This document shows, one piece after another, positions 1-64,000 of a stretch of 64,000 bases of DNA. Position numbers and translations under genes: made by a program. The stretch lies in the IMG/VR virus record IMGVR_UViG_3300042308_001616, positions 62,001 through 126,000 of that record. One strand, 5' to 3'. The notes below the pieces were generated by a model. That model searched no databases. It was not told the origin of the DNA and worked only from the letters and a program-made list of their open reading frames with translations. How positions within the stretch are numbered: position 1 is the stretch's first letter; the number at the start of each line of letters is the position of its first letter.

Positions 1-255
1 CCAAGCATCTATTACGACTATATCAGAACGAAAAAGAAGACCTTTGTCGTTGAGCATATTTGATAGTTCGGCGTTTGTACGGTATGCATGTGCTGGATGC
101 ATCTGATAATTAAGACCAATCTTATTATTATGTTCGAAGTAAAAAAGTATAGCCATATTACCGGCAAGCTCGTGCATCTGACATATTTGTAGTACAGCCT
201 TACTTACTACATTTTCTTCACCGGAGAAGTAGTTGAACCTTTTTAAATCTAACAT
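1..255 (-). CDS. Hypothetical protein, partial (runs off window start)
   Basis: Manual translation from ATG at 255 (MLDLKRFNYFSGEENVVSKAVLQ...SDIVVIDAW) stays open for 85 codons to the window edge; not in the ORF track. Confidence 0.6.
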   Translation of the reverse strand, partial: MLDLKRFNYFSGEENVVSKAVLQICQMHELAGNMAILFYFEHNNKIGLNYQMHPAHAYRTNAELSNMLNDKGLLFRSDIVVIDAW

Positions 256-324
256 ATTGATTGTAGTTCTTATACAAAACAAAGTTAATCTTTTTTGTTA
301 TAAAAACAAAAATAAAATATCCAT

Positions 325-1107
325 ATGGATCAAACAATGTATCAACCAAGTGAGGGGATTAAGTTCACCTACATCATAGCATACAGACATAGCTTAGACA
401 GATACCTTAATTTAAAAAGAGTTTTAGATTGGGTAAATGGTTTCAGTGGTTCTGAAGTTATTGTTGTTGAGCAAGACACACACTCCAAAATATCACATCT
501 TAATTTACCATGTAGAGTTATATTTACGAAATCTGATATACCTTTCAATAAATCAAACGCATTCAACGTAGGTGTAAAAGCATCACGTGCTAATATAGTT
601 GTGTTCGGTGATTCTGATTTGATAATGAAACCAGATGAATTCATCGATGCACTCAATGATGTCCAGAATTACGAGATGGTGAATCCTTACCATTCAGTTA
701 TAGACCTTACTGCACAAGAATCTATGCAAGATCTTTCTAATATGGTAAGAATTGATCGACCAGGACGTGGTGAAACTGATATACAGAAGGTTCCTTTGTG
801 TGGTGGTATTTGTATATTCCGAAAAGATGCCATACTAAAAATTGGAGCATGGTGTGAAGACTTTATCGGGTGGGGTGGAGAAGATGATTTCCAATCAGTT
901 AAGGTAAAGAATTTCTTAAGTTGGGTTGAAAGACCAAATAGATGTTACCACCTTTTTCATGAAAGGACTGCACCGGATATGAAATGGTATCAAAGAAACC
1001 TTCAGTTATTACAAAAATTGGGATCTCTTTCTAAAGAGGATTTACAAAGACATATAATGACAAGTGCACCTAAGATTGGTTTAAAAAACAAATATGACAA
1101 TTTCTGA
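325..1107 (+). CDS. GT-A glycosyltransferase (GT2 / GT7 C-terminal, galactosyltransferase-like)
   Basis: IIAYR...VIVVEQD, FNKS..FNVG, DSD (DxD) and GWGGEDDF motifs. Confidence 0.85.
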   Translation: MDQTMYQPSEGIKFTYIIAYRHSLDRYLNLKRVLDWVNGFSGSEVIVVEQDTHSKISHLNLPCRVIFTKSDIPFNKSNAFNVGVKASRANIVVFGDSDLIMKPDEFIDALNDVQNYEMVNPYHSVIDLTAQESMQDLSNMVRIDRPGRGETDIQKVPLCGGICIFRKDAILKIGAWCEDFIGWGGEDDFQSVKVKNFLSWVERPNRCYHLFHERTAPDMKWYQRNLQLLQKLGSLSKEDLQRHIMTSAPKIGLKNKYDNF

Positions 1108-1709
1108 TGGAAATTATAGAACCAAATCCAAGGCTATTAGAATATATAGCAGACGCATCATCATTATTTACTGACTTTGATGGTGCCCGTCGTGAGTTCA
1201 TTGAAAATGAAGAGTGGCATTATATACAATCCGAATTAGAACAAAACATATATCTTTTGAGTAGACTTGAAGAGAAAAAGTTACTACCTGAAAAGGTAGA
1301 CGTATTCGATTGTGGAATCGGTCTGGGTACTACTATGTTTGATCTTTATCTTCAGTCTAAAGATATGTTAGGGAAGAATTTTACATTTTCAGGAGTAGAG
1401 AAACATGATAGGTATTCAGACTTTCTTGAACAGAAATTATTACATTATTGGGATGGTAAACTAAATCTATATAGAGGCGATATAATGGATCGAGATTATA
1501 CTTCGTATAATATGGTTTATACTTATTCGCCTTTTAAAACTGTTGAAAAGTTAGAAGACTTTTATAAAAAAGTGGTTAGTGAGATATCATCCGGTTCTAT
1601 TATAATAGAGTCGAGGAATTGTGGAAAAGGTTTCGCTGAAACATTGTCACGTATACCTGGTCTCGAGGAGATAGAAGTAGATTGTATTTTTGTGTATAAA
1701 AAGAAATAA
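1107..1709 (+). CDS. Class I SAM-dependent methyltransferase
   Basis: VFDCGIGLG glycine-rich motif I, GVE motif II, GDIM, YTYSPF; start overlaps the GT stop. Confidence 0.75.
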   Translation: MEIIEPNPRLLEYIADASSLFTDFDGARREFIENEEWHYIQSELEQNIYLLSRLEEKKLLPEKVDVFDCGIGLGTTMFDLYLQSKDMLGKNFTFSGVEKHDRYSDFLEQKLLHYWDGKLNLYRGDIMDRDYTSYNMVYTYSPFKTVEKLEDFYKKVVSEISSGSIIIESRNCGKGFAETLSRIPGLEEIEVDCIFVYKKK

Positions 1710-1738
1710 AAAATGCCGACGTAATGTCGGCATTTTTT
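1708..1738. terminator. Bidirectional intrinsic terminator
   Basis: AAAAAATGCCGAC-gtaat-GTCGGCATTTTTT between convergent genes. Confidence 0.85.
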
Positions 1739-1739
1739 A

Positions 1740-2279
1740 TTAAACCATCTCCACTCGGAGTTTTTCATATTTTGTAAGTAGTGCATACATTCTTTCCCAC
1801 TCAGTATTAGGATCTTTCACAATTCGTTTACACCATTTATTGTTATTCAGATATTCTACAATCATTCCGGGTTTGATATCAGATTTACTTTTAGGTAACC
1901 AATACCTAGTTTTCTCAACAAATGAGAACGATACCCCATTATGTAGGTATGATTTGTTCTTAGAATCCGTATTGAACATAATAATACCCATTGGTCTTTC
2001 ATCACCACTATTGAATATTTTTCTCGGTTCAGTCTCACCTACGTATTTTATTATGGCACACTCTTGTGTATGTTCATCGAGTAATCTCAATACATCAAAT
2101 CGAAGTTCGTCGTTATCCACGGATTTATATGCTAAAACAGAGTCCTCGAAAATACCTTCATAATATCCCTGTATAGGTAATATTTGGTATTCTTTTGCCC
2201 AGAGAACCGATGTCAATGCGTCCATATTCTCAGAAGAGATTATGACATATGATGTATTAGGTTGTTCCAATGCGCTCAT
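1740..2279 (-). CDS. Hypothetical protein
   Basis: 179-aa ORF, TAATATATA motif just upstream, ends at the terminator. Confidence 0.75.
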   Translation of the reverse strand: MSALEQPNTSYVIISSENMDALTSVLWAKEYQILPIQGYYEGIFEDSVLAYKSVDNDELRFDVLRLLDEHTQECAIIKYVGETEPRKIFNSGDERPMGIIMFNTDSKNKSYLHNGVSFSFVEKTRYWLPKSKSDIKPGMIVEYLNNNKWCKRIVKDPNTEWERMYALLTKYEKLRVEMV

Positions 2280-2283
2280 GCGG

Positions 2284-3513
2284 TTATATATTAATATTCT
2301 CTGACGCCTTTTTAATTATACCAAATTCTTCATATAACCTAAGATTGAATATGGCTTCTATACTATCTCTGTGTCTAAAAGGTACTATGATACTATCATG
2401 TACGGTTGCCATTTTAACATCTGGCATTTGTTGCATCACATTCTTAACTATTCGGTTGAACAATAATGAAGATTCTGCCTTCTGTAATTCGTAAGCAAGA
2501 ACACGATAATCACCTTTTTCTTTTTTGTATAACTTTATGAAGTTGTGTATAGTTGGAAATAGTGAAGAGAAAACTTTATCTGCCTTACAACTATGAGCAT
2601 TCTTACCGAAAAGTACTCTATATGTCATCTCCTTTACTACCGATCTGTCATTATTACCGGTGGCATCCATTACATATTGGTAATAAATTCCATTTATAGT
2701 GAGATATTTGAAAAGTTCAAATTCATCCTGTTTTACCCATTTAGTACCGGAACTCTCAATCACTTTTGTGAGAAAGAGTGGCTGACTATTTTTTATGTCT
2801 ATCTCATGTGTAGGTTCTCCGTCTATGAGTAGGCACGTTTTGCGTATGAACGATTTAAGTATTGTGAAGTTTGTGTGCATCCTACCATAATTATCAAAAT
2901 GATAAAATATATGTTTGTCACCAATACACTCTACAGAATATACATTTCGGTTGTATATGTCTCCGTCAAAGTCTTTCAAATTATCTAAGTAGAATATTGC
3001 GGCAGATTGGTCTATCTCTACGTGAAATAAATCATCGACCAACTTCGCTTTAACATCTGCGTGTATAAGATCCGATCCTATATCGCCGTCTTCTACACGA
3101 GAGACACTATTCTTATATTTTCTGAGTAGTGTTTTGTCACGGTTTGAATACCTTAGTATCTTACCTTTTAGTACTTCGGAACAAATACTATATGATCGGG
3201 AGTTTCTTCCTGCTAAATAGTTTGACCTCATCTCTATCAATCGATTATCGACCAACCAGGATATGTAGTGGTTATAAAGATGGCCGTACTTCTCTTTCAA
3301 TATCGATGAATGAAGACTAAATTTGTTGTCTTTTTTGAAATAGTATTTTAGTATAAGACCGTGTATTATATCAACTAAGTAGGCCGTTTTTATTTTTTTA
3401 TTGTTGTGTAGTATAGTTTTACAATCAACTAAGTATTGCATTTTGACTGGAAGGAATTGTAGTGTACGTTCCTTCAATTCTAGTTTTTCTCTTATACTAG
3501 TTACCGATTCCAT
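2284..3513 (-). CDS. Family A polymerase-like protein (PolA / T7-RNAP superfamily palm) with N-terminal HTH-like region, no exonuclease
   Basis: YGRMH, EIDIKNSQP (motif A Asp), RSVVKEMTYRVLFG (motif B R..K...Y...G), TVHDSII (motif C). Confidence 0.65.
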   Translation of the reverse strand: MESVTSIREKLELKERTLQFLPVKMQYLVDCKTILHNNKKIKTAYLVDIIHGLILKYYFKKDNKFSLHSSILKEKYGHLYNHYISWLVDNRLIEMRSNYLAGRNSRSYSICSEVLKGKILRYSNRDKTLLRKYKNSVSRVEDGDIGSDLIHADVKAKLVDDLFHVEIDQSAAIFYLDNLKDFDGDIYNRNVYSVECIGDKHIFYHFDNYGRMHTNFTILKSFIRKTCLLIDGEPTHEIDIKNSQPLFLTKVIESSGTKWVKQDEFELFKYLTINGIYYQYVMDATGNNDRSVVKEMTYRVLFGKNAHSCKADKVFSSLFPTIHNFIKLYKKEKGDYRVLAYELQKAESSLLFNRIVKNVMQQMPDVKMATVHDSIIVPFRHRDSIEAIFNLRLYEEFGIIKKASENINI

Positions 3514-3685
3514 ACAACTCCTTTATTTTACTAACTCTATTCACTGCACGAAAAACACTAGTAATTGTGTAACTTTTAAAGTCTATTTTCAGACCTTCGA
3601 AGGTCTCACGTGTACATTCTGCACGTAGCGGTTTTATTTTCGAGGTTACTTCTACCTCTGACATATTTAGTTCTATGTTGTCCAT
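3497..3685 (-). CDS. Small hypothetical protein
   Basis: 62-aa ORF overlapping the start of the polymerase-like gene on the same strand. Confidence 0.5.
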   Translation of the reverse strand: MDNIELNMSEVEVTSKIKPLRAECTRETFEGLKIDFKSYTITSVFRAVNRVSKIKELYGIGN

Positions 3686-3719
3686 ATTTTTTATATGTTA
3701 TCGTTGTCGTTTGTTGCCA

Positions 3720-3744
3720 AAAAAACCCGAATGTGTCGGGTTTA
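3720..3744. terminator. Hairpin / probable terminator
   Basis: AAAACCCGA-atgtg-TCGGGTTT at the end of 3742..3939. Confidence 0.55.
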
Positions 3745-3939
3745 TATGTTGATGATGTTGTAATAAACATCTGGATACTTTATCTCATTTCTATCATTTG
3801 GATCGTATTTGAATCCTTTTTGATTCTTCTCGTCAAACAATCTGTTTGATTCGACAAGCTTCTCCATTGTAGGAGTTTTTGTTGGCTTTATAGACTGTAG
3901 CTCTCTGTGCCAGAAATCGTATCTCTCGTAGTCGTTCAT
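3742..3939 (-). CDS. Small hypothetical protein
   Basis: 65-aa ORF directly after 3943..5262 and followed by a hairpin. Confidence 0.5.
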   Translation of the reverse strand: MNDYERYDFWHRELQSIKPTKTPTMEKLVESNRLFDEKNQKGFKYDPNDRNEIKYPDVYYNIINI

Positions 3940-3942
3940 TTT

Positions 3943-5262
3943 CTATATTGTTTTTTCACCAATTTCTGGTTTTCCACCTGGTGTTGGTTTTTTCTTTTTC
4001 TTATCTGATGCACCTGCTTCAATTTCGGAATATACGTCTGGATAGACTTCACCTGCAGCGTCTGTGTCATATTTAATATCAAAGAAGTCTCCGAAGTCAA
4101 GTAGTCCTGCTCTGGCTAATTCAACCTCACTAGCTCTTCCGAGATGTTCGTCAACCATTCCGGATAGGTCATCAACGAATCTGTTGAATAAAGAAACTGT
4201 ACTATCTGTGAATACTCCTATTGGTCTTTTTTTCTTTTTGTTGAATGATCCAAGTATTACTTTGAATATGTACTCTAATTTACTATTTTCTTCCAAATAC
4301 TCTTTAGTTGTTCTATTATCAACCAACGATTTATTTATTCTGAATTTGTCTTTATCGAAAAATTCAGGTATGGTAAATTCAAAATCTAACAAATCTTCTT
4401 TGACTTCTGCCAGATAAAGGTTGTAAAGTCTACAAACTAAACTAAGGTATACCTCTTCACGGTTGTTACCTCTAATTTTAACATCACGTATTTGTATAGA
4501 TTGACAAAAGTTTAGAAAGTTTATCAATATAAGTGTGTATATCTCAACAAAGTCTGTTGAGTTTGTTTCACTAACTCTTTTATATAAAGGGTTTAGTAGT
4601 TCAAATGATGTATCACCTGAAGTGAGTCTGAATATTAGTTTTTCTACATTCCTCTGGAAATCTCCATTCATAAGAAAAGAAGATTCTGTTGCAGGGTTTA
4701 ACATTTTGTAGAAAAAGAATGTAAAGTTTTTCTCACCAAAAACATACTCGAGATCATCTTCACTGGTATTCAGAAAATACTTTATAGCCTCAATCATTCT
4801 TTCCGTCAGTCTTCCTTGAAATACTACCGGAATCATCTCAACATCAATCAGTCTGGCATATTCTGCTAACTCCTCTATGTTGAAATCATATTTTCCACTT
4901 TTATGTATTCCTGTTATAACAAGACCATTTTTGGGAATTCTATCATATTCGATATTGGCAGGTTGATTATCTGGAAAATACTCAAAACAAAACCACCATT
5001 TTTTGTTCAATAGAGATTTAACACGTGTGTCGAGTGATTTGAAGTATTCAACCCCTGGGTTGTAATAGTTCTGCATTGCTAAGTCTACAAGGTTGATTGG
5101 TTCACTACTTAGTGATTTTGGTTTTATCGTGAATTCTGTACCATTCCAGTTTACCCATATCTTACTACCCTGTATATCTTCGAGTACTATTAGTTCTTCA
5201 TTGAATAACGAGTTCAGTAATTGTTCACTTTCCGACTCGTTCATATTTATGAGTTTGGCCAT
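3943..5262 (-). CDS. ATP-dependent RNA-ligase-fold protein, probably catalytically inactive
   Basis: LEDIQGSKI aligns with ligase motif I (EKxxG[ST]N) with Lys replaced by Asp; FCFEYF, IPVVFQG and EKLIFR resemble the later motifs. Confidence 0.5.
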   Translation of the reverse strand: MAKLINMNESESEQLLNSLFNEELIVLEDIQGSKIWVNWNGTEFTIKPKSLSSEPINLVDLAMQNYYNPGVEYFKSLDTRVKSLLNKKWWFCFEYFPDNQPANIEYDRIPKNGLVITGIHKSGKYDFNIEELAEYARLIDVEMIPVVFQGRLTERMIEAIKYFLNTSEDDLEYVFGEKNFTFFFYKMLNPATESSFLMNGDFQRNVEKLIFRLTSGDTSFELLNPLYKRVSETNSTDFVEIYTLILINFLNFCQSIQIRDVKIRGNNREEVYLSLVCRLYNLYLAEVKEDLLDFEFTIPEFFDKDKFRINKSLVDNRTTKEYLEENSKLEYIFKVILGSFNKKKKRPIGVFTDSTVSLFNRFVDDLSGMVDEHLGRASEVELARAGLLDFGDFFDIKYDTDAAGEVYPDVYSEIEAGASDKKKKKPTPGGKPEIGEKTI

Positions 5263-5291
5263 CTTTGATTTATGTTTTTTATCAGATTAGG

Positions 5292-5301
5292 TTATATATA
5301 A
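5292..5301. promoter_or_regulatory. Putative late promoter (TTATATATAA) between divergent genes
   Basis: Self-complementary copy of the TATATA motif that recurs upstream of more than 20 genes. Confidence 0.55.
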
Positions 5302-5333
5302 AAAACCATCCATCAAATGTTTATATAATGTTT

Positions 5334-7448
5334 ATGAAAAAGTTGATGATAATTGTACCACATCTATCTACCGGTGGACTTCCACAATACGTGGCTAAAC
5401 AAATAGAAATGTCGTGTGGTGAGTATGAAATATGGTGCGTTGAATGGGACAGTATAACTGGTGGTGTTCTTGTTGTACAACGGAACAAAATACAAAATCT
5501 TATTGGTACCGGACTCGTAACATTGGGAGAAGATAAAGATGAATTTTTACGATTATTAGATGATGTTTGTCCGGACATTATACATTTCCAAGAGATTCCG
5601 GAAACTTTTATACAGAGGACAATACTTGATGATGTTTATAAAGATGATAGACATTGGCAAATATTGGTGACGACTCACTCTTCGTATACAGAACCTTCTA
5701 ATATATCTTATGGTGCAGACAGATTTGTATTAGTTTCGGACTGGAGTAGGAGACGTTTTGCATCTGTATATGGTGACGATAGGTGTTCAATTTGGGAATA
5801 TCCTGTGGAAAAGAAGGTATTTGATAAAATTTCAGCGAAGAAGAAATTGGGATTTGAACTAGATAAGGTACATTTTCTACATGTTGGTTTATTCACACCT
5901 GGTAAAAATCAGAAATTGATTGTGGATGCTGCCAGATTATTACAATCGATGGATAATATACGAGTACACTTTGTGGGTAATCAAGCTGAAAATTTTAGGG
6001 ACTACTGGGAACCAATTATGGCAGACTTTCCGTTGAATTGTACTTGGCATGGCGAAAGACACAACGTTGATGATTTCTATAAAGCCGCGGATGTTTTTCT
6101 TTTTCCATCTCTATTCGAACTAAATCCACTTTCGTTGAAAGAGGCATCAGGATTTGGACTACCAATAGCACTCAACAAATTAGAAACATATGATGGTGCG
6201 TGGGACAATTGCGTTGATTTACATATGGATCCGGAAGGTGCGTCACGTGTTATGTGTGAAATGGTGGAATCGGTTAGTGGTTTTTTTGACGGAACACTAT
6301 ATGGTGAGTCTACTAAAATGACAGATATTGTAAGGAGATTAGATCCTTTGATAAGTATAAACTTCATAAATGGACCTTATGTAGAAGTCAATAATGCACC
6401 TGGAGAAGAATTTGACTTAACAATAACTGATAGAAAAAGTGGATTTGTTGTTTATGGAACAACAATTGGGAATGGATGTTGGGCACGTGCTAATTTGATG
6501 TATGTTAGAGATTGGAGAATAAGATTGGTACGTAAATCGGATGGTAAGGAATTTATAAGAGATTTCGATCCTAATGGTAAAAGAGTTTTTATATCTCTGG
6601 AATCTAGGTCAATTGGTGATACTCTAGCTTGGTTTCCACAGGTTGAAGAGTTTAGAAAGAAACATGATTGTAAAATCGTATGTTCTACTTTTTGGAATGA
6701 ACAACTAAGTGGTCAATATCCTGAGATAGAGTTTGTTTCACCCGGTAGTGTTGTTGATAACATATATGCTATGTTTAGTATTGGGTGGTTTTTTGATGGT
6801 GATTCGTATTGTCCGAGAAGACATCCACGTGACTTCAAAAATCTTCCATTGGGACAGACTGCAGCAGACATACTCAACATTGAGTATAAACAGGAGAGAG
6901 CTAGGTTGGATGTATCGAATGTTATAAAATCACGTAAGGTTGGACTTGGAATTCACTCCACTGCACAAACCAAATATTGGAACAATCCAACCGGATGGCA
7001 GGATGTTACTAATTTTCTAACTAAGATAGGATATGAGGTTATTATACTATCCAATGAGGGTGATGGTTATATGGGTAATAACTATCCGTCGGGTGCGTCT
7101 GTATTACCATCTGGTAGTTTTGATCGACTCAAAGAAGAGATGGTTAGTTGTGAACTTTTTATTGGTATAGGATCAGGTCTAAGTTGGTTATCATGGACTC
7201 TTGGAGTACCTACCGTACTCATATCGGGTTTCAGTCGTCCTGAATCTGAGTTTGAGGGAGATGGTGTTCTTAGAATATTCAATGAAAGTAGTTGTAATGG
7301 ATGTTACAATAGATACAAATTCAACGCAGGTGATTGGAATTGGTGTCCGGACCACGCAGGAACGGAAAGACAATTTGAGTGTACAAAGTCGATAACCGGA
7401 AGACATGTCATAGCAAGAATGATTGAAGAGGGTTTTGTTCATATATAA
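5334..7448 (+). CDS. Fusion of a GT4 glycosyltransferase and a TibC/AAH-like protein O-heptosyltransferase
   Basis: N-half: HVGLFTPGKNQ, ADVFLFPSLFELNPLSLKEA (GT4). C-half: ISLESRSIGDTLAWFP, GIHSTAQTKYWNNP, FIGIGSGLSWLSW, and Cys cluster CNGC...WNWCP...FECTKSI. Start moved from 5265 to MKKLMII. Confidence 0.85.
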   Translation: MKKLMIIVPHLSTGGLPQYVAKQIEMSCGEYEIWCVEWDSITGGVLVVQRNKIQNLIGTGLVTLGEDKDEFLRLLDDVCPDIIHFQEIPETFIQRTILDDVYKDDRHWQILVTTHSSYTEPSNISYGADRFVLVSDWSRRRFASVYGDDRCSIWEYPVEKKVFDKISAKKKLGFELDKVHFLHVGLFTPGKNQKLIVDAARLLQSMDNIRVHFVGNQAENFRDYWEPIMADFPLNCTWHGERHNVDDFYKAADVFLFPSLFELNPLSLKEASGFGLPIALNKLETYDGAWDNCVDLHMDPEGASRVMCEMVESVSGFFDGTLYGESTKMTDIVRRLDPLISINFINGPYVEVNNAPGEEFDLTITDRKSGFVVYGTTIGNGCWARANLMYVRDWRIRLVRKSDGKEFIRDFDPNGKRVFISLESRSIGDTLAWFPQVEEFRKKHDCKIVCSTFWNEQLSGQYPEIEFVSPGSVVDNIYAMFSIGWFFDGDSYCPRRHPRDFKNLPLGQTAADILNIEYKQERARLDVSNVIKSRKVGLGIHSTAQTKYWNNPTGWQDVTNFLTKIGYEVIILSNEGDGYMGNNYPSGASVLPSGSFDRLKEEMVSCELFIGIGSGLSWLSWTLGVPTVLISGFSRPESEFEGDGVLRIFNESSCNGCYNRYKFNAGDWNWCPDHAGTERQFECTKSITGRHVIARMIEEGFVHI

Positions 7449-7480
7449 AAAAATCCGAGATAAATTATCTCGGATTTTTT
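7447..7480. terminator. Bidirectional intrinsic terminator
   Basis: AAAAAAATCCGAGATAA-a-TTATCTCGGATTTTTT between convergent genes. Confidence 0.85.
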
Positions 7481-7495
7481 ATTATAAAAATTTTA

Positions 7496-8269
7496 CTATT
7501 TTCTTACCTTTACACTTACGCCTGTTTTAGAAGTATTCTTTCTCACTTTCTGGTTTTTACCTTCGTTTATATTGACGGTTACCTTTTTAGACGCCTTCAC
7601 AACGAATTTGTCTTCCCATGGTGTGAATAGTGTTCCATCCGCATTTACTTCGAGACGTATATTACCCTTAGCACCCTCGTTTAGTATACTCAGTTTCTTC
7701 ATTGGTATTACACACTGTCCGTTTTTGATTTCACCGACAAACATAAGTGTCCACTCATCACTCTCAACTATAAGTCTAACCTCTGTGTCAGATTGGTTCA
7801 CACCCTCTACTGCGATATCACATCGGAAGTCTTCTGCTTTGTCTTTGTATAATTTATAATATTCATCAGTTTCGTTACTTTCGTTGTGACCGAAATCGAA
7901 GTGATTATCTTTTTCATAATCTTCTTCACTTTCACCAGTAGCAAGTCCGTTCATATACACAGAGAACTGATTTATATACTCAGTTGTGTCCTTAGTATTA
8001 TTGTATGTTTCTGATTTCTCAAAATCTTCAATGTTATTCATCACTGCATCGCCGTATGAATCTCTCATAGAATCCGCAACTGCATCGTAATCCACACCAT
8101 CAACGTTATTATTAACGATATAAGGATTCAATGAATGATCAATATGCTCGTCATCGTCTTCACTCTCTGACTCATTTATAATACCTTCTTTTATAAGGTT
8201 AGACTTCATTTTTGTCAATTTTTCAACATCTATAAAGTCTTCAAATCTGAATATGTCTTTTTCTTCCAT
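7496..8269 (-). CDS. Hypothetical acidic, probably virion-associated protein
   Basis: 257 aa; N-terminal IFRFEDF motif and IKE/INE sites; beta-rich C-terminal domain; TATATA upstream. Confidence 0.7.
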   Translation of the reverse strand: MEEKDIFRFEDFIDVEKLTKMKSNLIKEGIINESESEDDDEHIDHSLNPYIVNNNVDGVDYDAVADSMRDSYGDAVMNNIEDFEKSETYNNTKDTTEYINQFSVYMNGLATGESEEDYEKDNHFDFGHNESNETDEYYKLYKDKAEDFRCDIAVEGVNQSDTEVRLIVESDEWTLMFVGEIKNGQCVIPMKKLSILNEGAKGNIRLEVNADGTLFTPWEDKFVVKASKKVTVNINEGKNQKVRKNTSKTGVSVKVRK

Positions 8270-8285
8270 AATTTATATATTTTTT

Positions 8286-8675
8286 TTAAAAATCAATTTT
8301 TACACTCACTTCATTTATGAATCGAGTGAATTCGTTTACGGTAACCTTAATTTCTTTTGTAGGTTCCTTTATTACGTCGTAGTCAACTCCTCTAACACGA
8401 CAATATAACTTTATAATTTTCTTTGTATTTTCTTCACCAATGTCTTTTGACATCTGCATCCATGGATTTCCCTTTTCATATTCCCCTCTGTATGCACCAC
8501 CTCCGTGTCTAATACTTTTTATTTCGAGTAATATGAAGACTTCGTCCCATGTTAGATCAACGTTTTCCCATTTCAGGGTAACTTCTTCCCACTTTAGGTA
8601 TTTTTTACCAGCAGAAACCTCGTCGTTTGTCCAATTTAGGTCTGTGTTTAGTAGGTTGGAATGTATTAGAGGCAC
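8286..8675 (-). CDS. Hypothetical protein with Trp-heptad repeat
   Basis: GTG start; KWEEVTL-KWENVDL-TWDEV; TAATATATA upstream. Confidence 0.65.
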   Translation of the reverse strand: MPLIHSNLLNTDLNWTNDEVSAGKKYLKWEEVTLKWENVDLTWDEVFILLEIKSIRHGGGAYRGEYEKGNPWMQMSKDIGEENTKKIIKLYCRVRGVDYDVIKEPTKEIKVTVNEFTRFINEVSVKIDF

Positions 8676-8742
8676 GTTTATTCTTTTTTGTCTTATATAT
8701 TATTAAAACGTGGTTGGACTCATGATAGTTAATATATAAAAC

Positions 8743-11700
8743 ATGAGTTATAATCTGACAGGCGTCACGGTCTCGGGTTCCTACGGGAGATTGGTACAAG
8801 TTATACATGGTTCGCCAGACACTTACTATGATGGGTTTGGAAACCTTTTGAACCTTGGACCGGGAACTGCATCTGTTGGACCTCAGGGACCTACAGGACC
8901 ACAGGGACTTTCTGTCAATTGGATGGGACCATGGGATTCAATGATGAATTACTTTACATATGATATGGTTTCATATGATGGTAATTCGTATATCTACATA
9001 AGTAATACACCAGGTTCTTCTATTACAACGCCTGACTCGGATCCATCTAAGTGGGATATAATGACACAAAATATAAAAGGTGCCACTGGTTCTATTGGTG
9101 CCACTGGTTCAACCGGTTCTTCCGGTTCATCAGGAACTTCTGGTTCATCTGGTGAAAGTGGATCCTCTGGAACTTCTGGTTCATCTGGAATTAGTGGGTC
9201 ATCAGGAACTTCTGGTTCATCTGGAATTAGTGGGTCGTCTGGAACTTCTGGGTCGTCCGGAATTAGTGGATCATCCGGAACTTCTGGTATAAATGGTGCG
9301 ACCGGCCCAGGATTTGCAGGAATATCAGCATATATACACGTAACATCAACATATTCAATAACTACAAATGATTATTATATAGATGCAAATGGTAGTTTTG
9401 ATGTTATTTTACCTCTTGGTGTACAGGGTAGATCATATGCTATTAAAAATACAGGAACGGGTGTTATCACAGTAAAAGGCACAGCATCTCAGTTAATTGA
9501 CAAACTTCCTTCTTATAATTTGGCATTCTATGATACACTAATAGTAGAATCAGACGGATCCAACTGGTTAGTTCAAAACACACAAACAAAAACATTTATT
9601 AGAGTTTATAACAACACCGGATCTATTATACCAAAAGGAACTGCTCTTAAAATACAATCAACATATAATGGTATTCCGAGTGTTTCATTACCATTAGCAA
9701 GTTTACATTCAACAAATCAACAAGTAATAGGTTTGGCCTATATTGATATACCGAACGAGTCGGAGGGTATTGCTATATCAGGTGGTATTTTATCAGGTCT
9801 TAATTTATCATCATATTCAGTTGGAGATATTCTTTACTTATCTGATACGATAGCAGGTGGATTTGTAAACTCAACAGACTCATTACAATTTTCATCAAGA
9901 ACAAATCAAATTGGATATGTTACCAGTACAAGTTCTACAATAGGAACTATTCAGGTTGAGATTAACAACGAAGATATAAATCTTACTTTAACAGACATTG
10001 AAAGAAATATATTGGAGGGAAATGTTATCTCAACTGGTGTTTATCATTATTTAGGAATGACTAAAACTAGTTCGATTACTTTCACAGTTGCCAGTGCTTC
10101 TGGTTGGATTGTAAAGAATACCGGGGAATTAGCAACTAAACCTGATGTACAAAATGTTATTTATGGTGGAACTACGAGTATTACAACACCATACCTAAAT
10201 AGTGCAGATTCTACATATGTTTTATTAACAGCATCATCATCATTGATGCTACAATCAACATTTCCATCACCACAACAGAGGCGAGAGAATATATTTTTGG
10301 GTAAAGTGGTTCACCCTGACAGACAAACAATACTAAACGTAAACAACACGGTTGATTACGACGTATCACCGATGTCATCACTAAGAGATTTATGGACACC
10401 ATTAAAACTTGTCAATCAGGGTATAATACCATCGGCACATAGTACGACATTAGAATTCAATACATCAGCAGGAACTCTCTGGGGTAACGGAATTGGATGG
10501 ACAACAAACGAACTAAATCCAAATAGTGTGTTAATTGGTGGTCAATCACCTGTCACTTTCCAATATAGGACACAGATGGGTGGATCCTTTTCCAACACAA
10601 CGCTTATTGACCCCTCACACTACGATAACGCCGGCACTGTTACACTGGTTGGTGGGGGTAACGGTTCTTCAACAAATCAGAGAATATATTTGTTCCCAAC
10701 AGGACTTATAAGAGTTCAATATGGACAAACCGTATACGGAACATTATCCGAGGCAATTACCGGAACACAGGAAGAACTTTTCACCGAATTCGTCAACAAC
10801 AGAGATAATGGTATTTTGATAGGAATACTATCTATCAATAAGAATGCAACAAACTTATCCAATCCATTACAAGCAAGATTCAACTTTGTTTCTAAATTTG
10901 GAGAAATACTCGGTGGTTCTGGTGGTATTTCTACAACAACTCTACAACAAGCATATGATAACTCATCAACACCAGAAATAGTTACTAATACCAGTCTGGG
11001 TGCAGTTTCTTTCAAAAGAGGAAGTGCGTCGGATACAGATAATGTGATTGAAGTATTGAGTGGTAACGGTTCTAATGGTGTAACGTTTAGTGTAACGGGA
11101 CAAGGAAGAACGAATACAAATACTCTCACAATACACGGTATTGGTGCCACTGCCGGACTTACCAATTATGTAGTTGTTGATAATTCGGGAAATACATACT
11201 ACCAAACAGGGACGATTGGGAGTGGTAGTAATGGAAGTTCTGGTAGTAGTGGTGTGAGTGGAAGTAGTGGGACGAGTGGAAGTAGTGGAACAAGTGGTGT
11301 AAATGGTGCAGGTGGTACACTCGGATATTATGGTTCATTCTATGACACATCCAACCAGTTCAATTTGACTGCAAGTGTTCCTATGGCGATGACCATAAAC
11401 TCACAATATGAGGCAAATGGTGTATCGATAGTAGATGGTTCAAAGATGACTTTCACACATCCAGGAACTTACAACTTACAATTTTCAACAGTATTCAATA
11501 AATCAAATTCGAATTCGGGTTCAGTGGATATATGGTTTGCTAGAAATGGAGATTATATAACAAACTCAAATACACTTTTCTATGCAGCAGGCCAGGCAAC
11601 ATCTATTGCGGCATGGAATTATATGACAACACTCAATGCCAATGATTATATACAACTTTATTGGCAGTCAAATGACACAAGTATATCAATACAATCAACT

Positions 11701-12324
11701 GGCACACAATCTAATCCAGATAGACCAGCAGTTCCGTCAATAATACTAACTGCACAACAGGTTATGTACACACAATTGGGTGCAACTGGTAATTCTGGAT
11801 CTTCGGGTACATCTGGTTCATCAGGAACTTCTGGTTCGTCCGGTAGTTCAGGTTCATCCGGTTCATCAGGAAGTTCAGGTTCGAGTGGTTCGTCAGGAAC
11901 GTCTGGTCTTCTATTATTGAATGGGTCGACCGATAATGGAATAATAACACTAAACGGGTCAGTACCAAATGCAACTGTCGAAACAAATCTAACATTTGAC
12001 GGAAACACATTACGTGCAAATGCAAATGCAACAACTGTTCCACTTATAATTGCATCCGGATCGTCTACACAGGATCTCGTGAGGATAACACAAACAGGAA
12101 CAGGAAACGCATTCGTCGTAGAAGATAGTTCGAATCCGGATTCAACACCATTCGTTATAAGTAATACCGGAAATGTTGGTATCGGGACGGCATCACCAAC
12201 CGACAATTTATCAGTAGCAGGAAATGTTAAAATAACCGGAACTATGAGTGGTTCGAGTAACAATACAATACTTACGGACACACTCATACAAGCAGGCTTA
12301 TTATACCTTTCTAACAACTGTTAA
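8743..12324 (+). CDS. Fibre-like structural protein with Gly-X-Y (GSS/GTS) tracts and a C1q/BclA-like trimer domain
   Basis: 1193 aa; GPQGPTGPQG, three GSSGTS tracts, YYGSFYDT...GTYNLQFS domain, GNVGIGT beta repeat. Confidence 0.75.
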   Translation: MSYNLTGVTVSGSYGRLVQVIHGSPDTYYDGFGNLLNLGPGTASVGPQGPTGPQGLSVNWMGPWDSMMNYFTYDMVSYDGNSYIYISNTPGSSITTPDSDPSKWDIMTQNIKGATGSIGATGSTGSSGSSGTSGSSGESGSSGTSGSSGISGSSGTSGSSGISGSSGTSGSSGISGSSGTSGINGATGPGFAGISAYIHVTSTYSITTNDYYIDANGSFDVILPLGVQGRSYAIKNTGTGVITVKGTASQLIDKLPSYNLAFYDTLIVESDGSNWLVQNTQTKTFIRVYNNTGSIIPKGTALKIQSTYNGIPSVSLPLASLHSTNQQVIGLAYIDIPNESEGIAISGGILSGLNLSSYSVGDILYLSDTIAGGFVNSTDSLQFSSRTNQIGYVTSTSSTIGTIQVEINNEDINLTLTDIERNILEGNVISTGVYHYLGMTKTSSITFTVASASGWIVKNTGELATKPDVQNVIYGGTTSITTPYLNSADSTYVLLTASSSLMLQSTFPSPQQRRENIFLGKVVHPDRQTILNVNNTVDYDVSPMSSLRDLWTPLKLVNQGIIPSAHSTTLEFNTSAGTLWGNGIGWTTNELNPNSVLIGGQSPVTFQYRTQMGGSFSNTTLIDPSHYDNAGTVTLVGGGNGSSTNQRIYLFPTGLIRVQYGQTVYGTLSEAITGTQEELFTEFVNNRDNGILIGILSINKNATNLSNPLQARFNFVSKFGEILGGSGGISTTTLQQAYDNSSTPEIVTNTSLGAVSFKRGSASDTDNVIEVLSGNGSNGVTFSVTGQGRTNTNTLTIHGIGATAGLTNYVVVDNSGNTYYQTGTIGSGSNGSSGSSGVSGSSGTSGSSGTSGVNGAGGTLGYYGSFYDTSNQFNLTASVPMAMTINSQYEANGVSIVDGSKMTFTHPGTYNLQFSTVFNKSNSNSGSVDIWFARNGDYITNSNTLFYAAGQATSIAAWNYMTTLNANDYIQLYWQSNDTSISIQSTGTQSNPDRPAVPSIILTAQQVMYTQLGATGNSGSSGTSGSSGTSGSSGSSGSSGSSGSSGSSGSSGTSGLLLLNGSTDNGIITLNGSVPNATVETNLTFDGNTLRANANATTVPLIIASGSSTQDLVRITQTGTGNAFVVEDSSNPDSTPFVISNTGNVGIGTASPTDNLSVAGNVKITGTMSGSSNNTILTDTLIQAGLLYLSNNC

Positions 12325-12371
12325 GGTGTTAGTCCATTTTAATATATACCCAAAAGAAAAAGGTAAACCTT

Positions 12372-15300
12372 TTGGCTAGAAATCCTAAATACCAGATACG
12401 TAACCTCTCTACTGACGGTTATGGAAGATTAGTACAAGTTGTAAATGGAGTTTATTACGATGGATTTGGTAATATTTTAAGTATTGGTAGTGTTGGTAGT
12501 TCAGGAATCATTGGCGGTTCGTCGGGAACATCGGGTTTAAGTGGAAACTCTGGGTCATCGGGTTCATCCGGAACATCAGGGCTAAGTGGAAACTCTGGGT
12601 CATCCGGAACATCGGGTTCTTCTGGATACTCAGGAACATCAGGTTCAAGTGGAACGAGTGGTGTTTCGGATAAGTATAAGACTACAACGGTTCACACAAT
12701 GCCAGTTCCGAGTGTGGATGACATTATATTATTAGAATCTCTTGATACAGGTCTTGCATACACAGTAGGACAATCAATAATATTGGCGGAATCTGCGTAC
12801 GATTATCTGGAAGGTATTGTTCAAAGTTATAGTCCAATAACGGGTGATATGTACGTTATTGTCAAATATGTCGTTGGTTCGCCTGATGGGCCAGATTTTA
12901 CGATAAATATTGATGGAACAACTGGGTCATCCGGAACATCTGGGTCATCCGGAATTAGTGGTTCATCCGGATCTTCCGGAACACGTGGTAGTTCAGGTTC
13001 GTCCGGTTCTTCTGGTATTTCCGGTTCGTCCGGAACTTCGGGGTCTTCCGGAGAAAGTGGTTCTTCTGGTATTTCCGGTTCTTCTGGTATTTCCGGTTCG
13101 TCCGGAACTTCGGGGTCTTCCGGAGAAAGTGGTTCTTCTGGTATTTCCGGTTCTTCTGGAACTTCAGGTTCGTCAGGAGAAAGTGGTTCCTCTGGAACTT
13201 CTGGGTCTTCCGGTTCTTCTGGAGCTTCTGGAACTTCAGGTTCGTCAGGAGAAAGTGGTTCCTCTGGAACTTCTGGGTCTTCCGGTTCTTCTGGAGCTTC
13301 TGGAACTTCTGGGTCATCAGGAACGTCCGGTTCTTCTGGGTCATCAGGTTCATCAGGAACTTCTGGGTCATCTGGTGAAAGTGGATCATCCGGAACTTCT
13401 GGTTCATCCGGAACTTCTGGTTCTTCTGGATCCAGTGGAACAGGATTTGACACAATTTCAAATCCATCTGATAACAGATTATTGACATCGGATGGAACTA
13501 CCAACGCAGCGGTTGCTGAAAGTAATCTAACATTTGATGGTAGTTTGTTAACAATGATTGGTTCTTCCAATTTTGGAACATCTTCTGGAACACAAAATCT
13601 ATATGGTAGTGTAATTTCCAATGATAGTTTCTCCATTGGGACACAACAATTTTTCCCACAAGGTAATAACGGATTTTCAGTCAATGAAAACTTTGACGCC
13701 AGTAATAGCACATCTCAAACGGCTTATCATTTTACATCTGGCTCAAACACAAAAAATATAGTATTTACTTTAGCAAAAACCGGAGAATATACGACAGTTT
13801 TTGGTACAGATGGTAGTTCAACTTCCAATAAATTTGTAATAGGCTCAGAAACATCGAATACCGTTTTTCAATTCAAAAGTGGATTGGGAATACAACCAAT
13901 TAACTTAGACGGCGGTTCTGTGATGTTTGAGGTGGCTACAAATTCATTATTTGCACCAAATATACCATCCGGTACAACCGAGACGGATATATTAGTCAGA
14001 GATGGTAGTGGTTATATTACATACAGAAGTGATTTAAGTTTATCAGGAACGTCTGGGTCTTCCGGTAGTGCAGGTTCATCAGGAACATCCGGTTCTTCTG
14101 GGTCTTCCGGTTCATCTGGATCATCAGGAACATCAGGAACATCAGGAACGTCTGGGTCTTCCGGTTCATCTGGATCATCAGGTTCTTCCGGAACATCAGG
14201 AACGTCTGGGTCTTCCGGTAGTGCAGGTTCATCAGGAACATCCGGTTCATCTGGATCATCAGGTTCTTCCGGAACATCAGGAACGTCTGGGTCTTCTGGG
14301 TCTTCCGGTTCATCTGGAACATCAGGTTCATCTGGAACGTCTGGTTCTTCTGGGTCTTCCGGTTCATCAGGAACGTCCGGTTCTTCTGGGTCTTCCGGTT
14401 CTTCTGGAACATCAGGTTCATCAGGAACGTCTGGTTCTTCCGGTTCATCTGGAACGTCTGGTTCTTCTGGGTCTTCCGGTTCATCAGGAACGTCCGGTTC
14501 ATCAGGAACGTCTGGGTCTTCCGGTTCTTCTGGAACATCAGGTTCTTCTGGTTCATCTGGAACTTCTGGGTCTTCCGGTAGTGCAGGTTCATCAGGAACG
14601 TCTGGGTCTTCCGGTTCATCAGGAACATCTGGTTCGTCTGGATCAACAGGTTCGTCTGGGTCATCAGGATCAGCAGGAAGTTCAGGTTCTACCGGGTCTT
14701 CGGGAACGTCAGGAAGTTCAGGTTCATCAGGAACAAGAGGTTCGTCTGGGTCATCAGGTTCTACCGGATCTTCGGGGTCTTCTGGATCAGCAGGAACATC
14801 AGGATCTTCCGGTACATCTGGTTCGTCTGGGTCAGCAGGAACATCTGGTTCGTCTGGGTCAGCAGGAACATCTGGTTCGTCTGGGTCTTCCGGTACATCA
14901 GGTTCGACAGGATCATCCGGAACAAGTGGTGCACAAGGACCACAGGGTATATCCGCAGGTCAGATATACTATTTCAATATGTCTATGACAGCTTCTGTAA
15001 ATGGATATAGGTCGCTTTCAACAACACCACTTCCAAATGGTGGCACATATTCAATAGAAACACTTACGGGGAATGAGTCAGGACATTTAGTAGAGACTTT
15101 TATGACAGATCCATTAGGATTTTCTATCATTCCTGGTGGAACACAAAGGTTTCACTTACATTTTTTAAAGGGTGCGGTTGGTGATGATATAGAGGCTTAT
15201 GTGAGTATAAGACTTAGTGATAGTGTAGGTGTTCCTATTGGACCTACGTTATCAAGCAACAAACAATACATTGGATGGAATGACTCAACAACTAATGTAG

Positions 15301-18300
15301 AGGTACTAACCGATTTAACACTTCCAACGACCGGAATAGATCCAACCAACAGAATGCTTGTAAGCATATATTTGGATAACAAGGATTCGAATTCAAGAAC
15401 GGTTCAATTTCACACAGAAGGAACGGATGATTATTCTTATGTCATAACGTCTGTTGGTGTTGTGAATGGAACTTCTGGGTCTTCCGGTTCAAGTGGTTCT
15501 ACAGGAACTTCCGGATCTTCTGGCTCATCCGGAACTTCTGGAACTTCTGGAACGTCTGGTTCTTCCGGTAGTGCAGGATCATCAGGTACAAGAGGTTCAT
15601 CCGGGTCATCAGGAACTTCTGGTTCATCGGGAACTTCTGGTTCGTCTGGAACATCTGGAACTTCTGGTTCGTCTGGAACATCAGGTTCGTCTGGTAGTTC
15701 TGGTTCATCAGGAAGTTCTGGTTCGTCCGGAACATCTGGAACATCTGGATCTTCTGGTTCGTCTGGAACATCTGGATCTTCTGGTAGTTCTGGTTCATCA
15801 GGAACTTCTGGTTCGTCTGGAACTTCTGGTTCGTCTGGAACTTCCGGTACTTCGGGTTCTTCCGGTACTTCGGGTTCATCTGGAACTTCCGGTACTTCGG
15901 GTTCTTCTGGAACTTCTGGAACATCTGGTTCATCAGGTACTTCGGGCTCTTCCGGAACATCTGGTTCATCAGGTACTTCGGGCTCTTCCGGAACATCTGG
16001 TTCTTCTGGTAGTTCCGGTACGAGAGGATCATCGGGTTCTTCCGGAACATCTGGGTCATCCGGAACATCTGGGTCATCCGGAACGTCTGGTTCTTCCGGT
16101 TCATCTGGAACTTCTGGAACATCCGGTTCTTCCGGTTCGAGTGGGTCGTCCGGGTCTTCCGGGTCTTCTGGAACATCTGGTTCTTCCGGAACGTCTGGTT
16201 CTTCCGGTAGTTCCGGTACGAGAGGATCATCCGGTTCTTCTGGATCATCGGGAACTTCCGGGGTAAATGGAATCGACTCTGCGAGTTTTGAGTACACTTA
16301 TAGTACAACGACCACTGCGTCGGATCCTGGATCAGGTTTCTTCAGACTAAACAACCTAACTATGGGTAGTGCGACCTCACTTTACATAGACAGATTTGAC
16401 AGAAATGGTAATAACGACTTACAAAACTTCTTCAGTTCGCTTACAAACTACGGTTCGACAAATAGACGAGGTTTCATAAAGATAACTAAACAGAACGACC
16501 TTACATGGTTTCAGACATATGAATTTAGTGCGACAACCGATAACACAGGATGGTGGACGATTACCATAAATAACGTAATACTCGATGCCAACTTTACAAA
16601 CAACGATTTGTGTTTTATCAGTTTCAATGTTTCAGGACCAACGGGAACAAGTGGGAGTTCAGGAACATCTGGTTCTTCCGGTTCATCTGGAACTTCCGGT
16701 ACTTCGGGTTCTTCTGGAACTTCTGGAACATCTGGTTCATCAGGTACTTCGGGCTCTTCCGGAACATCTGGTTCATCTGGAACTTCCGGTTCTTCCGGAA
16801 CGTCTGGTTCTTCTGGTAGTTCCGGTACGAGAGGATCATCGGGTTCTTCCGGAACATCTGGGTCATCAGGAACATCTGGTTCGAGTGGGTCTTCAGGAAC
16901 ATCTGGTTCTTCCGGTTCATCTGGAACTTCTGGTTCGAGTGGGTCTTCAGGAACATCTGGTTCTTCCGGTTCATCTGGAACTTCTGGGCCATCCGGGTCT
17001 TCTGGGTCATCTGGAACATCTGGTTCTTCCGGGTCATCTGGAACATCTGGTTCTTCCGGGTCATCTGGAACATCTGGTTCTTCCGGGTCATCTGGAACAT
17101 CTGGTTCTTCCGGGTCTTCTGGGTCATCTGGAACATCTGGTTCTTCCGGGTCTTCTGGGTCATCTGGAACATCTGGTTCTTCCGGTAGTGCAGGATCATC
17201 AGGTACAAGAGGTTCATCCGGGTCATCAGGAACATCTGGTTCTTCCGGGTCTTCAGGAACATCTGGTTCGAGTGGTTCTTCCGGCACTTCTGGATTACTA
17301 AGTCTAACAGGTTCAACTGATAATGGTGTTATAACTCTCAATGGTTCCATTCCAAATGCTATAGTTGAAAGTAATCTTACATTTGATGGTAGTATACTAA
17401 ATGTGACTGGTCGTATTATTGCATCCGCATCAACTTCTACGGACCTTTTAAGACTAACACAAGTAGGAACAGGAAACGCTTTTGTTGTAGAGGATAGTAC
17501 GAATCCGGACATTACCCCGTTTGTTATACAGGGTGATGGAAAAGTCGCCATAGGAACTTCTTCCACCGTTGCAAACTTAGAGGTTAGAGCCAATGGTGCA
17601 AACGGTATATTACTGGGTCAAGATCTTGCAGCGAGTGGACAATCGAGTAGACTTTTCTTCAGCAACGGAACAGACGGACAACACATAGCAATACTCAATT
17701 CAAATAACGGAGGATTCGATTTCAGAACTCTATCAACTGCGAATGTTTCCACTGGAACTCAAAGGATGACAATTGCAGCAGGTGGTGATGTCTACATAGC
17801 ACAGTCCCTCGGAATAAACCAACCAACACCTACTGCAAAAATACATGTGGTACCTGGTTCAACACAATCTGGTCTTATAGTTGCAGGTAATAGTGATCAA
17901 GATATGGTCAGGATAACACAGATAGGAACAGGTAACGCAATTATTGTTGAAGATAACACGAATCCAGACTCAACACCTTTCGTCGTTGATGCATCAGGAA
18001 ACATAGGTGCAGGAACCGCATCACCATCAACAAAATTACACGTATTCTCTACGACGAGTGGTGCTATAAGAATAGTCGACGGAACACAGCAGAATGGATA
18101 CGTACTTACATCCGATGCAAACGGGTTGGCAACATGGCAAGTATCATCTGGTGGTGGTTCATCACTGAGTGGTACAATCAACTACGTTCCATTCTACAAA
18201 ACAACCACAACACTATCATCTACGAGTTCGATACAGGTCTCTGGTGATACAGTCGGAATAGGAGTTTCATTCTCAAACACCGGTGGACCGAGTACAGACT

Positions 18301-19673
18301 ACAGACTGCACGTAAACTATGGATCTGGTACCTACGGTGTTCTAATTGAAGGTGGTGGTGGAATTTCCGAAAACATACCACTTAGATTATGGGACAGTGG
18401 AACAGGTACAAACAATATAAATATTTTAGAGTTTGGACACGCAACTGCGAGTCCTAAACTATATGTTCCGGGTGCACGTATAAAATCTACAAATCCTGGT
18501 TCCGGTGCAACAACAGGAGCTCATTTAATATTAGAAACTTCGTCAATATCAAATCCAACATCAACAACTTGGAATACCAATCAACTCTATTTGAGAAATG
18601 ATGGAAATGTAGGTATCGGAACAAATACACCAACTTCATATTTAACAATAAACACACCAGGTGGTTCATTGTATAGTGGTGGTTCTACAGGGGAACATGC
18701 AATATTAATAGGTAGTCAGTCCACTGGTTCTGTTGCTGCATATATAGGAACCGACGAAACACTTTCCGCGATGTACATACAATCTGGTATAAGAGGTGGT
18801 GCCGCAACTCCTATACTACTAAACGCACAGGGTGGAAACATCGGAATCGGTGTGACATCACCTTCTGCAAAATTACACGCAGTAACTAATGTATCATCAA
18901 TTCCGTTGATAATAGCATCCGGATCTACAACGGTTGATTTGGTGAGAATAACGCAGGTCGGTACAGGAAACGCTTTTGTGGTTGAAGATGCTACAAATCC
19001 AGATACCACACCATTTGCTATAACCAACACCGGAAAGGTAAAGGTTGGAACGACCGTCGATTCAATCTATTCATCCAATATATATTCGATATCAACGACA
19101 TATGGATTAGAGGCATATGGTGATTTAGCAGGAGTATACGCACGAGGATTAACTTATGGAATTGTAGCAGAAGCGGCTACTGATGGAATGGTAGTTGCAG
19201 GTATTATGGCATCTGCAACAAACGACCAATTTATGTATGGAGTATACTACGGTGGAATGTTCTCGGCAAACTCATCAAATGGTGTCAATTACGCGGTAAG
19301 GTTACAGGATGGATCACAAGGATTGAACAAAGTTCTGGTGGACACCATAGGTGACGGATCTGCCAACTGGAAAAGTGATCTGAGTATAACATCAATCATA
19401 GCTTCTGCATCAAGTACTTCTGATATAGTAAGAATCACCCAAACCGGAACAGGAAATGCGTTAGTCGTTGAAGATTCAACAAATCCAGATGCAACACCTT
19501 TTGTTATAACATCTACGGGAAATGTTGCAATAGGAACACAATCTACAAATAACACACTACACGTACAGGGTTCTATGGAACTCACCGGAACATTCTCGGG
19601 TAGTAATTCTAATTTCGTAGATGCAAACCTTATAACACAAACCGTTCTACTCTATATGTCGAACAACACTTAG
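12372..19673 (+). CDS. Giant fibre-like structural protein with five Ser/Thr-rich Gly-X-Y tracts
   Basis: 2433 aa, TTG start; long (G-[ST]-S)n tracts between globular domains; four RITQxGTGNAxxVEDxTNPDxTPF-type modules and GxVGIGT repeats typical of phage fibres. Confidence 0.8.
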   Translation: MARNPKYQIRNLSTDGYGRLVQVVNGVYYDGFGNILSIGSVGSSGIIGGSSGTSGLSGNSGSSGSSGTSGLSGNSGSSGTSGSSGYSGTSGSSGTSGVSDKYKTTTVHTMPVPSVDDIILLESLDTGLAYTVGQSIILAESAYDYLEGIVQSYSPITGDMYVIVKYVVGSPDGPDFTINIDGTTGSSGTSGSSGISGSSGSSGTRGSSGSSGSSGISGSSGTSGSSGESGSSGISGSSGISGSSGTSGSSGESGSSGISGSSGTSGSSGESGSSGTSGSSGSSGASGTSGSSGESGSSGTSGSSGSSGASGTSGSSGTSGSSGSSGSSGTSGSSGESGSSGTSGSSGTSGSSGSSGTGFDTISNPSDNRLLTSDGTTNAAVAESNLTFDGSLLTMIGSSNFGTSSGTQNLYGSVISNDSFSIGTQQFFPQGNNGFSVNENFDASNSTSQTAYHFTSGSNTKNIVFTLAKTGEYTTVFGTDGSSTSNKFVIGSETSNTVFQFKSGLGIQPINLDGGSVMFEVATNSLFAPNIPSGTTETDILVRDGSGYITYRSDLSLSGTSGSSGSAGSSGTSGSSGSSGSSGSSGTSGTSGTSGSSGSSGSSGSSGTSGTSGSSGSAGSSGTSGSSGSSGSSGTSGTSGSSGSSGSSGTSGSSGTSGSSGSSGSSGTSGSSGSSGSSGTSGSSGTSGSSGSSGTSGSSGSSGSSGTSGSSGTSGSSGSSGTSGSSGSSGTSGSSGSAGSSGTSGSSGSSGTSGSSGSTGSSGSSGSAGSSGSTGSSGTSGSSGSSGTRGSSGSSGSTGSSGSSGSAGTSGSSGTSGSSGSAGTSGSSGSAGTSGSSGSSGTSGSTGSSGTSGAQGPQGISAGQIYYFNMSMTASVNGYRSLSTTPLPNGGTYSIETLTGNESGHLVETFMTDPLGFSIIPGGTQRFHLHFLKGAVGDDIEAYVSIRLSDSVGVPIGPTLSSNKQYIGWNDSTTNVEVLTDLTLPTTGIDPTNRMLVSIYLDNKDSNSRTVQFHTEGTDDYSYVITSVGVVNGTSGSSGSSGSTGTSGSSGSSGTSGTSGTSGSSGSAGSSGTRGSSGSSGTSGSSGTSGSSGTSGTSGSSGTSGSSGSSGSSGSSGSSGTSGTSGSSGSSGTSGSSGSSGSSGTSGSSGTSGSSGTSGTSGSSGTSGSSGTSGTSGSSGTSGTSGSSGTSGSSGTSGSSGTSGSSGTSGSSGSSGTRGSSGSSGTSGSSGTSGSSGTSGSSGSSGTSGTSGSSGSSGSSGSSGSSGTSGSSGTSGSSGSSGTRGSSGSSGSSGTSGVNGIDSASFEYTYSTTTTASDPGSGFFRLNNLTMGSATSLYIDRFDRNGNNDLQNFFSSLTNYGSTNRRGFIKITKQNDLTWFQTYEFSATTDNTGWWTITINNVILDANFTNNDLCFISFNVSGPTGTSGSSGTSGSSGSSGTSGTSGSSGTSGTSGSSGTSGSSGTSGSSGTSGSSGTSGSSGSSGTRGSSGSSGTSGSSGTSGSSGSSGTSGSSGSSGTSGSSGSSGTSGSSGSSGTSGPSGSSGSSGTSGSSGSSGTSGSSGSSGTSGSSGSSGTSGSSGSSGSSGTSGSSGSSGSSGTSGSSGSAGSSGTRGSSGSSGTSGSSGSSGTSGSSGSSGTSGLLSLTGSTDNGVITLNGSIPNAIVESNLTFDGSILNVTGRIIASASTSTDLLRLTQVGTGNAFVVEDSTNPDITPFVIQGDGKVAIGTSSTVANLEVRANGANGILLGQDLAASGQSSRLFFSNGTDGQHIAILNSNNGGFDFRTLSTANVSTGTQRMTIAAGGDVYIAQSLGINQPTPTAKIHVVPGSTQSGLIVAGNSDQDMVRITQIGTGNAIIVEDNTNPDSTPFVVDASGNIGAGTASPSTKLHVFSTTSGAIRIVDGTQQNGYVLTSDANGLATWQVSSGGGSSLSGTINYVPFYKTTTTLSSTSSIQVSGDTVGIGVSFSNTGGPSTDYRLHVNYGSGTYGVLIEGGGGISENIPLRLWDSGTGTNNINILEFGHATASPKLYVPGARIKSTNPGSGATTGAHLILETSSISNPTSTTWNTNQLYLRNDGNVGIGTNTPTSYLTINTPGGSLYSGGSTGEHAILIGSQSTGSVAAYIGTDETLSAMYIQSGIRGGAATPILLNAQGGNIGIGVTSPSAKLHAVTNVSSIPLIIASGSTTVDLVRITQVGTGNAFVVEDATNPDTTPFAITNTGKVKVGTTVDSIYSSNIYSISTTYGLEAYGDLAGVYARGLTYGIVAEAATDGMVVAGIMASATNDQFMYGVYYGGMFSANSSNGVNYAVRLQDGSQGLNKVLVDTIGDGSANWKSDLSITSIIASASSTSDIVRITQTGTGNALVVEDSTNPDATPFVITSTGNVAIGTQSTNNTLHVQGSMELTGTFSGSNSNFVDANLITQTVLLYMSNNT
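12920..17295 (+). repeat. Coding Gly-Ser/Thr-Ser triplet tracts (about 12920-13440, 14040-14950, 15465-16265, 16640-17295)
   Basis: 9-bp-period degenerate repeats (GGN-TCN/ACN-TCN/AGT) with Gly at every third residue. Confidence 0.95.
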
Positions 19674-19716
19674 TGAAGGAAGACCATCATCGTAATATAT
19701 AAAAGAAAAAACGAAG

Positions 19717-20151
19717 ATGGCAAACAACCTAACGTTCACAAGTGCTCCCTTCCTTCAAGGATTAACCGCATCATCTGCGAACTCTTCCACAAACACCAGG
19801 TACACTATACTGACGGCAGATGCTACCTACGACCGTAGAATATACGGAATATCAATTGTTAATACATCCGCGGCTTCTGCACAAACAGTAACAATATGGT
19901 TAAACGATGGAACCGTTTCGTATCAAGTATTCGTACTAAACGTGCCACTAAGCTCGGGTAACTCTACCACGGTTGCGGCAGTGGATATAATGGGCTCTGT
20001 CTACGGTGCATCAGTACTTCAAAAACAGAGAGATGCTAACGGAGTACCTTATTTCAACCTACCTAAGACCTGGTCTGTACAATACCAGTATAACACCGCA
20101 CTTTCTACGTCTGCATTGTATCTACTCGTCTTCGGAGAAACTTACGCATAA
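19717..20151 (+). CDS. Fibre-associated small structural protein, paralogue 1
   Basis: DRRIYGISI..LNDGT..SGN..DANGVPYFNLPKTWS domain shared with the next two genes. Confidence 0.75.
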   Translation: MANNLTFTSAPFLQGLTASSANSSTNTRYTILTADATYDRRIYGISIVNTSAASAQTVTIWLNDGTVSYQVFVLNVPLSSGNSTTVAAVDIMGSVYGASVLQKQRDANGVPYFNLPKTWSVQYQYNTALSTSALYLLVFGETYA

Positions 20152-20153
20152 AA

Positions 20154-20585
20154 ATGGCAGGAGCACTGACTTTTACATCCGGTGCATTTATGCAATGCAC
20201 GGTTGCCACCTCATCAACAACAGGTGGTACTATATACGACATACTAACCGCAACTTCTTCTGTGGACAGGAGAGTTTATGGTTTGTCAATAGTTAGTGTC
20301 GATAATGGTGCAAACCCCGTGAAAATATATCTAAACAACGGAACAGACAATATACAGGTTTGTAACGTAAATATCGTGGCAAACTCAGGGAACGCAATAG
20401 CAACTGCACTTACTGACGTATTCTCTAATACTATGGGAGAAGCAGTACTGGCTAAAACCAGGGATGCTAACGGGGTAACCTATTTCAACCTACCAAAAAA
20501 CTGGTCGATAAGAATGTCTTTTTTGACTACACACGGACTAAGTACCGAGAAGATATACACATTTGTGTTTGGAGAAAACTACTGA
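20154..20585 (+). CDS. Fibre-associated small structural protein, paralogue 2
   Basis: DRRVYGLSI..LNNGT..NSGN..DANGVTYFNLPKNWS. Confidence 0.75.
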   Translation: MAGALTFTSGAFMQCTVATSSTTGGTIYDILTATSSVDRRVYGLSIVSVDNGANPVKIYLNNGTDNIQVCNVNIVANSGNAIATALTDVFSNTMGEAVLAKTRDANGVTYFNLPKNWSIRMSFLTTHGLSTEKIYTFVFGENY

Positions 20586-20591
20586 TAAGAA

Positions 20592-21452
20592 ATGGCTGAC
20601 CAACTAACACTAACTAACACACCTCACTTATATTGTATATCACTGACATCATCAAGTTCGGCGAATACGGCATACACAATAGTACCCGCCGATTCTACCT
20701 ATGATAGGAGAATATATGGACTAAGTATAACAAATACATCTGCAGTTAACCACCTAGCATGTACACTTTGGTTGAGTAATGGTACAACAGACTTTCAGAT
20801 GGGACTCGTACAGATAAACGCCAACTCAGGAAATAACATCTCAACTGGCGCAACCGACGTTTTCACAAACTCTGTTTTCTCGGGTCTTTTGACGTATGCA
20901 ATGGCAGATAATATGGGTGTTTGGTATTTCAATCTACCAAAAACATGGTCATTGAAGTTCACATACACCAACACACTATCCGTAGGAAACGCAATGACCT
21001 TTACTACATTCGGTGAAAAATATGACGGAGTTACACACCGTTTCACTTCGAAACCATTTCAACAGACTGCAACATTTTCTAATGCTACTGGAACAACCAG
21101 GAAGGATATAGTTAGTAGTGTTGCATACGACAGGAGGATTTACGGAATAGAGGCAACGAGTACCGACACAACTGCAAGAACACTGAGTATAAACTTAAAT
21201 AATGGTACTACAAACTATCTAATTTACACAATATCAGTATTGGCAAACTCTGGTAACTCAACATCGGTTTCTGCACAGGATTTATTCTATGACGCTTTCA
21301 TACAAGGTTTATTTGTAAGAACCGCAGACGCAGAGGGTATATCTTACTACTTCAACCTACCCGCAGGATGGAGCATAAATGGTTCATTCACGGTGGCAGT
21401 AACTGCAGGTTTGCAAATAAACATAAAAACAATCGGCGATACTTATGAGTAG
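20592..21452 (+). CDS. Fibre-associated protein, paralogue 3 (two tandem copies of the domain)
   Basis: DRRIYG...YFNLP.xWS occurs twice in 286 aa. Confidence 0.75.
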   Translation: MADQLTLTNTPHLYCISLTSSSSANTAYTIVPADSTYDRRIYGLSITNTSAVNHLACTLWLSNGTTDFQMGLVQINANSGNNISTGATDVFTNSVFSGLLTYAMADNMGVWYFNLPKTWSLKFTYTNTLSVGNAMTFTTFGEKYDGVTHRFTSKPFQQTATFSNATGTTRKDIVSSVAYDRRIYGIEATSTDTTARTLSINLNNGTTNYLIYTISVLANSGNSTSVSAQDLFYDAFIQGLFVRTADAEGISYYFNLPAGWSINGSFTVAVTAGLQINIKTIGDTYE

Positions 21453-22344
21453 GAATGGTATAAACGATGGACTTAAACAGGGTTGGTTACAGGGTGTGAA
21501 GTCTGGTTTCGGACATTCGAGAATGGAGAATGGTCTAAAGAAAGGTTTAGTAAGTGAATCAGGAATACACACCAAAGTTCAGGATCCGACACTTCTACAA
21601 GGAAACAAACAACCGTCATCATTCTTTATTGCAGATTTTAACACTACAAAAACTGCAGGTACAACGGTTGCAGGACTTACTCAATTGTCACCGGGTAAAA
21701 CTACTTATGTTATTGGTTCTTCACCTGCTTATCAACCTCCTTATTCAGGAAATGGTGGTGTATATAATAATAGAGCATACATTGATTTCAACTCCGGTGC
21801 CGACTCAGTGTCTACAACTAATACACTAATGGGTTTGGGTAAGAATGAACTCACTGTAATGATGGTATTTCGTATATCTAGTGTTACTGACGGAAGAATA
21901 CTATTTTATAGTGTCGATTCAACAATTTCAAGTACAATTGGTGATATACAGATAACAACACAAGGTGGTAACAGAGTTAGAGTATCTTTTATAGGTAACC
22001 CAACGACAACCAGTGCAGTATATGACACATACAATCCACTCGTTGAAGGTTTACATCATTGGCACATACTAACGGTGAAGTTTAGACTTTACCAACCGAA
22101 TGGTCAGGGTTCAGAAGTTGAGATGTATCTTAATGGAAATCTAAATATGAGACCAGTAACTACTACGTTCGGTGCATCAACGGGAAACTTCGTAGGTAAC
22201 ACATTTTATTTCGGTAATAACTCATCAGCAACTTCTGGTGGATCTCAAATTGCCAGTGCGATAACTTTTGATTATTGGTTAAACTCATCCGAGCAAATAA
22301 GAATGGAAAATTTTTACAAATGGTATTATGGTAGGAGATTTTAG
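21445..22344 (+). CDS. Concanavalin A / LamG-like lectin-domain protein (candidate receptor binding)
   Basis: IDFNSG..., TVMMVFR, WHILTV, MYLNG, FYFG, C-terminal IRMENFYKWYYG pattern. Confidence 0.6.
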   Translation: MSRNGINDGLKQGWLQGVKSGFGHSRMENGLKKGLVSESGIHTKVQDPTLLQGNKQPSSFFIADFNTTKTAGTTVAGLTQLSPGKTTYVIGSSPAYQPPYSGNGGVYNNRAYIDFNSGADSVSTTNTLMGLGKNELTVMMVFRISSVTDGRILFYSVDSTISSTIGDIQITTQGGNRVRVSFIGNPTTTSAVYDTYNPLVEGLHHWHILTVKFRLYQPNGQGSEVEMYLNGNLNMRPVTTTFGASTGNFVGNTFYFGNNSSATSGGSQIASAITFDYWLNSSEQIRMENFYKWYYGRRF

Positions 22345-22534
22345 AAACAAACCAGATTTCAACCCTGAGACTCATATTTTGACACTAAAACCAGAATATG
22401 TTGGTGTTGGTGATATAATCAGAGTATCTGGTCAGATTCAGGTTATGTTCAACTCGGAAACTGTGACATCTGAGTATTATCCATATTATTTCTACAACGG
22501 ATTAGACGATATTTTTGATGTCATATCCATATAA
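22328..22534 (+). CDS. Small hypothetical protein
   Basis: 68-aa ORF overlapping the stop of the upstream gene. Confidence 0.5.
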   Translation: MVGDFRNKPDFNPETHILTLKPEYVGVGDIIRVSGQIQVMFNSETVTSEYYPYYFYNGLDDIFDVISI

Positions 22535-22561
22535 CGGTTTCCGGTTTTTATATATAGTCCT

Positions 22562-23350
22562 ATGAGACTTAAGAAATACCTAGAGTTTGTACAGGACGAT
22601 TTTGAGCCAATAAAATCTTTCCATCTGAAAGATGAGCTTTGCCCAGATATATGGGAAGGTGAAGAATTGGACGATCATGTAAGGAAGACACTAATGAGAA
22701 TAGGACAGGACTTCTATAAAGAAACCGAGATAAAAGCCGGTCTTGTTGATGTCGTACTTTGTGGTTCGTTATGTAACTACAACTGGTCGGAAAAATATTC
22801 AGACTACGACCTACACATAATAGTTCATCTAAATGAAGTAGATGAAAATCCAGAAATTGCAGAAAAAATTTGCGACCTGAGTAAGAAAATTTGGAACCTA
22901 AAACATGACATAAAGGTTGCAGGATACGAGGTCGAAGTTGCTATACAGGACGAGGAAGATTTGAAGTCTAGTATACTTGCAGGAAGAATGGGTGGAGTTT
23001 TTTCACTAACACAGGGACAATGGATTAAAAAACCGGAAAGAAAAGAGTTCGTTCCTGATGAAAAACTAATCAGATCCAAAGCTGAAACTGTGATGGCTAT
23101 GATAGATGAGTTAGAGGATAGTATTGATAGTGAACCATATGATATATTCATAACTAGGCTCGATAAGGCATGGAAAAAGATTAAAGAATTAAGACAATCT
23201 GGATTAGATAGTGAAGGTGGTGAGTTTTCTATAGGAAACCTAGTATTCAAACTTCTTAGAAGAAATGGATATAGCGGTAAAGTGATGAGACTCAGAAGAG
23301 AGGCGTATGACAGACAGTTTGAGAAAAAAACATACCGATATGAAAATTAG
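22562..23350 (+). CDS. Pol-beta-family nucleotidyltransferase with CTS-like N-terminus
   Basis: GSLCNYNWSEKYSDYDLHI (GS...DxD) and a third acidic residue region VEVAIQD; begins MRLKKYLEF. Confidence 0.75.
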   Translation: MRLKKYLEFVQDDFEPIKSFHLKDELCPDIWEGEELDDHVRKTLMRIGQDFYKETEIKAGLVDVVLCGSLCNYNWSEKYSDYDLHIIVHLNEVDENPEIAEKICDLSKKIWNLKHDIKVAGYEVEVAIQDEEDLKSSILAGRMGGVFSLTQGQWIKKPERKEFVPDEKLIRSKAETVMAMIDELEDSIDSEPYDIFITRLDKAWKKIKELRQSGLDSEGGEFSIGNLVFKLLRRNGYSGKVMRLRREAYDRQFEKKTYRYEN

Positions 23351-24041
23351 TATTTCTGAGATAGAGGAGGTATTCAAAGATGTCTTCCAGGAAGAGGAAG
23401 GATTGGTTAAATCGATAGAAACTATATACGAGAAACCACAAAAGGAAAATGCAGAATTCCTGAAACTCGTAATATCAATACATGGACTATCAACGACAGA
23501 CACCAATATCATACACACTAAATTTCTCTTCAAAACTGACTTAGAAAAAAGAGATATTGTAGAGAAAGAGTTTATCTACCTTTACGACATAAACTGTGTA
23601 TATCACAAAGTGCAGTTTGATAATACTATCGACCTAAAAGAGAAGATAGAAGGAATTATAGAATCCAATAACTTCGGTGAGGACATAATAATACTCTCCG
23701 ACTTCATTGAGGCACCTGCGATGTTTTTGAACTACTATATGAAAAGAGCGAAAATAGAAGACTATTCAATATTTGATGTAGAGTATGAGCCTAAGTTCAA
23801 AACAACTCCATGTGATAAGACTACATTCGACTTCAAAATAAACATAAACAATAACTACAACATAGATATGTCTATCTACAAAGTAGACAGAGAAAATGAT
23901 GAAGATGTAGACCACTACAAATTCCAGTTCAGATTTATGGATGATATCGAGACTTACGAAACTGAAGACCTCAAAAATATACACTATTTCATAGGATCCA
24001 AAATTGCCAAAACATTAGATAAAAAACTTAAGAACAAATGA
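23340..24041 (+). CDS. Hypothetical protein
   Basis: Start moved to ATG 23340 (MKISISEIEEVF), overlapping the upstream stop. Confidence 0.7.
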   Translation: MKISISEIEEVFKDVFQEEEGLVKSIETIYEKPQKENAEFLKLVISIHGLSTTDTNIIHTKFLFKTDLEKRDIVEKEFIYLYDINCVYHKVQFDNTIDLKEKIEGIIESNNFGEDIIILSDFIEAPAMFLNYYMKRAKIEDYSIFDVEYEPKFKTTPCDKTTFDFKININNNYNIDMSIYKVDRENDEDVDHYKFQFRFMDDIETYETEDLKNIHYFIGSKIAKTLDKKLKNK

Positions 24042-24520
24042 GAATAATTAAATTGTTCGAAGAGTTTACCTATAATGATGTTGGTGCTGCGATAGTTTAC
24101 CACGGTACACCAGACGAACACGATTTTAACAAAAGAGGATATTTAGCAAACGGAACTTTCTTCTCTACAAGTTCTAACGAAGCTAGTTCGTATGGAAAAC
24201 ATATCTATAAGATTGAACTCAAAAAAGATTTGAATATACTCGATACAAACAAAATTGAAGATTGTCAGAAGATAATTGACGAATTTGGACCATTAGAAGA
24301 TCCTTATTACAATACAGACGAACCCGAATACTTAGTTAACACGGCAGAGGAACTTTGGCACCATAGTGATAGTTGGTCACCAATTGAAGCAGATGAACAA
24401 CTTATGTCTTGGCTAAATGGAAATTATGATGGTGTTTGGGTCTACGAAGGTGGTACCAGAAATTTACTAATATTCAAACCAGTAGAAGAAAAGATTGATA
24501 AAACCTTTAAAGTGAAATAA
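24038..24520 (+). CDS. ADP-ribosyltransferase-fold-like protein with CTS-like N-terminus
   Basis: IVYHGT...GTFFSTSSNEASSYG...YDGV pattern; begins MRIIKLFEEF. Confidence 0.5.
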   Translation: MRIIKLFEEFTYNDVGAAIVYHGTPDEHDFNKRGYLANGTFFSTSSNEASSYGKHIYKIELKKDLNILDTNKIEDCQKIIDEFGPLEDPYYNTDEPEYLVNTAEELWHHSDSWSPIEADEQLMSWLNGNYDGVWVYEGGTRNLLIFKPVEEKIDKTFKVK

Positions 24521-24533
24521 TAATATATACGAG

Positions 24534-25232
24534 ATGAAACTTCATAAATTCTACGAATTCATAAAAGAGGCTGCAGAGTGGGACCAATCCGCAATAGACG
24601 AGATGCTTCTACCAATCAAGGACCTCGGCTTTGAAGTACAGATATCAGAACCAAATCCAGTAACGGATCAGTCGTCACATCTCTACAAAAAGATGGTTCG
24701 CGAAATAACAATATGGATCAAAAACCAGTACGAGGATAAACTAAATTCCGACGTAAATACTTTCATATTCAAAGACAATGGACAATGGGATAGAATCTAC
24801 ACAAACGACACCAAAGTGTTTGATTTGATGATTGAGTTTGGAAACCTCGGCCACAGATTGAGTGAGGACGGTACAGCGATGAATATAGTATGGCATGACT
24901 CCGCAATGAAACTAAAACTATTACACGTGGTAGACGACACAACGTCCACAGACAAAGAGATTGAACTGAAAAACGTATTCGTCGAACTAAGGAACAAATT
25001 CATAAGAACCAACACGGACTTTGTAAGAGGTATGCTATGGGAACCTCGTGCAGTAGAGGATGTTACAGATAGTTTCTCTATAAGATGTAGTGGTACTTTA
25101 GGTGCTTTCACAAATAGAAAATGGTCTGCTTTCGTAAAAGGTATCGACCTATCGAACTTCAAAGTAACGTTCGAGAAGGACGAGGAGGACGAAGATGTGG
25201 TGACCGTGCATATATCATTACAGAAAGACTAA
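24534..25232 (+). CDS. Hypothetical protein with CTS-like N-terminus
   Basis: Begins MKLHKFYEFIKE; TAATATATA upstream. Confidence 0.7.
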   Translation: MKLHKFYEFIKEAAEWDQSAIDEMLLPIKDLGFEVQISEPNPVTDQSSHLYKKMVREITIWIKNQYEDKLNSDVNTFIFKDNGQWDRIYTNDTKVFDLMIEFGNLGHRLSEDGTAMNIVWHDSAMKLKLLHVVDDTTSTDKEIELKNVFVELRNKFIRTNTDFVRGMLWEPRAVEDVTDSFSIRCSGTLGAFTNRKWSAFVKGIDLSNFKVTFEKDEEDEDVVTVHISLQKD

Positions 25233-25248
25233 TAAAATAAAAACAGAT

Positions 25249-25734
25249 ATGAACAGGGATAACCAACCAGTATTCAACGTTAACAGAAAAGTCGCTAACT
25301 ACAAAGATTTCAGTGCCGATGTTGAGAAAGAGAAACTCGGAAAGGTGAGAAGAAGTTTCCAGCCTAACTCTGACAGACAGAATTTTCCATCCAACGATAG
25401 AAATGAATTCGATCCAATCACAAGAAAGATTACACAAGTTACACTACCAGAAGTAGAAGATAAACTCGACACAATCGAACAAGATGAAAAGAACGAAAAT
25501 AAATTATTTGAAGATAATTTAATTATACCTGTACCATTGAGATTAGCGTATCAAAAATGGATTAAGTCGGAACAACCAGATTATTTTGGTGGAGATAGAG
25601 ATCAAATGAAATCTTTTATGAAAGAACTTAATGGATATCGTTCAGCCGAGACAAGAAGTAAATTTATTAAAGCATTAGATTCACAATATGGTAAAATACC
25701 TCTAAGATTTAGATCACATTTTAAACTGGACTAA
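25249..25734 (+). CDS. Hypothetical protein
   Basis: 161-aa ORF in the same run. Confidence 0.7.
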   Translation: MNRDNQPVFNVNRKVANYKDFSADVEKEKLGKVRRSFQPNSDRQNFPSNDRNEFDPITRKITQVTLPEVEDKLDTIEQDEKNENKLFEDNLIIPVPLRLAYQKWIKSEQPDYFGGDRDQMKSFMKELNGYRSAETRSKFIKALDSQYGKIPLRFRSHFKLD

Positions 25735-25759
25735 AATATCAAAAAAAGAGAGTATAAAC

Positions 25760-25788
25760 AAAAAAGACCGCGTTCATAGCGGTCTTTC
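25760..25788. terminator. Intrinsic terminator
   Basis: AAAGACCGC-gttcata-GCGGTCTTT between convergent genes. Confidence 0.75.
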
Positions 25789-26073
25789 TTACAAAATTTT
25801 GTCGATACCCATGTTCCGACGGACTCGTTTGGTTATGTCGCCTATGAACTCCCACGAAACGTGATCAGGAAGTCTACTAGAACTTTCGTACCAATCGTCG
25901 AATATATCCAGGCACTCTTCAACCATCTTTGTATAAGGAACTCCTATGTCCTCATAGTTACACGTGAGAACCTTCTCATCGCTTCTCGTATCGTGGATTC
26001 CAAACCAGTCCATCCACTGAATCTGTACCTCGAAACCTATTTTGTGTAACTCATTAAACCGTTCCTCGAACAT
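25789..26073 (-). CDS. Hypothetical protein
   Basis: 94-aa ORF directly after the methylase. Confidence 0.65.
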   Translation of the reverse strand: MFEERFNELHKIGFEVQIQWMDWFGIHDTRSDEKVLTCNYEDIGVPYTKMVEECLDIFDDWYESSSRLPDHVSWEFIGDITKRVRRNMGIDKIL

Positions 26074-26075
26074 AA

Positions 26076-27008
26076 CTAAACTCTTTTTCCAGTTTCTGGA
26101 TCGTAGTTCATAATAAGAAGTTCAATACCCTTCTCCTTCTCTACACCCTCTGTCTTAATAACTGCCGATGGTCTGTGAAACTCCTTCGATGTCCAGATGT
26201 ATTTATCTTTCGGTAGAATTTCTTCAAGTAACGGGAAGTAGTAATAAGATAAAGACCATCTCGATTTAGTTGTCTTCAATAGTTCTAATAACCTTCTATG
26301 TGAAGCAACTCCAAACGTGTTCTCGTCATCACATCCGTACCAAAACAAACGTCTACCATCATCATCATTCTTAACGTCATTGAATCGAGCGTAAGGCGGA
26401 TCCAGGTAAATATAAGTGTCTTCTGAATCGTATTTACGAATAACCTCCTCAAAGTCCATATTATGGAAGTCAGTTATATTCTTCAAACGCTCAGTGTATT
26501 TATTCTTCTCTAATTTGTTAATCAAAATACTAAGGTTCAGTTTATCCTTCTTCTTTTTATAACCAGTGAATCCACCACCACGAGGATACACACTAGAAAA
26601 TGATGATGTGATTAAGAACGCATACATAGCCGCTTTATCTAAATCACCAATCTCGAAGTCCATATCGTCTAAGAAGTCGTTTTGAACGTATTCCCTATAA
26701 ATTGCCTTATAGAAGTCCCATTTGTCGTCCACAGACGTCGCAGTGCAGTGTAACTTACCACCCGGTGCCATCAATGCTTTCAATACTGGAAGGAAGTTTT
26801 CTGGATCGGAACAACACTTCATCAGATTGGCCTGATGTCTGTTACGATCATTGAAAACAACAGTGTTGAACTCCATCTTAGAGTCTAAATAAATTGCAAA
26901 AGAACCAGAGAATGGCTCAATATACGTGGTACACTCCTCGAACGGTATGTTCGGAGTTATAAAGGATTGGAAGGCGGCCTTTCCGCCAAAATAAGAGACT
27001 ATCGACAT
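26076..27008 (-). CDS. dam: D12-class N6-adenine DNA methyltransferase (Dam-like)
   Basis: SYFGGK, YIEPFSGS, VFND, YLDPPY motifs; target sequence not determinable. Confidence 0.9.
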   Translation of the reverse strand: MSIVSYFGGKAAFQSFITPNIPFEECTTYIEPFSGSFAIYLDSKMEFNTVVFNDRNRHQANLMKCCSDPENFLPVLKALMAPGGKLHCTATSVDDKWDFYKAIYREYVQNDFLDDMDFEIGDLDKAAMYAFLITSSFSSVYPRGGGFTGYKKKKDKLNLSILINKLEKNKYTERLKNITDFHNMDFEEVIRKYDSEDTYIYLDPPYARFNDVKNDDDGRRLFWYGCDDENTFGVASHRRLLELLKTTKSRWSLSYYYFPLLEEILPKDKYIWTSKEFHRPSAVIKTEGVEKEKGIELLIMNYDPETGKRV

Positions 27009-27103
27009 TTTTGCTTGATTTTATTAGGTTTTTTTTACTTTTTTCTATATCTGATCTTTGTCTTACTTATACTTATTGTGATGTCAAAAGTTTCCGTTTT
27101 CGA

Positions 27104-27589
27104 TTAAATACCTAATATTGCATCAAGACCAACTCTGTGAACACCACGTAGTTCATCTCTTACTTTCATAAGTATTTTACCAAGATGGTTCTGTCCTCTA
27201 CCATTACAGACGCCCCAGAAGGTGTCGTTCCAGGTATTGCCTTCGACCAATTCTTCGTCACCGGTTTCGACCAACATCTCTGCTAAAATTTCAATTTTGA
27301 ATTTCTCTCGTATTGCCCAGTTCATAAAATCGAGTTTCTTCTCGTTCCAGTCTTTTCTTATAGACATCTTCTGACCGATTTTCTTTACCATTCCGGGATA
27401 TGCAATTCGTGCAATCATCTCGCGAAAATCTACGGGTGTATATTGATTTCCGTTAATTAATTGTGGACCATTACATTTCATCGCTACATAATAGTGTTCA
27501 ACGGATGGATAAACTATACCCTGGTGTTCTATCTCACAGGGGTAGAAGTTTGACAGGAAACCGTACCTACCTTCGAATTTTTGTATCAT
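27104..27589 (-). CDS. NADAR (YbiA-like) hydrolase
   Basis: FLSNFYP, SVEHYYVAMK, LVEGNTWNDTFWG, GQNHLGKILMKVRDEL; start moved to MIQKF. Confidence 0.9.
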   Translation of the reverse strand: MIQKFEGRYGFLSNFYPCEIEHQGIVYPSVEHYYVAMKCNGPQLINGNQYTPVDFREMIARIAYPGMVKKIGQKMSIRKDWNEKKLDFMNWAIREKFKIEILAEMLVETGDEELVEGNTWNDTFWGVCNGRGQNHLGKILMKVRDELRGVHRVGLDAILGI

Positions 27590-27594
27590 AATAT

Positions 27595-27882
27595 TTACCA
27601 ATATAACCAAGCAGCGTCTTTATAATTATCGTCAAACTCAGCATTATAACCTTTTAGTATTTTATGAAGTGTTTGTTTTTGTTTTGCACGTCTTACACGG
27701 TTTAACATCTTTCTGAAATATTTAGGTGCAGAGTTGTAGTAGGCGTTCCACTCATAAAAGTTATTATCAAGATATGAAGATACCCAAGCATCTCTGGATT
27801 CAGATACGTCACGACCAAGAAACTCCATACGGAGTGCCCTGAACAACTTCTCTCTTTCCCAGTGTTTGTTACCGTGCTTCAT
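27595..27882 (-). CDS. Hypothetical basic protein
   Basis: 95-aa ORF after a TATCTTCG box. Confidence 0.65.
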   Translation of the reverse strand: MKHGNKHWEREKLFRALRMEFLGRDVSESRDAWVSSYLDNNFYEWNAYYNSAPKYFRKMLNRVRRAKQKQTLHKILKGYNAEFDDNYKDAAWLYW

Positions 27883-27887
27883 AATGG

Positions 27888-27895
27888 CGAAGATA
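27888..27895 (-). promoter_or_regulatory. Bacteroidota-type -7 promoter box (TATCTTCG)
   Basis: Matches TAnnTTTG with one mismatch, a few bases upstream of ATG 27882. Confidence 0.5.
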
Positions 27896-27907
27896 CGAAT
27901 TAAATGT

Positions 27908-27938
27908 GAAAGCCCTCTTATGAGGGCTTTCTTTTTTT
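27908..27938 (-). terminator. Terminator downstream of tmRNA
   Basis: AAAGCCCTC-ttat-GAGGGCTTT immediately past the tmRNA 3' end. Confidence 0.75.
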
Positions 27939-27939
27939 G

Positions 27940-28307
27940 TGGAGATGATCGGGAACTGACCCCGATGTACTAATCAGACACCAATAGGTGCTCTTTCACA
28001 GGCTTAGTGAATTTTTCTAAACTCACAAAATAGTTAGTTGAATTAACCCGTCACTCTAACAATACTGGTTCCGCATTTGGACTGCACGGTACAGTTTGGA
28101 GAATTTTTTTTCGTCGGTATATTTCTACGCCAACTCGAGCTCGTTAGAGCCGATTTTTCTTAGGGCCGCTACTAAATCTTCACGGTTTCCTACTTCATTT
28201 GTTTTGCCATTTACGACAGTTTATCGCCTAATTTATAAATCGGACATTCGACAACCCGATACCTGCACAACTACCTGTAATCCGCTAGGCGAATCCATGA
28301 CATCCCC
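27940..28307 (-). ncRNA. ssrA: tmRNA (transfer-messenger RNA), 368 nt
   Basis: 5' GGGGATG pairs with 3' CATCTCC-A, giving the G3:U alanine determinant; GGATTCG D-loop-like segment; T-stem TCGGG/CCCGA; TAAAT-GGC resume site; tag frame 28208-28128 ending in TAG; CCA not encoded. Confidence 0.9.
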
Positions 28308-28386
28308 TTGTTGTGTTTGTTATATATTATATTCAAAGAACATAAAAAAGTTGATTCGGACAGTACAAACTGCCCGAATCAATTTG

Positions 28387-29331
28387 TTATTTTACATTTA
28401 CCAATGTGTTGCTGCCGTTACCAAGCACGGTCTCAGAGTTGTGACCATCCCATTTCTCAATCTTTTTGTATTCTACAAACAATGGAGTAAGTTTTTGTTG
28501 TGTAAGTTCCATCGCCTTAGCTTTTGCAGATGCGTTGATTACCGTTTCTGCGGAGTCGGCTCTTGCAACAGCAACTTTTCTCTCACCATCTGCGACTGCA
28601 GCGATTGCTTGTTGTTTAGAAGCCTCTGCTTGTTGCACAGATTTAGTTTTAGCGATGATTGCTTCTTGAAGTGCCTCTGGTGGAATGATGTTTGATCTCA
28701 TCTGTGATACTATGAACCACTTAGATAATCTTAAGTTACATTCTGCAACAATTGCAATTTCAAATGCTTGACGGTGTCCGAAGATTGAATCAACCTCCCA
28801 GGTATTAGCAACGTCATTTACTGCACCAACAATCGCGTTCTTTAGCCAACCTTGCTCTACTTCTTTGATAGGCAAACGTAGGTTCACAAACATATCTCCA
28901 ACTGCGGTAGGTTTCAAAGAGTAGTTGAACGAAGGTTTGATGTCGGCCGGGAAACCACCTTTGGTAATTACTTGTTGTTGGTCGAACTCTATGTGCTGCT
29001 GGAACGTAGGAAACTCATATAAGTTCTCTGTCCAGGTGTTGTAAACAACCCAACCTGTTTTGTACTGATACTTAGAAACACCTCTATTGTCCCCAGTAAG
29101 GTTCACTTTAATTCCGACGTGACCCGCATCTACTCTTTCGATAGCGAACGGCTGGATGAATGCGAAGATAAGTAACCCGACACCGGCAACGATACCGATT
29201 GTGACCGACTTCCGACCCTCGGCCTTCTGTGTAGTGTTGTTGTAACCTGCATCTTGTATCGTCCTGATACCTGTGATGATTTTGTAGGCAGCGAAACCTA
29301 AGGCCACTAGTGCCAAAATTGTAGTTATCAT
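28387..29331 (-). CDS. SPFH / band-7 / prohibitin-family membrane protein
   Basis: Two N-terminal TM segments, RVDAGHVGIKVNL, and an AIIAKTKSVQQAE coiled coil. Confidence 0.9.
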   Translation of the reverse strand: MITTILALVALGFAAYKIITGIRTIQDAGYNNTTQKAEGRKSVTIGIVAGVGLLIFAFIQPFAIERVDAGHVGIKVNLTGDNRGVSKYQYKTGWVVYNTWTENLYEFPTFQQHIEFDQQQVITKGGFPADIKPSFNYSLKPTAVGDMFVNLRLPIKEVEQGWLKNAIVGAVNDVANTWEVDSIFGHRQAFEIAIVAECNLRLSKWFIVSQMRSNIIPPEALQEAIIAKTKSVQQAEASKQQAIAAVADGERKVAVARADSAETVINASAKAKAMELTQQKLTPLFVEYKKIEKWDGHNSETVLGNGSNTLVNVK

Positions 29332-29526
29332 TTATTTGTTTTTATTGGTTATACGAGTGTAAATATAGTAAATAAAACCGAATGTATATAAAAATATGAA
29401 AATAATTATTACATTTTGTAAAATTGAGTTTACAGGACGACTTATGAAAGTGTCAAGTAGATAACCGGTTAGAGATAACCACAAAAAAATTCCTAATAAA
29501 GGAGTAAGTATTCTAAATAATTTCAT
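29332..29526 (-). CDS. Small two-TM membrane protein
   Basis: 64 aa with two hydrophobic segments, abutting the SPFH gene. Confidence 0.65.
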   Translation of the reverse strand: MKLFRILTPLLGIFLWLSLTGYLLDTFISRPVNSILQNVIIIFIFLYTFGFIYYIYTRITNKNK

Positions 29527-29547
29527 TTGGGTGTTTTTAGAAAAAAA

Positions 29548-29787
29548 CTAATTCGTTGTTTCAAACTCGAAGACAAAATCTCTTCCTTCGGACCACCAAA
29601 TACAGTCACCTACGTTGGCAATTGCCTCAAAGAAATTTATTAGGTCGTCTATTAAAATATTACCTGGTGTGAAGAAAAGTCTTTCTACTTTTCCTACTTT
29701 GTCTATTCTACACTCAAACTCTGCGGCAATTGACTCGAGTGTTTGATTTTCATTACTTTCATAGAACGTTTTGTATTTCTTTATCAT
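29548..29787 (-). CDS. Small protein with CTS-like N-terminus
   Basis: Begins MIKKYKTFYES. Confidence 0.7.
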   Translation of the reverse strand: MIKKYKTFYESNENQTLESIAAEFECRIDKVGKVERLFFTPGNILIDDLINFFEAIANVGDCIWWSEGRDFVFEFETTN

Positions 29788-30800
29788 AATCCAACAATAA
29801 TATATCCGTTTTCAACATTAACCGTGTCGATGTCGGTGAGTATATCTTTAAGTTTGTTGATTTCCCTTATTGTATCAGGAATAGGCCATCCCTCCACATC
29901 AAAATATACATCGAAAGTATTATTCAACTGGTAGCCTGCATAAGAACGTAATCTCTTCATTCGGTCGAGTACTTTTTTATGTTTTGCGGCCACTACTTCT
30001 TCTACATCTTCATCTTTAGATATAATTCGTGATGTAGGTAAAGACTCCCAATCAACATTTGTACTAGCACGGCAAAGTCTATCGAGATAAGATATGTTTT
30101 GTCTTTCCTTTCCTGTGTGTTCGTCGAAATAACCTACAGATACATTAGTACATTCTGGTATATCATTCATAAGCATTGCAGAGTCAGTAAATATACCTGT
30201 GGAATCTGGAGACATTTTAAGTCCGTTTTTACCGAACTCCGCACAAAGTGTCTTCGCAAATTCACTACTACAACAATTTCTACCTAATTGGTGTGTTATA
30301 ATTGAGTGGTAATTTCTACGGTCAAAAGAAACACATCTTTTTATTCCTATAAGTTGTTCTTCGTTTGCGAAATCCATCGCAAGTGCTTTGGAACCAATTC
30401 CACCTCTTTCTTCACCGATAAAGAAGTAATATAATCCAGGAACATTGTTGGCCATCATATAAAGCATAACGGTAACACCTGCTTTATCGTCTGCGCCTAA
30501 TATTGTCTTTCCATCGGTACATATAAACTCATCTTCACCCTCTGTATAAGTAAACCTAACGGTATCATTCTGTCTGTGATCAACGGTATCGAGGTGTGAT
30601 GTAAACATAGTTGATGATCCACCACCTACTACTTTATAATAGTTGCCGTGAGCATCTTGGTCTAATTCTGGTAGATATTTAAGTACCTCTTCTTCGTTTC
30701 CGTGTGGGTATGTTTTTGATGTGAGTGAAAGAAATGTGTTTTTTGGGTCTTTCGGGTCCATCTTACCCTCTTTGAAGTCTATTTTTTTCTTATCCATCAT
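29784..30800 (-). CDS. M28/M20-like zinc peptidase
   Basis: TSHLDTV, LGADDKAGV, GEERGGIGS, SFDRR, NVSVGYFDEH metal ligands. Confidence 0.85.
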   Translation of the reverse strand: MMDKKKIDFKEGKMDPKDPKNTFLSLTSKTYPHGNEEEVLKYLPELDQDAHGNYYKVVGGGSSTMFTSHLDTVDHRQNDTVRFTYTEGEDEFICTDGKTILGADDKAGVTVMLYMMANNVPGLYYFFIGEERGGIGSKALAMDFANEEQLIGIKRCVSFDRRNYHSIITHQLGRNCCSSEFAKTLCAEFGKNGLKMSPDSTGIFTDSAMLMNDIPECTNVSVGYFDEHTGKERQNISYLDRLCRASTNVDWESLPTSRIISKDEDVEEVVAAKHKKVLDRMKRLRSYAGYQLNNTFDVYFDVEGWPIPDTIREINKLKDILTDIDTVNVENGYIIVGL

Positions 30801-31294
30801 ACTATTCTTACGTTACCTACTGTGAAAATAACATATTTTCTGTTTATATCGTCAATTATTATTTTATTTTCTCTGACTTTACTAAATTCTTTATTACAAT
30901 AGACCATTTTAGTGGTCTCTTCGTTCTTACAAAATTTAAGCTTTAGTAGTTTGGCGGCTTGTATAACAACTTCATCCGGTATTATATTATCACCATTTGT
31001 CTTTATTATTAGACTTCTTTCCTCACCACCTTCCAATGTTTTCTCTGTACAAATTAGAATATCATTTACACTTGGTGCGTATCCTCCGAGGTCTAACGCG
31101 AACTTTCCGGAGTATAGTTTTGTCATCTTTATACAGGTTTCTGGATCTTCGGACCACCATATATTATAATTTTGTCCGGTGTTGTCGTATATAAGACGGT
31201 GTTTCAGGCTACCATCAAACCGCTTTATATCACTTTTCATTGTGCTTTTCGTTGTGGCTTCTGATAAGAAATCTAAAAAACTATTTATTCTCAT
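30797..31294 (-). CDS. Hypothetical protein with CTS-like N-terminus
   Basis: Start moved to MRINSFLDFLSE, downstream of a TATATA motif. Confidence 0.7.
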   Translation of the reverse strand: MRINSFLDFLSEATTKSTMKSDIKRFDGSLKHRLIYDNTGQNYNIWWSEDPETCIKMTKLYSGKFALDLGGYAPSVNDILICTEKTLEGGEERSLIIKTNGDNIIPDEVVIQAAKLLKLKFCKNEETTKMVYCNKEFSKVRENKIIIDDINRKYVIFTVGNVRIV

Positions 31295-31351
31295 AGTGTA
31301 TATATTGTATATGAAAAACAAATATTTGAAAACACACTCAAATATAATTTA

Positions 31352-33481
31352 TTATATTAACTTTTCAAATTTAATCTTTCCACAATCATAAACTCTAAAA
31401 AGTTTATTTATTTGTGCATATTCTGACTCTGTCAAATATGTTTTCGTTTTAGATTTTTTATATCTGGATTTATGAACCCTATTACCATCAACTATATACT
31501 TATAGTCTGGTAGACTTTCACTCACCTTTTCAAATCCTAATTGATAATAAAGATTACCAACAGACCAATCACGATCCGCATAACTGATAACCCTTTTAGG
31601 TTTAAAGTTTCTAATAAAATAACTAAATAGTTTTGATGCACCACCAATTACCGTAGTATTTATAGAATTACAAAATCTATTGATGTTCCAATCAGATTCT
31701 GACATTTTTTTACGACCTTCGAAATGATCAAATGTCATCAAGCTAACTAATTGATTATTAAAAATCAAACCTAATTTCAAACAACTATTAACCTTACCCT
31801 GAATATGATTTTTTTCTAAAAAAGTCATAGCTGTTTTTGCATCAACTTCTATTATAGAACATTTTCTAGCATAAATAGTATTACTAATTTTATTCAACAT
31901 ATTTGAAATTTGTGACTCAATTATACTCCTTCTCATAACCCAATCATCCTCCCAAATATGAATAATACGTATATCTTTATTCCTAAAAAAATTAGTTTTA
32001 TTTATGTGGTAATTTTTATTCTTATATTCACTACTGTGCCAATAAAGACCATTAAACTCAAATCCAATACCCAGATCAGGAAGATAAATATCTATCTCTA
32101 AATCATCTCTATAACCAGATATTACCTCACCATCATATATCCCAGTTATATAATTAAGTAATTCTTTTTCCATTATAGACTTATTATCCCCAATAGGATA
32201 ACAAATGGTACAAATAGGATTGCCTGAATTGGTTCTTTTTATATAATTGTCAACACCTATTATAAATTTATGGTCTTTACCACAGTCACATATAAATAAA
32301 CTATTCGAGTCAGAAATGTATTGAATATAATTTAAGTCATTTGCAACAATATATTTATTCTTTCTAAATTCTTCAGATTTTTGAATATTATCAATTCCAA
32401 ATTGATTAATATTTGTCAATTTTGTTTTTTCTTTAGACTCATTTGTTTTAGAATAATTATCAACACCATACTTTTCCAGACTCGTATTAACAACTTTATA
32501 TTTAAACAAAGATGACTTAGAATGGTGTTCTACACCATATCTTTCTAAATTGGTATCTTTAGACTTCTTCTTAAAACTATCACTCTGATAATACCAATCA
32601 ACACCATATTTTAGTTTATTAGTTATTTTAGTACGATTATTATACTCATCAGTCTGTGCATAATATTTTACACCATATCTCTCTAAATTAGTCTTTGATG
32701 ATTTATTTCTGAAGTCATCACTCTGATAATAGAATTCTGAACCATATTTTTCTTTATTTGTTTTAGTAACACGATTAAGAAATTCATCCGTCTTTGAATA
32801 ATGATTTACACCATATTTCTCTAAATTAGTATTTAATGTCTTTTCTTTATACTCATCTGTTTGTGTATAATACTCTACACCATATTTCTCTAAATTTGTA
32901 TTTATAGTCTTTTCTTTATACTCATCCGTTTGTGTATAATGTTCTACACCATATTTTTCGAGATTTGTATTTACTCTTTTGTCCTTTACCGAATCTAATT
33001 GTGATATGTGAGAAACTCCATATTTACTATTTATATTGTCGGACCATTTTTTCCTTACCTCCTCATTTTGAAAACTAGACTTATGGCCATATCTTTCTAA
33101 ATTAGTATCCTCAATTTTTTTCTTTACTAAATCACTTTTTGCAACATTAGTAACTCCGTATTTCTCTAAATTTGTTTTAATCCTCTTCTCTTTGGTTGAT
33201 TTGTCAGATTGTGCACATTTAGGAGAACAATAATTTCTATAACCATCTAACCAGTTTTTATTGAATGTAGTAGGATTACCACAACAACATAAAAATTTAT
33301 TATCTATATCATTTACCCAATACCATAACTTTTCTTTAAAAGAAATATCTTCTATATTGGAACAAAAATCGTTTATTGTAGTAACAAGTTCTTCATAATT
33401 TTTCTCAAAAAAAGATTCACGTAATCTTGATGATGAACCATCAAGTATATCTAATATTATTTTTTTCCTTTCTTCTATCAT
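31352..33481 (-). CDS. Hef-like homing endonuclease: Zn module, twelve 23-aa repeats, PD-(D/E)XK domain, GNAT/Mom-like C-domain
   Basis: CCCG..YCSPKC; (TNLEKYGVExYxQTDEYKEK)-type repeats; EIDIYLP..GFEFNGLYWHS; RFC...SYADRDWSVGNLYYQLGF; visibly more AT-rich than flanks. Confidence 0.75.
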   Translation of the reverse strand: MIEERKKIILDILDGSSSRLRESFFEKNYEELVTTINDFCSNIEDISFKEKLWYWVNDIDNKFLCCCGNPTTFNKNWLDGYRNYCSPKCAQSDKSTKEKRIKTNLEKYGVTNVAKSDLVKKKIEDTNLERYGHKSSFQNEEVRKKWSDNINSKYGVSHISQLDSVKDKRVNTNLEKYGVEHYTQTDEYKEKTINTNLEKYGVEYYTQTDEYKEKTLNTNLEKYGVNHYSKTDEFLNRVTKTNKEKYGSEFYYQSDDFRNKSSKTNLERYGVKYYAQTDEYNNRTKITNKLKYGVDWYYQSDSFKKKSKDTNLERYGVEHHSKSSLFKYKVVNTSLEKYGVDNYSKTNESKEKTKLTNINQFGIDNIQKSEEFRKNKYIVANDLNYIQYISDSNSLFICDCGKDHKFIIGVDNYIKRTNSGNPICTICYPIGDNKSIMEKELLNYITGIYDGEVISGYRDDLEIDIYLPDLGIGFEFNGLYWHSSEYKNKNYHINKTNFFRNKDIRIIHIWEDDWVMRRSIIESQISNMLNKISNTIYARKCSIIEVDAKTAMTFLEKNHIQGKVNSCLKLGLIFNNQLVSLMTFDHFEGRKKMSESDWNINRFCNSINTTVIGGASKLFSYFIRNFKPKRVISYADRDWSVGNLYYQLGFEKVSESLPDYKYIVDGNRVHKSRYKKSKTKTYLTESEYAQINKLFRVYDCGKIKFEKLI

Positions 33482-33595
33482 AAAGTATATATAAAGTAAC
33501 ATTTACTCCTTTACTCTTATAAATATATATAATTTTTGTTTTTAGTATATCAATTTTTTGTTCAGAAAACCTGACAGTGTGAAAATTTTATTAAC

Positions 33596-33626
33596 AAAAA
33601 AAGCTATCACAATGGATAGCTTTTTT
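33596..33626 (-). terminator. Terminator after the major capsid gene
   Basis: AAAAAAGCTATC-acaatg-GATAGCTTTTTT. Confidence 0.85.
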
Positions 33627-33644
33627 GTTATTTTATAATTACTA

Positions 33645-35357
33645 TTAGTTAAGGAATTGATTCTCATCAGTAACGTTAATAGTCATAAATTGTTTGTGTG
33701 GGAACCATCCAACCTCGGCAACTGCATACCTAGATCTTAGTAACATTCTTGGTGCAAAAGTTGCTTCAGAAATAACTGAGATAGATTGAGCCATTAAGTA
33801 AGGAACGAAGATGATACCTGGTTGATCAGGGTTATTCTTTCTACCTAAAACGATTCTGTTGTCATTATATCTCATGTATGGATCAACATAGATAGCGATA
33901 TCTCCGATTGAACCTACAGGGTATAATTGACCTTGTCCGTTTAATTTAGACTTCAATGGGTTAATTGTATAACCAGCGATGTCTTGAAGAGCTGCAGCAA
34001 GACCCCCGTTTGTGATAAGGTATTGAGCAGGACCTACACGACCCTCAGTTGCGATGAAGTTAGATGCGTGAGCAATCTTAGTAATCAATTTTCTTTGAAC
34101 TGCGTGAGTAGTTTCACCACCAATATTAGCAGAAGCAGCATAAGTAGTATCTAAATCGAAGATTGTCATACCAGCTGTGTATCCAGCAACGTTAGTGTTA
34201 GCAGCAGGAGCAGAAGCTCTGTTTAATTGTCCCATTTCGAAAATCTTAGCAACGATTTGCTTAGAAATTGTTTGTGACAATTCGTTAACAAGGATAGATT
34301 CCATTTTTTGAACGATATCCATACCTGTGTTAGCTTTGATATCTTCAATCTCAGTTCTTCTAAGTGCAGAAGATACTTCGATAGTACCAACTTGGATAGT
34401 CTTAGATGAAATCTTAGGTCCGATAACACCAGCATAAGAATCATCATCGATATCCCTGTTCATTGGATAATCACCAGACTGAACGTTAGCTGTCCAGTTT
34501 GCAGAGAAACCTGGGATGTGATCTTCTAATGTAGATACTAACTCGATAGTAGGTGTAGCAGTAACAGCTTGAGTACCAATGTTCTTGATTTGCGAAGCCA
34601 TAGACTGAGTAGGGTTGAAAGAGTTTCTAGTTGCGTCGAAAGACCATGCAGTCAAAGCAGAACCAACTGCAGTGTGAGCAGTGTTTGCTTGTCTCCAAGC
34701 TCTGAACATTGGGTAACCATCTACTCTTGAGAATCCTAAGAATTCAAGAACTCCTACTTTACTAGCAGATTCTGCTGGAGCTGTAGTTACGAGTGGGTTA
34801 GAAGAACCGAAACCATTTACGAATAATCTACCACCTTGAAGACCACCTGTAGTATTTGTTGTTCCTGCGGCAAAACCAGCTTCTAATGCAGTTTTGATAT
34901 CAGCTTGGTTAGCTGGAGTTGTAGCCTTAAGTTTGAAAACTTGTGGTCTCTCATCACCAGAACCTAATCTTGTGTCATCATATTGGAAATCGATGTAAAG
35001 TAAATCGATTTTCGGACCTGGAGTTGGTTTAACAGCAACAAGGTCAAGACCAATAGTTTGAGCAGCAATTTTCATAGCTACTGGTAAAAGGTTTTGTCCT
35101 ACGTCTCCAGAACCTGCTACGTTACCAAGTGCATTTGAGTAGTTACCTGGGTTACCCGCAAATGAACCAACTGTAGCATTTGAAACTGGACCCATACCTG
35201 CTACGTTAGAAGCATTTACGTATGCGTTTTCGTTGATTGAGTGAAACTCAGCGTATTCCGCCATCCATTCTACTCTATCACCAATGACACCCATATTCTC
35301 GAGAACTGGTGCCCATTTTTTAGTGGCTTTCGCCTTGTCTATCCTAATGTGTGACAT
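33645..35357 (-). CDS. gp23: Major capsid protein, T4 gp23-like
   Basis: KKWAPVLE, GLDLVAVKP, IYVDPY, IIFVPYLMA, PRMLLRSRYA; downstream of the protease gene. Confidence 0.9.
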   Translation of the reverse strand: MSHIRIDKAKATKKWAPVLENMGVIGDRVEWMAEYAEFHSINENAYVNASNVAGMGPVSNATVGSFAGNPGNYSNALGNVAGSGDVGQNLLPVAMKIAAQTIGLDLVAVKPTPGPKIDLLYIDFQYDDTRLGSGDERPQVFKLKATTPANQADIKTALEAGFAAGTTNTTGGLQGGRLFVNGFGSSNPLVTTAPAESASKVGVLEFLGFSRVDGYPMFRAWRQANTAHTAVGSALTAWSFDATRNSFNPTQSMASQIKNIGTQAVTATPTIELVSTLEDHIPGFSANWTANVQSGDYPMNRDIDDDSYAGVIGPKISSKTIQVGTIEVSSALRRTEIEDIKANTGMDIVQKMESILVNELSQTISKQIVAKIFEMGQLNRASAPAANTNVAGYTAGMTIFDLDTTYAASANIGGETTHAVQRKLITKIAHASNFIATEGRVGPAQYLITNGGLAAALQDIAGYTINPLKSKLNGQGQLYPVGSIGDIAIYVDPYMRYNDNRIVLGRKNNPDQPGIIFVPYLMAQSISVISEATFAPRMLLRSRYAVAEVGWFPHKQFMTINVTDENQFLN

Positions 35358-35443
35358 TTTTTAATTTTTATTTTTTTTTGTGAATAATAATCTATATATT
35401 TATACAATATGCTATTTTTTGAAGCGCCTGGATTTTTTATAGA

Positions 35444-37543
35444 TTAGATGTTTTTGAACCTTTCCATTATTGCAGACATTTCATCGTCAGACAACTTATC
35501 CTCTTGGATGAGTGCTTCGTGAGATACAAGCTTTTTAGTAGTGGATTCGTTCGTTTTGAGGTTTCTGGTTGACCAGAAATGCTCGATTTGAGACTCAGTC
35601 TTCAACATATCAGCTGGATAAAGTCTTGCTTGTGATAGCAAAGATTTTTTACCTGATTCGTTTAATTGACTCCAGATTGACTTAGTGTTTTCTGGCATAA
35701 GTCTTACTATTCTCTCTTCGAGTGTCTCAGTTGTAGTAGAAAGTGCCTCTGAAATGAGTGCAAGAACTTCTTTCTGTGTGAAATAACTTCTTTCGTTTAT
35801 GTGAAGTTTCACAGCTTCTTGCTCCTCGTTAGTGAGTGCGTAGAAACTATCTACTTGTGATTTGGACATAAACTTAAGAAAGTTCAAGTCACTTGTCTCG
35901 GAAACTTTACGTTTTTTAGCTTCTTCGATTAATTTATCAATAGATTCTGATAATTCAGAATCTGAATTTCCTGTAATATTTTCATATAAGTCATCGTGAG
36001 ATTCTTCCTCGTGAGATTCTTCCTCGTGTGCGTTTACTTCTTCAGGTGAAGTTTCAGCAACACCGTTAGGTCCACACTCTTCTTCTTCCACTTCTTCTTC
36101 TTCTTCTTCTTCTTTTTCGTTATCTAATGAAGCAAAGTGATCAGTAAGAACTGGGAAACCATCCTCTGCAGATTCGAAAACTTTTCCACCATTCAATTTC
36201 TCTGTAATTAAACCAGCGTAAGAAATAGTTTTGTCTAAGTTCTCAGCGATGTATTCAGAATAAGCGATGTTATCATCAAGGTGCTCAGCGATGTACTCAG
36301 AGTAAGCGATGTTACCTTCTACGTGCTCAGCTAAGTATTCAGAATAAGCGATTGAATTATCAACGTGCTCAGCGATGTACTCAGAATAAGCGATATTTTT
36401 ATCTAAGTTCTCAGCAATGTACTCAGAATAAGCGATATTTTTATCTAAATTCTCAGCAATGTACTCAGAGTAAGCGATATTTTTATCTAAGTTCTCAGCA
36501 AGGTACTCAGAATAAGAAATGTTTTTATCTAAATTCTCAGCGATATACTCAGAATAAGAAATGTTTTTATCTAAATTCTCAGCAACATACTCAGAATAAG
36601 CGATATTTTTGTCTAAGTTCTCAGCAAGGTACTCAGAATAGTTAACTGCCTTCTCAAGGTTCTCAGCTAAATAATCATTATGCTTGATAAGTTTTTCGGT
36701 AGTCTCTTTTAAAGACTTGTTCTCGTTTACCATAATCTGAACTTTTTCAGCTAAGTAGTCAAGATATTGGACAACTTTAGAGTTATCATTGTTGAGTTGC
36801 TCGTAATACTCAATAAGTTGCTCCAACTTCTTAGGGTCCATATTGCCTTTAGAGATGGCGTTTTTGACTTGCTTCTTAGTGGTAGCGAGCTCTTTGACCA
36901 AGTACTGCGAGTAGTCAGTCAACTGTTGTTTGGTAACGTACTCGTTCCTGTTCATGTTGAATAAATCATTTATTTTTGACTCATCGGACATCTCATATAT
37001 CCTAAAGTTAGATTTCGGGTTATCGAGGCCAAGAGATTCATTTAGAACTTTCACATTCATTTTGGCAGAGGCGAACCCCGGATCAGCCACAATGTCGTAT
37101 GTGAAAAGCTTCTTCAATGAGACCGTGCCATCAGATTCAGTGATACCTGCTGCGCGTGAAGAAACGAAAAGAGGACATCCGTCATCGACGAGTGCCTTAG
37201 CTTCTTTACCCCAATAGGTGCTCAATAGTCTGATTTCGCCCGATACCAGGTTAGATTCCTTAACATACTCAGCTTTAGTGATTATGTGGGAAGCCCTGGA
37301 AAGTGAGGTGTCGAAAACATCCGGGTGGTCGAACTCTCCATAGACTACACCGAGGTTATTCATTCTCTCGTTCATCTCTTGAAGTGCCGGAAGGAATCTG
37401 TTAGCAGTATAAACCCTCTCATTTCTGTTCTTAATATCGAACTCGGTGAAGGTTCCACCTAAAACATAATCCTTGTTACCAGACCCGTTGCTCTCTCTCA
37501 CAAGAGAGTTTGTAGAGTTTTCTACAATCAATACTGGTTTCAT
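35444..37543 (-). CDS. gp21: Prohead protease (gp21-like) fused to scaffold region
   Basis: KNRNERVY, YGEFDHP, ASHII, VSSRAAG, YDIVADPGF catalytic motifs followed by coiled-coil repeats and an acidic tract. Confidence 0.9.
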   Translation of the reverse strand: MKPVLIVENSTNSLVRESNGSGNKDYVLGGTFTEFDIKNRNERVYTANRFLPALQEMNERMNNLGVVYGEFDHPDVFDTSLSRASHIITKAEYVKESNLVSGEIRLLSTYWGKEAKALVDDGCPLFVSSRAAGITESDGTVSLKKLFTYDIVADPGFASAKMNVKVLNESLGLDNPKSNFRIYEMSDESKINDLFNMNRNEYVTKQQLTDYSQYLVKELATTKKQVKNAISKGNMDPKKLEQLIEYYEQLNNDNSKVVQYLDYLAEKVQIMVNENKSLKETTEKLIKHNDYLAENLEKAVNYSEYLAENLDKNIAYSEYVAENLDKNISYSEYIAENLDKNISYSEYLAENLDKNIAYSEYIAENLDKNIAYSEYIAENLDKNIAYSEYIAEHVDNSIAYSEYLAEHVEGNIAYSEYIAEHLDDNIAYSEYIAENLDKTISYAGLITEKLNGGKVFESAEDGFPVLTDHFASLDNEKEEEEEEEVEEEECGPNGVAETSPEEVNAHEEESHEEESHDDLYENITGNSDSELSESIDKLIEEAKKRKVSETSDLNFLKFMSKSQVDSFYALTNEEQEAVKLHINERSYFTQKEVLALISEALSTTTETLEERIVRLMPENTKSIWSQLNESGKKSLLSQARLYPADMLKTESQIEHFWSTRNLKTNESTTKKLVSHEALIQEDKLSDDEMSAIMERFKNI
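36225..36685 (-). repeat. About eleven 42-bp (14-aa) coding repeats, SEY[LIV]AE[NH][LV]DKNI[AS]Y
   Basis: Directly visible tandem repeats in DNA and protein. Confidence 0.95.
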
Positions 37544-37676
37544 GCAATTGCTTATTTTTTGTGCGTTAGAGTATATATAACCGGTTTATCGTCCCCTTTT
37601 GATATACACGGATTTTTTATGGTGAATATTTTTGAACATGTGTAAACCAATTTGATTTAATGAATAAAATAGGCGA

Positions 37677-38081
37677 GTGGATTTTTTACATATGATAATC
37701 ACAAGAGAAATTTCGATAAGAATAACAGAGTCGAACTACCAGTATTACGACGACTTAGGGTATGACACCTCAATTGGTGAGGTAATCGTTATACCGGTGG
37801 AATTATTACCACGTGGATCACATCAAAAGATAAAGTGTGGTTGTGATGGCTGTGGAATAGAAAAAGAGGTTATATTTAAGAACTATTTGAAATATGATAA
37901 CGACTGGGGACAATACTATTGTAGGAAGTGTTCAGAAATCAAAAGAAAAGAAACCCTCAGGAAGAACCATGGAGTTGACTACCCTATACAGAATAAAAAA
38001 ATACTCCAAAAGATGAAACAAACGCTGGTTAAGAGATATGGCGTGGATAACATCGCAAAACGAAAAGAAAAAGATGATTAA
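37677..38081 (+). CDS. CxxC / KYGV-repeat protein, homing-endonuclease N-terminal-like, no nuclease domain
   Basis: CDGC, CRKC, KNHGVDY and KRYGVDN resemble the repeats in 31352..33481. Confidence 0.6.
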   Translation: MDFLHMIITREISIRITESNYQYYDDLGYDTSIGEVIVIPVELLPRGSHQKIKCGCDGCGIEKEVIFKNYLKYDNDWGQYYCRKCSEIKRKETLRKNHGVDYPIQNKKILQKMKQTLVKRYGVDNIAKRKEKDD

Positions 38082-39972
38082 TTACAAAGAGGGTGACGAG
38101 ATAGTCGCACAAATTGAGTTCGGACATTCAGGGAATGCACAAATAAAAATAGAAGATAGAGAGTTCTTTATCCATAAGAGTAAAACTTTAAACTCACTAC
38201 ATTTGGACACAGTGAGAGTAATACTATTCAAAGGTCAGAAAAAAATAGAGGCTAAGGTAATAGAAGTAGTTTCGAGATTCAAACAAAACTTTGTAGGAAC
38301 TGCACAGGTAAAAAAAGACACAACATTTGTTGTTCCTGATAATCCGAAAGTACATGTAGATTTCTATGTTAGAGGAAAACATGAAGCAGAAGATGGACAA
38401 AAGGTTCTTGTGGAAATGACCGATTGGAAAGAAGATTCAAGATCACCCGCCGGAAGGATAGTCAAAATACTTGGTAGAAAAGGAGAGAATGAAACTGAGA
38501 TGAACTCTATAATGTATGAGTACAACCTACCAATCGACTTTCCTCAAGAAGTTATCAATGAGGCAGTATTAATCTCAGAAGTTATACCAGAATCCGAAAT
38601 AAAGAAAAGAAGAGACATCAGGTCTTGGACGACAATCGGAATAGATCCACACGACTCAAAAGACGCAGATGATACAATCGGTCTACACTTCGAAAATGGT
38701 AAAAGACTAATCTCTATAAACATAGCGGATGTCTCACACTACGTAAAACCAGGTAGTGAGCTCGACAAAGAAGCATATAGAAGATCCAGTTCGGTATATT
38801 TAGTAGACAGATGTGTTCCAATGATACCACACAACCTATCAAATGGTATATGTTCGTTGAAATCTGGAAGTGATAAACTTTGTTATTCTGTTATTGTTGA
38901 ACTAAATAATGATGGAAGGATAGAGGATAGTTGGTTCGGAAGAACTATAGTAAGAGTTGATAAAGATTTCTCTTATGAAATGGCACAAGAGGTAATCGAT
39001 AGAGGAACTACCGAAGTAGAAACTGAAAAAGTAATACTCGAATTAGATAGACTCGCCAGGAAGATGAGGAAAAGAAGATTGGCGGGTGGTTCACTCGAAA
39101 TTGGTGGAGTTGAAGTAAAATTCAAATTGGACGGAGATGGTAAGAAACCGATAGGTGTATATCTTAAGGAACAAAAAGAGGCAAACCATCTTATTGAGGA
39201 ATATATGTTACTTGCCAACCGAGAGGTAGCAAGGTTCATAAAGTCAAGAAAGTTACCTTGTGTTAATAGAATACACGAAGAACCGTCAGAAGAGAAATTA
39301 GAACACGTGAAGACTTTCATATCTGGTCTCGGATATATGATAAACTACGGATCAACACCAGAGAAGACAAAATTGGCGATAAATCAACTTATGAAAGATG
39401 CAAAAGGAACTCCCGAGGAGAACATCATAACCACTTTAGTAATAAGAGCACAACAGAAAGCAAAATATTCGACAAGGGATTTAGGTCACTATGGATTAGG
39501 TTTCCAACACTATTCACATTTCACAAGTCCAATTAGAAGATATAGTGACATACTAGCACACAGACTTCTTTCGAGAGCACTAAACTCAGAAGGCTATAAT
39601 AAGGATGTAAACTTCGGTGAACTAGACAAACAATGTGAATGGATTTCTAAACAAGAGATGGCAGCGTCGAAGGCACAGAGAGATTCGGTGAAGTACAAAC
39701 AAGCAGAATACCTACAAGATAGGATAGGACAAGTTTTCGAGGGTATTGTCTCTGGAGTTCTCGAAAGAGGAATATACGTAGAACTCAACGAAAGTAAGTG
39801 TGAGGGAATGATTAGAATCTCAGAGATGGGTGGAAAGTGGACAGCATACCCGGACAAATATGCAGTTATGAACGAGTTTGGTGAGACGATTCGATTGGGA
39901 GATACAATCAAAATCGTTATAAAGGCAGTAGATCTTGAAAAGAAACAAATTGATTTTATAAAATTCAACTAA
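38074..39972 (+). CDS. rnr: Ribonuclease R (RNB family)
   Basis: CSD domains, IDPHDSKDADD catalytic motif, IEEYMLLAN, HFTSPIRRYSD, C-terminal S1 domain; start moved to MINYKEG. Confidence 0.92.
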   Translation: MINYKEGDEIVAQIEFGHSGNAQIKIEDREFFIHKSKTLNSLHLDTVRVILFKGQKKIEAKVIEVVSRFKQNFVGTAQVKKDTTFVVPDNPKVHVDFYVRGKHEAEDGQKVLVEMTDWKEDSRSPAGRIVKILGRKGENETEMNSIMYEYNLPIDFPQEVINEAVLISEVIPESEIKKRRDIRSWTTIGIDPHDSKDADDTIGLHFENGKRLISINIADVSHYVKPGSELDKEAYRRSSSVYLVDRCVPMIPHNLSNGICSLKSGSDKLCYSVIVELNNDGRIEDSWFGRTIVRVDKDFSYEMAQEVIDRGTTEVETEKVILELDRLARKMRKRRLAGGSLEIGGVEVKFKLDGDGKKPIGVYLKEQKEANHLIEEYMLLANREVARFIKSRKLPCVNRIHEEPSEEKLEHVKTFISGLGYMINYGSTPEKTKLAINQLMKDAKGTPEENIITTLVIRAQQKAKYSTRDLGHYGLGFQHYSHFTSPIRRYSDILAHRLLSRALNSEGYNKDVNFGELDKQCEWISKQEMAASKAQRDSVKYKQAEYLQDRIGQVFEGIVSGVLERGIYVELNESKCEGMIRISEMGGKWTAYPDKYAVMNEFGETIRLGDTIKIVIKAVDLEKKQIDFIKFN

Positions 39973-39973
39973 A

Positions 39974-40420
39974 ATGGGAAGGTTAAAGTCGAAAGAAATG
40001 GTCGTACACACCTTAGAAGTAGAATTGAATGATGATGAATCACTCGACTACTACGAGAGTCTACTCACCAGGTACAACCAATGGAAGGTATTCAAAAGAG
40101 AGGTCAGACTCACTGGTCTACTGAATTCTGGTAAGAAGATACAATTCGACATAGAAGACGCGAACCTACTAATATACACAGATATGGATGCCATACAATA
40201 CATACACAAAGCAGTCTTCCGTGCAGACAACATAAAATTTATATTGAAAGACGAAGAAATAGTCAGTATGTCATTGTCCGGTGAGATAATTCCAACATCG
40301 ATGGGAACTTGTATAAAAGGAATATTGGACGAAGGAATACCACTAAAGATAAAGAAGTACAACGACAAACAAGGTAGAATAATTTTCTACATAGACATAG
40401 AAGACGACAAAGCAGCATAA
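39974..40420 (+). CDS. Hypothetical protein
   Basis: 148-aa ORF coupled to rnr. Confidence 0.7.
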   Translation: MGRLKSKEMVVHTLEVELNDDESLDYYESLLTRYNQWKVFKREVRLTGLLNSGKKIQFDIEDANLLIYTDMDAIQYIHKAVFRADNIKFILKDEEIVSMSLSGEIIPTSMGTCIKGILDEGIPLKIKKYNDKQGRIIFYIDIEDDKAA

Positions 40421-40430
40421 AGCAGCATAA

Positions 40431-40460
40431 AAAAAAACCTCTCAATGAGAGGTTTTGTTT
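40431..40460. terminator. Bidirectional terminator
   Basis: AAAACCTCTC-aat-GAGAGGTTTT between convergent genes. Confidence 0.75.
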
Positions 40461-40472
40461 TTATAATAAGTT

Positions 40473-42206
40473 TTAGAATTCGAATTCGGCACCACCTTGA
40501 GCACCACCCTGTGCTGGAGGAGCTTGAGCACCACCCTGTGCCGGAGGAGCCTGAGCACCACCTTGTGCCGGAGGAGTTTGAGCACCACCTTGAGCACCAC
40601 CCATATCACCACCTTGAGCACCACCCATATCACCACCGCCACCACCTTGAGCACCACCTTCACCCGGGACTCCGGAACCGATAGTTGTTGCATCTTTGGT
40701 CCAATATCTTGCATTCTCTGCTTTCTCTTCTGGTGTAAGTTTGAATATGTGGTCCATTATATACTCTATGTGGAAATATGGTTTCTCACCATTCATAACA
40801 CCAAGCATTGTTCCTACAATACCTGCTTTCTTCTCTAGGTTACCCAACTTTTTCCACTCTTCAAAGACCTGATTAGAGTAAAAGACTATGTCCATTTGGT
40901 TCATAAACCTATCATCTTCAATCAATTCTGGAAATTCGATGAGCATCTGCATCTTTAGTGGTTTAACAATTATCTCTTTGAAGTTAGATCTAAGTCTACC
41001 TATGAAGTTGTGAAACTTAATCTCATCTCTCGTCATCTCAGAAGCCTCGGTTACTAAGTTACCACCACCACTTTCACCTTCGAAACGGTTTAGTGGAATC
41101 TTACTTGCACGTTTCAATGCCTGGTGAAACCATTTTAGCATTCCGTCTTCGTTTAGGTCGTGTCCCTGTGGTGACTTCAACTCCATTGAAGGAGAACCCG
41201 CATCACCTTCTGGAAACCAAATCTGTTTGTTGAAAGGAAGATGTTTAGAGCCATTGATTGTGAGTGTACCTAAAGTGTCATCCCACTCAACTTCCTCAGA
41301 GTAATCGTGTATCAGTTGACCTATCTGTTCTTCGGCTCTCTGTCTGGAAAGACCTTTAATAGGAATTTTAAACTCCTGATAAAGTGTTGCATTGATAATG
41401 TTGAACATTATCTTAGTCTGTTCAAGAATTTTGAGCTGGTTGTATGGTCTTATGAGTCCTTCTACGTATGATGTCTCAGAATAGTCATTCTGTGTAGAGA
41501 ATGATATAAAAACAATCTGTGAGTCTAGGAATATTCTTCTAAGTTGTGGATCTTCCGGATATTGTATCCAGAGGTGTCCTACGTTTGGTTCGTATGCAGG
41601 AAGTATCGTCTCTGGACGTAATCTATTGAATGCTACTATGTTTTTCTTTTTGTCGTCATATACAAGCTCTATGGCTACATATCCATCTACGAGGAAATCC
41701 TTCATCATATTAAAGGCGGTTATACTATCTGAAAATCCATATTTGTTGTATATTGATTCGAAGTATTCTTGATACTTATCATGTATTTCTTTGTTATAAT
41801 CCGAACTTAGTGGTCTTGGTGAACAGAAATCACGATCATCGTTATAAACAATACATTCATCTGCAACTTGACTCACAAAGTCTCTTATCTCATCTTTTAT
41901 AGAGTATTCTCTTAGAATTCTTCGTTTATCTGGATAAGACCTATCGAGATATGGTACAGACTTCCTGTTCAAAACCGATGCCACTGCCCTGGATGAGAAA
42001 AAATCATACATCGAATTTCCTTTAGAAGCATATGGATCCTCATTGATTCCTATACCAACCTGGTTACGTATGATCATATCATCATAGTTCATTCCATGGT
42101 TAGAAAGGTTTCTAAGTATCCTATTAAAGAAGCCCTTATTTTCTCCTGAGTTTTGTATAGAACCCAGATTCTGTTCATTGTTGTTAAAATAATTATAAGA
42201 GGCCAT
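40473..42206 (-). CDS. gp20: Portal protein, T4 gp20-like
   Basis: FLVDGY, LRPE, YVEGLIRPYNQL, WFPEG..G, ALKRASKIPLNR, TRDEIKFHNFIGRLR; C-terminal GGAQAPPAQ repeats. Confidence 0.88.
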   Translation of the reverse strand: MASYNYFNNNEQNLGSIQNSGENKGFFNRILRNLSNHGMNYDDMIIRNQVGIGINEDPYASKGNSMYDFFSSRAVASVLNRKSVPYLDRSYPDKRRILREYSIKDEIRDFVSQVADECIVYNDDRDFCSPRPLSSDYNKEIHDKYQEYFESIYNKYGFSDSITAFNMMKDFLVDGYVAIELVYDDKKKNIVAFNRLRPETILPAYEPNVGHLWIQYPEDPQLRRIFLDSQIVFISFSTQNDYSETSYVEGLIRPYNQLKILEQTKIMFNIINATLYQEFKIPIKGLSRQRAEEQIGQLIHDYSEEVEWDDTLGTLTINGSKHLPFNKQIWFPEGDAGSPSMELKSPQGHDLNEDGMLKWFHQALKRASKIPLNRFEGESGGGNLVTEASEMTRDEIKFHNFIGRLRSNFKEIIVKPLKMQMLIEFPELIEDDRFMNQMDIVFYSNQVFEEWKKLGNLEKKAGIVGTMLGVMNGEKPYFHIEYIMDHIFKLTPEEKAENARYWTKDATTIGSGVPGEGGAQGGGGGDMGGAQGGDMGGAQGGAQTPPAQGGAQAPPAQGGAQAPPAQGGAQGGAEFEF

Positions 42207-42331
42207 GTACCAATTTTATTTTCTTTATATCACTGTTTATATCCGGCGTCTCGGATTTGAAATATCCACTATAGTAGAACATATTATATATTAATTTCGA
42301 TATGTCGGTAATCACACTGAACATCTTATCT

Positions 42332-42490
42332 TTAGTGGTCTTCATCCGTCTTCAAACATTTTTTGTCTATATCTTGATATATGTATCTTCCGGTTGGTGT
42401 CTTTTCAGTACGAATAAAACCACGTTTTACCCAGTTATGTAAAGTTCTACGAGTGATACCGTATTTTTCCATTACTTCTTTAGCCTTCAT
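42332..42490 (-). CDS. 52-aa MerR / IS607-TnpA-like HTH protein (below ORF-track cutoff)
   Basis: Manual translation MKAKEVMEKYGITRRTLHNWVKRGFIRTEKTPTGRYIYQDIDKKCLKTDEDH; AATATATA upstream. Confidence 0.75.
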   Translation of the reverse strand: MKAKEVMEKYGITRRTLHNWVKRGFIRTEKTPTGRYIYQDIDKKCLKTDEDH

Positions 42491-42601
42491 ATTTTATATA
42501 TTGGAACCAATAGAGTACCTTTCTACATTTTTCTATAAAAATTTGATACAATTAAACTTATTTATGTAAATTCCATATTATTATTACTATAATAAAATTA
42601 T

Positions 42602-42895
42602 ATGAACAAAGTTTTTCTACAGGTTTGGGTTGAGTCCGTACCTGGTAAAATAGAGAGAGATGGATGCTCTATACACCTAGATCAAAGTGATAGATTAGAA
42701 TATCTTAGAAAAGAATATTCTGGTAGGAATTCATCAAATATACCTGAATGTTATGAGATGGCATTGGGTGAAGCGATTGAAGCTTTCATTGGGGATGATC
42801 TTTTCAAAATTGTTTCCATTGATAAAAGTATAAGAATAGAGGAGACTTCACTTAGGAACCTTTTAACATTAGACGAGATAACTATAAAATTATGA
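42602..42895 (+). CDS. Hypothetical protein
   Basis: 97-aa ORF. Confidence 0.65.
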   Translation: MNKVFLQVWVESVPGKIERDGCSIHLDQSDRLEYLRKEYSGRNSSNIPECYEMALGEAIEAFIGDDLFKIVSIDKSIRIEETSLRNLLTLDEITIKL

Positions 42896-43236
42896 TAAAC
42901 ATTTTACACTTTGTGTTGTTATTATTTATGTTGAATGAAATATTCTTCATATTCAATCGAAAACGATTAGACATCAATTTCGAAAACAAAGATATTCTTT
43001 CGGTTAAGACAATAGATCTTTTACATTATATAACACGTGTAATGTCTTTTATCTGGACAATACTTCTATTCATCACCGGTTACAAATTAGTGGCATCTAT
43101 TTTTGTCATATTGGTGTTGCTCAAATTTTTGTTATATCACCTGAATGAAAAGATATACAGAGTATATGTAATTATTTTACCAATAATATACGTTATATTC
43201 TATTTTTCAGTTTTCTATATGCATCTCATACGTTAA
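42892..43236 (+). CDS. Multi-TM membrane protein
   Basis: Three to four hydrophobic segments in 114 aa. Confidence 0.65.
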   Translation: MINILHFVLLLFMLNEIFFIFNRKRLDINFENKDILSVKTIDLLHYITRVMSFIWTILLFITGYKLVASIFVILVLLKFLLYHLNEKIYRVYVIILPIIYVIFYFSVFYMHLIR

Positions 43237-43753
43237 ACCTTTTTAGGTTCTCTTCGGTTATTATTATAAATTCGTAGCCTTTTTTATTACACCACTCTAT
43301 CATGGTTTCCCATTTACTTTTGTTTTTGTAGGCCATTTTCAAATCATATTCAAATCCTTTTAGTTTTTTAGTTCCTTTCTCAGGAACCTGAAGTTTACCT
43401 TCACTAAGTGCAACAACCATGTTGTATTCTTTCTGTGGTTTTACTTCAACAACAACCTCACGAAGTACACCATCTTTACCTCTCATACGGTAAAAGAAGT
43501 CGGGATAATACCTATGTGATTTAACTTTAGCATCACCATTATCAAAGTGTGTCATTTGATAAGGTATTTCTAAACATTCTGCGCCCCATTGGAAAATTTC
43601 ATCTTTCATATCGAGCCAGACCATTATTTTCTTCTCCCATGAGCTACGAAAGTAGACTCCACCTTGTGTGTTAAGTTTGAGTACTTTGTCTTTGTTTTTT
43701 GGTATGTAATTTCCGGAGTTGTAGCTGGAGTTGGATGGCTTTGAGTTTATCAT
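43226..43753 (-). CDS. gp4: Head completion nuclease, T4 gp4-like (TnsA-fold)
   Basis: YFRSSWE, WGAECLEIPY, HRYYPDFF, VEVKP, NKSKWE motifs. Confidence 0.85.
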   Translation of the reverse strand: MINSKPSNSSYNSGNYIPKNKDKVLKLNTQGGVYFRSSWEKKIMVWLDMKDEIFQWGAECLEIPYQMTHFDNGDAKVKSHRYYPDFFYRMRGKDGVLREVVVEVKPQKEYNMVVALSEGKLQVPEKGTKKLKGFEYDLKMAYKNKSKWETMIEWCNKKGYEFIIITEENLKRFNV

Positions 43754-43768
43754 AGTCCCGCTTTTTTG

Positions 43769-43784
43769 ATTTTATATATAAAAT
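43769..43784. promoter_or_regulatory. 16-bp palindromic late-promoter element between divergent gp4 and gp2-like genes
   Basis: ATTTTATATATAAAAT perfect palindrome. Confidence 0.6.
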
Positions 43785-43795
43785 AAAATTCTTCT

Positions 43796-44494
43796 ATGGG
43801 ACATCTGACAGAACTTACTAAGTTAAACCTACTCGTTTATGGTGAAGATGAGGCAGATTTCTACAAAAAGAATACTGTTTACTTTCTCGAAAAATATATG
43901 AAGTCTGACAATGATGTGAAGGCGGTTCGTCTCGGAGACATAAAACCGGGAAGATTTTATTTCCTTCATTATATGGATGACTCTAATTGGATGAAATATT
44001 CACCGGTATTTGTAATAGAGCACAAAAAGTTTGATAATATGATAATTCTTAGTTGTGTGAATATGAACTTCCTACCTTTAATATACCGGGTTGCACTATT
44101 CGATCCATTTATGAAGGAAGAAGACTTAGCCAACAAAAACTTCGTACTAAAAGCAAAATTTGAAAATGTTTTCAAAGAGTTGAAAAGATACGGTTTTCAA
44201 TGGGCAATAATGGAGTTCAACCTGGCACAAGTACAATTGGCACACCTAATCGACTTAGAGCTACTTCCACGTTTTTTATATTCAGGTCACCCAAAAGCAA
44301 AATATGATCCAGGTAAGTTAGCACAGATATGGAAAAAGAAAATTGTCGAACAGGACAAACGTGATCAAGAAATAGCTTCTGCAAATATAAAAGACTTCTT
44401 TGACATAACAAAAGAGATTGGTGGTAAGTATGACGCATTGAAAGGACACATCAGTCGTCTTCAAAAATCTGTAAAAAAGTATGGTGGTCGTTGA
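43796..44494 (+). CDS. gp2: DNA end protector, T4 gp2-like
   Basis: PGRFYFLHY, YSPVF, VNMNFLPL..R..LF pattern; adjacent to gp4 as in T4-like phages. Confidence 0.55.
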   Translation: MGHLTELTKLNLLVYGEDEADFYKKNTVYFLEKYMKSDNDVKAVRLGDIKPGRFYFLHYMDDSNWMKYSPVFVIEHKKFDNMIILSCVNMNFLPLIYRVALFDPFMKEEDLANKNFVLKAKFENVFKELKRYGFQWAIMEFNLAQVQLAHLIDLELLPRFLYSGHPKAKYDPGKLAQIWKKKIVEQDKRDQEIASANIKDFFDITKEIGGKYDALKGHISRLQKSVKKYGGR

Positions 44495-44502
44495 TTTTTC
44501 AT

Positions 44503-44510
44503 TATATTTG
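44503..44510 (+). promoter_or_regulatory. Bacteroidota-type -7 promoter box (TATATTTG)
   Basis: Exact TAnnTTTG 14 nt before ATG 44525. Confidence 0.6.
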
Positions 44511-44524
44511 TAAAAACAACAGAG

Positions 44525-44971
44525 ATGAAATACACAACTTATATTTCCGCCGCAGAAAAACTTTCGGCACTTGGTCAAAAAGAAATTTCGAAAAAGTTTT
44601 TGACACACGCAAACGAAATTGTCAACAAAAGATTGACAGAGTTCGACTTTGACATATTAGTTGGTCAAGTGAAACACTTCGATGGTGCCAAATTCGCAGA
44701 GACACGGGTATTGAGGGAAAAGGAGGCAAGTACAATTATGTTCATCTTCAAATCCGGTACTAACACACATCGTATCAATACTACATTGAGACATAATGGT
44801 GAGATTGTTTGGCATGATGGGAATCACTTTTGTAATAGAAAGTCGGTAAAATCATTTGAAAAACTGATAAATATCATTGTAGAATACAATAAGGATATAC
44901 ACAAACTACTCAACGAGATGCAGTTGAAATCGGATGCACTTAAGCTCATACAAAGAACATTCTATCTATAG
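44525..44971 (+). CDS. Hypothetical protein
   Basis: 148-aa ORF with a host-type promoter and a terminator. Confidence 0.7.
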   Translation: MKYTTYISAAEKLSALGQKEISKKFLTHANEIVNKRLTEFDFDILVGQVKHFDGAKFAETRVLREKEASTIMFIFKSGTNTHRINTTLRHNGEIVWHDGNHFCNRKSVKSFEKLINIIVEYNKDIHKLLNEMQLKSDALKLIQRTFYL

Positions 44972-44975
44972 ATAT

Positions 44976-44998
44976 AAAGACCCGAAAGGGTCTTTCTT
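44976..44998. terminator. Bidirectional terminator
   Basis: AAAGACCC-gaaa-GGGTCTTT. Confidence 0.8.
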
Positions 44999-45004
44999 TA
45001 TAAA

Positions 45005-45193
45005 TTAGTTCTCGAATCCCCATAGCTCACGCAACTTATCGACTCTTCTCTCACGCCACCAGAACCTGGAAATAGCAGCACGAACATCGATACCTGGATT
45101 CGATACAATGTCGTAAGTAGTGAAATCAAAGAGAGTGGAGTCCCATTCCGTCGTTGCTTCCCTCGATTGAGATGAGTCTGATTTGGTGTTCAT
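45005..45193 (-). CDS. Small ORF overlapping the sigma gene in the +1 frame (independent gene or frameshift extension)
   Basis: Open frame to TAA at 45005, just before a terminator; candidate starts lie inside the sigma gene. Confidence 0.35.
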   Translation of the reverse strand: MNTKSDSSQSREATTEWDSTLFDFTTYDIVSNPGIDVRAAISRFWWRERRVDKLRELWGFEN

Positions 45194-45491
45194 TGTCTCC
45201 TTTCTTTTTATAGAGATCATTATATCCTTTGGCTATTCCGCGTTTGAATATCTCTGTGAAGTAAGCGAATGCATTAACTGACTTCTCTTCATTGAAGTTG
45301 TACCAGTTTTGGAAGATATAGAGTAATCCACTTTGGTAGCAATCTAATCGGTCGTCGTTTGACCAATATCTCATCTTTTTTATTGTCTTCTTTGCGAGAA
45401 GTTCTAACATCTTTTGTGCAGGTCTGGTTAGTCTACCCTGTGCCTTACTCACTACGAGTTCGACATACAATTCCCTATTATTTAAATACAT
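45126..45491 (-). CDS. gp55: Late-transcription sigma factor, T4 gp55-like (short)
   Basis: YLNNREL, DDRLDCYQSG, NFNEEKSVNAFAYFTEI match the gp55 NFDPEKSxNPFAYFTQI pattern. Confidence 0.75.
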   Translation of the reverse strand: MYLNNRELYVELVVSKAQGRLTRPAQKMLELLAKKTIKKMRYWSNDDRLDCYQSGLLYIFQNWYNFNEEKSVNAFAYFTEIFKRGIAKGYNDLYKKKGDNEHQIRLISIEGSNDGMGLHSL

Positions 45492-45578
45492 TAATAATCG
45501 CTATTTTTTTTCGGGCCTTTGCCCTACGAGCGATTCATGAAAGTTTATATATTGTTGATTTGCAAAAGTTTACAAACA

Positions 45579-45610
45579 AAAAAATCCACCTTAAGGTGGA
45601 TTTTATTTTT
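45579..45610. terminator. Terminator
   Basis: AAAATCCACC-ttaa-GGTGGATTTT. Confidence 0.7.
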
Positions 45611-45621
45611 ATTGTAAATTA

Positions 45622-46905
45622 TTATAATTTGACTCTTTCGTTATACATAAGTTCTTTAACTCCGTGTAACTCTGCATCAAGAACATTTTTTCTTTTTTCT
45701 AAATTACTGAGTGCCGTTGTTAGAACTTCAGATTCACCAATCATATTGATAGATCCTTTAAGTTTATCGATGTTGAAACTTACATCCTCTAATTTTAGAG
45801 TTATTTCTCTTTCTTTATCTTCTAACTTTCTCTTAACAACCAATTCTTTTCCTAATTTGTTTTCAAAAAAGTAAGTCAAATCATAGTTAAGTTCATTTCT
45901 TACCTCATTTACTAATTCTAATGCAGATTCGTACTTGAAGAATGAATTTCCATATCTCTCATCACATCTATAAAGGAATGTAGTGTTTTTGTAGTTGAAT
46001 GCGAAACACTCAAGGTATGGATTGATAAGGTTGTTTATTTTCTTAACAACATCAAGTTCCACAAATTTATCAAGGTTTTTAGAAACCTCAACTAAAATAG
46101 GATAAAAGTTCTTATTCACAATTGGAATGATTGGTGAATTGAAAAGACTCTCAAGAGTTGTTTCGTTATTCATCTCATCATCATTGATGTATAGACCATC
46201 CTTTTTATCTACAGAAAGACCGATTGTCAAATATTCTGAAACTCTGAAATTGATTCTATCATCTACGATGTTAGCATATTTCATAGCAGTCTCAAGAGTT
46301 CTTAATGACCTTAAATCTTCTTCATCTTTTACGTGATTCTCAAGTAAAGTTTTTTCAATTACATTCTCACTTAGAAGGAACCAAGAATCCTTAACTAATG
46401 CGATGTGACCATCTTCTACTTGTTCAACAATAGTGAATACAGATTCACCTTTACCACCACTAAGTAAGTTAGATCTTTTCTCTGGTGACTTAGTTAAGTT
46501 ATGTACGAAAAGTTTAATTTCAGGAACCCAGTCATAAATGGCGAGTTCGTTAAGTACTTTGGACATTCTGTCCTGATCACCCTCGAGATTGATTGTTTGA
46601 AGTAAAACATTGATTGGTTGTCTATAGATTTCACCACCGTTCTTTGTATTCAATACGTTATAGAGGTTCTTAAGCTCGTATAGAAGCTCATTACTCTTCA
46701 TATCGTCATTGAGTGACTCTAAAAGTGATTTTACTTCTTTATCATATGTGTACGGCTTGAGCCTTTCATTCAGTGAAAGTATCACTGATTTCTCGGAGTT
46801 TTCACCGCATGCGTTAAGATGACTCTCAACGATGCTGGATATTTCTTCTTGTTCAAGAGAAAGATTTTTCTTAAAGTTGAAGAGTTCGAGTTTAAGATTC
46901 TTCAT
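45622..46905 (-). CDS. Hypothetical, probably virion protein with C-terminal coiled coil
   Basis: Start moved from 47118 to MKNLKLELF, which follows TAATATATA and removes the overlap with gp15. Confidence 0.7.
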   Translation of the reverse strand: MKNLKLELFNFKKNLSLEQEEISSIVESHLNACGENSEKSVILSLNERLKPYTYDKEVKSLLESLNDDMKSNELLYELKNLYNVLNTKNGGEIYRQPINVLLQTINLEGDQDRMSKVLNELAIYDWVPEIKLFVHNLTKSPEKRSNLLSGGKGESVFTIVEQVEDGHIALVKDSWFLLSENVIEKTLLENHVKDEEDLRSLRTLETAMKYANIVDDRINFRVSEYLTIGLSVDKKDGLYINDDEMNNETTLESLFNSPIIPIVNKNFYPILVEVSKNLDKFVELDVVKKINNLINPYLECFAFNYKNTTFLYRCDERYGNSFFKYESALELVNEVRNELNYDLTYFFENKLGKELVVKRKLEDKEREITLKLEDVSFNIDKLKGSINMIGESEVLTTALSNLEKRKNVLDAELHGVKELMYNERVKL

Positions 46906-46969
46906 GTGTTTCGAAATTTTTTTTGTTTTCTTTGGGTATATATTATTCGCAAAAAGCCATTTTTTTCCA

Positions 46970-47938
46970 TTATCTACGGTTGAGCTCTCTCGAACGTAGT
47001 ATTTGGTCAAACCATCTGGACTTCTTTGGTATAACCATATCTCTTCCAGACCTAACATCAGATGTTTTAGTTCCTGGTGTAACTGTTCCAGTATCAACGA
47101 AACTACCAGTCGCACCATAAACTGCCCTATCGTCCCACGGACCTTCCAACCAAGTTTTATTCGTATCCATCATCTTTCCACCATCAGCACCATTAGTAGT
47201 TTTTCCAGGTTCTACACCATTATCACTACCCTTCCTGGAGAACTCACCAGTCAAAGTATCACGCATACCCGAACCATCCTCGTTCATATAACCGGGACCT
47301 GACATTCTATCAGTTCGGAAAGCTGGATAATATGTCTCGACGTTGAATGTTACCTTTAACTTTATGTTATTGTCTGATGTCAAATTTTTTTCTCTCGACA
47401 TCTCTACCTGGTTTGTATCAGGCATAACAATTACCGCGTCTATGTTCATAAAATTGAACTCAAAGTACATAAATCTATATAACCAAAGTGTATTCATTAT
47501 AGACTGACTACATTTGAAACTGTCAATCTCACTAGAAAGAAGTATTGTGAGATCGTAAGTCACGGAAATAGGAACTGCTCTCACCTTAGTTAAAACTTTA
47601 CGTATTTCCTTCTCATTCTCAACAACCATCCTAAGCCAAACATTTGGATTGGCAAATTCGTCAGATTTTATATTGAAACCGGTCATAGTAAGGTGTCCTC
47701 TAGGTATTATGTCGGTATTGAGTTCAACATACCGAGAATCGGAAACTATATCATCAGAGAAACTATCTAATAGAAAACGTTCATCACCAGTCATCGAATA
47801 ATAAATTGGCACTTCGACAAATTTATCACCTGAGGTGAAACGATTGGTCCACTTTATCTGACTCTCAAACGTATCCAGTACACAAACCGTAAGGTCGCGA
47901 AAGAATACGTCTTCATAATTAAACTTTTCACCTATCAT
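46970..47938 (-). CDS. gp15: Tail sheath stabiliser / terminator, T4 gp15-like
   Basis: FFRDLTV..LDTF, VEVPIYY, ERFL, IPRG, AVPISVTYDLTI pattern. Confidence 0.65.
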   Translation of the reverse strand: MIGEKFNYEDVFFRDLTVCVLDTFESQIKWTNRFTSGDKFVEVPIYYSMTGDERFLLDSFSDDIVSDSRYVELNTDIIPRGHLTMTGFNIKSDEFANPNVWLRMVVENEKEIRKVLTKVRAVPISVTYDLTILLSSEIDSFKCSQSIMNTLWLYRFMYFEFNFMNIDAVIVMPDTNQVEMSREKNLTSDNNIKLKVTFNVETYYPAFRTDRMSGPGYMNEDGSGMRDTLTGEFSRKGSDNGVEPGKTTNGADGGKMMDTNKTWLEGPWDDRAVYGATGSFVDTGTVTPGTKTSDVRSGRDMVIPKKSRWFDQILRSRELNRR

Positions 47939-47979
47939 AATTTATATATCAAAAGCATTCACCTTTCTAAAAAAAACCG

Positions 47980-48942
47980 ATGAGCACAAAAAACCTAATT
48001 CTGTGGGAGAAATGGCGACCTAAAAAAATAGAGGACGTGATATTATTACCTAGGATAAAAAATAGATTCAATGATGGGGTAACCCAACACTACATATTCC
48101 ATGGTCACTTTGGTACCGGAAAAACAAGCTTGGCTAGAATACTCATAGGTGAATATTCAAAAGACACCGCTTTTATGGATGTGAATTGTTCAGAAGAAAC
48201 GAGTATTGATTATCTAAGAGATGAGATATCTAAATTCTGTAAGACAATTCCTATGTTCGAAACCAAATCTGATCAAAAGTACGTTTTGTTGGATGAATTT
48301 GAGAGGATATCACCACAATATCAGGACGCACTAAAGGCATTCATCGAAAAGTATAACAACAAAGGTGTTAAGTTCATAATGTCAACAAATCACATTGACA
48401 AAGTGAGAGGAGGAATGAAGTCACGAATAAAGATGATAGACTTCGATTGTCAGAATATCGAAGAGGAGAGATATATGAAACAGGAGATATACAAACGAAT
48501 AAAGAATGTTATATTGCCTGCAGAAGGAAAGGATATGTCTAAAGAACAACTCGTTCCAATTATAAACAGATGGTTTCCAGACTTCCGAAAAATACTTGTA
48601 GAAGTCGATGACTTCCTAATATCCGGTGGTGATAGTTCAGAAGGTGGAAACGTATCAGTAAAGGACAAAAATGAACTCTACTCAATATTGCACGGGAATT
48701 CTGATTATGACACAATATACCACTTCATAATGAACACTTTCGGTCCTGACAAAGTATCAGAAATGTTGAAACTTATGGGTAGACCTTTTGTGGATTGGTG
48801 TGTAGAGAACGACAGATTCGTAGATAAACTATTCGAATGTAATCACATAATCACAGAATATGTTCCATTGTTAGACTCCAACACAGATCCTGTTATATTA
48901 GGTATGTCAGCGATAGGTAAGTTTAGAGAAATACTTTCATAA
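47980..48942 (+). CDS. gp44: Sliding-clamp loader large subunit (RFC / gp44-like AAA+)
   Basis: WEKWRPKKIEDVIL, Walker A GHFGTGKTS, Walker B LLDEFE, FPDFRK. Confidence 0.9.
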   Translation: MSTKNLILWEKWRPKKIEDVILLPRIKNRFNDGVTQHYIFHGHFGTGKTSLARILIGEYSKDTAFMDVNCSEETSIDYLRDEISKFCKTIPMFETKSDQKYVLLDEFERISPQYQDALKAFIEKYNNKGVKFIMSTNHIDKVRGGMKSRIKMIDFDCQNIEEERYMKQEIYKRIKNVILPAEGKDMSKEQLVPIINRWFPDFRKILVEVDDFLISGGDSSEGGNVSVKDKNELYSILHGNSDYDTIYHFIMNTFGPDKVSEMLKLMGRPFVDWCVENDRFVDKLFECNHIITEYVPLLDSNTDPVILGMSAIGKFREILS

Positions 48943-48973
48943 CCGAGAGGTAGCGTACACTAATATATAGTGT

Positions 48974-49348
48974 ATGGCTTTCAACTTCAAAGACTTCAGT
49001 ATATCCTATAAAGGTCATCCTCGATACAATGATTTCGATTTGATTGAGGACGACCCTGTAAGAGTAATACTACAGAAATATGAGATGGTACTTTTCACCA
49101 ACAAAGGTGATGTATTTGGTGATTTAGATTTTGGATGTGATTTAGAGTACTTACTACACGAAACAAAAGTCGATTCTACTTATGTAGAAACAATAATATT
49201 GACACAAATTGATAAATACATAGAAGAGATGAAGAACACAAACTATTCTCTAAATGTAAAATTCTACGATGATCCAGAAAGGTTTCAAGATTGGATGGAA
49301 ATAAACTTCCAAATCAATGATTATGAGGTTTATGTGGCAGTAGGCTAA
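48974..49348 (+). CDS. gp25: Baseplate wedge gp25-like protein
   Basis: LFTNKGD...DFGCDLEYLLHE resembles the gp25 T..GER...PxFGxxL..LLFE pattern. Confidence 0.65.
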   Translation: MAFNFKDFSISYKGHPRYNDFDLIEDDPVRVILQKYEMVLFTNKGDVFGDLDFGCDLEYLLHETKVDSTYVETIILTQIDKYIEEMKNTNYSLNVKFYDDPERFQDWMEINFQINDYEVYVAVG

Positions 49349-49545
49349 CCTAAACGTTTTACAAATTCGAAAAACCTATCAATTTTAGATTCTCTAACAG
49401 ATGTAGGTAAATCATTATACTTTAGTCCTGAAGTCCAATCACTATCAAATACCCATTTCATATTCTTCGGTGCCTTCTTCTTAGATTTATACTTTCTGCG
49501 CATTGCCCAGATATATTTGAATTGACTCTTAGATTTTGCCGGCAT
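49345..49545 (-). CDS. Small basic hypothetical protein
   Basis: 66 aa, MPAKSKSQFKYIWAMR; C-terminal KIDRFFEFVK. Confidence 0.6.
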   Translation of the reverse strand: MPAKSKSQFKYIWAMRRKYKSKKKAPKNMKWVFDSDWTSGLKYNDLPTSVRESKIDRFFEFVKRLG

Positions 49546-49552
49546 AATAAAC

Positions 49553-50200
49553 TTATTTTATTGGACAATGTGTCGCAGAGTATATGAACTTATCATTTCT
49601 ATTTAGACGAACACCCATAACCTTTGCAGCCACCTCAACATCATCGAGACACTCACGATCTGCACCACCAACGAGTATAACCTCATTTATCGACATACTC
49701 TCATTCGTCGATTGTGCCTGATTTATCTCATCAAATAAATCATATAACTTTTTAGGCAAATGGTACCAAATATGATTATTACCAATATAAATTATCAATG
49801 TTCCTTCTTTAGTTGGAAAACTATCTCCCTTTACAAGAGAACCTTCTTCTTCTTTAGACTTTATTTCATCATATACTGAGTTGTCAAGTATCTTACGATA
49901 AAAATCTACATCTACATCATAATTATATCTCTTCTCTATTAGGTCATTTTGATTTGGAAAATGGTAGAGATCATCATTCGTAGGCATATCGGGATCCTCA
50001 TCATATAGATAGTCTTTATCCACATTCTTACCATCGACATGATTGTCCCATATTTGGTATACACTACCAAAATTTCTACAATAATCCTTCAATTGACTTA
50101 CATAATTTTCTGTAAAGAATTTCGAAAATGACTTTTGTACGTCTACTATTATAAGAACGTCTTTTGAAAAGTGTGATTCGAATGTCTTAAGATACCTCAT
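49553..50200 (-). CDS. Isochorismatase / nicotinamidase-like cysteine hydrolase with CTS-like N-terminus
   Basis: IIVDVQ (Asp), IEKRY (Lys), VGGADRECL (Cys) triad; begins MRYLKTFES. Confidence 0.65.
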   Translation of the reverse strand: MRYLKTFESHFSKDVLIIVDVQKSFSKFFTENYVSQLKDYCRNFGSVYQIWDNHVDGKNVDKDYLYDEDPDMPTNDDLYHFPNQNDLIEKRYNYDVDVDFYRKILDNSVYDEIKSKEEEGSLVKGDSFPTKEGTLIIYIGNNHIWYHLPKKLYDLFDEINQAQSTNESMSINEVILVGGADRECLDDVEVAAKVMGVRLNRNDKFIYSATHCPIK

Positions 50201-50203
50201 AGT

Positions 50204-51214
50204 TTATTTCTTTTTTCTAAGTAATGGGTTTATATTCTTTACATATCCCTTTCTCGCAGAAGGCAAGAAACCTATCATAGTAAGAAAGGTGCCTTCCCTC
50301 AGAATGTCGATTATCTCCTTTGGACGCCATTCACTACCCCATAACCCAAGTCTCTCATCAAACTCCTTACAGATGGATTTTATATAGTCTGAATTATCTT
50401 TATTCCTATCAATCGGAAGTGAAAGTGATATACAAAACTCAACATCATCCGGTACGTCTTTGATAAGATTCACATAAACGTCCGGCGCATAGAAGGTATC
50501 AACATTCCAGACAAGTTTACCCAAACCTACTTGTGTATAACTACGTGATTTTAACATTTGTGCGTTAAACTTAATTACGTGGTGTCTATTATTTTTGTAG
50601 ATTATAGAGAACTCAATCTCAAAGTCATGTTCATCGAAACCCTCGAGTGTCGCAGTCACGATGTCTCTGAACTCATAAGGATCGATGTTCCATTTATCCA
50701 TCACAAACGTGGCAGGGTCAGGAAGTGAAGACTCATTCATTCCGTATTTTTTTCGGTAATAATTTTGATAAATCTCAGTATCACCACTATATCTCAACGA
50801 GAAGAAAATATTTTCTGATAGTTCTATCACACCGGAGGAATGATAAGGAATACCAGAGTCAGATATGAAATTATTTAAATCTTTTACGAAACCATCGTAG
50901 TCATTTGGCATTTCGACCCAGAACTCGATGTTCGGCTCTATACTACTATGTCCACTTTCACCATTCTCAATCAATGCCGACAAATTGTGCCAATACGGAC
51001 CTTCTTTGAATTTTACACCGTTATATTCAAATACCCTACAAGTTTCACCATTCTGCCTAATATAGAATACTATCTCGAACTCATGCGAGTCGTATGTCAG
51101 TGCTAGTGAGTCAATCATATCCTTCAATAAGTTGAAGTCTACCTCCCAGTATTGTTCTATAATATCCGTCGGATTGAAACCAGTGACCGACTCAAAAGTC
51201 TTTAAATACCTCAT
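50204..51214 (-). CDS. Hypothetical protein with CTS-like N-terminus and internal duplication
   Basis: Start moved to MRYLKTFESV after TAATATATA; two similar segments (P...I...W.VD...HEFEIVFYI / P...V...WNID...HDFEIEFSI). Confidence 0.7.
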   Translation of the reverse strand: MRYLKTFESVTGFNPTDIIEQYWEVDFNLLKDMIDSLALTYDSHEFEIVFYIRQNGETCRVFEYNGVKFKEGPYWHNLSALIENGESGHSSIEPNIEFWVEMPNDYDGFVKDLNNFISDSGIPYHSSGVIELSENIFFSLRYSGDTEIYQNYYRKKYGMNESSLPDPATFVMDKWNIDPYEFRDIVTATLEGFDEHDFEIEFSIIYKNNRHHVIKFNAQMLKSRSYTQVGLGKLVWNVDTFYAPDVYVNLIKDVPDDVEFCISLSLPIDRNKDNSDYIKSICKEFDERLGLWGSEWRPKEIIDILREGTFLTMIGFLPSARKGYVKNINPLLRKKK

Positions 51215-51232
51215 ATCGTTATATATTAAAAC

Positions 51233-51260
51233 AAAAAACCCGTCTTTGAGACGGGTTTTT
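51233..51260. terminator. Terminator
   Basis: AAAAACCCGTC-tttga-GACGGGTTTTT. Confidence 0.8.
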
Positions 51261-51274
51261 AAATTTTTCAAATA

Positions 51275-51910
51275 TTATAAAGGTAATTCTTCTTCACCTT
51301 CTTCGTTTTCTTCTTCGTTTTCTTCTTCGTTTTCTTCTTCACCCTCTTGTGCTTGACCTTGTGGTTGAACTTGAGTTTGAACTTGAGTTTGGGCTGGTTG
51401 TGCTTGTGCAGGTTGTCCTTGTGCATTAGGCTCTTCAAACTCTCCACCTTCAGGTACTTGTGCTTGACCTTCTGGTTGAACTTGAGTTTGAACCGGTTCT
51501 TGTGCTTGTGTAGGTTGTGCCTTAACCTGTGCTTGGCCTTCAGATCCTTCTTCAGTAGATGCAGGAGTTTGTGCTTGTGCAGGTTGTCCCTGTGCCTGTG
51601 CTTGACCCATTAATGCACCACCTGGTATTTTATCTAAATCCAGACCTGTTGTAGTGATGTATTGTAAAAGTTGCTCAGCAATCTCTACATCTCCAAAAAA
51701 CTGGCGAAGATTCTTACCGGTTGTGTCCTTTACTTTCTTAACGTAAGAGTTTATCAATGATTGTGGAATGTCCACCATAGACCTTACCTTATAAACGTCA
51801 CCTACCTGCAAAACGGATTCTTTAATCGCCTCATCGAAAGCAGAAGGATCAACTGAAGAAAACTTACTCTTAATGTTTCTGTAAGAGTCATACGTTCTGA
51901 TGTGTTTCAT
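51275..51910 (-). CDS. Hypothetical protein with CTS-like N-terminus and Q/A/P and Glu-rich tail
   Basis: Begins MKHIRTYDSY; low-complexity C-half. Confidence 0.7.
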   Translation of the reverse strand: MKHIRTYDSYRNIKSKFSSVDPSAFDEAIKESVLQVGDVYKVRSMVDIPQSLINSYVKKVKDTTGKNLRQFFGDVEIAEQLLQYITTTGLDLDKIPGGALMGQAQAQGQPAQAQTPASTEEGSEGQAQVKAQPTQAQEPVQTQVQPEGQAQVPEGGEFEEPNAQGQPAQAQPAQTQVQTQVQPQGQAQEGEEENEEENEEENEEGEEELPL

Positions 51911-51972
51911 TTGTTTAATATTTTTTTATAGGTTATATATTATTCCGGAAAACCGCCTTTTATCCTTTTCTT

Positions 51973-52455
51973 TTAAATGGCGAATAATACGAGACATACA
52001 CCTGCGGCAAATCCAGATAATCCGAACCACCACTTTTTATGTTTCTCTTTTTCCAAATTATTAGACAATTTTGAGTTATCAACAACAACTCGTCTTATCT
52101 TATCTTCCTGGTAAACATCAACCTTTTTATATGTATCAATCTGTGCCTCCCTTATAGAAACCATTTCGTCCTTAGTGTTTATTATCTCTTCCTGTTTCTT
52201 TATTATACTATCACATATAGACAATTTTCTTTCGAAATCCAGATTTTTCTTCTCGAGAGATAATACTAACGTATCACACTCGGATTTCCTCATCTCATAA
52301 AGTTCATTTATTTGAAGTGTTTTGTAAAAATATTCCATATGTTTCCTATTCAAAAAGAATCCTTTCTGACCATTGTCTGTAATTGGTCTTGGAGATTCCT
52401 GTGATTGACAAAAAAACGTAATTAGAATAGAAAGCAATAGTATAAACTTCTTCAT
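51973..52455 (-). CDS. Secreted coiled-coil protein with C-terminal TM (spanin-like candidate)
   Basis: Signal peptide MKKFILLLSILITFFC, coiled coil, C-terminal KKWWFGLSGFAAGVCLVLFAI. Confidence 0.5.
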   Translation of the reverse strand: MKKFILLLSILITFFCQSQESPRPITDNGQKGFFLNRKHMEYFYKTLQINELYEMRKSECDTLVLSLEKKNLDFERKLSICDSIIKKQEEIINTKDEMVSIREAQIDTYKKVDVYQEDKIRRVVVDNSKLSNNLEKEKHKKWWFGLSGFAAGVCLVLFAI

Positions 52456-52456
52456 A

Positions 52457-52849
52457 TCATTTTGGTAATTTTAATCTGACTGCATCAGACAAATCTTCGT
52501 CAGACATATCTACTTTAGATTTCTTCAATTTGGCAATCATACGATCATTTTCAGCAAGCCTAAGCTTTGATTTCCTTATAATCTCATCCTTTTTCCTCAT
52601 CTCTTCGGTCATACGTGATAACTCAGAATTCAACGATAAAACTTCTTCCGATAATTTGTCAGAATGTACAGAAATAGAGTCAAACCGTGCATTCATATTA
52701 CCACATACAATCATCAAAGAGTCTATCTTCTTATGTGTATCATCATAAATAACCTTTGGTGGAGTGTTACAACTCTTTATATTTAGTAAAACCGATATAA
52801 CGAAAGCGACCAAAATCAAAAAATAGATATAAGATTTGTCTATTTTCAT
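52457..52849 (-). CDS. N-terminal TM plus coiled-coil protein (i-spanin-like candidate)
   Basis: YIYFLILVAFVISVLL then a long heptad region; start moved to MKIDKS. Confidence 0.5.
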   Translation of the reverse strand: MKIDKSYIYFLILVAFVISVLLNIKSCNTPPKVIYDDTHKKIDSLMIVCGNMNARFDSISVHSDKLSEEVLSLNSELSRMTEEMRKKDEIIRKSKLRLAENDRMIAKLKKSKVDMSDEDLSDAVRLKLPK

Positions 52850-52882
52850 AAAACTGTTCAATTTTTAGTTATATATAATTCG

Positions 52883-52890
52883 TATATTTG
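52883..52890 (+). promoter_or_regulatory. Bacteroidota-type -7 promoter box (TATATTTG)
   Basis: Exact TAnnTTTG upstream of ATG 52913. Confidence 0.6.
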
Positions 52891-52912
52891 TACATATAAA
52901 ATAAAAGCAATA

Positions 52913-53449
52913 ATGACAAAAAAATTAGTCTGCTTCGACTTCGACGACACGTTGTTCCATACACCTAGTCCAGAAGAAGGAAAAAATATTTGGCAAGAAG
53001 CCACAGGTAAGGAATGGCCATACATAGGATGGTGGGGTAAACACGAAACACTCGACACCGACATATTCGAAATACCAATGAACGAATGGGTAAAGGAAAA
53101 GTATTTCGAACACGTAGAGGATCCAGAAACAAAAGTAATTGTGGCAACCGGAAGGTTGAATAAAGTAAAGGGTATGAGAGAGAATATTGACAAAATATTC
53201 GAAAAGAATGATTTAACATTCCACGAAGTTCACCTAAACTGGGGAGGAGATACACTTGACTTCAAAAAGAAACTTTTTGGACAGAAATTAGACGAACAAA
53301 AATACGATGAATTCATAATGTTTGATGATCGACAGGAACACCTACCTCATTTTGAAGAGTGGGCAGAGATAGAAGCAATCAACAGAAATATGAATATAAC
53401 CGTCGTGGACGTAGTTAACAAAACATTAAAAACATTCAATCCATATTAG
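52913..53449 (+). CDS. HAD-family phosphatase (Swiss-army-knife RNA-repair-like)
   Basis: FDFDDTLFHTP, WWGKHETL, ATGR, MFDDRQEH motifs. Confidence 0.8.
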   Translation: MTKKLVCFDFDDTLFHTPSPEEGKNIWQEATGKEWPYIGWWGKHETLDTDIFEIPMNEWVKEKYFEHVEDPETKVIVATGRLNKVKGMRENIDKIFEKNDLTFHEVHLNWGGDTLDFKKKLFGQKLDEQKYDEFIMFDDRQEHLPHFEEWAEIEAINRNMNITVVDVVNKTLKTFNPY

Positions 53450-53511
53450 AGTTGATGACATAAGGGAGTTTGACTTAGTTTATATATAAAATAAATCAAT
53501 TAAACAAACTT

Positions 53512-54408
53512 ATGTCAAAAAGAAAAACTTTAAAAGAGTGGCAAGAAGAAAGTAATATAATACACAAAAACGAGTTCGTTATATTAGAAGAACCAAAAAG
53601 TGGCTCACATAATGTACCCATACTACACAAAAAATGTGGCAACATAATAAGTATGAAGTTGAACAATCACACAAAAAGATATTGTACCTTTTGTTCAGGT
53701 AAAAACAAAAAAAGTTTGGAGCAATACCAAGAAAAAAGTAACTTTATACACAATGGTGAATATCGTATTTTAGAAAATCCGATAAACGTTAAGAATAAAG
53801 TCAAAATATTACACAACAAATGTGGTGGTATATTTGAAATAACTATGAATAACCATATCAACCATAAACAAAAATGTAGACTATGCGGAACTAACTCCCG
53901 TAAGTCTAATGATTATTGGTTAGAGAGAAGTAGAGAAATATGGGGAACCGATTACACAATATTGGATTATATAGAAACTGTTCACCATAAAGTAGAAATA
54001 CTTCACAATATATGTGGAAGGAAACATAAAAAAAATATGAATTCATTCATACACGGTGAAAGAGGATGTCCATTTTGCACAAAGGATTTAAAATATTCGG
54101 AAAAGTATATAACAGATTACTTAACTAACAAATCAATAAGATTTGAAACCGAAAAAACCTTTGACGACTTAATTAATCCAAAGACTGGTAGAAAACTTAG
54201 ATATGATTTTTATCTACCAGATTTAAATATAATTATAGAAACACACGGTGTACAACATTACAAACCAATAGAACATTGGCACGGTGAGAAAGGATACGAA
54301 GAACAGGTATATCGAGATAGAATAAAAGAAGAATATCTCAAAGAAAAAGAAATAAAATACATAGTACTAAACAACAAAGAGTTAACTAAAATAAAGGAAA
54401 TAGTATGA
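53512..54408 (+). CDS. Homing endonuclease with three HxxCG..CxxC repeats and a PD-(D/E)XK-like C-domain
   Basis: HKKCG, HNKCG, HNICG with CxxC; LRYDFYLP..IIETHGVQHY. Confidence 0.75.
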   Translation: MSKRKTLKEWQEESNIIHKNEFVILEEPKSGSHNVPILHKKCGNIISMKLNNHTKRYCTFCSGKNKKSLEQYQEKSNFIHNGEYRILENPINVKNKVKILHNKCGGIFEITMNNHINHKQKCRLCGTNSRKSNDYWLERSREIWGTDYTILDYIETVHHKVEILHNICGRKHKKNMNSFIHGERGCPFCTKDLKYSEKYITDYLTNKSIRFETEKTFDDLINPKTGRKLRYDFYLPDLNIIIETHGVQHYKPIEHWHGEKGYEEQVYRDRIKEEYLKEKEIKYIVLNNKELTKIKEIV

Positions 54409-54686
54409 GTACAAAAATTAAAGAACAAGTAGAGTCTAAGGTAGAAGAGATTTTATCAAAACCTTATGTGTTGATTTTAGAAAATGATGATTATAATAGT
54501 TTCGATTGGGTAATCACATGTCTAATGAAGGTTTGTAAACATGAGTACGAACAAGCCAACCAATGTGCACACATAGTACATTTCAAAGGTAGATGTGATG
54601 TAAAATACGGAGACTATGATTTAATTTCAGAAATGAAAGATAAACTAAAAGGTGCTGGTCTTTCCGTAACTATGGAGGCAAACTAA
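54405..54686 (+). CDS. clpS: ATP-dependent Clp protease adaptor ClpS
   Basis: LILENDDYNSFDWVITCL, AHIVHFKGRCDV. Confidence 0.88.
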   Translation: MSTKIKEQVESKVEEILSKPYVLILENDDYNSFDWVITCLMKVCKHEYEQANQCAHIVHFKGRCDVKYGDYDLISEMKDKLKGAGLSVTMEAN

Positions 54687-54924
54687 TGTGTATATAGAAA
54701 AGGGATAACGACTATGTCGACTACGAAGTAATCGGTGCCGGAAACCTACGTATAAGTAATTCATGCACCTGGCAGTGTGGTGGAAAAAAAGGGTTCAGTA
54801 TCGGAGCAGAATGGGCAAACACGGTTACGCAGGAGGTGTAATTTCGAACGAGGACGCAATCAAACTAGCGAGACATATACTTAGGACTGTAAATTTAGGT
54901 GAACTGATACCGGACGAAGATTAG
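54686..54924 (+). pseudogene. Disrupted small gene (premature TAG plus 1-nt deletion)
   Basis: ATG TGT ATA TAG AAA... continues KRDNDYVDYEVIGAGNLRISNSCTWQCGGKKGFSIGAEW, then a shifted frame gives KHGYAGGVISNEDAIKLARHIL...DED-TAG; span 239 nt (3n-1). Confidence 0.5.
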
Positions 54925-57065
54925 TTCTTCGTCCCAAACCAGTTTATATTACTATCGTTATTCCAAATATTTCCTTTGGATTTTTTCATCTTTCGTGCAC
55001 GTAAAACCTGACCATAATCAAGTCCTTCAACAAAGTCAACCTTTTTTAATTCGCGTTCAACATAGTCCATAAAGTCTTTTGGTGAATTGTTTCGTCCCCA
55101 ATCCTCAACCATTTCTCGGAACTCGTGTTTTTTGAAAATAGTACTAGAGTTAACCAAAGTCATAACCGTATCATCATGACCAACATCTGCGGCATATCTT
55201 ACGTTACCGGCCACCGTTGTGTGTTTAACGAAAGTCGTTATCTCTCTTATATTGTCTTCGTTTGTAATAAGGAATGACTTTGAGTACATCAAATCTTGAT
55301 AGTCTTTAACCATCATATTTTTATTTTCTCCAACTTTCAAACCTATCCTTTCTTCGGTTGCATCTGCACGATGTTTATAACGGATAAAAACGGATGATCC
55401 ATAGTTGTTATTACCATCGAATACGTGTGGCATCTCTGCAAGTAAAGCATTACCATAGTTATTCAACTCAAGAACTATCTTGACGTTTTCGGGATTGAAG
55501 TATTCAAAAGTCAATAAGTAAAGAAGTTCCGAAAGTTGTTTAACGGAAACTAAGTTACTACGGAATATTGCTATCTGTTCGAGTCTGAAGAAATCCACAA
55601 CTGAAGTATATTTGTGTTTTTGGTCCTCTATTAGAGACACCGGTTTCTCAGAAATACGGAATATATTAATTACAGAATAATCCTGTCCGAGTCCCTCCGA
55701 AATATCGACAGACATAACTATCCTGTAATCTTTTCGTTTTATTGGAATGAATCTTTCATCATCATCAGTCCATTTTAGTCCCTCGTAAGAAAACTTTAGT
55801 CGTGTAAGTTCATCAAGTTCTTGATATTCAAAATTCTTCTTACCCTTTAACAAATCTTCAATTATCGATTCATTTAACAAAGACTTACTAGAGTTGATAA
55901 ACCTTAGACCATATTCCTGGTTGAATGCATCTTCACCACCAATATCCTTCACCGCCTCATCTTTCCAAGTTGTCACCTCCGCAACCGAAAGTATAGAAAC
56001 CTCGTTACCCTTAACATCGATAAATGTAAGTGACTTAACCATCTCATCAGAACACTTATCGTTGTTGAAAACGTGTATAACGTCTTTCTGTTGGTCCATA
56101 TTGAACTCCATTTTGAGTTTTGTTAATTCTCCAAATGCAGAAACACAACTATTATAAATATCGTCTTTTGTAACTCCGTGATGGAAAAGACGACCATTGT
56201 TCAACCTTATATAAGTAACGAACCTACCCGGAACCTGATACCAATAGACCCTCATAGGTTTGTAGTTGTTTTTGAGTGGATCACCGTCAGGTCTTTCTGC
56301 ATCAATTAACAACTTATGAAAAAGGTTCATACCATTCGGTGTAGATGTTATAATTATCTTTGAATTCTGAACCGCAGAAACGGTCGGGAATGCGGCAGTA
56401 TAGTATGGCTCTATAATATTCGACGGAATGTGTGCAAACTCATCAAGATAAAGAACGTCAATGGTAAAACCAATTGCAGGTGTTTTTGACCTAGCAGACG
56501 TTTTTATTCTACAACCATTATCGAAGGTGAGTGACTTCTGATTCCAAGTCTTTATACCTGGTTTTAGAAAGAATGGTAGAAGTGAATAAATTGACTTCAC
56601 TTTATCAACTATCTCAATCGCAGTGTCTCCCTTATTCGCCACTATCATACAGTTCTTATCGTTGTTGAAAAGTATTGTATGTAATATGAATATTGCAGAA
56701 GATACCGTTTTTCCAACCTGCCGCGACGCCATTAATATATTGAACCGGTTGTTCATAAAGTTATCGAGAATCTCACTCTGGTAGTCCCTAAGAAGTATAG
56801 AACCTACGGATCCATCCTCTCTTTTAGTCTTACAATACTTTTCGGTGAAATAATGTATATCAACCGCACAACGTATGTATTCCTGTTGTTCTTCCGGAGA
56901 AAGTCGGAAAACTACACCAGACCTCTTCAAACCAACCTCACTCTTTAACCAAGGATTCTGGAACTTCTTAACTTGTATACCGTCGTTTATTTGATTTGTA
57001 GCTTCTTCCACCAATCGGGTGGTAAAAACCATCTGTCTAACATCTTCTTTCTTTTTCTCCGCCAT
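54921..57065 (-). CDS. gp17: Terminase large subunit, T4 gp17-like
   Basis: LRDYQ, ASRQVGKT (Walker A), YLDEFAHI (Walker B), ITSTPNG, FNQEYG, VDISEG, HDDTVM. Confidence 0.93.
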   Translation of the reverse strand: MAEKKKEDVRQMVFTTRLVEEATNQINDGIQVKKFQNPWLKSEVGLKRSGVVFRLSPEEQQEYIRCAVDIHYFTEKYCKTKREDGSVGSILLRDYQSEILDNFMNNRFNILMASRQVGKTVSSAIFILHTILFNNDKNCMIVANKGDTAIEIVDKVKSIYSLLPFFLKPGIKTWNQKSLTFDNGCRIKTSARSKTPAIGFTIDVLYLDEFAHIPSNIIEPYYTAAFPTVSAVQNSKIIITSTPNGMNLFHKLLIDAERPDGDPLKNNYKPMRVYWYQVPGRFVTYIRLNNGRLFHHGVTKDDIYNSCVSAFGELTKLKMEFNMDQQKDVIHVFNNDKCSDEMVKSLTFIDVKGNEVSILSVAEVTTWKDEAVKDIGGEDAFNQEYGLRFINSSKSLLNESIIEDLLKGKKNFEYQELDELTRLKFSYEGLKWTDDDERFIPIKRKDYRIVMSVDISEGLGQDYSVINIFRISEKPVSLIEDQKHKYTSVVDFFRLEQIAIFRSNLVSVKQLSELLYLLTFEYFNPENVKIVLELNNYGNALLAEMPHVFDGNNNYGSSVFIRYKHRADATEERIGLKVGENKNMMVKDYQDLMYSKSFLITNEDNIREITTFVKHTTVAGNVRYAADVGHDDTVMTLVNSSTIFKKHEFREMVEDWGRNNSPKDFMDYVERELKKVDFVEGLDYGQVLRARKMKKSKGNIWNNDSNINWFGTKN

Positions 57066-57078
57066 ATTGGGAAGCCAA

Positions 57079-57098
57079 TTTCCTTATATATAAGGAAA
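57079..57098. promoter_or_regulatory. 20-bp perfect palindrome containing the late-promoter motif
   Basis: TTTCCTTATATATAAGGAAA between divergent TerL and candidate TerS. Confidence 0.65.
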
Positions 57099-57112
57099 AA
57101 CAACTCCTACTA

Positions 57113-57742
57113 ATGTCGAAGCAAGATAAAGAAAGGAATAGAATACAGGACGAATTCGACCAGATACAATCGGAGGGCGGTGAATATGACTTCTCAATGC
57201 ACCTAGCAAGACCCGAGGATCTTCCCGATTTGGGAGAGATTGAAATTTATGACTATGATTCTGATCTCACGGTATCATCACAACAATCAATGCAGGTACT
57301 AGAATCACTGGTAGATTTATACTTAGGTGATGTGCCTAAACTCAAAGAACATCCGTACATACAGAACAAAATGAAAGAAGATGCTATGGTTTATGCCGAA
57401 GCAATATTTCTCACCAAAATGACAAGAAAAAACTTTCTTACACAAATGAGACAGGTTGATAATGGTGATAGTTCTGCCAGGATGCATGAAGTTGTAAACC
57501 AGACAATTGGTCAGATAAGGGAAAATGCAAAATTTCTTTCAGGACAAAAGACTAAATTGGAAGAATTTTGGAAGAACCTGAGAAGGGATATGGGTTATGA
57601 CGAGATGGCAACAAATACACCAATGATACAGGAAGATAAAGAAGATTCTAATGATGGTCAAATTATGAATAGTCGTGATATGAACGAATGGATAAAGGCA
57701 GCCATGATGAAAAAAGAAGAAGACAGAGGTAAAAAAGAGTAA
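57113..57742 (+). CDS. Candidate terminase small subunit (gp16-like)
   Basis: SARMHEVVNQTI resembles the T4-like gp16 PRAYEVxxQLI helix; divergent from TerL. Confidence 0.45.
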   Translation: MSKQDKERNRIQDEFDQIQSEGGEYDFSMHLARPEDLPDLGEIEIYDYDSDLTVSSQQSMQVLESLVDLYLGDVPKLKEHPYIQNKMKEDAMVYAEAIFLTKMTRKNFLTQMRQVDNGDSSARMHEVVNQTIGQIRENAKFLSGQKTKLEEFWKNLRRDMGYDEMATNTPMIQEDKEDSNDGQIMNSRDMNEWIKAAMMKKEEDRGKKE

Positions 57743-57743
57743 T

Positions 57744-58598
57744 CTATTTACGAATCCTTCCATAAGACTCAAACGACTTAACTAAATTAGCATATTCGAG
57801 TTTCACCTTCTTTGTTGAAAAAAGTTTCATTTTATTAGGAGTAACTATATTTATAATCAACTCCGGCATCGAAGACTTTATTGTTTCTCGTATTGTGTCC
57901 TTTTGTGAGCTCTGACTATTTGCCAACATTGTTTGAAGAGCTTTACCTATAGAATCTACCATAGCAACTGATCTTTGGTCTTCATCATAGAAGTGAATCT
58001 GTTCATATCTAGTTATCTCTTGTGTGTCAAAAACATCACCATCTGCCTTTACACCAACTAGATGTTGTAGTAAAAGTCTGCATTTGTCCCATGCCACGTC
58101 GTCATCATTACTCTCATAGAAACTTTCTGAAACGTAGTAGTAATTTTTTATACGAATACCAATCTCTTCTAACTTATCCTCAACCTTTTCTATCATTCTT
58201 TCGTAGTTAGATTTGGTATTTTTCGAACATATAAAGTATACATCATCTGGCGAATTTTTAAGATGTCTAAGAACATCTTCATTTATTCTGTGATTTGATG
58301 CTCTGATAAGGTCCTCGTCCATAAACTCTCTAAGTGAGAATGCTAAGTTTGATGAGTTGGCACGATTCCTTTTACAACCAACGTTAACTTCTGACATTAG
58401 TTTATCCGAAAGCCAATAATCACTACCGGCAAACGGTACTCTGTTACCATGTGATTTAAAAACACCGGATCTAACAAGGTTGAAATCGGATTGACTTATT
58501 CTATGAACTGGAAGTGATGGACGTGATTTATCGATTATCCAAACTTTGGCATCACTAATTATCACAGTGTCCAAATCAAAAAAGTGTGCTGCACCCAT
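57744..58598 (-). CDS. HAD-fold-like hypothetical protein
   Basis: FFDLD at the N-terminus, FICSK, HFYDED. Confidence 0.5.
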   Translation of the reverse strand: MGAAHFFDLDTVIISDAKVWIIDKSRPSLPVHRISQSDFNLVRSGVFKSHGNRVPFAGSDYWLSDKLMSEVNVGCKRNRANSSNLAFSLREFMDEDLIRASNHRINEDVLRHLKNSPDDVYFICSKNTKSNYERMIEKVEDKLEEIGIRIKNYYYVSESFYESNDDDVAWDKCRLLLQHLVGVKADGDVFDTQEITRYEQIHFYDEDQRSVAMVDSIGKALQTMLANSQSSQKDTIRETIKSSMPELIINIVTPNKMKLFSTKKVKLEYANLVKSFESYGRIRK

Positions 58599-58825
58599 TA
58601 ATAGTATTTGTTTATTTTATATCTGAACTCATGTGGCGTTCCGTCCCACCTTTCACCTTCATATGTTTTTTCCTCCCAGTTAACACTACCTTCTTGCATT
58701 CTACAACCAGGACAAAAGTTTGGCCAAACCTCAACATCATCAACAATTTTTATATCAGCTTTATTCACGACAAAGGTTGCCTTACAATATGGCTTACCAC
58801 AAACTGAATTTCCTAAGTTCTCCAT
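58598..58825 (-). CDS. Small Zn-ribbon-like protein
   Basis: CGKPYC and CPGC pairs; TAATATATA upstream. Confidence 0.6.
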   Translation of the reverse strand: MENLGNSVCGKPYCKATFVVNKADIKIVDDVEVWPNFCPGCRMQEGSVNWEEKTYEGERWDGTPHEFRYKINKYY

Positions 58826-58859
58826 ATTCTAAATTCCATTTGTGTTATATATTAAACAC

Positions 58860-58890
58860 AAAACCCGTCTTTCGACGGGTTTGTTTTTTT
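58860..58890. terminator. Terminator
   Basis: AAACCCGTC-tttc-GACGGGTTT. Confidence 0.75.
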
Positions 58891-58900
58891 TTATCATTTA

Positions 58901-59347
58901 TCACTTTATGAAGTCTTTACTAAGTGCAAACTCGTAGAGTGTCGGTAGTGAGAGGTGTTGAACAAATCCATCTCTTATATCACGAAGAGTTTTATTACGT
59001 GATACAATGTTGAAAATTAGTTCACCAAACTCCTGTTGGAATTCTAAATAACAATCACACCATGGTCTGTTGTAGTTCTCTAAAGTTCTCCACTCGGTAT
59101 ATCCACCAGTGAGCCAGAATAATGCTCTATCAGGTTCTATCTCATTGGCATAATATCTTATGTCCCATACCGGATCATTCCAATCCACTTTTCTCATCAT
59201 TAATGCAACTGCCTCTGCAACATCTTTGGTCATGTCATTACCAATCTCGAAAAAATAAATGTTCTCTTCTTTGCTAACTCTCATAATCCCACCGACGTAG
59301 AGGTCGCAATTACCTCTGGCCTGCAGGGCCACCTTCTTTCTCTTCAT
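58901..59347 (-). CDS. Hypothetical protein
   Basis: 148-aa ORF. Confidence 0.7.
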   Translation of the reverse strand: MKRKKVALQARGNCDLYVGGIMRVSKEENIYFFEIGNDMTKDVAEAVALMMRKVDWNDPVWDIRYYANEIEPDRALFWLTGGYTEWRTLENYNRPWCDCYLEFQQEFGELIFNIVSRNKTLRDIRDGFVQHLSLPTLYEFALSKDFIK

Positions 59348-59365
59348 AATATAAAGATTATTTTT

Positions 59366-59662
59366 TTAGGGTACGAGGTTTATCCCGCCATTCCATGCGG
59401 TTCCTTCGACAATATTGCCACTCTCGAAAATCCCTCCTTGCCATTTTCCATGGAAGCTACCGGATTTGAAAATTCCCCACTTCCAAACTCCAAAAAGAAA
59501 ATCACCAGAATGCCATATAAGTGTATTCTTTCTTATCTCCAATTTGGCATTTTCGATTTCACAATCGATGAGCCAGGTGAATCCTTCAGATTTTAACTTT
59601 TTAGAAATTTCTTTTTGGTCGGTGTATGTTTTACCATCCACACTTAGTTCTGAGTATTTCAT
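59366..59662 (-). CDS. Hypothetical protein with Gly-x-aromatic 5-residue repeats
   Basis: GDFLF-GVWKW-GIFKS-GSFH-GKWQG-GIFES. Confidence 0.7.
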   Translation of the reverse strand: MKYSELSVDGKTYTDQKEISKKLKSEGFTWLIDCEIENAKLEIRKNTLIWHSGDFLFGVWKWGIFKSGSFHGKWQGGIFESGNIVEGTAWNGGINLVP

Positions 59663-59749
59663 ATCACTGTGTGTAATTTATGTCTTATATATTAACACAC
59701 TTTACAGACATTTACACACATCGCGGAAAACAAGTGGTTTTATAAAGTG

Positions 59750-59778
59750 GAAGGCATCACTTTTTTTGTGATGCCTTC
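59750..59778. terminator. Hairpin after 59783..60358
   Basis: GAAGGCATCAC-ttttttt-GTGATGCCTTC, 11-bp stem. Confidence 0.6.
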
Positions 59779-59782
59779 CTTC

Positions 59783-60358
59783 TTATGCCATTGATTTTAT
59801 TTTATCTCTTATTATTGCTGCAGTTTCGTAGTCTTCAATCGAAACAGCATGCATCATTTTTTCGGTAAGTGATTCTATACTCTCTTTTCTCTCTTTTCTC
59901 TTAGGTGCATCACCAGAGAGGAATCGATCATAGAAGTCGTTAGATAAATCGTAACCTTTGGATTTGAAGTGTGCATATGCGTAAACCGATTCTATACCTT
60001 TTGGTTGTTTCGGTGTCTTTATTTGTGACATACGGTGGAATTCATCCAATTTGTCGGTAGTTATTGCAAGACTATCGTCTGTCTCCAATCTTTTAGAATA
60101 TACATATTTAGTGGTATCACCTCTTTTTACAAAATCACCAAATAGATTTATATACTCTATAGCTATTATTTTTGAGAATCTAAGGTCAATCCATATTTTA
60201 CCAGTGAAATCCTGTGGTCCGTTACCAACATATTTTTTATAACTAACCAACTTCTCAAAATCGAGACAATATTTCTCACTTATGAAGAAAAGTTGTATAG
60301 GTGTATGTGACGCCACGTTTATACATATTGTGTTTATCGGATCAAATTCTATCATCAC
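59783..60358 (-). CDS. Hypothetical protein with C-terminal UVR (UvrB/UvrC) motif
   Basis: LTEKMMHAVSIEDYETAAIIRDKI; TATTTTCG box upstream at 60371-60378. Confidence 0.75.
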   Translation of the reverse strand: MMIEFDPINTICINVASHTPIQLFFISEKYCLDFEKLVSYKKYVGNGPQDFTGKIWIDLRFSKIIAIEYINLFGDFVKRGDTTKYVYSKRLETDDSLAITTDKLDEFHRMSQIKTPKQPKGIESVYAYAHFKSKGYDLSNDFYDRFLSGDAPKRKERKESIESLTEKMMHAVSIEDYETAAIIRDKIKSMA

Positions 60359-60432
60359 TTTCTTTTTTTACGAAAATAAGGAAAAATCCGAGAACGAACA
60401 ATTTATATATATGCAAAACGCAATAAAATTTC

Positions 60433-63285
60433 ATGAAATATCTGGCGAAAAGAGAAGACTTCCTAAGAAGTGCGAAAAAGCTAAGTCAAAAATCTGACTT
60501 TATAAAGGAAAGCAAAGGTGATTGGAGACTCATAACAGAAGAAGCTCCATTCGAAAATGATATACCGTGGGCAGAATCACTTATCGGAAGGTTTATCTAC
60601 CATCAGATAATACAGAGGATTGAAGATGGAACCAGACTACTTAGAATCTTACCTTTGACAAGAAGACTAAGATCCGAGTTTGACAACCTGGTATCGGAAG
60701 GTTACTTACTAAACGTAGATGATGATAAGAAAGCATTGATGGGTAAGCTAACACTACATGCGGTTTTTGAAGCTCTCATAATACATGTTGATAAAGGTGC
60801 AAAAGTAGAAGTACTTAAAAACCTAACAGATGAGGCACAAGAAACGGTGAAGAAAATGCCAGATGAAGAAAAGGAAAAATCCACTCTAAAATCAGAATTA
60901 GACGAATTCGCTAAGTTTCTCGAAGGATTTAAAAACAACGAGGGTGATGGTATGGACGAAGAGGAAGAAGATGGAGAGGAAGAAGATGGAGAGGAAGAAG
61001 ATGGAGAGGAAGAAGAGGAAATTAAAGATAATAAAGAAATTAGTGAACTAATATTACAAAATATGAAGGCACTAAGAGGAATATTGGAAGCATTTCCTAG
61101 TTTCAAAAGTGAAGTATCCAGACTAGCAACAACAACAACCGGAAAACATCAAATATCCGCAGGAGACACAATACAGAAATTAAGTGCAGAATATCAAATA
61201 AAACCAGAAGTACTTATAGGAATGAATACTTGGTTACAGGGTAGAAAACCAACAGATTCTCTACCTACCAAAGACAAAAATGGTAAACCTTTAACCATTT
61301 TATTAGAAAGTGTAGTAAACGAGAGTAGTGTTAGTGCATTTGTGGGTAAGGTTGTTGCCAAAATACAAAACCTATTGAAAAACAAAGGTGGGAACAAAGA
61401 TGAAATACAAACAAAAGTACACGACTCACTTAAATCTTTAGTAAGACATATAGATGACTTACAAAATCCTAAAATAAAAGAGGTTTCTGTAAATCTCGCA
61501 CTTATGAATACACTAATCTCCGGAAAATATCCAGAGAAAGTAAATACAATATATGACGAGATAAAGGAATATGTGACAGGAAAGAAAAAAGGTGAAGTAT
61601 CACTAACACAGAACGACCTTCTAAAGGAAGATAATGACCTTAACTTCGGAGTAGATAAAGATGGTAAAAAAATGACTCCACAAAATCTGGAGGCAAATAA
61701 AGGTAAAATACTAGACAAAGACTCTTCACAGTTGATTGAAATAGATGGTAAGAATGTTTACGTAACTAATATAGCTTTCAAAATAGCAAGGTTCTTCAAA
61801 TTCATCATTCAGTTTGAGAAGGCAGGTCTTATAGATGTATTGGATACGTTACAGGCCAATACGGAGTTGTTTATCAAAACCGGTCGTCAAATTACCGGAA
61901 TGGTAAACGAAAAGAGACTGCTCGGATTTGATGGATTTATGAGAATTTACGAAGCGGATGAACAAAAACCGGAAGAAGACAAAGGAGCACCGACTGAGGA
62001 GCAAGGAACAACATCTGAAAGAATAAAGGACTTTTTTGAACAGAAATGTAAAACGGTAAAATCTTATGTTCTTGAGAAGACAGAGGTTGAAAAAATTGTA
62101 GCAAACTTCGAGAGTATCGAAAAGGAAGGAAAAGGTTTGGTAATAAACGGAATTGATCCTATAATGCAGATATGTAGACTTTTCAACCGTGCATACAAGC
62201 TCTATATGAGAGAGAAGATATCACAAAGACAGGGTGGTGAAATTGGTGCAACAATCGCAGGAAGATATACATCATATGGTGGTGATAAGAGTGGACCTTT
62301 CAGAATAAACAAAGTTTTTAACCAATGGGAGGACGCAGTACTCAAAATTATGGGTGATAGAAAATATGAGTATATTTTTAGTAAAAATACCAAAATGAGG
62401 TTTCCACTAGTACCAGATCCGAAAAATGAAGAAGATTGGGAGATTAGGAAAGGTGCTGGTCTAGCACTTAATAATTTTATGAATGAATTAATCGACGGTG
62501 ATAGTCTTTATAAAACCAGTTCTACGGATAGAGGTGCTCAAGCAAAATTTATTGAAAAATATTTTGGTAAAGTTGGTGAAGCTGACTTAGAAAAGTCGGG
62601 AGGTCTTACAATAGGTGATGATGGTGAAAGTAACACCAAAATTGCAACAGCGGTAGAAAATGGCTCGGTAAAGTTATCATTTACTAAGTTGAATGAGAAA
62701 CCGAATTTCAAAGCCAATACATTTTTTGCCATAAAGTACAAAAACATAAAAGAAGGAAAAATAGAAGGTGACTCTAAATACTACTACGTATGGACTTTAA
62801 CAGATGCAAAATCTATTGCATTTAGTGGAACATTCAAATATTTTGATGAATTGATACAATCTAGTCCATTAAGTGATCCAGAAAGTGAAATTGTTGATTC
62901 CAGAAAGAAGGTAATAGACAAAGGAGCTCTACCGAAAATTACGAAGGACACAATTTATAGCAAAGTTGATGGTACTACAGACCATTGGCAGACAAATTAT
63001 GCTAGAACAACAAAGGATTTAGGAGATTTATTTCTAAGAGGTTCAAAATTGAATATAAAATATATCGACGGAAGAGACAAAAGGAAAACGTATGATAAGT
63101 CTATATTCGTGGAAGACATATATTCAATAAACACCGTTTCGGATAAACCAGAACAATTTGTACCTAAGATAACAACAGAATGGTTAAAGAAACAAAAAAT
63201 TGCATCATCCAGTGATAAAAGTCCATTCTCTAAAGATCCATCACAACATCTAACCGAAAGAAACACAGACATAACCAAAGTATGA
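60433..63285 (+). CDS. Large probable virion protein with CTS-like N-terminus and one LysM domain
   Basis: HQISAGDTIQKLSAEYQIKPEVLIGMN (LysM, about 61141-61290); acidic linker; begins MKYLAKREDF. Confidence 0.7.
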   Translation: MKYLAKREDFLRSAKKLSQKSDFIKESKGDWRLITEEAPFENDIPWAESLIGRFIYHQIIQRIEDGTRLLRILPLTRRLRSEFDNLVSEGYLLNVDDDKKALMGKLTLHAVFEALIIHVDKGAKVEVLKNLTDEAQETVKKMPDEEKEKSTLKSELDEFAKFLEGFKNNEGDGMDEEEEDGEEEDGEEEDGEEEEEIKDNKEISELILQNMKALRGILEAFPSFKSEVSRLATTTTGKHQISAGDTIQKLSAEYQIKPEVLIGMNTWLQGRKPTDSLPTKDKNGKPLTILLESVVNESSVSAFVGKVVAKIQNLLKNKGGNKDEIQTKVHDSLKSLVRHIDDLQNPKIKEVSVNLALMNTLISGKYPEKVNTIYDEIKEYVTGKKKGEVSLTQNDLLKEDNDLNFGVDKDGKKMTPQNLEANKGKILDKDSSQLIEIDGKNVYVTNIAFKIARFFKFIIQFEKAGLIDVLDTLQANTELFIKTGRQITGMVNEKRLLGFDGFMRIYEADEQKPEEDKGAPTEEQGTTSERIKDFFEQKCKTVKSYVLEKTEVEKIVANFESIEKEGKGLVINGIDPIMQICRLFNRAYKLYMREKISQRQGGEIGATIAGRYTSYGGDKSGPFRINKVFNQWEDAVLKIMGDRKYEYIFSKNTKMRFPLVPDPKNEEDWEIRKGAGLALNNFMNELIDGDSLYKTSSTDRGAQAKFIEKYFGKVGEADLEKSGGLTIGDDGESNTKIATAVENGSVKLSFTKLNEKPNFKANTFFAIKYKNIKEGKIEGDSKYYYVWTLTDAKSIAFSGTFKYFDELIQSSPLSDPESEIVDSRKKVIDKGALPKITKDTIYSKVDGTTDHWQTNYARTTKDLGDLFLRGSKLNIKYIDGRDKRKTYDKSIFVEDIYSINTVSDKPEQFVPKITTEWLKKQKIASSSDKSPFSKDPSQHLTERNTDITKV

Positions 63286-63845
63286 GAATAATAAGATATA
63301 GTGAGTTTAGTGAGAAGTTGAGTTTAAATTCTGCAGACTCCCCAGCACTCAAAATGGACAAACAATCCATAAATAAAACCGAAGAACATATCAAGGATTA
63401 CGATTCTAAAAAAAACACTATCACTTCGTTATATACACAGATTGGGAAAGATAATAAGTTTCTTTATAGTGATGAGATGATTAAAGATAAAGTTGAAGAG
63501 ATAATGGGTGCAGAAGATGATGAAAATAGAAATCCATATCTACAGAAGCTAATAACGGTATTGGATCTGGAGAGAAAACTTGTCGGTGATACAAAGTCTC
63601 AAAGTGACGACAAACTTGCTTCGGAAAATTTAAGACAAGAACTATCCAATGAAAAGGATGATGCTAGAAAAGGAGAGATTCAGAAAAAAATGGATGACTT
63701 AAATAAACGACTCAGTGAGTATGACATCACAAATCTAACAAAACAGGTAGAAGAGTCGAGGAAAAAATTCTTCGACGATATGAATAAGTTAACACAAGAT
63801 TACAAAACGGCCGTAAATAAGATAAAGACGACCAAACAAAAATAG
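63282..63845 (+). CDS. Coiled-coil protein with CTS-like N-terminus
   Basis: Begins MRIIRYSEFSE; heptad-rich. Confidence 0.7.
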   Translation: MRIIRYSEFSEKLSLNSADSPALKMDKQSINKTEEHIKDYDSKKNTITSLYTQIGKDNKFLYSDEMIKDKVEEIMGAEDDENRNPYLQKLITVLDLERKLVGDTKSQSDDKLASENLRQELSNEKDDARKGEIQKKMDDLNKRLSEYDITNLTKQVEESRKKFFDDMNKLTQDYKTAVNKIKTTKQK

Positions 63846-63903
63846 AAAAAAATTGGTTTTTTTATTTTATATATACCAATAGAAAAAAAACAAAGACAAA
63901 AAC

Positions 63904-64000
63904 ATGGCAATTCAAATTGGAAAATACAAGAGGCCGGGAATATTCCTCGAGGAATACGACAACTCGGTCATCGCCACTCCGATTGTCGAGGGTATAACTA
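63904..64000 (+). CDS. gp18: Tail sheath protein, N-terminal fragment (runs off window end)
   Basis: MAIQIGKYKRPGIFLEEYDNS matches the PG[VI]..xE.D start of sheath proteins; TATATA upstream. Confidence 0.75.
   Translation, partial: MAIQIGKYKRPGIFLEEYDNSVIATPIVEGIT

What the first reader, a model, noticed from the sequence alone, without database searches (positions are those of the whole stretch)
27940..28307. Phage tmRNA with an unusually long, atypical 27-residue tag and non-canonical tRNA-like domain
Seen: an intact acceptor stem with G3:U, a resume site TAAAT-GGC, and tag GKTNEVGNREDLVAALRKIGSNELELA-stop. The tag is much longer than the usual ~10 residues, contains a possible amphipathic helix (REDLVAALRKIG) and ends in ELELA rather than ALAA. 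The T-loop reads GTCAGTT rather than TTCRANT, CCA is not encoded, and a TAATATATA late-type motif lies upstream. Established: tag C-termini set ClpXP/Lon recognition, and acidic substitutions weaken it. Inference: it may rescue ribosomes while redirecting or sparing tagged proteins, or replace host tmRNA cut by defence nucleases.
Basis: partly seen in the sequence, partly recalled or inferred. Interest (0 to 1): 0.72.

Follow-up and report, generated by a model that had tools for sequence, protein, structure and literature searches.

The report
Divergent phage tmRNA, long conserved tag
A large freshwater phage carries its own, highly expressed ribosome-rescue RNA (tmRNA) from a previously unrecognised family that standard gene finders miss; it has an altered tRNA-like end and adds a 27-residue tag, about three times the usual length.

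Summary
Window 27937-28307 (minus strand) is a 371-nt tmRNA homologue. ARAGORN does not call it, and Rfam RF00023 scores 32.8 bits against a cut-off of 47, so comparative evidence carries the case. I collected 39 distinct homologues from phage contigs of up to 642 kb. Pairing is 91-100% canonical, with compensatory changes, in the acceptor stem (G3:U 39/39), helix 2, PK1, PK2, a PK4-like hairpin and the T arm. The tag frame is open in all 39 (27-29 codons). It starts four bases after an invariant A, as the E. coli A86 rule predicts. Single-base codon differences are 52% synonymous in this frame, against 18% and 2% in the other two. Three metatranscriptomes cover the gene at depths 30-100 times those of neighbouring genes. 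A conserved promoter-like motif and a terminator flank it. Compared with 34 Bacteroidota tmRNAs, three features are truly atypical: a 6-bp T stem, a GKCRGUN T loop instead of TTCRANT, and a long tag ending in Val or Ala rather than LAA/MAA. The missing CCA is ordinary. Six relatives encode SmpB; this genome, as assembled, does not. The most likely function is trans-translation using host AlaRS. What happens to tagged proteins is unknown. I rate it a new variant of a known kind.

The parts
28344..28352 (-). Upstream promoter-like box 1 (AACTTTTTT)
   Evidence: Conserved in all 39 family members at a similar distance upstream. The two-box motif occurs once in the window, against 0.01 expected by chance.
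28321..28331 (-). Upstream promoter-like box 2 (TATAATATATA), 13 nt before the mature 5' end
Evidence: TAT(T/A)ATATATA is conserved in the family upstream regions.
27937..28307 (-). tmRNA gene: 371 nt, G1 at 28307, ending ...CTCC-A-CAA at 27937
   Evidence: RF00023 full-length match at 32.8 bits, E = 3e-11. 39 distinct homologues. Structure counts. Metatranscriptome contigs at 28012-28304 with depth 1809 in X15, up to 108 in X17 and up to 92 in X19.
28301..28307 (-). Acceptor stem, 5' strand (GGGGAUG)
   Evidence: Pairs with 27941-27947. 100% canonical in 39 sequences. G3:U in 39/39. Pair 5 is AU/GC/GU/CG and pair 6 is UA/AU.
28289..28300 (-). D-loop analogue (UCAUGGAUUCGC)
   Evidence: G13 is invariant. 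G12 occurs only in the window's clade and co-occurs with U at T-loop position 2; 29 of the other 36 have A12 and all 36 have G at that T-loop position.
28261..28288 (-). Helix 2, 5' strand (RNA positions 20-47)
   Evidence: Pairs with 27970-28003. 97-100% canonical except pair 31/327. Many double changes.
28223..28260 (-). Pseudoknot 1 (S1 48-52/65-69; S2 56-59/82-85)
   Evidence: S1 is invariant. S2 is 91% canonical with 4/4 pairs covarying, and was found independently by an unbiased scan.
28209..28213 (-). Frame-setting upstream sequence UAAAU (U95, A96 = E. coli U85, A86)
   Evidence: A96-A98 are invariant and U95 is conserved in at least 90% of members. The resume codon begins 4 nt after A96, as in the E. 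coli A86 ruler rule (PMC2481249).
28128..28208 (-). Tag reading frame, 27 codons, GGC resume codon at 28208-28206: GKTNEVGNREDLVAALRKIGSNELELA
   Evidence: Open in 39/39 members (27-29 codons, 32 distinct tags) with no in-frame start codon. Entropy at codon positions 1/2/3 is 0.45/0.40/0.68. Synonymous:non-synonymous counts are 1102:1010 in this frame, against 311:1373 and 33:1595 in the other two.
28125..28127 (-). Tag stop codon UAG
   Evidence: Every tag frame in the family ends in TAA or TAG at the homologous place.
28162..28191 (-). Hairpin inside the tag frame (117-119/144-146 and 123-126/139-142; loop GAAGAUUUAGUA = E-D-L-V)
   Evidence: 94-97% canonical. The inner stem has 4/4 covarying pairs. 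The loop is nearly invariant at nucleotide level.
28071..28095 (-). Pseudoknot 2 (S1 213-216/224-227; S2 219-222/234-237)
   Evidence: S1 is 93% and S2 100% canonical, with 3/4 and 4/4 covarying pairs.
28033..28070 (-). Tentative pseudoknot 3 (S1 238-241/260-263; S2 248-252/271-275)
   Evidence: Seen by eye in the alignment. A per-sequence heuristic gives crossing stems in all members but in inconsistent registers. Inconclusive.
28007..28026 (-). PK4-like hairpin (282-286/297-301) with conserved loop UUUAGAAAAAU
   Evidence: 92% canonical, 5/5 pairs with double changes. Pairing of the loop with the upstream U run is possible but invariant, so it cannot be tested.
27970..28003 (-). Helix 2, 3' strand (RNA positions 305-338)
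   Evidence: See helix 2, 5' strand.
27948..27966 (-). T arm: 6-bp stem (342-347/355-360) and 7-nt loop GUCAGUU (27954-27960)
   Evidence: 97% canonical with 4 covarying pairs. The extra A342-U360 pair is invariant. The family loop consensus is G-K-C-R-G-U-N with C at position 3 in 39/39. All 34 Bacteroidota tmRNAs have a 5-bp stem and TTCRANT.
27941..27947 (-). Acceptor stem, 3' strand (CAUCUCC)
   Evidence: See acceptor stem, 5' strand.
27937..27940 (-). Discriminator A and CAA; CCA is not encoded
   Evidence: ACAA in 33 members and ACTA in 6. The same arrangement is seen in Bacteroidota tmRNA genes and in the phage's own tRNA genes.
27908..27931 (-). Terminator hairpin 5 nt after the gene (GAAAGCCCUC-AUAA-GAGGGCUUUC)
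   Evidence: -18.2 kcal/mol. Every family member has a strong hairpin followed by a U run within 0-8 nt of the 3' end.

Best explanation
This is a functional, phage-encoded one-piece tmRNA from a divergent family carried by large and huge phages of freshwater and related habitats. The hosts are probably Bacteroidota.

Shown:
- It is transcribed from its own promoter-like motif to its own terminator, and it accumulates as an abundant RNA.
- It folds into the tmRNA architecture: acceptor stem, D-loop analogue, long helix 2, PK1, tag frame, PK2, a PK4-like hairpin and a T arm.
- The tag frame has been kept open and has evolved under protein-level constraint.

Inferred:
- The precursor is trimmed and host CCA-adding enzyme supplies CCA. 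The phage encodes no such enzyme.
- Host AlaRS charges it with alanine through the invariant G3:U pair and the A discriminator. The phage encodes no AlaRS.
- SmpB binds the tRNA-like domain. SmpB is phage-encoded in six relatives. Here it is either the host's protein or a phage gene in the unassembled ~10% of the genome.
- The complex enters ribosomes stalled on broken mRNAs, which are expected to be plentiful during infection.
- Translation resumes at GGC, four bases after the invariant A96, so the nascent chain receives Ala plus the 27-residue tag and the ribosome is released at UAG.
- The tag, with its invariably hydrophobic last residue (Val or Ala), most likely acts as a recognition signal for a protease or adaptor. 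Its receptor probably differs from that of the host's short ...Y-A-(L/M)-A-A tag.
For: - RF00023 matches full length at these exact coordinates.
- 65 loci carry homologues, giving 39 distinct full-length sequences at 67-91% identity.
- Pair counts: acceptor stem 100% canonical with G3:U 39/39 and compensatory changes at pairs 5 and 6; helix 2 97-100% outside sub-helix H2c (82%, one poor pair); PK1 S2 91% with 4/4 covarying; PK2 93-100%; PK4-like hairpin 92% with 5/5 covarying; T arm 97%. Slid-partner controls are mostly 3-79%.
- An unbiased helix scan recovered PK1 S2, PK2 S2 and the tag hairpin.
- The tag frame is open in 39/39 with no start codon. Its coding signature is specific to that frame. 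Its position fits the E. coli A86+4 rule.
- Expression: metatranscriptome contigs over 28012-28304 have word depth 1809, up to 108 and up to 92, against roughly 0-26 on neighbouring genes.
- A conserved promoter-like motif and a terminator flank every member.
- Intact SmpB genes (162-181 bits) are present in six relatives, including the nearest one.
- Host link: resume context TAAAT|GGC AAn ACn and tag start G-(K/N)-T-N match Chitinophagaceae tmRNA (TAAAT|GGC AAT ACT, tag GNTQYAMAA), and the ACAA 3' end is identical to Niabella.
- Genomes over 634 kb in the huge-phage study were predicted to infect Bacteroidetes (PMC7162821).
Against: - The Rfam score is below the curated threshold and within the range tRNAs reach. 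ARAGORN does not call it.
- The T loop lacks the universal T54, Psi55 and A58 equivalents, and the T stem has an extra base pair. This could impair EF-Tu binding, ribosome accommodation or SmpB binding. Nothing here shows charging or tagging.
- No SmpB was found in this phage's 249-kb record by HMM or tblastn.
- The transcript contigs cover RNA positions ~4-296 only. The 3' tRNA-like part was not recovered at 90% identity or better, so no CCA-tailed mature end was seen. Contigs carry no strand information.
- The nearly invariant EDLV codons lie in a hairpin loop, so part of the apparent peptide conservation may be an RNA-level constraint.
Confidence: 0.78

Rival explanations
1. It is a working tmRNA, but its tag is not a degradation signal. 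Under this reading the long conserved peptide spares tagged proteins from the host ClpXP route, or directs them to another fate such as sequestration, membrane delivery, or binding to a phage factor.
For: - The tag lacks the LAA/MAA ending found in 33 of 34 host-phylum tags.
- Acidic residues sit close to the C-terminus: ELELA, EDLATV, EEPATV.
- Protein-level constraint extends over the first 19 codons tested, not only the C-terminus. A simple C-terminal degron would not need that.
Against: - The last residue is always Val or Ala and the preceding ones are mostly small or hydrophobic. That is the general character of C-terminal degrons recognised by ClpX-, Tsp- and Lon-type proteases.
- The only other long tags with a known fate, in Mycoplasma, are degradation tags for Lon (PMC3985003).
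- The phage and four of five large relatives encode a bona fide ClpP.
Confidence: 0.2
2. It is a decoy that inhibits host trans-translation. Because the tRNA-like domain is altered, it would bind SmpB or ribosomes unproductively, as reported for the CDS-less tmRNA-like RNA of mycobacteriophage DS6A.
For: - A phage tmRNA-like RNA that inhibits endogenous tmRNA is on record (PMC11915505).
- The T loop and T stem are non-canonical.
- No SmpB was found in this genome.
Against: - A decoy needs no reading frame. Here the frame is open in 39/39, placed exactly by the A96+4 rule, and shows synonymous-site excess only in that frame.
- The alanine identity elements are strictly conserved.
- Relatives carry their own intact SmpB. 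That points to a working pair.
Confidence: 0.06
3. It is a decaying host-derived tmRNA copy, or a remnant of an attachment site from integration into ssrA, with no function of its own.
For: - Many mobile elements integrate into ssrA and carry part of it (PMC11915505 abstract).
- The Rfam score is sub-threshold.
Against: - It is full length, not a 3' fragment.
- It is conserved with compensatory changes across phages that differ by 10-30% in this gene.
- An nhmmer profile of the family finds no similarity to host tmRNAs.
- It has its own conserved promoter-like motif and terminator and is highly transcribed.
- No integrase lies next to it. The neighbours are SPFH, NADAR and Dam methylase genes.
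Confidence: 0.02
4. It is an ordinary small protein-coding gene, or an unrelated structured RNA that resembles tmRNA by chance.
For: - The frame shows protein-level constraint.
- ARAGORN does not call it, and its Rfam score is in the tRNA range.
Against: - There is no ATG, GTG or TTG in frame between the upstream stop and GGC.
- The 5' and 3' ends form a 7-bp acceptor stem with G3:U in 39/39, next to a T arm.
- The RF00023 match spans the whole model.
- PK1 and the UA(N3) resume context sit where tmRNA has them.
Confidence: 0.01

Closest known systems
Standard one-piece bacterial tmRNA (SsrA; Rfam RF00023), especially that of Bacteroidota (Chitinophagaceae)
   Same: - 7-bp acceptor stem with G3:U and an A discriminator.
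- Long helix 2, with PK1 just before the resume codon.
- U-A frame-setting dinucleotide 5 and 4 nt upstream of the resume codon.
- Start-less short frame ending in a stop codon, followed by further pseudoknots.
- Overall length of 371 nt.
- Gly (GGC) resume codon, G-N-T tag start and a non-encoded CCA (ACAA), all as in Chitinophagaceae.
   Different: - T stem of 6 bp instead of 5.
- T loop GKCRGUN instead of TTCRANT.
- In 29 of 39 members the D-loop GG is AG.
- Tag of 27-29 residues instead of 8-10, ending in Val or Ala instead of LAA/MAA.
- Rfam score of 32.8 bits, against at least 105 bits for 97 host-phylum tmRNAs.
- No sequence similarity to host tmRNAs detectable by nhmmer.
tmRNA and SmpB genes reported in huge phages (Al-Shayeb et al. 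2020, PMC7162821; Mar_Mega_1 preprint 10.1101/2021.07.26.453748)
   Same: These are phage-encoded trans-translation components in phages over 200 kb. The two nearest annotated-collection relatives are uncultured-phage records of 634,780 and 642,428 bp. All five large relatives tested encode SmpB.
   Different: That study called tmRNAs with ARAGORN only. ARAGORN finds nothing at this element in the window or in LR745206 and LR756502, and RF00023 finds only tRNA-sized fragments in those genomes. So this family was most probably not among the reported ones. That is an inference; I did not check their supplementary tables.
Extended tmRNA tag of Mycoplasma/Mesoplasma, recognised by Lon
   Same: The tag is far longer than the usual 10 residues, has a non-ALAA ending, and (in Mycoplasma) has co-evolved with a particular protease (PMC3985003, citing Gur and Sauer 2008 and Ge and Karzai 2009).
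   Different: - The lineage is unrelated, and I saw no sequence similarity between the tags.
- The Mycoplasma tag ends in AFA.
- Mycoplasma lacks ClpXP, whereas this phage encodes ClpP and no Lon.
- The receptor of the phage tag is unknown.
CDS-less tmRNA-like RNA of mycobacteriophage DS6A
   Same: It is a phage-encoded tmRNA relative with a non-standard design (PMC11915505).
   Different: DS6A's RNA has no tag frame and inhibits host tmRNA. The RNA here is full length, with a conserved tag frame that has evolved under protein-level constraint.

Membership tests
tmRNA (SsrA, RF00023) | 5' and 3' ends pair into a 7-bp acceptor stem with G3:U70 and a discriminator A (alanine identity) | tested here: met
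   100% canonical pairing. G3:U in 39/39. A at the discriminator in 39/39. Compensatory changes at pairs 5 and 6. PMC3985003 says the G-U third pair is completely conserved in tmRNAs.
tmRNA (SsrA, RF00023) | T arm with 5-bp stem and T-Psi-C loop consensus (TTCRANY) | tested here: not met
   A T arm is present and covaries, but the stem has 6 bp (invariant extra A-U pair) and the loop is G-K-C-R-G-U-N in the family. Only the C56 equivalent is kept, in 39/39. All 34 host-phylum tmRNAs have TTCRANT on 5 bp. This is a typical feature, not a function-defining one.
tmRNA (SsrA, RF00023) | D-loop analogue with GG that contacts the T loop and SmpB | tested here: inconclusive
   The window has UGGAUUCG, as canonical tmRNAs do. 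29 of the other 36 members have UAGAAU. G13 is invariant. Position 12 covaries with T-loop position 2: G with U in the window's clade, A with G in 29 of the other 36. That is a single evolutionary event.
tmRNA (SsrA, RF00023) | Long helix 2 joining the tRNA-like domain to the pseudoknot ring | tested here: met
   Positions 20-47 pair with 305-338. Pairing is 97-100% canonical except one position, with 11 pairs showing double changes.
tmRNA (SsrA, RF00023) | [quoted passage not shown] | tested here: met
   S1 is invariant. S2 is 91% canonical with 4/4 covarying pairs, and was also found by the unbiased scan.
tmRNA (SsrA, RF00023) | Start-less short reading frame, with its first codon 4 nt after a conserved A (E. 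coli A86), ending at a stop codon | tested here: met
   Invariant A96, with G100 of GGC four bases downstream. 27-29 codons are open in 39/39, ending in TAA or TAG. The coding signature appears only in this frame.
tmRNA (SsrA, RF00023) | Tag of about 10 residues ending in A-L/M/V-A-A | tested here: not met
   Tags are 27-29 residues. The last residue is Val in 22 and Ala in 17, and only 1 of 39 ends in AA. Host-phylum tags are 8-10 residues ending in LAA or MAA. A precedent for long, non-ALAA tags exists in Mycoplasma.
tmRNA (SsrA, RF00023) | Pseudoknots 2-4 after the tag frame | tested here: inconclusive
   PK2 is supported (93-100% canonical, 7 of 8 pairs covarying). A PK4-like hairpin is supported (92%, 5/5 covarying). 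PK3 and the second stem of PK4 are only tentative.
tmRNA (SsrA, RF00023) | Passes the curated detection thresholds (Rfam gathering score; ARAGORN) | tested here: not met
   32.8 bits against 47. ARAGORN finds none in the window, the whole genome or the relatives' loci.
tmRNA (SsrA, RF00023) | Accumulates as a stable, abundant small RNA | tested here: met
   Metatranscriptome contigs over the gene are 30-100 times deeper than those on neighbouring genes, in three independent runs. The strand and the exact ends were not resolved.
tmRNA (SsrA, RF00023) | SmpB partner available | tested here: inconclusive
   SmpB is absent from this 249-kb record, which is ~90% complete. It is present and intact in six relatives, including the nearest. 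Host SmpB is presumably available.
tmRNA (SsrA, RF00023) | Alanylation, EF-Tu delivery, peptide tagging and ribosome release | not testable with these tools
   These need biochemistry or proteomics.

The most novel reading that the evidence does not exclude
These phages run a semi-orthogonal trans-translation system. Its parts would be a tmRNA with a re-engineered elbow (a 13-bp acceptor/T stack, and a T loop with G at the positions of T54 and A58) that has co-evolved with a phage SmpB, plus a 28-30-residue appended peptide that is a specific recognition module for a partner of the phage's choosing, such as a protease complex containing the phage ClpP or an adaptor. On this reading the phage, not the host, decides the fate of proteins from stalled ribosomes during infection.
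Probability: 0.2. Interest if true: 0.8.

Novelty: new variant of a known kind. Interest (0 to 1): 0.62.

Why it matters
- **Annotation gap.** ARAGORN, the tool used in the huge-phage survey (PMC7162821), and Rfam at curated thresholds both miss a whole family of phage tmRNAs. The 2025 tmRNA database surveyed only RefSeq viruses. Counts of phage-encoded ribosome-rescue genes are therefore underestimates, and alignment A3 could seed a new model.
- **Natural experiment on the tRNA-like domain.** The family shows that G3:U, the discriminator A, the C56 equivalent and the A86 equivalent are kept, while T54, Psi55, A58 and the 5-bp T stem are not. That bears on what AlaRS, EF-Tu, SmpB and the ribosome really require.
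- **Tag function.** A 27-29-residue tag under protein-level selection, in phages that also carry ClpP and often SmpB, makes it directly testable whether phages reprogramme the fate of stalled-ribosome products. The peptide is also a ready-made search string for metaproteomes.

Tried and rejected
- **Standard detection.** ARAGORN on the window, the whole genome and all relatives' loci found no tmRNA. Rfam at gathering thresholds found none. RF00023 on five large relatives hit only tRNA-sized fragments.
- **Metagenome pattern scan.** The PK1 pattern returned 120 loci, but about 100 were a chance match inside an unrelated protein-coding gene in human-gut contigs. They are neither host tmRNAs nor gut megaphages. 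Only 11 were family members.
- **Host from SmpB.** The best cellular hits, at 40-52% identity, are spread over many phyla, so there is no signal.
- **Host from ClpP.** 45-60% identity across Bacteroidota is too conserved to discriminate. I did not run other phyla.
- **Idea that the window's clade lacks SmpB.** I had thought the clade with the canonical GG D-loop relies on host SmpB. The nearest relative, G014, encodes SmpB, so I rejected this. The G014 SmpB region has no counterpart in this genome, so neither loss nor incomplete assembly can be ruled out.
- **Promoter class.** The upstream motif occurs once in the window, so it is not a common promoter class here.
- **Similarity to host tmRNAs.** An nhmmer profile of the family against ten cellular tmRNAs found nothing significant.
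- **Second tag hairpin (H5).** A fixed-column second hairpin in the tag is only 51% paired. Clade-specific hairpins are visible by eye but I did not quantify them.
- **PK3.** The heuristic gives inconsistent registers.
- **Not done.** I did not build a full-length covariance model, because about 380 positions exceeds the calibration time limit. I counted pairs with my own script instead of the count of structure pairs, to avoid typing a 410-character structure string. I could not see a CCA-tailed 3' end, because the transcript contigs stop near RNA position 296.
Full report
**1. What is in the sequence**

- GGGGAUG at the 5' end pairs with CAUCUCC near the 3' end, with G3:U.
- A discriminator A is followed by CAA, not CCA.
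- The context GUAAAU|GGC opens a frame reading GKTNEVGNREDLVAALRKIGSNELELA, then UAG. No in-frame start codon lies upstream.
- There is a hairpin with the loop GUCAGUU where a T loop should be.
- TATAATATATA sits 13 nt upstream of the 5' end.

ARAGORN finds no tmRNA in the window or in the whole 248,751-bp virus record, although it finds 26 tRNAs there. Rfam at gathering thresholds finds nothing. A permissive scan gives a full-length RF00023 match at exactly these coordinates: 32.8 bits against a gathering score of 47, E = 3e-11 and 1.6e-12 in the genome. Only the two ends align with high posterior probability. Ordinary tRNAs score 31-43 bits on this model, so that score alone proves little.

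**2. A family**

The only similar DNA in the annotated phage collection is in two unannotated 'uncultured phage' records of 634,780 and 642,428 bp. Two pattern scans of viral contigs and one of metagenome contigs, filtered with blastn and an nhmmer profile, gave 65 loci with a homologue and 39 usable distinct full-length sequences (alignment A3). Identity to the window ranges from 67% to 91%. The contigs reach 385, 476 and 483 kb. DNA holders of the window sequence are lake, river and other freshwater metagenomes. About 100 human-gut hits from the metagenome scan were a chance match inside an unrelated protein-coding gene.

**3. Structure**

RNAalifold on 18 sequences, an unbiased scan of all column pairs and explicit pair counts on 39 sequences with slid-partner controls agree on a tmRNA architecture.

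| Element | RNA positions | Canonical pairing | Covariation |
|---|---|---|---|
| Acceptor stem | 1-7/361-367 | 100% | G3:U 39/39; pair 5 AU/GC/GU/CG; pair 6 UA/AU |
| Helix 2 | 20-47/305-338 | 97-100% except one position | 11 pairs with double changes |
| PK1 S1 | 48-52/65-69 | invariant | none possible |
| PK1 S2 | 56-59/82-85 | 91% | 4/4 |
| PK2 S1 | 213-216/224-227 | 93% | 3/4 |
| PK2 S2 | 219-222/234-237 | 100% | 4/4 |
| PK4-like hairpin | 282-286/297-301 | 92% | 5/5 |
| T arm | 342-347/355-360 | 97% | 4 pairs |

Slid controls are mostly 3-79%. A third pseudoknot between PK2 and the last hairpin is plausible but was not resolved.

**4. The reading frame**

Three independent lines point to the same frame:
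- In E. coli the resume codon lies four bases after the nearly universal A86, which acts as a ruler (PMC2481249). Here A96 is invariant, U95 is conserved in at least 90% of members, and GGC starts at position 100.
- The frame is open in 39/39 members for 27-29 codons and ends in TAA or TAG at the homologous place, giving 32 distinct peptides.
- Variation is protein-like only in this frame. Entropy at codon positions 1, 2 and 3 is 0.45, 0.40 and 0.68. Single-base codon differences are synonymous in 1102 of 2112 comparisons, against 311 of 1684 and 33 of 1628 in the other two frames. The comparisons are not phylogenetically independent, but the contrast between frames is large.

The family consensus is G-(K/N)-(T/V)-N-E-V-G-T-(R/S)-E-D-L-V-A-A-L-(Q/K)-N-N-..-(E/D)-(L/P)-x-x-(V/A).

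Part of this conservation is imposed by RNA. Codons 6-9 and 14-16 form a hairpin whose stem covaries (4/4 pairs), coupling the changes R/S/K at codon 9 with A/F at codon 14. The loop, GAAGAUUUAGUA (E-D-L-V), is almost invariant at nucleotide level.

**5. Expression and gene boundaries**

I laid Logan contigs of four metatranscriptomes on window 26000-30500. In three of them, contigs covering 28012-28304 have word depths of 1809 (X15), 44-108 (X17) and 17-92 (X19). The neighbouring methylase gene reads 16-26, 1-3.5 and 0-0.9, and most other flanks read zero. These contigs are 97-99% identical to the window. They stop near RNA position 296, where a strain variant diverges, so the 3' tRNA-like part and any added CCA were not seen. 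Contigs give no strand.

All 39 members share an upstream AACTTTTT box, then about 9-17 nt, then TAT(T/A)ATATATA, with the mature 5' end 7-25 nt further on. All have a strong hairpin followed by a U run within 0-8 nt of the 3' end. The two-box motif occurs once in the 64-kb window. The gene is therefore a self-contained, strongly transcribed unit.

**6. What is atypical and what is not**

As background I took tmRNAs from the presumed host phylum. 97 of 101 sampled genomes have one scoring at least 105 bits. In 34 sequences examined, the T loop is TTCRANT on a 5-bp stem in all 34, and tags are 8-10 residues ending in LAA or MAA in 33. The one exception, Dyadobacter, is an ARAGORN mis-call.

Against that background the phage family differs in three ways:
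- An invariant extra A-U pair makes a 6-bp T stem, and so a 13-bp acceptor/T stack.
- The T loop is G-K-C-R-G-U-N. GGCAGTA and GGCAGTG are the commonest forms, and the window has GTCAGTT. Only the C56 equivalent is retained.
- The tag is three times as long and ends in Val (22) or Ala (17).

29 of the 39 members also have AG instead of GG in the D-loop analogue. The window's small clade has GG together with U at T-loop position 2, the tRNA-like G18/Psi55 combination. All other members have G at that T-loop position, and 29 of those 36 have A12. That is a single covariation event consistent with a D-loop/T-loop contact.

The non-encoded CCA is ordinary. Bacteroidota tmRNA genes end in A-CAA, A-CGA or A-CTG, and Niabella has exactly ACAA. 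The phage's own 26 tRNA genes also lack CCA.

**7. Partners and host**

The phage encodes no AlaRS and no CCA-adding enzyme, so charging and maturation must use host enzymes.

SmpB is absent from this 249-kb record by HMM and by tblastn with the relatives' proteins. All five large relatives tested, and the nearest relative G014, encode an intact SmpB of 144-155 residues scoring 162-181 bits. The G014 SmpB region has no counterpart in this record, whereas the tmRNA flanks are syntenic at about 76% identity. CheckV rates the record 90% complete. Loss, or a location in the unassembled part, both remain possible.

The phage encodes a bona fide ClpP (227 residues, 220 bits) but no Lon and no ClpX-type ATPase. 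ClpP is present in one to three copies in four of the five large relatives. This is context only. No link between ClpP and the tag has been shown.

The host is probably a member of the Bacteroidota:
- The Gly resume codon, the context TAAAT|GGC AAn ACn and the tag start G-(K/N)-T-N match Chitinophagaceae tmRNA, whose tag is GNTQYAMAA.
- The huge-phage study predicted Bacteroidetes hosts for its genomes over 634 kb (PMC7162821). That the two 634-642-kb records come from that study is my inference.
- SmpB and ClpP similarity gave no usable host signal.

**8. Mechanism and alternatives**

The best reading is a working tmRNA. Host enzymes mature and alanylate it, a phage or host SmpB escorts it, and it releases ribosomes stalled on damaged or truncated mRNAs during infection. 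In doing so it appends Ala plus 27 residues.

Shown: homology, fold, conservation of identity elements, a selected frame and high expression. Inferred: charging, SmpB binding, tagging and the fate of tagged proteins.

- A decoy role, as for the CDS-less RNA of phage DS6A (PMC11915505), is unlikely because the frame is under protein-level selection.
- A pseudogene or attachment-site remnant is excluded by covariation, full length, its own transcription signals and expression.
- Whether the tag is a degron for a different protease, or instead spares or redirects proteins, is open. The invariably hydrophobic C-terminal residue and the Mycoplasma-Lon precedent (PMC3985003) favour a degron with a different receptor. 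Constraint along the whole peptide suggests a multipartite or adaptor-type recognition.
- Nothing supports or refutes the idea that it replaces host tmRNA cut by defence nucleases.

**9. Novelty**

Phage tmRNAs and phage SmpB are known (PMC7162821; 10.1101/2021.07.26.453748). This family was most likely overlooked, for two reasons. The huge-phage study used ARAGORN, which does not call it. The 2025 tmRNA database drew on RefSeq viruses only.

I rate it a new variant of a known kind: a tmRNA by descent and architecture, with a conserved non-canonical T arm and a long tag that has evolved under protein-level constraint.

Noticed in passing
L309:1360-2043 (G000 186098-186781, outside the window): The phage encodes a full-length, bacterial-type ClpP (227 aa, 220 bits, with a 47-residue N-terminal extension) next to a D-2-hydroxyacid dehydrogenase. 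No ClpX-type ATPase or Lon was found in the genome. ClpP is present in one to three copies in four of the five large relatives.
   Followed up: partly
G000 225835-231000 (outside the window): A cluster of 26 tRNA genes, none with an encoded CCA. Many are followed by CAA or CTA and an A-rich stretch, the same 3' context as the tmRNA gene.
   Followed up: partly
window 26076-27610 and 28387-30800, minus strand: The tmRNA's neighbours are a D12-class adenine methyltransferase (26076-27008), a NADAR-domain protein (27104-27610), an SPFH/Band 7 protein with an N-terminal membrane segment (28387-29331) and a weak M28-peptidase-like protein (29784-30800; 16 bits, below the cut-off). The 95-aa ORF just downstream (27595-27882) has no Pfam match, but its DNA is conserved in LR745206.
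   Followed up: partly
window 31352-33502, minus strand: A 716-aa ORF contains a run of more than a dozen copies of a ~20-residue motif (…TNLEKYGV.HY.QTDEYKEKT…) ahead of a C-terminal domain. I did not investigate it.
   Followed up: no
window about 36198-36677 (G000 98198-98677): blastn of the relative's locus L029 against the genome gives many offset hits here. This suggests an internal tandem repeat within a conserved gene.
   Followed up: no
window 27908-27931: The terminator hairpin after the tmRNA gene is followed by T7 on the plus strand, so it could terminate transcription in both directions. It produced several weak chance matches to leader and sRNA families in Rfam (PyrG leader, rnk leader).
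   Followed up: no
L297 (Dyadobacter tmRNA locus): ARAGORN reports a 29-residue tag from an internal site for this ordinary Bacteroidota tmRNA. Read directly, the sequence gives a normal G-E-N-T-Y-A-M-A-A tag, so long ARAGORN tags need checking.
   Followed up: partly
G002 (IMGVR_UViG_3300032236_002285, 476,236 bp; locus L025): IMG/VR classes this 476-kb relative as a 'provirus', although CheckV calls it 97% complete and it resembles the other free huge-phage genomes.
   Followed up: no
window RNA positions 205-210 (window 28098-28103), conserved AUUCUCC after the tag stop: A conserved UUCUCC stretch between the stop codon and PK2 is complementary to the 5' acceptor strand GGGGA (93% pairing in the scan). 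It could compete with acceptor-stem formation, or it could be coincidental.
   Followed up: no
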